From Candidatus Yanofskybacteria bacterium (GTDB lineage: Bacteria > Patescibacteriota > Minisyncoccia > 2-02-FULL-40-12 > IGHO2-01-FULL-4-A), in NCBI GenBank assembly GCA_016181055.1, contig JACOZZ010000056.1, positions 1 through 18,503 of the forward strand: DNA of 18,503 nucleotides, read 5' to 3'. Below, piece after piece: positions 1 through 18,503 of the stretch. The position numbers and the translations under genes were made by a program. The stretch's first letter is position 1; every line of letters begins with the position of its first letter. The notes beneath the pieces were generated by a model. It was not told the origin of the DNA. It saw nothing but the letters and a program-made list of their open reading frames with translations, and searched no databases.

Positions 1-71
1 GAGAACCTTGGTGGCTGCCGTATAACGACCTGACGAATTTAACGCTCAAAGCTTTTCTTAGGGGATTTTAA
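1..71 (+). CDS. 3' end of an unidentified CDS (partial, enters from left edge)
   Basis: Frame 3 is open from the window edge to TAA at 69-71. A strong intrinsic terminator follows 9 nt downstream. The fragment (about 22 codons) is too short to identify. Confidence 0.3.
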   Translation, partial: EPWWLPYNDLTNLTLKAFLRGF

Positions 72-79
72 TACCTTGT

Positions 80-124
80 CCGTCCCTCCCCAGTTTTACT
101 AAAACTGGGGAGGGACGGTTTTTT
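80..124 (+). terminator. Rho-independent terminator
   Basis: Perfect 18-bp stem: ccgtccctccccagtttt (80-97) pairs with aaaactggggagggacgg (101-118), with a 3-nt loop. A TTTTTT run follows at 119-124. Confidence 0.85.
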
Positions 125-127
125 AAT

Positions 128-150
128 AAAAAAACCGTCCTATGGGACGG
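128..150 (-). terminator. Small minus-strand terminator overlapping the stop codon of the TIM-barrel gene
   Basis: On the minus strand the sequence reads ccgtcc-cata-ggacgg followed by TTTTTTT (plus-strand A-run 128-134). The 6-bp stem is short. The TAG stop (140-142) lies in the loop. Confidence 0.45.
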
Positions 151-1279
151 TTGTTCGGTTAATTTCATCGACTGCCTGTCTTAAAATCTTAACTGACGGC
201 AGGGGGTCATGATAGTAATCTTCTATGACGATAGGACCGGAAAATCCTACTTGCTTGAGCGGCAGTAAAACATCTTTTTTAAGATCTAGCGAGCCTTCGC
301 CAAGCGGTTTGTGGTCCTGAAAAACCGGTTCCTTAAACCCCGACGGGTAATGTGTGACGGCAATTTTACGAATATCATGAAGATGCACTTGGGCGATTTT
401 TTGCCCGTGTTTCAAGATGAATTTTCTGGAATGGCCGAAGCCGTTTCTGATAACGTCGTGCCCGACATCAAAACAGATATGAACGTCAGTTTTTTTTGTA
501 ACAACGTCGGCCATTATATCAAAGTCGCTATATTCAAGATTTTCCAAGCAGATTTTTGCGGTGGGAATTATCTTTTTTAGTTCTGCCATGGCTTCTAAAA
601 CAGAAGGGATAACGATAGTGCTGTTCGCGTGGTGTTGAGTCCACCAAACTAAGACCTGAATGAATTTACGCAGGCCGTATTTTTTAAGCGGCGAGCGGGG
701 AAATATCTTGTCCAGTTCCTGTCTCAAAACCGGGTCAATGGCGTGCGTGTTCAAATAGCGGAAAAACCTGTCGCCGCCCAGATGCAGAACATAGTTAAGC
801 GGTTCCAGCGGTTCAAAAAGTTTGACCATTCTGCCTATTGCTTGTACTGAGGCTCGCCTAATCTCGGGGATGAAAGAATCTACCTGCAATCCGCCGAATT
901 GCGACAGGTGTTCGCTAAAGGTAACACCCTCTTCTCTCAGACGTTTCAAATATGGTATTTTATCCTGCCACCAGCGTGCTATCTCCGGTCTTAGGAAAAT
1001 TATATCATCATCAAATTCAAAATGTTCAGCGCCGGCGTTTCTTAGCTCCTCAATCTGGTTTTCAAGGTTAAACATTGAGAGTAACTTTTCCGGCGGCACT
1101 TGCGGTCCATGATAGATTCCGCTCAAGCACCGCCCGCCGAGTTTAAGCATCACATTGCCCATACGCCGGCGTAATCGCTGGTGATGCAGATGAGGATCTA
1201 AAATTAGCGTATCTTGCAGGATTTTCGGTATCAATTTGAAGGTATTTAAAAGAGTTCCTACACGCATGCCGTTATTCAT
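140..1279 (-). CDS. Xylose-isomerase-like TIM-barrel protein (sugar phosphate isomerase/epimerase, AP endonuclease 2 superfamily)
   Basis: The 379-aa ORF carries the ordered metal-ligand motifs of this fold: CLENLE, FDVGHD, VHLHD, HKPLGEGSLD and IVIED. It is longer than typical members. Substrate is unknown. Confidence 0.65.
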   Translation of the reverse strand: MNNGMRVGTLLNTFKLIPKILQDTLILDPHLHHQRLRRRMGNVMLKLGGRCLSGIYHGPQVPPEKLLSMFNLENQIEELRNAGAEHFEFDDDIIFLRPEIARWWQDKIPYLKRLREEGVTFSEHLSQFGGLQVDSFIPEIRRASVQAIGRMVKLFEPLEPLNYVLHLGGDRFFRYLNTHAIDPVLRQELDKIFPRSPLKKYGLRKFIQVLVWWTQHHANSTIVIPSVLEAMAELKKIIPTAKICLENLEYSDFDIMADVVTKKTDVHICFDVGHDVIRNGFGHSRKFILKHGQKIAQVHLHDIRKIAVTHYPSGFKEPVFQDHKPLGEGSLDLKKDVLLPLKQVGFSGPIVIEDYYHDPLPSVKILRQAVDEINRTTVP

Positions 1280-1295
1280 GGTGATAATCCCTCTA

Positions 1296-1318
1296 TTTTG
1301 TAAAAGACCTTTACAAAA
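1296..1318. promoter_or_regulatory. Perfect 9-bp inverted repeat in the divergent intergenic region (candidate operator)
   Basis: ttttgtaaa (1296-1304) and tttacaaaa (1310-1318) are exact reverse complements separated by 5 nt. The repeat lies between the minus-strand start at 1279 and the nrdJ -35 box. Confidence 0.3.
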
Positions 1319-1349
1319 AGCATATACCCAAGAAGTTTTTTTATCAACA

Positions 1350-1378
1350 TTGGACTTTTATTTTCAGATTGCTATAAT
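1350..1378 (+). promoter_or_regulatory. Sigma70-type promoter for nrdJ
   Basis: TTGGAC (1350-1355), a 17-nt spacer, then consensus TATAAT (1373-1378). A GGAGG Shine-Dalgarno at 1405-1409 lies 4 nt before the ATG at 1414. Confidence 0.6.
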
Positions 1379-1413
1379 TCCAACCACTTGTTCGTTAACA
1401 AAGTGGAGGCAAA

Positions 1414-4080
1414 ATGAGTGAACAAAACAAGGGCCTTTCGTGGCCTCGTTTATTTGGTGAAGGCGATCCATATGATTCTATAAACTGGGAAAAAAGAACT
1501 GCGAAAATTACCAAGGCAAATGGCGAAGTGGTTTTTGAACAAAATGACGTAGAGGTGCCTGTATCTTGGAGTCAAACTGCGACTGATATCGTAGCATCCA
1601 AATATTTTCGCGGCCGTTTCGGAACGTCGGAAAGAGAATGCAGTGCCAGGCAAATGGTTGACCGTGTTGCTAATTCCATCACTGCCTGGGGCCTAAAAGG
1701 CGGTTATTTTGCAACCGAACTGGATGCTGAACATTTCAGGCAGGACCTAAAATTCTTATTGATAAACCAATGGGCGGCCTTCAATAGCCCCGTTTGGTTT
1801 AATGTCGGAGTTTATGATAAACCCCAATGTTCTGCTTGTTTCATTCTCTCAGTAGAAGACAATATGGCCTCAATTTTAGAGTGGTTTGTTACGGAGGGCT
1901 GGATATTTAAGGGCGGTTCCGGCAGCGGCACCAATCTTTCAAAACTCCGTTCGTCTTTTGAAGACCTGTCTCGCGGCGGGAAATCTTCCGGTCCTGTTTC
2001 TTTTATGAAAGGTTCGGATGGCGTGGCTAACAGTATTCGTTCAGGCGGGACAACTCGGAGAGCCGCTAAAATGGTTGTCCTAAATGCCGACCACCCAGAT
2101 ATTAAAGATTTTATTTTGTGCAAGGTGATTACCGAGGATTACACCAGGATTCTGGAGGCAAGCGGCAAAAAGGCGTCCATTGAAGGCGAACTCTTTAATC
2201 CCTACACTCTATTACCTTATCAAAACGCCAATAATTCCGTGCGCGTGACAGATGAGTTTATGCGGCGGGTTGAGGCCGATGAAGACTGGGAACTCAAGGC
2301 AGTAACTACCGGAAAAACACTCAAGACTGTAAAGGCAAGAGAGGTGATGAACTGGATTACCGATGCCGCTTGGCGTTCTGCCGATCCGGGCATGCAGTTT
2401 GACACTACTATCAACAACTGGCATACCTGCCCACGAAGCGGCAGAATTAACGCCTCAAATCCCTGCAGTGAATATATGCATTTAGATGACAGCGCCTGTA
2501 ATCTGGCCTCGCTTAATCTGATTAAGTTTTTGAATGAAGACGGTACCTTTGATGTCGCTGACTTCGAAAGAGCTATAGGCACCATAATCCTTGCTCAGGA
2601 AATCATTGTCGGCAATTCTTCTTATCCTACGGAAAAAATAACGGCAAATGCTCATGCTTTTCGCGAGCTTGGGCTTGGTTATGCCAATCTTGGAAGTTTG
2701 TTGATGAATATGGGCCTTGCTTACGATTCTGATTCCGGTCGAGCAACGGCAGCTGCTATTACCTCAATAATGTGCGGTATCGCTTATCTGACGTCTGCAA
2801 GAATTGCAGCTAGAACTGAACCATTTGGCGGATATAATTTAAACAGCCAACCAATGCTGGAAGTAATTAAAAAGCATAGCCAAGCAGCAGAAACACTGTC
2901 TCACGATATTGGTCCGGTGAACTATTTGATGGAAGTGTCAAAGAAAGCTTGGAAGACGGCATTAGAATTGGGTCATAAATTCGGCTATCGCAACTCCCAG
3001 GTGACAGTTTTGGCCCCGACAGGTACTATCGCATTTCTAATGGATTGCGATACGACCGGTATTGAGCCGGAACTAGCACTGGTTAAATATAAAAAGCTGG
3101 TTGGCGGCGGGACGTTGAAACTAGTAAACAATCAAGTGGCCGGAGCTCTTAAAAAACTTGGTTATAACGGACACCAGATTGACTCAATTAAAAATTATAT
3201 TTTAGAAAAGGAAACCATAGAGGGAGCGCCGCATCTTAAAGAAGAACATTTGTCCGTTTTTGATTGTTCTTTTAAGGCGCGGAACGGCGTCAGAAGCATC
3301 AGTTATATGGGTCACATCAAAATGATGGGTGCCGTACAGCCGTTTATATCGGGTGCGATTTCCAAAACTGTTAATTTACCAAATGACGCTACCGCGAAGG
3401 ATATCCGCGAGGCTTTTATCCAATCCTGGAAGCTTGGCTTGAAGGCAGTAGCGGTTTATCGCGATGGCTGTAAGAGCGTTCAGCCGCTTAATGTTTCTGC
3501 CGAAGAAGTTACAAGAAAGGACGGAGTAGAAAAAGAGGGCAGATACGTAAGAATAAAACTCCCACGCGATAGAGACGCGAAGACTCATAAATTTTCAGTC
3601 GGAGGACACGAAGGATATTTAACCGTAGGCCTTTATCCCGACGGGACGCCGGGGGAAACCTTTATTGTTATAGCCAAAGAGGGCAGTACCGTCTCTGGTT
3701 TATTTGATACCATTGCGACATTGACCTCGGTTTGCCTGCAATCCGGGGTGCCATTGAAAGTTTTGGTTAAAAAATTCAAAGATATGAGGTTTGAACCGGC
3801 GGGCATAACTGAGAACCCGGAAATTCGTTTTGCCAGCTCCGTAGTTGACTATATATTCAGGTGGCTCGGTAAGAAATTTCTTTCAAAAGAAGACCAGGAA
3901 GAAATTTTTGGTCCGCCAATACAAAACCCGACGCCAGTTGGCAGTAATGAAAAAATAATTACCGGCGGCAGTACCAGTACGGATGCGCCGACATGTGATC
4001 GGTGCGGTACAATTATGAACAGGGCCGGCTCTTGTTATGCATGTCCGAATTGTGCGAATACAACCGGTGCGTGCAATTGA
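1414..4080 (+). CDS. nrdJ: Class II adenosylcobalamin-dependent ribonucleotide reductase
   Basis: The 888-aa ORF has RNR hallmarks: NSPVWFN, the catalytic-loop region NPCSEY, CNLASLNL and APTGTIAF. It also has the C-terminal Cys-rich zinc-finger tail typical of class II enzymes (CDRCG...CYACPNC...GAC). Strong RBS and promoter are present. Confidence 0.93.
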   Translation: MSEQNKGLSWPRLFGEGDPYDSINWEKRTAKITKANGEVVFEQNDVEVPVSWSQTATDIVASKYFRGRFGTSERECSARQMVDRVANSITAWGLKGGYFATELDAEHFRQDLKFLLINQWAAFNSPVWFNVGVYDKPQCSACFILSVEDNMASILEWFVTEGWIFKGGSGSGTNLSKLRSSFEDLSRGGKSSGPVSFMKGSDGVANSIRSGGTTRRAAKMVVLNADHPDIKDFILCKVITEDYTRILEASGKKASIEGELFNPYTLLPYQNANNSVRVTDEFMRRVEADEDWELKAVTTGKTLKTVKAREVMNWITDAAWRSADPGMQFDTTINNWHTCPRSGRINASNPCSEYMHLDDSACNLASLNLIKFLNEDGTFDVADFERAIGTIILAQEIIVGNSSYPTEKITANAHAFRELGLGYANLGSLLMNMGLAYDSDSGRATAAAITSIMCGIAYLTSARIAARTEPFGGYNLNSQPMLEVIKKHSQAAETLSHDIGPVNYLMEVSKKAWKTALELGHKFGYRNSQVTVLAPTGTIAFLMDCDTTGIEPELALVKYKKLVGGGTLKLVNNQVAGALKKLGYNGHQIDSIKNYILEKETIEGAPHLKEEHLSVFDCSFKARNGVRSISYMGHIKMMGAVQPFISGAISKTVNLPNDATAKDIREAFIQSWKLGLKAVAVYRDGCKSVQPLNVSAEEVTRKDGVEKEGRYVRIKLPRDRDAKTHKFSVGGHEGYLTVGLYPDGTPGETFIVIAKEGSTVSGLFDTIATLTSVCLQSGVPLKVLVKKFKDMRFEPAGITENPEIRFASSVVDYIFRWLGKKFLSKEDQEEIFGPPIQNPTPVGSNEKIITGGSTSTDAPTCDRCGTIMNRAGSCYACPNCANTTGACN

Positions 4081-4090
4081 TATTCTTTAT

Positions 4091-4117
4091 ACCCGCTTAT
4101 TAGCGGGTTTTGTTTTG
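4091..4117 (+). terminator. Rho-independent terminator after nrdJ
   Basis: 7-bp stem acccgct / agcgggt with a 4-nt loop, followed by tttgttttg. Confidence 0.75.
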
Positions 4118-4142
4118 CGATTTTTTACAATTGATGTATAAT
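4115..4142 (+). promoter_or_regulatory. Promoter; the -10 box lies 8 nt upstream of the ATG at 4151 (leaderless or near-leaderless)
   Basis: TTGCGA (4115-4120), a 16-nt spacer, then TATAAT (4137-4142). There is no Shine-Dalgarno before ATG 4151. Confidence 0.5.
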
Positions 4143-4150
4143 TGAGTCAT

Positions 4151-4573
4151 ATGAATTCATGGCTATCAATTTTACTGATCGCGGGTTTTCTGGGCATAGC
4201 CATTTTTGGTTTTATGGGAATGGATGCCAGCGGACACGGCCATATGGATTGCATTGCTACGGCAGTGCAGGGCAAAGTATGCCCCGAAGCGCTTGGTGCC
4301 GCCGGTTTTATTAATTTTCATTTTAATGCTGCCAGGTTTTTCTCAACAGCGGTTTTCGGGTCTTTAGTGATAGCGGTTTTGGCAATGCTTTTAACGCTGG
4401 CTTTAATAACTTTATTTTTAAGCCGATGGCGCGATTTGCCGCTGATTGCAAAATATCGCCTGCCGCAATTTTTATTGGCACCTGCTTCTCTACCCAAAGA
4501 CTCTCTCAATTATTGGTTATTGCTTCACGAAAAACGCGACCCCTCTTACTTTTTTAGCTTCCGGCCGATTTAA
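4151..4573 (+). CDS. Small two-TM membrane protein with an extracytoplasmic His/Cys/Met loop (SGHGHMDC...VCPE)
   Basis: The ORF track starts at TTG 4142, which overlaps the -10 box, so I prefer the in-frame ATG at 4151. Two hydrophobic helices flank a loop carrying HGHMDC and a second Cys. I recognise no family. Confidence 0.55.
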   Translation: MNSWLSILLIAGFLGIAIFGFMGMDASGHGHMDCIATAVQGKVCPEALGAAGFINFHFNAARFFSTAVFGSLVIAVLAMLLTLALITLFLSRWRDLPLIAKYRLPQFLLAPASLPKDSLNYWLLLHEKRDPSYFFSFRPI

Positions 4574-4611
4574 TTAGAGCTTGTCCGCTTTAATTGTCGT
4601 TGGAAGCTTTT

Positions 4612-4638
4612 AGCCGCCCATAAGCGGTTTTTATTTTT
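4612..4638 (+). terminator. Weak candidate terminator
   Basis: 6-bp stem agccgc / gcggtt (one G-U pair), loop ccataa, then tttattttt. Confidence 0.4.
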
Positions 4639-4659
4639 GAGCAATCTTTGATCCATAAC

Positions 4660-5169
4660 ATGAACAATAAAAATATAAAAAGTACGCTCATTTCCGTGGC
4701 TACGATCATTGTTCTTTTTGGGGGTTTAATTTGGCTGTCGCGAAACGAAACCGGAAACGGCGAGGCCAATATAAGCCAGTCCGGCGGCGGAACTCTTTCT
4801 GCTGAAGAAATAAGTTTTGATTTTGGCGCTATCTCAATGGCAAACGGCAAAGTCTCGCATATATTCAAAATAAAAAACGAAAGCGGTGAGCCGGCAATGA
4901 TATCTAAGATTTACACTTCTTGCATGTGTACTGAAGCGACTTTGACGCGCGGCGATAAAAAATCTGGTCCGTTTGGTATGCCAGGGCATAGCGGAATCCC
5001 CAAAATTAATGAGACTATAAACCCTGGAGAATCGGTTGACGTTGAAGCAGTTTTTGACCCGGCAGCCCACGGACCGTCGGGTGTTGGCTTGGCTGATAGG
5101 GTCGTTTTTGTTGAAGACGGCGCTGGCCAGCAATTGCAGCTGAAGTTTAAAGCGATGGTTACCCCGTAA
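4660..5169 (+). CDS. DUF1573-domain (Ig-like) envelope protein with a CxC motif
   Basis: An N-terminal TM/signal anchor is followed by the DUF1573 signature: FDFG..xxG.VSH.F...N.G..P..I....TSCMCT. An insert rich in Met/His (GPFGMPGHSG) is present. I prefer ATG 4660 over the track's TTG at 4648. Confidence 0.7.
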   Translation: MNNKNIKSTLISVATIIVLFGGLIWLSRNETGNGEANISQSGGGTLSAEEISFDFGAISMANGKVSHIFKIKNESGEPAMISKIYTSCMCTEATLTRGDKKSGPFGMPGHSGIPKINETINPGESVDVEAVFDPAAHGPSGVGLADRVVFVEDGAGQQLQLKFKAMVTP

Positions 5170-5228
5170 CGTACATCCCCCCGTAACGCATACGCACGTA
5201 CGTTACGGGGTCCGTATGCGTTACGGGG
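5162..5228. repeat. Four-copy interleaved inverted repeat of CCCCGTAACG
   Basis: 5162-5174 is the exact reverse complement of 5198-5210 (13 bp). 5179-5194 is the exact reverse complement of 5213-5228 (16 bp). All four copies share the core ccccgtaacg / cgttacgggg. The TAA stop of the upstream gene (5167-5169) lies inside copy 1. Confidence 0.85.
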
Positions 5229-5250
5229 TTAATCCCTAGTTTTCACCACT

Positions 5251-6030
5251 ATGCAGAAAAAATTAATTATTTTAATTATCGCCGGTATCGTATTATTGTC
5301 GGTGATTTTGCTGTTTCGTTTTAGCTTAGGAACTACGACGCTATGGAGATTGTCTGATGGGGGAAAATGGCTCTTTCCGCTTGTTACTGTTGCCGCCTTG
5401 GTTGATAGCATTAATCCTTGCGCCTTCTCAATACTGCTTTTGACCATTGCCTTTTTGTTCAGCGTGGGGCGGCTGCGTTCCAATATTCTCAAGATAGGCG
5501 GTGTTTATATTCTCGGCATATTTCTGGCCTATCTTCTGATCGGCTTAGGTTTGCTGCAGGCACTGTATATTTTCAATACCCCGCATTTTATGGCAAAAAT
5601 CGGGGCGGTGCTGCTGGTTGTCTTCGGATTGCTTAACGTTTTTGAAGTTATCTGGCCAAGATTTCCCATAAAATTACACATTCCCCACTCCGCTCACCAC
5701 AAAATGGCGGGCCTGATAGACCGGGCGAGCATACCCACGGCATTTATGCTCGGCGCGTTGGTCGGCGTTTGCGAGTTTCCCTGTACTGGAGGACCCTACT
5801 TGGCAGTACTCGGCTTGCTCCATGATTCAGTTACATATTTGAAGGGGTTTGGCTACCTGGTCTTCTATAATGCCGTATTTGTCTTGCCGTTAGTTATAAT
5901 TCTCTCCATCGCGTCTAACCAGAGCGTGTTGGAAAAAGTCCAAGCCTGGCAAAATCAAGAACGCAAACAAGAACGTCTGATTGCCGGCGTTTTGATGGCA
6001 GCACTCGGGGCCCTAATATTCCTGCTATGA
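5251..6030 (+). CDS. ccdA: CcdA/DsbD-family transmembrane thiol:disulfide electron transporter
   Basis: Polytopic membrane protein with the two conserved membrane-embedded Cys motifs of the DsbD_2/CcdA family: DSINPCAF, and CEFPCTGGPY in the second half. Confidence 0.8.
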   Translation: MQKKLIILIIAGIVLLSVILLFRFSLGTTTLWRLSDGGKWLFPLVTVAALVDSINPCAFSILLLTIAFLFSVGRLRSNILKIGGVYILGIFLAYLLIGLGLLQALYIFNTPHFMAKIGAVLLVVFGLLNVFEVIWPRFPIKLHIPHSAHHKMAGLIDRASIPTAFMLGALVGVCEFPCTGGPYLAVLGLLHDSVTYLKGFGYLVFYNAVFVLPLVIILSIASNQSVLEKVQAWQNQERKQERLIAGVLMAALGALIFLL

Positions 6031-6482
6031 TTACTGCAATAATTTTAATCGCAATAATTTCCGGGACCTTTATCATATTGAATTGGTTTTTGCCGTTCAA
6101 AATTTGTCCAATTTGCGCCGGTGTAAGCGGGAGCTGGCTGATACTGACCGCAGGTATCGTGTTTGGCCAATGGCCGGGGGATTATAAATTACCTATCGCA
6201 ATGCTGATGGGCGGGACAGTAGTAGGGATTGCCTTTCAGGGCGAAGCGAAGTTTGGCTGGGCAAAAAAAAGCATCTATACGTGGAAAGCGCCGGTTATTA
6301 TCTTTGGCATGCCTGTAGCATTTTGGTTGTTAAAAAATATGAGCCCGACAATATTCGTGGCAGAAGTAATCTCGTCGGTATTATTAATTTATGTATTTTT
6401 CATCAAATCATCACGCTCGGGCGATCGTGTTGACAGCGGGCACGTTACCGAACTGGAAAAAAAGATGAAAAATTGTTGTTAA
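6027..6482 (+). CDS. Four-TM membrane protein with a CPIC (CxxC) motif at the end of TM1 and a C-terminal ...NCC
   Basis: Its ATG overlaps the ccdA stop (ATGA at 6027-6030), implying translational coupling. The hydrophobic profile is clear. I recognise no family. Confidence 0.55.
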   Translation: MITAIILIAIISGTFIILNWFLPFKICPICAGVSGSWLILTAGIVFGQWPGDYKLPIAMLMGGTVVGIAFQGEAKFGWAKKSIYTWKAPVIIFGMPVAFWLLKNMSPTIFVAEVISSVLLIYVFFIKSSRSGDRVDSGHVTELEKKMKNCC

Positions 6483-6483
6483 T

Positions 6484-7467
6484 ATGTTTGATAATATTCT
6501 CAGAAAAGAATTTATGAAGAAAATAATGACCCGAATAATAGGCGCGGTAAAGACGCAGGAATTTTTGGGTGCATTGAGCATAGCTTTGGCGGTGGGGATT
6601 GCCGTTTATGCCCTTGTTGATTTAGATGTAACCGTGGGACGCGGGCCGATTTTATCCAAGCTTTTCGGTACCGCTGAAGAGAGGCAAGAGCGGTTGGCTC
6701 AAAAACAACTTGCTTTGCTTGAAGCAGCGGTTCTGCCGCAAGGCGGGGCGGTATTACCGGTTATTTGGAGCGATTTAGGGAGACAGCTGGCGGAGTCGGG
6801 CGTCATTGATGCCGGTAAGTTTGAAAAACTTTATGAGTCTCGCGGCGGCCTGAACGAAGAAGACAAAAAACTATTGTACGGCGCCGGCAATGGGAACCTT
6901 AGGATAACCGAACAAAATTCAGGCTTACTGTTAAATTTGTTATGGGCTTTGGGTTTGGGCAATAAAAACGAAATTTTGGAAAAGGGCCCGATGATGGATA
7001 AAAGTTTTGGCGGGGCAGACAGATTTGCTTCTACTGGTGGCTGGTCGCTGGCCGAAGGTAATATTATGCAGCACTACAGTATGCATCGTTTTCTGAACCT
7101 GACACCGGAACAGCAGGAATTAGTCCAGCGAGTAAGCTTGAATATTTTTCGCCCATGCTGCAATAACCCGACCTATTTTCCTGATTGTAATCACGGCATG
7201 GCTATGTTGGGATTTTTGGAGCTGATGGCTTCGCAGGGAGTTGGCGAGGAAGAGATGTATAAATCCGCGCTTGCGGTTAACGCATTTTGGTTTCCCGACA
7301 ATTATCTGACAATTGCTAAATATCTGGAATCTAAGGGTTTAAACTGGGGTAAAACGGAACCGAAAGCGCTTCTCGGGGCCAATTTTTCAAGTGCCAGCGG
7401 TTATAAGCAGATATTGACGCAAGTTAGTCCGCCCACTCAGCAAAGCGGCGGCAGTTGCGGAATATAA
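6484..7467 (+). CDS. Membrane-anchored exported protein with the Cys/His motif PCCNNPTYFPDCNHG and a C-terminal GGSCGI
   Basis: It starts 1 nt after the upstream stop. It has one N-terminal TM anchor (FLGALSIALAVGIAVYALV) followed by a soluble domain of about 270 aa. The CC-x8-C-x-H cluster is the most distinctive element. I recognise no family. Confidence 0.6.
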   Translation: MFDNILRKEFMKKIMTRIIGAVKTQEFLGALSIALAVGIAVYALVDLDVTVGRGPILSKLFGTAEERQERLAQKQLALLEAAVLPQGGAVLPVIWSDLGRQLAESGVIDAGKFEKLYESRGGLNEEDKKLLYGAGNGNLRITEQNSGLLLNLLWALGLGNKNEILEKGPMMDKSFGGADRFASTGGWSLAEGNIMQHYSMHRFLNLTPEQQELVQRVSLNIFRPCCNNPTYFPDCNHGMAMLGFLELMASQGVGEEEMYKSALAVNAFWFPDNYLTIAKYLESKGLNWGKTEPKALLGANFSSASGYKQILTQVSPPTQQSGGSCGI

Positions 7468-7503
7468 AATTAGGTTTTAGTTTTTAGGTGTTAGGTTTTG
7501 GGT

Positions 7504-7531
7504 TTGAAAATTAAGAAGGGGGTGATAGAAT
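7504..7531 (+). promoter_or_regulatory. Promoter with extended -10; the ATG lies 6 nt downstream (leaderless)
   Basis: TTGAAA (7504-7509), a 16-nt spacer ending in TGa, then TAGAAT (7526-7531). Six nt (cggagt) follow before ATG 7538. Confidence 0.5.
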
Positions 7532-7537
7532 CGGAGT

Positions 7538-9355
7538 ATGCCATTTGAACGTCCACAATCGGAGGCGAAAATTGAACGCGAGAAGGAACATTCGTTTTTT
7601 GAGCAAATCGGCAGGCCGGAACTGAAAGAAAAACTAACACCCAAAACACCCTGGGCGTATTTCACGATGGAAATATACGGGAATGGAATAAGGGGTGGCG
7701 GTGGTTTGGGAATCCTTGCGGCGGATACGTTGGAAACTATGAGAAAGCTCGAAATACCCTCGGTTTTTATAACGCCGTTTTATACAAAAGAAAGAGCGCA
7801 GGGGTTTGAGGGATTTGAACAGAGAATTAAATTTACTAGCGTCAAGCCGGAAAAACGTGGATTTAAACCAACCGGCTCATCAGTTACCGTAAGAGAGGTT
7901 GTAAACGGAAAGCCGGATTCAACGGAACTTCAGGTATACCAGAAACAAGAAGGAAGCGCTGTCTTGCTTACAATAACTGAAAAAAACTTTGGCGCGCTTT
8001 ATCAGGGCGAGAACAACAGTGACCACCGGCTTTATCAGGAAATCTCGCTTGGATTTGGCGGTTGGCAGGCAATGAGGAAGTTAGAAATGGAGCCGCCGGT
8101 TCAGCAGTTAAACGAGGCGGCTACGGTATTTTCAGCGATTGCCGCTCTTGATGAAAAAACACAAGAACTCGGCGATTTCAAACGGGCGCTTCATGAGATA
8201 AGCGAGTGCGCCATTTATACAAATCATACATTAGTCCAAGCTGCCGAGGCCAATTTCTCTATTGACCAGTTTGAGCGGTTTGTAATGCCTAATATACAAA
8301 GCGATGCCGTAAAGGTTTGGCTTCGCGAACTGTTCAACAATGATAGTATCAAGTTGAGTACCTTAGCTATAGAACTTGCCGGCAAAAAGAACGGGGTCAG
8401 TCAGATTCACGCGCGCGAATCCAGTAAAACCTACAAAGATCATCAGGGAAAAAATGTGGAATTTGAGGGAATCACCAATGGCATTGCTTTAGACCGTTGG
8501 GGGAATCCGGAGCTTCTTGCATATTATCGCGAGCAGGGCATTCTTGATGAATTTGACTTGCCATCGCCGGACTTTGAGAAAAAAATACAATCTCTGGACC
8601 TGGAAAAATTAGAAGAAATAAAAGAGCGTGCCCGCACAATCACGCGCGATGTTTTGAAAAAACACAAAAACCAATACGGCCAGTCAGTAAATATACCCCT
8701 GGAATCAAAAATATACGATTGGAAACGGAGAATAGCGGAATACAAACGGCCGGGTATGATTTTTGAACATTCTGATGAACTGGCAAAAATTCTTGAAGAA
8801 CGCGACGCATATTTGGTGATGGCGGGTGAAGCACATTCGGCCGATAAACCAATGCAGGAAGAATTGAAAAGGATATTCAAGATTATTGATGCCAACCCGA
8901 TTCTCAAAAAACGCGTGCATTTTGTTAAAAACTATAATGAGGTATTGGCCAAAACTTTGGCGCAAGGAGCTGATGTATCGCTCAATACGCCGCGCGTCAG
9001 AAACGAGAAGGGGGAGCGTATCAGCACTGAGGCCTGCGGTACCTCATGGGAAAAGGACATTCTTGGCAATACAATCTTGATTTCTACGCCTGATGGCGGG
9101 GCGGCCGACTTGGAAGTGCGCGCGGGAGGCAAGGAAACCGGAGAGACACCGCCATTTTTGGAAATAAGCGGCAAAAATTACAACGAAGAAGTCGTTTCGC
9201 TCTATGGACAAATGCGCCAAGCGGCGGATTTACTGGACGATAAAGAAAAAAAGGCGGAATATCTTAAGCGTCAGCTGGCGAGTTATCTGCCTATTATCTC
9301 CGGCGCCCGCATGGAAGAGGATTACTTAAATCTCGGCTTCCCGCCGGAAAATTAA
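7538..9355 (+). CDS. glgP: GT35 alpha-glucan (glycogen/maltodextrin) phosphorylase, short form
   Basis: Family motifs appear in order: GGGGLGILAADT, YTNHT, KNGVSQIH, ITNGI, WKRRIAEYKRP, and EACGTSWEK (the PLP-lysine segment, canonical EASGTSxMK) followed by the STPDGGA equivalent of GTxDGAN. Confidence 0.75.
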   Translation: MPFERPQSEAKIEREKEHSFFEQIGRPELKEKLTPKTPWAYFTMEIYGNGIRGGGGLGILAADTLETMRKLEIPSVFITPFYTKERAQGFEGFEQRIKFTSVKPEKRGFKPTGSSVTVREVVNGKPDSTELQVYQKQEGSAVLLTITEKNFGALYQGENNSDHRLYQEISLGFGGWQAMRKLEMEPPVQQLNEAATVFSAIAALDEKTQELGDFKRALHEISECAIYTNHTLVQAAEANFSIDQFERFVMPNIQSDAVKVWLRELFNNDSIKLSTLAIELAGKKNGVSQIHARESSKTYKDHQGKNVEFEGITNGIALDRWGNPELLAYYREQGILDEFDLPSPDFEKKIQSLDLEKLEEIKERARTITRDVLKKHKNQYGQSVNIPLESKIYDWKRRIAEYKRPGMIFEHSDELAKILEERDAYLVMAGEAHSADKPMQEELKRIFKIIDANPILKKRVHFVKNYNEVLAKTLAQGADVSLNTPRVRNEKGERISTEACGTSWEKDILGNTILISTPDGGAADLEVRAGGKETGETPPFLEISGKNYNEEVVSLYGQMRQAADLLDDKEKKAEYLKRQLASYLPIISGARMEEDYLNLGFPPEN

Positions 9356-11515
9356 ATGTTAATAAATAAAATTTATACCTGTCCGATGCATCCGGAGGTA
9401 CAGAAAACCGAGCCCGGCAAATGCCCGGGGTGCGGGATGGACCTTATTCTTAAGGAAGTTGGCGGAGGCGTAACGGACTATGATGTTTCGGAGTTGAGCC
9501 ATAGGGAGCACGAAGCGGCAATGACAAATCCGCAGATGGCTAAGAAAATGGAACAGGATATGCGCCGAAGATTTTGGGTTTCGTTTCTGCTTTCAATCCC
9601 CATTTTTCTATATTCCCCGGTCGGAATTAATTTTTTCAAGCTCAATCTTCCAACGCCAATCCCGATAAACTGGCTGCTTTTAATTTTAACGACCCCGATA
9701 GTATTTTGGACCGGCTCAATTTTTATTACGGGGACTTATTATTCGCTCAAGGCGCGCAAGCTTAATATGTCGGTTCTTATCGCTACTGGTGTTTTAGCGG
9801 CATATCTTTTCAGTATTTTGCTGACCCTAGCGCGGCCAGAGTCGGAAACATTCTACGAAGCGGCAGCTTTGTTGGTTACCTTTGTACTCTTTGGCCATTG
9901 GATGGAAATGAAATCCCGACGCGGCACATCAGACGCGCTTCGCGCGCTCTTTGACCTTGTTCCGCCGCAGGCGAAGGTTATTCGTAATGGAAAAGAAATT
10001 ACAATTCCAAGCGCCGAAATCATACACGACGATATCGTGGTTCTGCGTCCAGGCGACAAAGTTCCGGTGGATGGCGTTGCGATGGAAGGGGAGAGCGCAA
10101 TTGACGAATCGTTGGTTACAGGCGAGTCAATTCCGGTTGTTAAAAAAATAGGCGATAAAGTTATAGGCGGTTCGGTAAATCAAACGGGTACGATTAAATT
10201 TAAGGCAACCCAAGTTGGCTCGGAAACTGTGCTGGCTCACATAATCAAGCTCGTTGAAACGGCGCAAAATTCCAAAGCGCCGGGTCAGCGCATTGCCGAC
10301 AAAGCGGCAGGTTGGCTGGTGATAGTCGCGATTAGTTCGGGACTGGCAGCATTTTTTGGCTGGTATTTCGGCGCCGGGAGCGGGCTTATCGTGTCGCTTA
10401 CTTTTGCTGTTTCAACGGTGGTAATTGCCTGTCCGGACGCGCTTGGGCTTGCTACTCCTACGGCAGTCGCCGTAGGCACGGGTATTGGCGCTAAATACAA
10501 CATTCTTATAAAAGATGCGGCAACGCTTGAAAATACTTCGCGGATAAATGCCATTATTTTGGATAAAACTGGAACGCTAACCGAGGGAAAGCCGAAGGTT
10601 ACCGATGTTGTGGCGTTCAACAACTTTAGCGAACAGGAATTGCTCAAATATGAAGCCAGTCTCGAGGCCGGTTCCAATCACCCGCTTGCCAAAGCTATCC
10701 TAGAAGAGACCAAAAGACGCGATGCTCTGCCGCTTAAGCCAATGGAAAATTTTGAATCTGTCGCTGGCCGCGGGCTTAAGGCGAAAATCAGCGGCAAGAT
10801 TGTTTTAGCCGGTAATGAAAAATTGCTCCGAGACAATGGCATTGCCACCGAGCCGATGAAAGATACTCTTGACCGGCTTGCCGGCGAGGGGAAGACATTG
10901 AGCTTATTGGCAATTGATGGAATCTTTGCCGGGGTTGTTGCTGCGGCCGACCCGTCCAGAACTAATTCCAAAAAAACCGTTACCGCTCTCAAGAATCTGA
11001 ATATGGAAGTGGTAATGATTACTGGTGATCATACGAAAGTGGCGGAAGGCATCGGAAGAGAACTGGGCATTGATCGCGTGTTTGCCGAAGTGCCTCCCGA
11101 AAATAAGGCAAAATATGTCAAAAAATTGCAGGACGAGGGCAAGTTTGTGGCGATGGTGGGGGACGGCATCAACGACGCGCCGGCGATGGCCCAGGCCAAT
11201 ATCGGCATCGCCATCGGTGCCGGCACCGATGTCGCTATTGAAACCGGCAATATCGTGCTTATGAAATCTGACCCGTACGATATTGTGGCGGCGATTCGCT
11301 TAAGCAAGGCCACGGTTGTAAAAATGAAACAAAATCTTTTTTGGGCAGCAATATACAATATGCTGGCTATTCCGGTTGCCGCCGGAGCATTCTACACTTC
11401 GCTTGGTTGGTCGTTGCGTCCAGAGATCTCCGCGCTACTGATGTCGGCATCGTCAATTATCGTTGCTACTAATGCTATATTATTAAAACGGGTTGAGCCC
11501 AAGCTTAAAGTATGA
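9356..11515 (+). CDS. copA: P1B-type heavy-metal (copper-type) translocating ATPase with an N-terminal CPMHPE-type metal-binding domain
   Basis: Motifs present: TGES, DKTGTLT, ITGDH, GDGINDAP, TM5 YNMLAIP (YN-x4-P) and TM6 MSASS (MxxSS). TM4 reads CPD rather than CPC. The N-terminus is YTCPMHPEVQKTEPGKCPGCGMDL. The ATG directly abuts the TAA of the upstream gene. Confidence 0.9.
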   Translation: MLINKIYTCPMHPEVQKTEPGKCPGCGMDLILKEVGGGVTDYDVSELSHREHEAAMTNPQMAKKMEQDMRRRFWVSFLLSIPIFLYSPVGINFFKLNLPTPIPINWLLLILTTPIVFWTGSIFITGTYYSLKARKLNMSVLIATGVLAAYLFSILLTLARPESETFYEAAALLVTFVLFGHWMEMKSRRGTSDALRALFDLVPPQAKVIRNGKEITIPSAEIIHDDIVVLRPGDKVPVDGVAMEGESAIDESLVTGESIPVVKKIGDKVIGGSVNQTGTIKFKATQVGSETVLAHIIKLVETAQNSKAPGQRIADKAAGWLVIVAISSGLAAFFGWYFGAGSGLIVSLTFAVSTVVIACPDALGLATPTAVAVGTGIGAKYNILIKDAATLENTSRINAIILDKTGTLTEGKPKVTDVVAFNNFSEQELLKYEASLEAGSNHPLAKAILEETKRRDALPLKPMENFESVAGRGLKAKISGKIVLAGNEKLLRDNGIATEPMKDTLDRLAGEGKTLSLLAIDGIFAGVVAAADPSRTNSKKTVTALKNLNMEVVMITGDHTKVAEGIGRELGIDRVFAEVPPENKAKYVKKLQDEGKFVAMVGDGINDAPAMAQANIGIAIGAGTDVAIETGNIVLMKSDPYDIVAAIRLSKATVVKMKQNLFWAAIYNMLAIPVAAGAFYTSLGWSLRPEISALLMSASSIIVATNAILLKRVEPKLKV

Positions 11516-11548
11516 TGTTGATATTTATTAATTTATAGATTTAATTTC

Positions 11549-11557
11549 TGGTATAAT
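11549..11557 (+). promoter_or_regulatory. Extended -10 promoter element (TGgTATAAT)
   Basis: An exact TGnTATAAT lies in the AT-rich spacer after copA. An ATGATG begins 6 nt downstream at 11564. Confidence 0.45.
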
Positions 11558-11589
11558 AAGACTATGATGGGATACGGGGGAAACTGGGG

Positions 11590-11685
11590 CATGATGCAGG
11601 GGGCATACGGATTTGGCGTCATCACATGGCTTGTGGTGATGGTGGATCTTGTGCTTTTGGGCATTTGGCTCTGGAAACAAATTAA
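11590..11685 (+). CDS. Candidate 31-codon micro-ORF (MMQGAYGFGVITWLVVMGGSCAFGHLALETN)
   Basis: ATGATG at 11590 is preceded by GGGGGAA (11576-11582) at Shine-Dalgarno distance. It overlaps by ATGA the stop of a 9-codon leaderless ORF (11564-11593). The reading frame of the real product is uncertain (see findings). Confidence 0.25.
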   Translation, partial: HDAGGIRIWRHHMACGDGGSCAFGHLALETN

Positions 11686-11712
11686 GAAATAGGCTAAAGC
11701 GTTTCAACTAAG

Positions 11713-12183
11713 ATGATTTCGCAATTCTTAACTTATAAACCGGTACTAATAGGGTTGCATTTGGGTTTTGCGATTGTCGGTATAGACGCTTTTTTGTGGT
11801 ATTTGGGGGAACTGGCCGGCAAGTCACAGAATCACACCAGGATTAGATGGGCTTCCATAATCGGCGTAACCGGTTTTGCTTTAAGCTGGCTAGCCGGCGG
11901 ATATTATTACGTTGTTAATTATGGCAAATTAGTCAAGCCGATTATTCTTAAGGGCACGGCACCGTGGGCTCATGCCATTGCGATGGAGGCAAAAGAGCAC
12001 ATCTTTCTGTTCATAATTCCGTTAGCATTGACCGCGGTTTTTTTGACGTTTCTAGGTAAAGAAGATTTTGAGAAAAATAACTTACGCCGAGTCACAATGG
12101 TTTTAGCTGGACTAATCGCGGGTCTGGGGCTGGCGATTGGGGCGATGGGATTCATAATTTCAGCCGCCGCTAGGTGGGGCTAG
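11713..12183 (+). CDS. Four-TM membrane protein, unknown family
   Basis: The 156-aa ORF has four hydrophobic segments and a conserved-looking loop, PWAHAIAMEAKEH. I see no clear Shine-Dalgarno. Confidence 0.55.
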   Translation: MISQFLTYKPVLIGLHLGFAIVGIDAFLWYLGELAGKSQNHTRIRWASIIGVTGFALSWLAGGYYYVVNYGKLVKPIILKGTAPWAHAIAMEAKEHIFLFIIPLALTAVFLTFLGKEDFEKNNLRRVTMVLAGLIAGLGLAIGAMGFIISAAARWG

Positions 12184-12203
12184 CAACCTCGCTGGGGTTG
12201 CAA

Positions 12204-12557
12204 ATGGTGATAGAGGGCATTATTCGCCAAGTCTATAAGCAAATGAAGAACTTGAAACTAACTTTTTCATCTTCAATAGCCGCTTCACTATCAGTAATTA
12301 CAATTACTGTGATTACCATTTGGGGCGAGCTTTCGTCTCCATTTAAGGCATGGCTGGCCGGTTTTACCGGCCATCACTGGCTAACCAAAAGCGTACTGTC
12401 GCTTATAGTTTATTTCGGGGGGCTGGCTGTGTTTTATTTACTGCCAAAAAACATGGGTCCCAAGACTATTCGCAGGGGATTGATATTTTTAATTATAATT
12501 ACATTAGCCGGCTCGCTGGCGGTGTTTTTATTTTTCGTCTGGCACTATGTGGTATAG
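12204..12557 (+). CDS. Membrane protein, unknown family (start uncertain)
   Basis: The track ORF begins at GTG 12174, overlapping the upstream stop. In-frame ATGs lie at 12204 and 12243. Three hydrophobic segments and a GHHW motif are present. Confidence 0.5.
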   Translation: MVIEGIIRQVYKQMKNLKLTFSSSIAASLSVITITVITIWGELSSPFKAWLAGFTGHHWLTKSVLSLIVYFGGLAVFYLLPKNMGPKTIRRGLIFLIIITLAGSLAVFLFFVWHYVV

Positions 12558-13053
12558 AAACATACCCGTTTCATATGTTCGCAGTTTTGCTTTTGGCGTA
12601 GAGGATAGTTTGGTGTCAACTGTGGGGCTGCTTTCCGGCATTGCGATTGTGGGCATGGGATCAGCCGCCATATTCATAACCGGTATGGTGTTAATTTTTG
12701 TTGAGGCGTTCTCAATGGCCGTGGGAAGTTTTTTATCAGAACATTTAGCTGAAGATTACGCGAAGCAAGCGGAGATGCCGCTTCGGCACTCTTTGTTTAG
12801 CGGCGTGGTCATGTTTTTATCTTATTTTATTTCCGGTTTTATTCCGCTGTTTCCGTATGCTGTCATGCCCGTTGCCTCGGCTCTCTGGACTTCAATACTG
12901 CTGTCCCTTGCTGCTCTTTTTCTTCTCGGCGTCATCGGAGCAAAGATGTCGCATATTGGTATTATTAGAAACAGCTTACGGACATTAACCATTGGCGGAA
13001 TCGCTATCATTATTGGTGTCATCGTGGGCAGGACTATCAGTGTTTTAATTTAG
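12547..13053 (+). CDS. VIT1/CCC1-family (DUF125) iron/manganese transporter, short form
   Basis: The N-terminal signature FAFGVEDSLVSTVGLLSGIA corresponds to the family motif G..DGLVS...L..G.A. The helix pattern is typical. The gene overlaps the upstream gene by 11 nt. Confidence 0.7.
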   Translation: MWYRNIPVSYVRSFAFGVEDSLVSTVGLLSGIAIVGMGSAAIFITGMVLIFVEAFSMAVGSFLSEHLAEDYAKQAEMPLRHSLFSGVVMFLSYFISGFIPLFPYAVMPVASALWTSILLSLAALFLLGVIGAKMSHIGIIRNSLRTLTIGGIAIIIGVIVGRTISVLI

Positions 13054-13068
13054 ATAGGGACGGCTTTT

Positions 13069-13830
13069 ATGGACATAATCCAATTATTTATTTTGAGTAT
13101 TTTAGAGGGTTTCACGGAGTTTTTGCCTATCTCATCAACGGCCCATCTTATTTTAGCGTCCCGGTTATTTCAATTGGGTGAGTCAGAATTTTTAAAAAGT
13201 TTTATGATCGCCATTCAGTTCGGCGCGATATTGGCTGTTATTTTTCTTTATGCGCGGCGGCTGGCAAAAGATTGGGAGATCGGCAAAAAAATACTTGTGG
13301 CCTTTTAGCCGACGGCAGTGATAGGTTTTTTGCTGTATAAAATAATCAGGGGAGTTTTATTTGAAAGCCCCCTAGTAATTATTGCAGCATTGTTGATTGG
13401 TGGTGTTGCATTAATAATTTTTGAGATGCTGTTCAAGGAAAAAGAAACCCACGTTGCTGATATGAGAGATATTACTTATGCCCAGGCGTTTGCAGTCGGT
13501 TGTGCCCAGTCATTGGCGGTTATACCCGGCGTATCGCGTGCAGCGGCAACTATCATAGGTGGGATGTTCGTCGGCATAAAACGGGTGGCGATAGTTGAAT
13601 TTTCTTTTGTTTTGGCCGTTCCGACAATGGCCGCGGCGGCCGGTTATGACCTTTTTAAAAATGCGGGCGGATTTACGCCCAGCCAATTTTATTTGTTAGC
13701 GGCAGGGTTTGTTATTTCCTTTTTCGCCGCTTTGCTTGGCGTAAAATTTCTGCTTAATTTGATAAGACATCATTCATTCACGGGATTTGGAGTTTACCGG
13801 ATAGTTGTAGCTCTTATATGTTTGACTTAA
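13069..13830 (+). pseudogene. uppP: Undecaprenyl-diphosphate phosphatase (UppP/BacA) interrupted by a single in-frame TAG at 13306-13308
   Basis: The N-terminal ORF carries [15 protein letters not shown]. The C-terminal ORF carries PGVSRAAATI and EFSFVLAVP. Both are in the same frame and join as ...ILVAF*PTAVIGFLL, which is colinear with E. coli ...LLGMIPAVVLGLLF. Confidence 0.8.
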
Positions 13831-14579
13831 AAGGCAAGGTCGCGCTTGTCACTGGCGGCAGGCGGGGAATGGGTAGGGCCCATGCTTTAGCATTAGCATC
13901 GCAAGGCGCTAAAGTAGCTGTAACTGATGTTGATGCGACTGAGTGTGCTGCCGTGGTTGAGGAAATAAAATCAAAGGGCGGCGAAGCCGCATGTTTCAAG
14001 TTGGATGTTACCAGCAAGGAAGAAGTCAATCGGGTTTTTGACGGGGTAATTAAGCAGTTTGGCCGGCTGGATATTTTGGTCAACAACGCTGGCATTTTTT
14101 CACCTAAACCGGCGCTTGAACTTAGCGAAGAAGAGTGGGACAGAATGCTGGGTATTAATTTAAAAGGACAGTTTCTCTGCGCCCAGCGTGCGGCTAAAGA
14201 AATGGCAAAGAACAAGTGGGGGCGGATAATAAATATCTCATCCATAGCTTCAGGCGGGGTTGGCGTCGGGTTTGAGGGAGCAGCGCATTACGCCGCTTCA
14301 AAGGGCGGTATAATAGGAATGGGTGAAACCCTAGCTGTGGAATGGGCGCCCCTGGGAATAACTGTGAATATGGTTGCTCCGGGCGCTATTGATACCCCGA
14401 TGATTCAAGCGGCGCAGATGCCAGAAGAGGCGATGAAAGCAATGCTGGCTCAAGTTCCGCTAAAAAGAATCGGCAGGCCGGAAGAGGTATCCGCCATGGT
14501 CGTATTTTTAGCTTCAGAAGAAGCAAGCTATGTAACCGGAGCTACCTTTTACGTAGATGGCGGCTGGTTAGCTAGTTAA
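13818..14579 (+). CDS. Short-chain dehydrogenase/reductase (FabG / glucose 1-dehydrogenase-like)
   Basis: Motifs present: GKVALVTGGRRGMG (TGxxxGxG), NNAG, the catalytic Y-x3-K (YAASK), and PGAIDTP. It overlaps the uppP 3' end by 13 nt. Confidence 0.85.
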   Translation: MFDLKGKVALVTGGRRGMGRAHALALASQGAKVAVTDVDATECAAVVEEIKSKGGEAACFKLDVTSKEEVNRVFDGVIKQFGRLDILVNNAGIFSPKPALELSEEEWDRMLGINLKGQFLCAQRAAKEMAKNKWGRIINISSIASGGVGVGFEGAAHYAASKGGIIGMGETLAVEWAPLGITVNMVAPGAIDTPMIQAAQMPEEAMKAMLAQVPLKRIGRPEEVSAMVVFLASEEASYVTGATFYVDGGWLAS

Positions 14580-14595
14580 AACTTCCGCGCTTTTC

Positions 14596-14742
14596 GCCGT
14601 GAAACCCAGAAATTTTATGGGCTTATCACGGCTCAAAGCCACAAGGGTTTGTCCAATTTCTTCGTTAAGCACTCCGGTGCTCCCTCACCATACTTCTAGT
14701 ATGGCTCAGTTCGCTCCTCGTGCTTGCCTTGAACTTGGACAA
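14596..14742 (+). promoter_or_regulatory. Stem-loop-rich untranslated leader or candidate structured RNA upstream of doxX
   Basis: Four sets of pairings are visible. (1) gccgtga 14596-14602 pairs with tcacggc 14626-14632, with an inner ccca/tggg. (2) A competing ggct/agcc helix lies at 14630-14640. (3) ccatact 14688-14694 pairs with agtatgg 14698-14704. (4) Outer pairings are ttgtccaa 14649-14656 with ttggacaa 14735-14742, and aagcac 14667-14672 with gtgctt 14720-14725. Confidence 0.3.
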
Positions 14743-14764
14743 ACGCGTAAGTTCTAAAAAAACT

Positions 14765-15241
14765 ATGACAAAATTTCAAAATATTTCATTATTTATTCCC
14801 CGTATTTCAATTGGCTGGATGTTTTTTTGGGCAGGAATTACGAAGGTTCTTGACCCGACGTGGTCTGCGGCCGGATATTTGCAGGGAGCCAAAACGTTTA
14901 GCGGTTTCTACCGCTGGCTTACGACTCCCGGCCTATTGCCGCTCACTAATTTTGTTAATGAATGGGGTCTTACGCTGTTGGGCCTAGCTCTTATTCTTGG
15001 AATTTTTGTTCGATTGAGTTCGGTCTTGGGGGCAGTGCTCATGTTTCTATATTACCTTCCGATTTTGCAGTTCCCATATCCCAACGCGCATTCATTTATA
15101 GTTGACGAGCATATAATTTACATTTCAATATTATTATTTTTTGCCGCAATCCGCGCTGGCCGTGTTTGGGGACTGGAAAACTGGTGCTCGGGTTTGCCGA
15201 TTTGCTCCAAATTTCCGCGATTACGCAACTGGCTGGGATAA
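14765..15241 (+). CDS. DoxX-family membrane protein
   Basis: The N-terminus is typical of DoxX (RISIGWMFFWAGITKV) and there are four TM segments. I prefer ATG 14765 over the track's GTG 14720, which lies inside the structured leader. Confidence 0.65.
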   Translation: MTKFQNISLFIPRISIGWMFFWAGITKVLDPTWSAAGYLQGAKTFSGFYRWLTTPGLLPLTNFVNEWGLTLLGLALILGIFVRLSSVLGAVLMFLYYLPILQFPYPNAHSFIVDEHIIYISILLFFAAIRAGRVWGLENWCSGLPICSKFPRLRNWLG

Positions 15242-15255
15242 TTATATCGGCATAT

Positions 15256-15281
15256 AAAAAAAGCGCGTTAGCGCTTTTTTT
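15256..15281. terminator. Bidirectional intrinsic terminator between convergent doxX and uppS
   Basis: aaaaaaagcgc-gtta-gcgcttttttt: a GC core flanked by a 7-nt A-run and a 7-nt T-run, so it can function on both strands. Confidence 0.8.
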
Positions 15282-15285
15282 GCAG

Positions 15286-16020
15286 CTATTTCCCGAATTT
15301 TCTTTCACGTTTGCCGTACTCTTCCACGATTTTTTTAAACTCTTGTTCCGAAAAATTGGGCCACAAGGTTTTGGAGTAACGGGTTTCCGAATCTGTGGCG
15401 TGGAGCATCATAAAACCGGAACTATTGTGTGACCAGTTTTCCTGCGTTTCCCCAGTCCTTATCACGATATCAACCGGCGGTAATTCGCTTGTCCAAGCCG
15501 CTTGTCTGATTGTTTCAAAATCAAGCGGTTGGGATGGTTCCCCTGTGAGCTTGAGAAACCAGAAATAAAGATTTTTCTGAACCGCTTCAACCAGTTCGGT
15601 TGTACCGTTATACCCCAATAAAATAGTGAGATTGTGTTTGTCAAAAAGACGGGTTTTATTTTCTAGGTCATCAATAATATGAGCAAGACAATCAAAATTA
15701 CTTTTATTTTTCCACCCTCCCAAAACCCTTAATCGTATCTGGTTTTTTAGAAGATCGTCTGCCATAGGGCCGCATAAACTTTCTTGCATAAGGGAAATTA
15801 AGCCGTTTATTTCAGCGGAAGCCCTTTTGCTTAAATTGTCTTCAGACATAGCCCAAAATGTGAAATAGGGAATGCCAAGATCAAACGCAAATTTGCTGAT
15901 TTCATGAAATCTTTCTCTCCCTTTCAAATGGCCCGTAAAGGAAGTAAGACCGAAGTGTTTTGCCCAACGCCTATTTCCATCGGGTATGACAGCGATATGT
16001 CTCGGTAGTTTTTGCTCCAT
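15286..16020 (-). CDS. uppS: cis-Prenyltransferase (undecaprenyl-diphosphate synthase family), divergent
   Basis: Motifs present: HIAVIPDGNRRWA, MSEDNLSKR (compare SxENxxR), LGYNG, IVIRTGE and WPNF. The segment between IRTG and WPNF departs from the canonical GGExRxSNFLLWQ. Confidence 0.75.
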   Translation of the reverse strand: MEQKLPRHIAVIPDGNRRWAKHFGLTSFTGHLKGRERFHEISKFAFDLGIPYFTFWAMSEDNLSKRASAEINGLISLMQESLCGPMADDLLKNQIRLRVLGGWKNKSNFDCLAHIIDDLENKTRLFDKHNLTILLGYNGTTELVEAVQKNLYFWFLKLTGEPSQPLDFETIRQAAWTSELPPVDIVIRTGETQENWSHNSSGFMMLHATDSETRYSKTLWPNFSEQEFKKIVEEYGKRERKFGK

Positions 16021-16073
16021 CGCTACCCCGCTTATTAAAGAACTTTAAAAAATACGTCGTGGCTATTTTATAG

Positions 16074-16079
16074 TATAAT
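16074..16079 (+). promoter_or_regulatory. -10 box (TATAAT) 6 nt upstream of ATG 16086 (leaderless)
   Basis: A consensus TATAAT is followed by aattat and then the ATG. There is no Shine-Dalgarno, and the -35 is poor. Confidence 0.35.
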
Positions 16080-16085
16080 AATTAT

Positions 16086-16718
16086 ATGAAGTCAATTAGA
16101 AAACATATTTTTCCAAATTTAAGCAAGCGGGAGCTTAATCTGTTTCGCCGACTGAATACGCCCAAAAAAATACAGAATTTTCTGGAGAAAGTGCCTATCA
16201 ATTTTGACCATCATAGGGATACCTGCGTGTCGCCTCGGGTCATGCTCAAGAAAAATAAAGCGCACTGCATTGAAGCGGCGTTTTTTGCGGCGGCGGTATT
16301 ATGGTTCCATGGGTACAAACCACTGCTTTTGGATTTGCAGGCCACAGATGACGATTATGACCACGTGGTGGCGTTATTTCACCGTAATGGCTGTTGGGGT
16401 GCGATTAGCAAGACGAACCACGCCGTTTTGCGCTATAGGGAGCCAGTTTATAGAAACATCCGTGAATTGGCAATGTCATATTTTCACGAATATTTTGACG
16501 ATAATGGCAAAAAAAACATGCGCGCCTACTCTCAGCCGTTTAATCTTGCCCGCCTTGGCAAGAAATGGATTATTTCGGAAAAAGACCTTTGGCATGTTGC
16601 CCAAGCACTGGACGACTCCCCGCATCATAAAATATTAACCAAAGTTATGATCGCCGGCCTTCGCCGTGCGGATAAAGTTGAGATTAGGGCCGGAAAGATA
16701 GTGCAGTGGAAAAAATAA
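16086..16718 (+). CDS. Transglutaminase-like / papain-fold cysteine peptidase superfamily protein
   Basis: KAHCIEAAFFAAAVLWFHGYKP resembles the transglutaminase-core Cys helix. DHVVALFHRNGCWGAISKTN resembles the downstream His-strand/Asp(Asn) motif (H.W.E....G.W...D). There is no signal peptide. Confidence 0.45.
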   Translation: MKSIRKHIFPNLSKRELNLFRRLNTPKKIQNFLEKVPINFDHHRDTCVSPRVMLKKNKAHCIEAAFFAAAVLWFHGYKPLLLDLQATDDDYDHVVALFHRNGCWGAISKTNHAVLRYREPVYRNIRELAMSYFHEYFDDNGKKNMRAYSQPFNLARLGKKWIISEKDLWHVAQALDDSPHHKILTKVMIAGLRRADKVEIRAGKIVQWKK

Positions 16719-16749
16719 ACGTCTCGTTCCAGCGAGCCGTTTATTTTTT
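16717..16749. terminator. Bidirectional terminator shared by the convergent peptidase-like genes
   Basis: aaacg-t-ctcg-ttccag-cgag-c-cgttt followed by attttttg on the plus strand. The minus-strand reading is also followed by a T-rich run. It overlaps both stop codons. Confidence 0.6.
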
Positions 16750-17232
16750 GACTGCCAATAACCACTGCGTGGCTTCTTCATCCCACCAGTTTTTGAGGAA
16801 ATATTTAATGGCGTAACTGTGATTGGTGCCGAACCAAGTGTCGTGGAAGAAAATTCTCTTGGCCGTAATTTTTTTGACTATAGAGTAATGGCTTTCTTTA
16901 TGCGAGGGAATCCAGTAGGCGACAACAACCCAATGGTTTTTTAAATATTTCTTGAGGTCCTTGGCTGCGGCATTTTCTTTGACACGGAATTTAACCCCGT
17001 TTTTTCCTAAGAGCCGCAATAAGTTGATGTTGCCGGTGCCCCTTCGAGGAGTAGCCCGCAGTTTCTTGACGATTTCCCTTATATCCATTCTAGTATCATA
17101 ATAATGCAACAAAATCCTTGCTACTGCCGGTCCGCAAGTCCAGCCATTAGGTTGTTTGTAGGAGTAACTTAAAAGTCTCATGTTGAGGCCAAGGTAAAGG
17201 AAGGCAGGACTTAAGTCAAATAAGTTTTCCAC
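16741..17232 (-). CDS. Peptidase C39-like (C39_2) papain-fold cysteine peptidase domain protein
   Basis: QPNGWTCGPAVARILLHYY is the Gln...Cys-Gly-Pro catalytic-Cys motif of C39-like domains, and ESHYSIV supplies the His. The track start is GTG 17232; ATG 17181 (MRLLSYSYKQ) is an alternative. There is no signal peptide and no ABC-transporter fusion. Confidence 0.6.
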   Translation of the reverse strand: MENLFDLSPAFLYLGLNMRLLSYSYKQPNGWTCGPAVARILLHYYDTRMDIREIVKKLRATPRRGTGNINLLRLLGKNGVKFRVKENAAAKDLKKYLKNHWVVVAYWIPSHKESHYSIVKKITAKRIFFHDTWFGTNHSYAIKYFLKNWWDEEATQWLLAVKK

Positions 17233-17392
17233 ATTGCAATTATGCGTCGTTTTTGCTATATCTTAAAACAGTTTGTCTTCGCTGGGTCGTGGCGAGGCAG
17301 CAATATAAGAAGGCATTGAGTGTAAAAATATAAATAATAATTGCAGTTTTCTTCGGCTGGGTTAGCAGGGGTAAACTGCTCATTTAAGACAT

Positions 17393-18088
17393 ATGAATTT
17401 AAAAAAGAATTCGGTAATTTATTCTACAATTTTAGCCCTTGCTGTTTTTGGAATGCTTGGGTGGTCCTTGGCAATAAATAGGGGCGGAGAGGTAAGAGCT
17501 GACGATGAAAACAATACGACAGTTGACGAGGAAACATTGGAAGATCTCTATGAGTCCGTTTTCCATCGGCCGGCTGACGCTAGCGGCAAGGCATTTCACC
17601 GCGGCCGTAAGTTGAAAGACGTCCTAAGGGATTTCAAGAATTCCCAAGAGATGAGATATTACGGAGCTTTGTTCAAGGCAGTAAAATCATACGAAGAAGC
17701 TCAGCGCGCGCCGGGCACTTTAACCGAAACAGAAAAACAAAGCTACCTAGACCTTATAGATTCGGCTTTGTCTAATTTACTGGCTTGGGTCGCGACATTG
17801 CCAGATCAAGATGCCTGTAAGGGCACAGTCGGTGCTATTGAGGCTAGAGATGCTATTCAAGCTGCTTATGACGGTATGAGTCCGGTTGCAAGAGCTGCCG
17901 CGGAAAAGGGGATTTTCAAGGCTCTCAAGGAACTGGGCAAACCAAGAAATCTCGCCGTACATCCAAAATGCTTGAGAATGCCAACTCCATCTGTGTCGCC
18001 GTCCGCATCACCAACCGCCATTCCGACCGCCACTCCTACTGCTACTCCGACTCCTACAGCCACGCCGACGCCGACAGCTACTCCTTAA
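17393..18088 (+). CDS. Membrane-anchored/secreted protein with a DUF4214-like segment and a C-terminal Pro/Thr-rich tail
   Basis: An N-terminal hydrophobic anchor (VIYSTILALAVFGMLGW) is followed by LYESVFHRPADASGKAFH, which resembles the DUF4214 motif LY..(L/F).R..D..G. The last 35 residues are a PT/PS repeat. Confidence 0.55.
   Translation: MNLKKNSVIYSTILALAVFGMLGWSLAINRGGEVRADDENNTTVDEETLEDLYESVFHRPADASGKAFHRGRKLKDVLRDFKNSQEMRYYGALFKAVKSYEEAQRAPGTLTETEKQSYLDLIDSALSNLLAWVATLPDQDACKGTVGAIEARDAIQAAYDGMSPVARAAAEKGIFKALKELGKPRNLAVHPKCLRMPTPSVSPSASPTAIPTATPTATPTPTATPTPTATP
17981..18085 (+). repeat. Imperfect tandem coding repeat encoding (T-P-T-A / S-P-S)n
   Basis: The DNA reads as degenerate ACN-CCN-ACN-GCN units (ccgaccgccactcctactgctactccgactcctacagccacgccgacgccgacagctactcct) and encodes PTPSVSPSASPTAIPTATPTATPTPTATPTPTATP. 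Confidence 0.75.
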
Positions 18089-18103
18089 TGTAAGTTATGG
18101 TGC

Positions 18104-18150
18104 AAATAAAACTAAAACCCCGCTGTTGAGGCGGGGTTTTAGTTTTATTT
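18104..18150. terminator. Bidirectional intrinsic terminator between convergent genes
   Basis: Perfect 20-bp stem: aaataaaactaaaaccccgc (18104-18123) pairs with gcggggttttagttttattt (18131-18150), with a 7-nt loop. The arms are A-rich and T-rich on the outside, so it suits both strands. Confidence 0.85.
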
Positions 18151-18164
18151 GATTAATTTTCTGA

Positions 18165-18503
<339 letters not shown>

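Follow-up and report, generated by a model that had tools for sequence, protein, structure and literature searches.

The window analyzed here, an 18,503-nt stretch of DNA, comes from a contig of Candidatus Yanofskybacteria (Patescibacteria/CPR), an uncultured, tiny bacterium, and carries five consecutive genes for membrane or exported proteins with Cys motifs, one of them a CcdA-type transporter. The question raised by this locus is whether these proteins form a redox relay of an unusual kind or handle copper in the cell envelope. We consider it probable that these five genes make up the core of a conserved envelope copper-stress module working with the CopA pump encoded downstream.

Gene organization of the locus

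The ORF listing bore out the original prediction of five plus-strand ORFs with Cys motifs in tight coupling: all were real, with coordinates as predicted, the ATGA overlap of ccdA and p151 lying at 6027–6030 and the 1-nt gap between p151 and p327 at 6482/6484. The features of the region were as follows:

4091..4108, + strand, terminator-like hairpin with T-run, 3′ of the ribonucleotide reductase gene
4115..4142, + strand, promoter-like site TTGCGA-16-TATAAT, 10/12 matches (consensus match only)
4142..4573, + strand, p143, small two-TM protein (ORF listing; likely true start ATG 4151)
4612..4629, + strand, hairpin with T-run between p143 and the DUF1573 gene (pattern match only)
4648..5169, + strand, anchored DUF1573 Ig-like protein (likely start ATG 4660)
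5251..6030, + strand, CcdA-family membrane thiol-disulfide transporter, 259 aa (family profile match)
6027..6482, + strand, p151, membrane protein whose CPIC lies where TM2 ends on the inner side (overlaps ccdA by ATGA)
6484..7467, + strand, p327, N-terminal membrane anchor and a mostly helical domain of about 250 aa (AF2 pLDDT 85.9)
7538..9355, + strand, alpha-glucan phosphorylase, between p327 and copA (NCBIfam TIGR02094, 194.3 bits, cut-off 191.7)
9356..11515, + strand, CopA-type P1B copper ATPase (NCBIfam TIGR01511, 559.5 bits, cut-off 397)

For p143 and the DUF1573 gene, the upstream TTG starts assumed earlier gave way to the ATG codons listed, which are the probable true starts. The hairpin at 4091–4108 is the upstream boundary of the module, and the one at 4612–4629 is a possible terminator or attenuator. 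Promoter-like sites, including a second one at 7504–7531 upstream of the phosphorylase gene, were no more frequent in the region than in shuffled sequence. The mechanical TTG start assigned to p143 shares bases with the −10 box of the site at 4115–4142; were this site real, ATG 4151 would, speculatively, be only a few nucleotides from the transcript start.

As predicted, searches with the patterns [WFY]CxxC and C[GP][HPY]C found no CxxC motif of the thioredoxin type in any frame of the window open for at least 60 codons; tblastn of the window detected no relatives of Trx, DsbA, VKOR, or CsoR, and Pfam scans of 20 of its larger ORFs found no cytochrome c maturation genes, which had also been reported as absent.

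The copper-type P1B ATPase had been placed approximately 1.9 kb downstream, and the distance from the end of p327 to the start of CopA is indeed 1889 nt. This CopA has the N-terminal metal-binding domain CPMH...CPGCG (Pfam HMBD, 1.4e-11), YNx4P, and MSASS, together with an unusual CPD instead of CPC/CPH; the motif counts in related loci were CPC 32, CPH 26, and CPD 17. Its metal specificity is uncertain because CPD replaces the canonical CPC, and CPD is also an observation against a copper module. The phosphorylase stop adjoins the copA ATG (junction TAAATG), and the phosphorylase gene occurred in 0 of 80 related loci; it is not a module member elsewhere. Its position between p327 and copA and the lack of a copper-sensing regulator in the window likewise do not favor a copper module.

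CcdA and the small exported proteins

The transporter proved to be a genuine CcdA homolog, in agreement with its earlier assignment to the CcdA/DsbD type: the family profile matched Thermus CcdA (5vkv) over its full length (E = 3e-14), with both active-site Cys aligned. These are C57 in NPC (5413–5421) and C178 in the FPC of CEFPC (5770–5784), which contains the further invariant C174. The DsbD-type Pfam match that had been expected was found for some family members, whereas the window CcdA itself scored above threshold for SfLAP and not for DsbD_TM (13/35 and 22/35 of the family sequences matched DsbD_TM and SfLAP, respectively).

The expected DUF1573 match was obtained with Pfam (1.7e-13), and the CxC motif and insert described for this protein were located as TSCMCT (4915–4932) and GPFGMPGH (4966–4989). 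Across the family, TSCxCT, with C92 and C94 invariant, is conserved along with GPFGMPGH and DPAAHGP. Plasmids of Jiella and Sinorhizobium also carry TSCMCT homologs, within metal islands. The protein additionally matched the NCBIfam OS_HP2 (seleno)protein (5.7e-6), and a form of the DUF1573 family with selenocysteine (UGC) has been listed (PMC9312934). DUF1573 and redoxin were nearly exclusive of one another per locus (CcdA with DUF1573, n = 35; DsbDcc with redoxin, n = 11; both, n = 1), and in the window, the DUF1573 CxC protein fills the slot held by redoxin in the variant module. It is a candidate outward-facing partner of CcdA, a candidate Cu(I) ligand, or both.

The first gene product, p143, had no Pfam or NCBIfam match. 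Its proposed HGHMDC...C loop was found as CIATAVQGKVCP at 4250–4285; the Cys are conserved but the His residues are not. C37 and C47, which form a Cx9CP pair, were retained in at least 95% of the 55 sequences, and the positive-inside rule suggests that the loop with this pair faces outward.

The p151 and p327 families

The motifs of p151 are CPIC (6105–6116) and a terminal CC (6474–6479), and C27, C30, C150, and C151 are invariant across its family. Rather than the four TM helices suggested originally, five were predicted, followed by an amphipathic helix at the C terminus that bears the final CC, and the Cys motifs are predicted to face the cytoplasm; the topologies of p151 and p143 derive from prediction and one fusion protein. 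No Pfam or NCBIfam family matched p151. Unlike the HMA and cupredoxin folds, to which it shows no homology, it is polytopic with five predicted TM helices. A DsbB or VKOR fold was rejected, as a Foldseek search of the AF2 model (pLDDT 82.8) against the PDB returned no match. At other loci, the same slot is occupied by a soluble protein ending in “...DCCDE” (CCDE protein); each occurred in 21 loci, none of which had both, and the two have an amphipathic helix and a CC tail in common.

The domain of p327 is predicted to face outward. In the window, it contains PCCNNPTYFPDCNH at 7153–7194 and a terminal SCGI. Invariant features of the family are FASTGGW, RPCCxNxxxFPDCNHG, and a Cys in a flexible C-terminal tail (GGxCG); C225, C226, C235, H237, and C325 were invariant in 39 sequences, and all five are retained in Burkholderia. 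The family is large (>5800 matches; 726 clusters at 50% identity), and the window p327 shared 52–76% identity with 38 diverse Patescibacteria homologs. From these alignments, the conservation of the Cys motifs is judged to be beyond chance. Neither Pfam, NCBIfam, nor a Foldseek search of the PDB with the AF2 model gave a match to p327. Thus the original expectation that the 151-aa and 327-aa proteins have no ordinary fold agreed with their confident AF2 models, neither of which matched thioredoxin, DsbB, or VKOR.

Domain fusions provided further information about p327. An HMA domain (PF00403, 1.3e-16) was found in one p327 relative and a DsbC_N domain in one p327 relative; p327 is also fused to p151 (P0251), to CxxC or SCC-H membrane domains, and, in 3 of 150 family representatives, to rhodanese. 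Together with the DsrE neighbors described below, the rhodanese fusions hint at sulfur chemistry, an observation against a copper module. We propose that p327 may handle Cu(I) as a partner of CopA.

Many polar residues of p327 are invariant besides Cys and His, and the identity of 52–76%, far above that usual for a simple metal-binding protein, suggests an enzyme, which is a point against a copper module. The high conservation is one argument for a role in the maturation of cuproproteins or other cofactor proteins instead of detoxification, with p327 as an enzyme containing a Cys3-His copper centre, CopA as the metal supplier, and CcdA and DUF1573 pre-reducing ligand Cys, comparable to TlpA and Sco for the CuA of cytochrome oxidase. 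Tat-like export signals, typical of cofactor-containing exported proteins, are carried by Burkholderia and other proteobacterial homologs of p327; SCO, PCuAC, and TlpA genes occur within proteobacterial islands, and TlpA reduces Cu-ligand Cys ahead of metallation (PMC7558416). We nevertheless regard maturation as unlikely: Pfam, NCBIfam, and structure searches gave p327 neither a detectable catalytic fold nor membership of a known enzyme family, no candidate substrate is evident, and a response to stress is indicated by the linkage to CsoR/CueR-type repressors and other genes of metal islands.

Another reading of the same residues is that p327 is a 3Cys-1His iron-sulfur protein like CDGSH/mitoNEET, serving as an outward-facing electron carrier. 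Its CCx3Tx2PxCxH arrangement is loosely like the CDGSH motif, and some homologs have Tat-like signals. This is hardly credible, however, given that Pfam zf-CDGSH was not matched, the spacing differs, the predicted fold is helical, and the Patescibacteria versions have no Tat signal, so that cluster assembly would be extracellular.

Conserved linkage and copper context

Conserved linkage of p327 to ccdA and DUF1573 had been anticipated, and it was strong and reciprocal. When 80 species-level genomes were anchored on p327, the same-strand order p143–DUF1573–CcdA–(p151 or CCDE)–p327 recurred; when independent metagenome contigs were anchored on DUF1573, CcdA was present in 36 of 39 and p327 lay downstream in 32 of 39. 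The p143 gene preceded DUF1573 in 51 of the 60 loci anchored independently.

Of the 27 loci with complete flanks, 26 had CopA within 10 kb; its distance from p327 was at most 150 bp in 12 loci and at most 1 kb in 26, and a CsoR-family repressor (Pfam Trns_repr_metal, 1.5e-17) was encoded in 16 of the 27. Genes for DUF5676, SHOCT, and DUF302 were recurrent in these islands. The near-constant CopA neighbor, the frequent CsoR/CueR-type regulators, and the HMA domain on one p327 relative decisively support the copper-handling alternative raised in the original prediction. Most of the CsoR-like regulators have a C-H-H fingerprint, whereas that of a typical CsoR is C-H-C, and this preponderance is again an observation against a copper module.

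Outside the CPR, p327 homologs were found on Burkholderia plasmids. One strand of a Burkholderia contaminans plasmid encodes, among other genes, cueR, a CC-type CcdA, a redoxin of the same family, thioredoxin, a P1B ATPase, p327, and a methyltransferase; the ATPase has CPC and the same N-terminal domain, and the p327 homolog follows it by 70 bp. Metal islands likewise harbor the homologs of B. thailandensis and P. fungorum.

The predicted lack of a thioredoxin-fold partner held for the window only. The module is not intrinsically thioredoxin-free, because in related loci an anchored WCxHC thioredoxin-like or AhpC/redoxin protein sits within it. VKOR and DsbA(-like) genes in some islands also suggest a broader thiol-redox role, which is a further observation against a copper module. 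A general envelope disulfide reduction or isomerization pathway of Patescibacteria, with copA nearby only through a common stress island and with p327 and p151 as redox rather than metal proteins, would accommodate the genuine CcdA, the recurring VKOR, DsbA-like, thioredoxin-like, and redoxin genes, DsbC_N on a p327 relative, and the existence of selenocysteine DUF1573, as Sec/Cys pairs usually mark redox-active sites. Such a pathway is nonetheless quite improbable. In many loci p327 directly adjoins CopA, it follows the ATPase in the cueR-led Burkholderia array, and it has been fused to HMA; the predicted cytoplasmic Cys motifs of p151 would be no place for a CcdA substrate; and vicinal CC pairs, which are characteristically soft-metal ligands rather than redox disulfides, fit metal ligation.

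The module might instead handle another thiophilic species, such as Hg(II) or Ag(I), or relay persulfide sulfur. MerA, MerT, and MerF have vicinal CC tails similar to those seen here, the islands of P. fungorum and Jiella contain merA, merB, and merT, and the rhodanese–p327 fusions are joined by three DsrE genes nearby in P. fungorum. We consider this very improbable, since the conserved families of 160 Patescibacteria loci include no mer genes, the profile score of the pump is that of a copper-type ATPase, and the annotation of the Burkholderia regulator is Cu(I)-responsive CueR.

Comparison with known systems

Copper-linked envelope thiol systems have precedents in Scs, suppressor of copper sensitivity (PMC10907172, PMC8900818), and in the TlpA-mediated reduction of Cu-binding Cys (PMC7558416); Caulobacter ScsC, an exported Cys protein, shows very tight Cu(I) binding (PMC10907172, PMC8900818, PMC3322552). 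In Scs of Salmonella, Proteus, and Caulobacter (ScsB with ScsC/ScsD), as proposed for the module, a copper-linked DsbD-family membrane protein supplies reductant to exported Cys proteins. The window, however, has no ScsC/ScsD-type thioredoxin-fold protein and a minimal CcdA in place of the multi-domain ScsB; DUF1573, p143, p151, and p327 are unrelated families, and the module is physically tied to the CopA pump.

Systems pairing CcdA with ResA, StoA, TlpA, or CcmG have a homologous transporter with both catalytic Cys, and related loci resemble them in that a CcdA of the DsbD_TM type is accompanied by a protein of AhpC/redoxin fold. The window differs in having no cytochrome c maturation genes and, as the exported neighbor, an Ig-like CxC DUF1573 protein rather than a CxxC thioredoxin fold. 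The alpha domain of DsbD/ScsB is Ig-like and non-thioredoxin, with a redox-active Cys pair, and works with the DsbD-family membrane domain. The DUF1573 protein is similarly Ig-like with a Cys pair and is encoded beside a DsbD-family membrane protein, but no sequence relationship was detected and it is a separate polypeptide; moreover, DsbD alpha is reduced by the thioredoxin-like gamma domain, of which the window encodes no counterpart.

A further copper/thiol precedent is CopG (DUF411), which has a CxCC Cu cluster (PMC7558416). Periplasmic and linked to copA/cus, it is like p327 exported, Cys-rich, with vicinal CC, and linked to copper exporters (PMC7558416), and DUF411 genes and p327 homologs share islands in Burkholderia. 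CopG is small with a thioredoxin-like fold, whereas p327 has a mostly helical domain of about 250 aa with no detectable relative of solved structure. The membrane-anchored or cytosolic Cu(I) chaperones (CupA, CopZ/HMA) are comparable through the position proposed for p151 or the CCDE protein, with Cys pairs presented at the inner membrane face beside the pump; a copper chaperone anchored in the membrane has its precedent in CupA, and one p327 relative has a true HMA domain at the equivalent position.

A proposed copper-stress envelope module

For the copper-stress module, we infer how copper is bound, which way it is passed on, and which proteins are redox partners as follows. Cu(I) would leave the cytoplasm via CopA, and membrane-anchored p327, with its putative Cys3-His site and flexible tail Cys directed outward, would receive, hold, or process Cu(I) beside the pump. 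At the inner membrane face, p151 may capture cytoplasmic Cu(I) with its CxxC and CC tail and hand it on, a position that elsewhere would be taken by the soluble “...DCCDE” protein and, in one relative, by an HMA domain of the classical chaperone type in fusion with p327. CcdA would move reducing equivalents outward, so that the surface Cys of DUF1573 (CxC), p143 (Cx9C), and p327 are kept reduced; reduced Cys could bind Cu(I), and wrong disulfides formed by copper catalysis would be reversible. In the window, DUF1573 would replace the thioredoxin-fold redoxin of the variant modules. The module as a whole, which includes several unnamed Cys-rich families, is widespread next to genes for copper-export pumps and copper sensors.

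Gene organization of the window and family assignment of its products

The window is a contig of Candidatus Yanofskybacteria (Patescibacteria/CPR), in which the original prediction had placed five consecutive genes on one strand. All five plus-strand ORFs, encoding proteins of 143 aa (p143), 173 aa (DUF1573), 259 aa (CcdA), 151 aa (p151), and 327 aa (p327), were present with the coordinates described for them, and every predicted sequence motif was located at its position. The ccdA and p151 genes are joined by an ATGA overlap, a single base lies between the p151 and p327 genes, and NCBI records HYT65_03355 to HYT65_03365, each labeled “hypothetical protein,” match the 151-, 259-, and 327-aa proteins exactly. 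Ahead of the gene set, two features were recognized by pattern matching only:

4091–4108, terminator-like hairpin
4115–4142, promoter-like site

These patterns suggest that the true start of p143 is the ATG at 4151; DUF1573 probably starts at the ATG at 4660. The best promoter-like −10 box, TATAAT (4137–4142), ends nine bases 5′ of the probable p143 start, and if this site is real, the p143 transcript would have almost no leader.

Members of the CcdA/DsbD transmembrane family pass electrons from cytoplasmic thioredoxin to an exported partner, and their two catalytic cysteines lie in Pro-Cys motifs of the first and fourth transmembrane helices. A profile built from 35 family members of the 259-aa protein gave a full-length match to the CcdA of Thermus thermophilus (PDB 5vkv; E = 3e−14, residues 44–258 against 2–199), with the catalytic cysteines C57 (NPC) and C178 (FPC) aligned to the SPC and TPC of the known structure. 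C57 is invariant in the family, as is an additional cysteine, C174, which gives the motif CEFPC. Judged from its sequence, the 259-aa protein is thus a true CcdA homolog. The one Pfam threshold that it passed was that of SfLAP, a member of the same clan (37 bits; cutoff, 35), and its 35 close homologs matched DsbD_TM in 13 cases (E up to 0.01) and SfLAP in 22. The 173-aa protein matched PF07610 (DUF1573) with 50.8 bits against a cutoff of 26.1, the match being confined to positions 2–52 of the 98-position profile; the rest of the protein weakly matched a HYDIN/VesB Ig-like model, and a weak match to the NCBIfam “OS_HP2 (seleno)protein” model was also found. TSCxCT does not vary within this subfamily, which also conserves GPFGMPGH and DPAAHGP, and a search of PDB sequences with the protein returned chance-level matches or none. 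According to a review, DUF1573 also exists in a selenocysteine form, with the motif UGC (PMC9312934).

The P1B ATPase encoded 1.9 kb downstream of p327 (CopA) matched TIGR01511 with 559.5 bits against a cutoff of 397. The transmembrane motifs of P1B-1 copper ATPases are CPC, YNx4P, and MxxSS, and either CPC or CPH is normal at the CPx position of P1B pumps; the window protein carries YNMLAIP and MSASS, and its CPx motif is CPD (ACPDALG, residues 358–364, window 10427–10447). Across 160 related loci, the CopA motif was CPC in 32, CPH in 26, and CPD in 17, indicating that CPD recurs in Patescibacteria as a variant of the motif and does not reflect an error. An alpha-glucan phosphorylase gene (7538–9355) separates p327 from copA, and its stop codon adjoins the copA ATG (TAAATG, 9353–9358). 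Because none of 80 related loci carries a phosphorylase gene at that place, it represents a lineage-specific insertion into the module. On the 3′ side of copA (11713–12557) lie two genes for small membrane proteins of 156 and 127 aa without a family match; the same pair follows copA in two related loci (L008 and L032), and it may therefore be accessory to the pump.

Elsewhere in the window, an undecaprenyl-diphosphatase (BacA/UppP) gene at 13069–13830 is broken into two ORFs, covering Pfam profile positions 2–63 and 97–257. The break falls at an A-run near 13285–13292, and the split is either a sequencing-error frameshift or the mark of a pseudogene. An exported 231-aa protein without a family match is encoded at 17393–18088 and ends in a Pro-Thr-Ala repeat (PTATPTATPTPTATPTPTATP). 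No CsoR relative was detected in the window, and Rfam and tRNA scans of it returned nothing.

p327 and p151 show no thioredoxin fold

Clustered at 90%, the p327 family gave more than 5,800 matches; at 50% identity it has 726 clusters, and no Pfam or NCBIfam model covers it. Sampled Patescibacteria homologs from several lineages shared 52–76% identity with the window protein, and FASTGGW, RPCCxNxxxFPDCNHG, and the C-terminal GGxCG were invariant among them. The AlphaFold2 (AF2) model of p327 (pLDDT 85.9) is mostly helical, with lower confidence in the Cys loop and a disordered tail. Neither Foldseek with p327 nor sequence searches of the PDB with p327 and its family profile yielded a relative, the sequence searches giving chance-level matches at most. 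A 3Cys-1His Fe–S protein is one of the weaker alternatives for p327. The CDGSH/mitoNEET motif of this type is CxCx2(S/T)x3PxCDG(S/A/T)H; membership of that family was rejected, since p327 has no Pfam zf-CDGSH match and its spacing, CCx8CxH, differs.

In p151, the CPIC motif and terminal CC are invariant, and the AF2 model (pLDDT 82.8) has five transmembrane (TM) helices followed by a C-terminal amphipathic helix. A Foldseek search of the PDB with p151 gave no match at E < 1, and no DsbB or VKOR chain was among its matches. DsbB and VKOR are four-helix bundles with outward-facing Cys pairs and a quinone site, and assignment of p151 to them was rejected on its five modeled helices, the lack of such a chain in the search, and the lack of a Pfam match. 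Membership of MerT, MerC, or MerF was likewise rejected for want of a Pfam or NCBIfam match; p151 resembles MerT/MerF only in having Cys pairs and ending in CC. In p143, conservation is limited to two loop cysteines, and the histidines vary.

The original prediction had named p151 and p327 as proteins to be checked for a hidden thioredoxin fold, a beta-alpha-beta fold with a CxxC at the N terminus of a helix. Helices make up most or all of both AF2 models, Foldseek searches of the PDB gave no match of any kind at E < 1, and no Pfam or NCBIfam thioredoxin family was matched by either protein.

Several relatives of p327 carry domain fusions. In P0251, p151 is joined directly to the p327 anchor, which places the p151 CC tail in the cytoplasm in the inferred topology; both p151 Cys motifs would then face the cytoplasm. 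In P0248, an HMA domain (GMTCPSC; PF00403, 1.3e−16) is N-terminal to the anchor. Of 150 family representatives, about 20 are long (430–552 aa), and the five long sequences that were read (P0275, P0280, P0290, P0302, and P0313) have an N-terminal polytopic domain of about 200 aa with a CxVCG motif, a motif matched in 7 of the 150. P0256 has a domain of the SCC-H type in place of the CxVCG domain, and the stand-alone SCC-H form often lies 3′ of p327. An exported rhodanese domain is present in three representatives and a BNR propeller in one; a single family member with a DsbC_N match was not found again in two further scans.

The gene set is conserved beside CopA in Patescibacteria

With each species represented by a single genome, more than 590 p327 loci were retrieved, of which 80 were kept for ORF calling and profile searches; 78 of these are labeled Patescibacteria/CPR or unclassified bacterium, and two (L047 and L075) are labeled uncultured Gammaproteobacteria. 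Across the 80 loci, p143–DUF1573–CcdA–(p151)–p327 was the recurrent order on one strand, and the distance between CopA and p327 was no more than 150 bp in 12 loci and no more than 1 kb in 26.

Genes within 10 kb of p327 in the 27 loci with complete 10-kb flanks
CopA-type ATPase, 26/27
p143, 22/27
DUF1573, 22/27
DsbD-family gene, 21/27
CsoR-family repressor, 16/27

Metagenome contigs retrieved through the CxC subfamily of DUF1573 served as an independent anchor and gave the same picture, with CcdA downstream in 36/39 loci, p327 downstream in 32/39, and p143 upstream in 51/60. The expected linkage to ccdA was therefore retained from either anchor.

Further recurrent island genes encode DUF5676, SHOCT, DUF302, DUF3105, DsbA-like, and VKOR proteins. 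A generic disulfide pathway is among the weaker explanations of the set. A role in cytochrome c maturation was rejected, because such genes are absent from the window and from the recurrent neighbors. The C-H-C fingerprint is typical of CsoR; most CsoR-family repressors in the islands (e.g., L078 7419–7691) have one Cys plus HLxTH, a C-H-H fingerprint, and a minority have HLxxC, giving C-H-C. With these mixed fingerprints, copper is no more than a candidate for the metal that the island repressors sense. A system acting on a different soft metal, or on persulfide, is another of the weaker alternatives.

A membrane protein of about 147 aa with the TM motif MISCCAHxL (L073 12531–12974, L067 11452–11910) is paired with an exported GPGGHHREG protein of about 152 aa in some 18 loci, usually directly 3′ of p327. 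Neither has a Pfam family, and the domain fused N-terminally to p327 in P0256 is similar to the membrane protein of the pair.

Components are exchanged within the module

The slot between ccdA and p327 was occupied by p151 in 21 loci and by CCDE, a soluble protein of about 170 aa, in 21, and by both in none. In both proteins, a C-terminal amphipathic helix leads into a final CC. CCDE (L003 6239–6775, L047 1120–1635, and 19 other loci) is helical, ends in ...LVDCCDE, conserves LSLAIMNLISLEEHFFFTG and NEGETWCISKHLL, and has no Pfam match.

A second exchange concerns the exported Cys protein. The PC-type CcdA was always accompanied by DUF1573 (35 loci), and an alternative DsbD_TM protein with APCC/CCAP motifs occurred with an AhpC/redoxin-fold protein in 11 loci and with DUF1573 in 8; DUF1573 and redoxin were found together in one locus only, which contains two modules. 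This exchange indicates that DUF1573 stands in the position of the thioredoxin-fold partner. In addition, a gene for a small anchored thioredoxin-like protein (WCxHC) directly precedes p327 in some loci: 13 of the 39 that were anchored on DUF1573 and extended far enough downstream, and 6 of the 27 that were anchored on p327 and had full flanks. As originally predicted, the window itself encodes no thioredoxin-type CxxC and no cytochrome c maturation gene; it also encodes no relative of thioredoxin, DsbA, or VKOR. The statement that there is no thioredoxin partner thus holds for the window but not for the module, some related loci of which encode a WCxHC thioredoxin-like or redoxin protein.

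Relatives occur in metal islands outside Patescibacteria

By tblastn, p327 homologs were found on ten Burkholderia/Paraburkholderia plasmids (E = 1e−30 to 1e−19), every one annotated as hypothetical. In B. contaminans, the homolog lies 70 bp 3′ of a P1B ATPase that shares the N-terminal CPMH...CPxCG domain of the window CopA and carries the motifs CPC and MSLSS. The same-strand array there runs from cueR through two small hypothetical genes (one Met-rich), DUF2933, a CC-type CcdA, a redoxin, a thioredoxin, an isoprenylcysteine methyltransferase, a peroxiredoxin, the ATPase, and the p327 homolog to a SAM methyltransferase, and its redoxin is of the family found in the variant module of Patescibacteria. 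The islands of B. thailandensis and P. fungorum contain DUF411, SCO, TlpA, CcdA, and HMA proteins, MerR-type regulators, and a bufferin-like operon; in B. thailandensis, this DUF2282-DUF692-DoxX operon is about 5 kb from the p327 homolog. A class I SAM-dependent methyltransferase gene adjoins the homolog on all three plasmids examined (L161 9919–10485, L162 8066–8683, L163 8865–9479).

All five Cys/His residues are retained in these homologs, which begin with twin-arginine motifs, indicating that the p327 domain is exported. These Tat signals, together with the extreme conservation of p327, favor the main rival explanation, that p327 is a cofactor-bearing enzyme undergoing maturation, which we consider unlikely.

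On Jiella and Sinorhizobium plasmids, DUF1573 homologs bearing TSCMCT lie between TlpA/DsbE and SCO, near CcdA, DUF411, PCuAC, and a P1B ATPase. The “hypothetical” genes of 300–316 aa located 5′ of them were rejected as divergent p327, as the p327 profile did not match and they encode BNR/Ycf48-like propellers. Searches of plasmids by tblastn with p151, p143, and the SCC-H membrane protein gave no match.

Proposed role in the handling of exported copper

The linkage, regulators, HMA fusion, and replication across phyla combine to tie the set to copper export, in support of the copper-handling interpretation first proposed; the underlying observation as a whole was confirmed with minor corrections. 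In the scheme that we favor with modest confidence, CopA would export Cu(I) under copper stress, and p327, anchored beside the pump, would receive or process it through a putative Cys3-His site and a swinging tail Cys. At the inner face, p151 would act as a Cys-based device for handing over Cu(I), with CCDE or HMA in its place in other genomes, and CcdA may keep the surface cysteines of its candidate redox partners DUF1573, p143, and p327 reduced.

In the Scs system, the DsbD-like ScsB and the thioredoxin-like ScsC/ScsD belong to one copper-induced operon, which offers a parallel to this scheme (PMC10907172, PMC8900818). The window likewise encodes a DsbD-family protein but no thioredoxin-fold gene, and the resemblance is functional only. 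Further parallels come from TlpA, on which the reduction of cysteines that ligate copper depends, and from CopG (PMC7558416).

The module is probably one of the copper-linked envelope thiol systems, and it is made up largely of unnamed families. A bolder reading, which is tentative when its parts are taken jointly, is that p327 represents a new exported Cu(I)-thiolate family, possibly of enzymes, acting outside the cell as a partner devoted to P1B copper pumps across Patescibacteria and in some Proteobacteria; that DUF1573, with its Ig fold and CxC, takes over from a thioredoxin-fold protein as the acceptor for CcdA; and that a polytopic protein with CxxC and a CC tail, p151, replaces CopZ as the inner-face copper chaperone.

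Literature searches on DUF1573, on Patescibacteria with copper, and on CcdA with CopA found no description of the module. To our knowledge, the fate of CopA-exported copper outside the cell is largely unknown in bacteria without a Cus-type system, and we know of nothing on its handling in Patescibacteria, which retain this module despite their reduced genomes. The findings give a testable copper-linked context to the large unnamed families of p327, p151, p143, CCDE, and the CxC subfamily of DUF1573, and because culturable Burkholderia carry plasmids with p327 homologs in CueR/CopA operons, genetic testing would be possible without growing a Patescibacterium.
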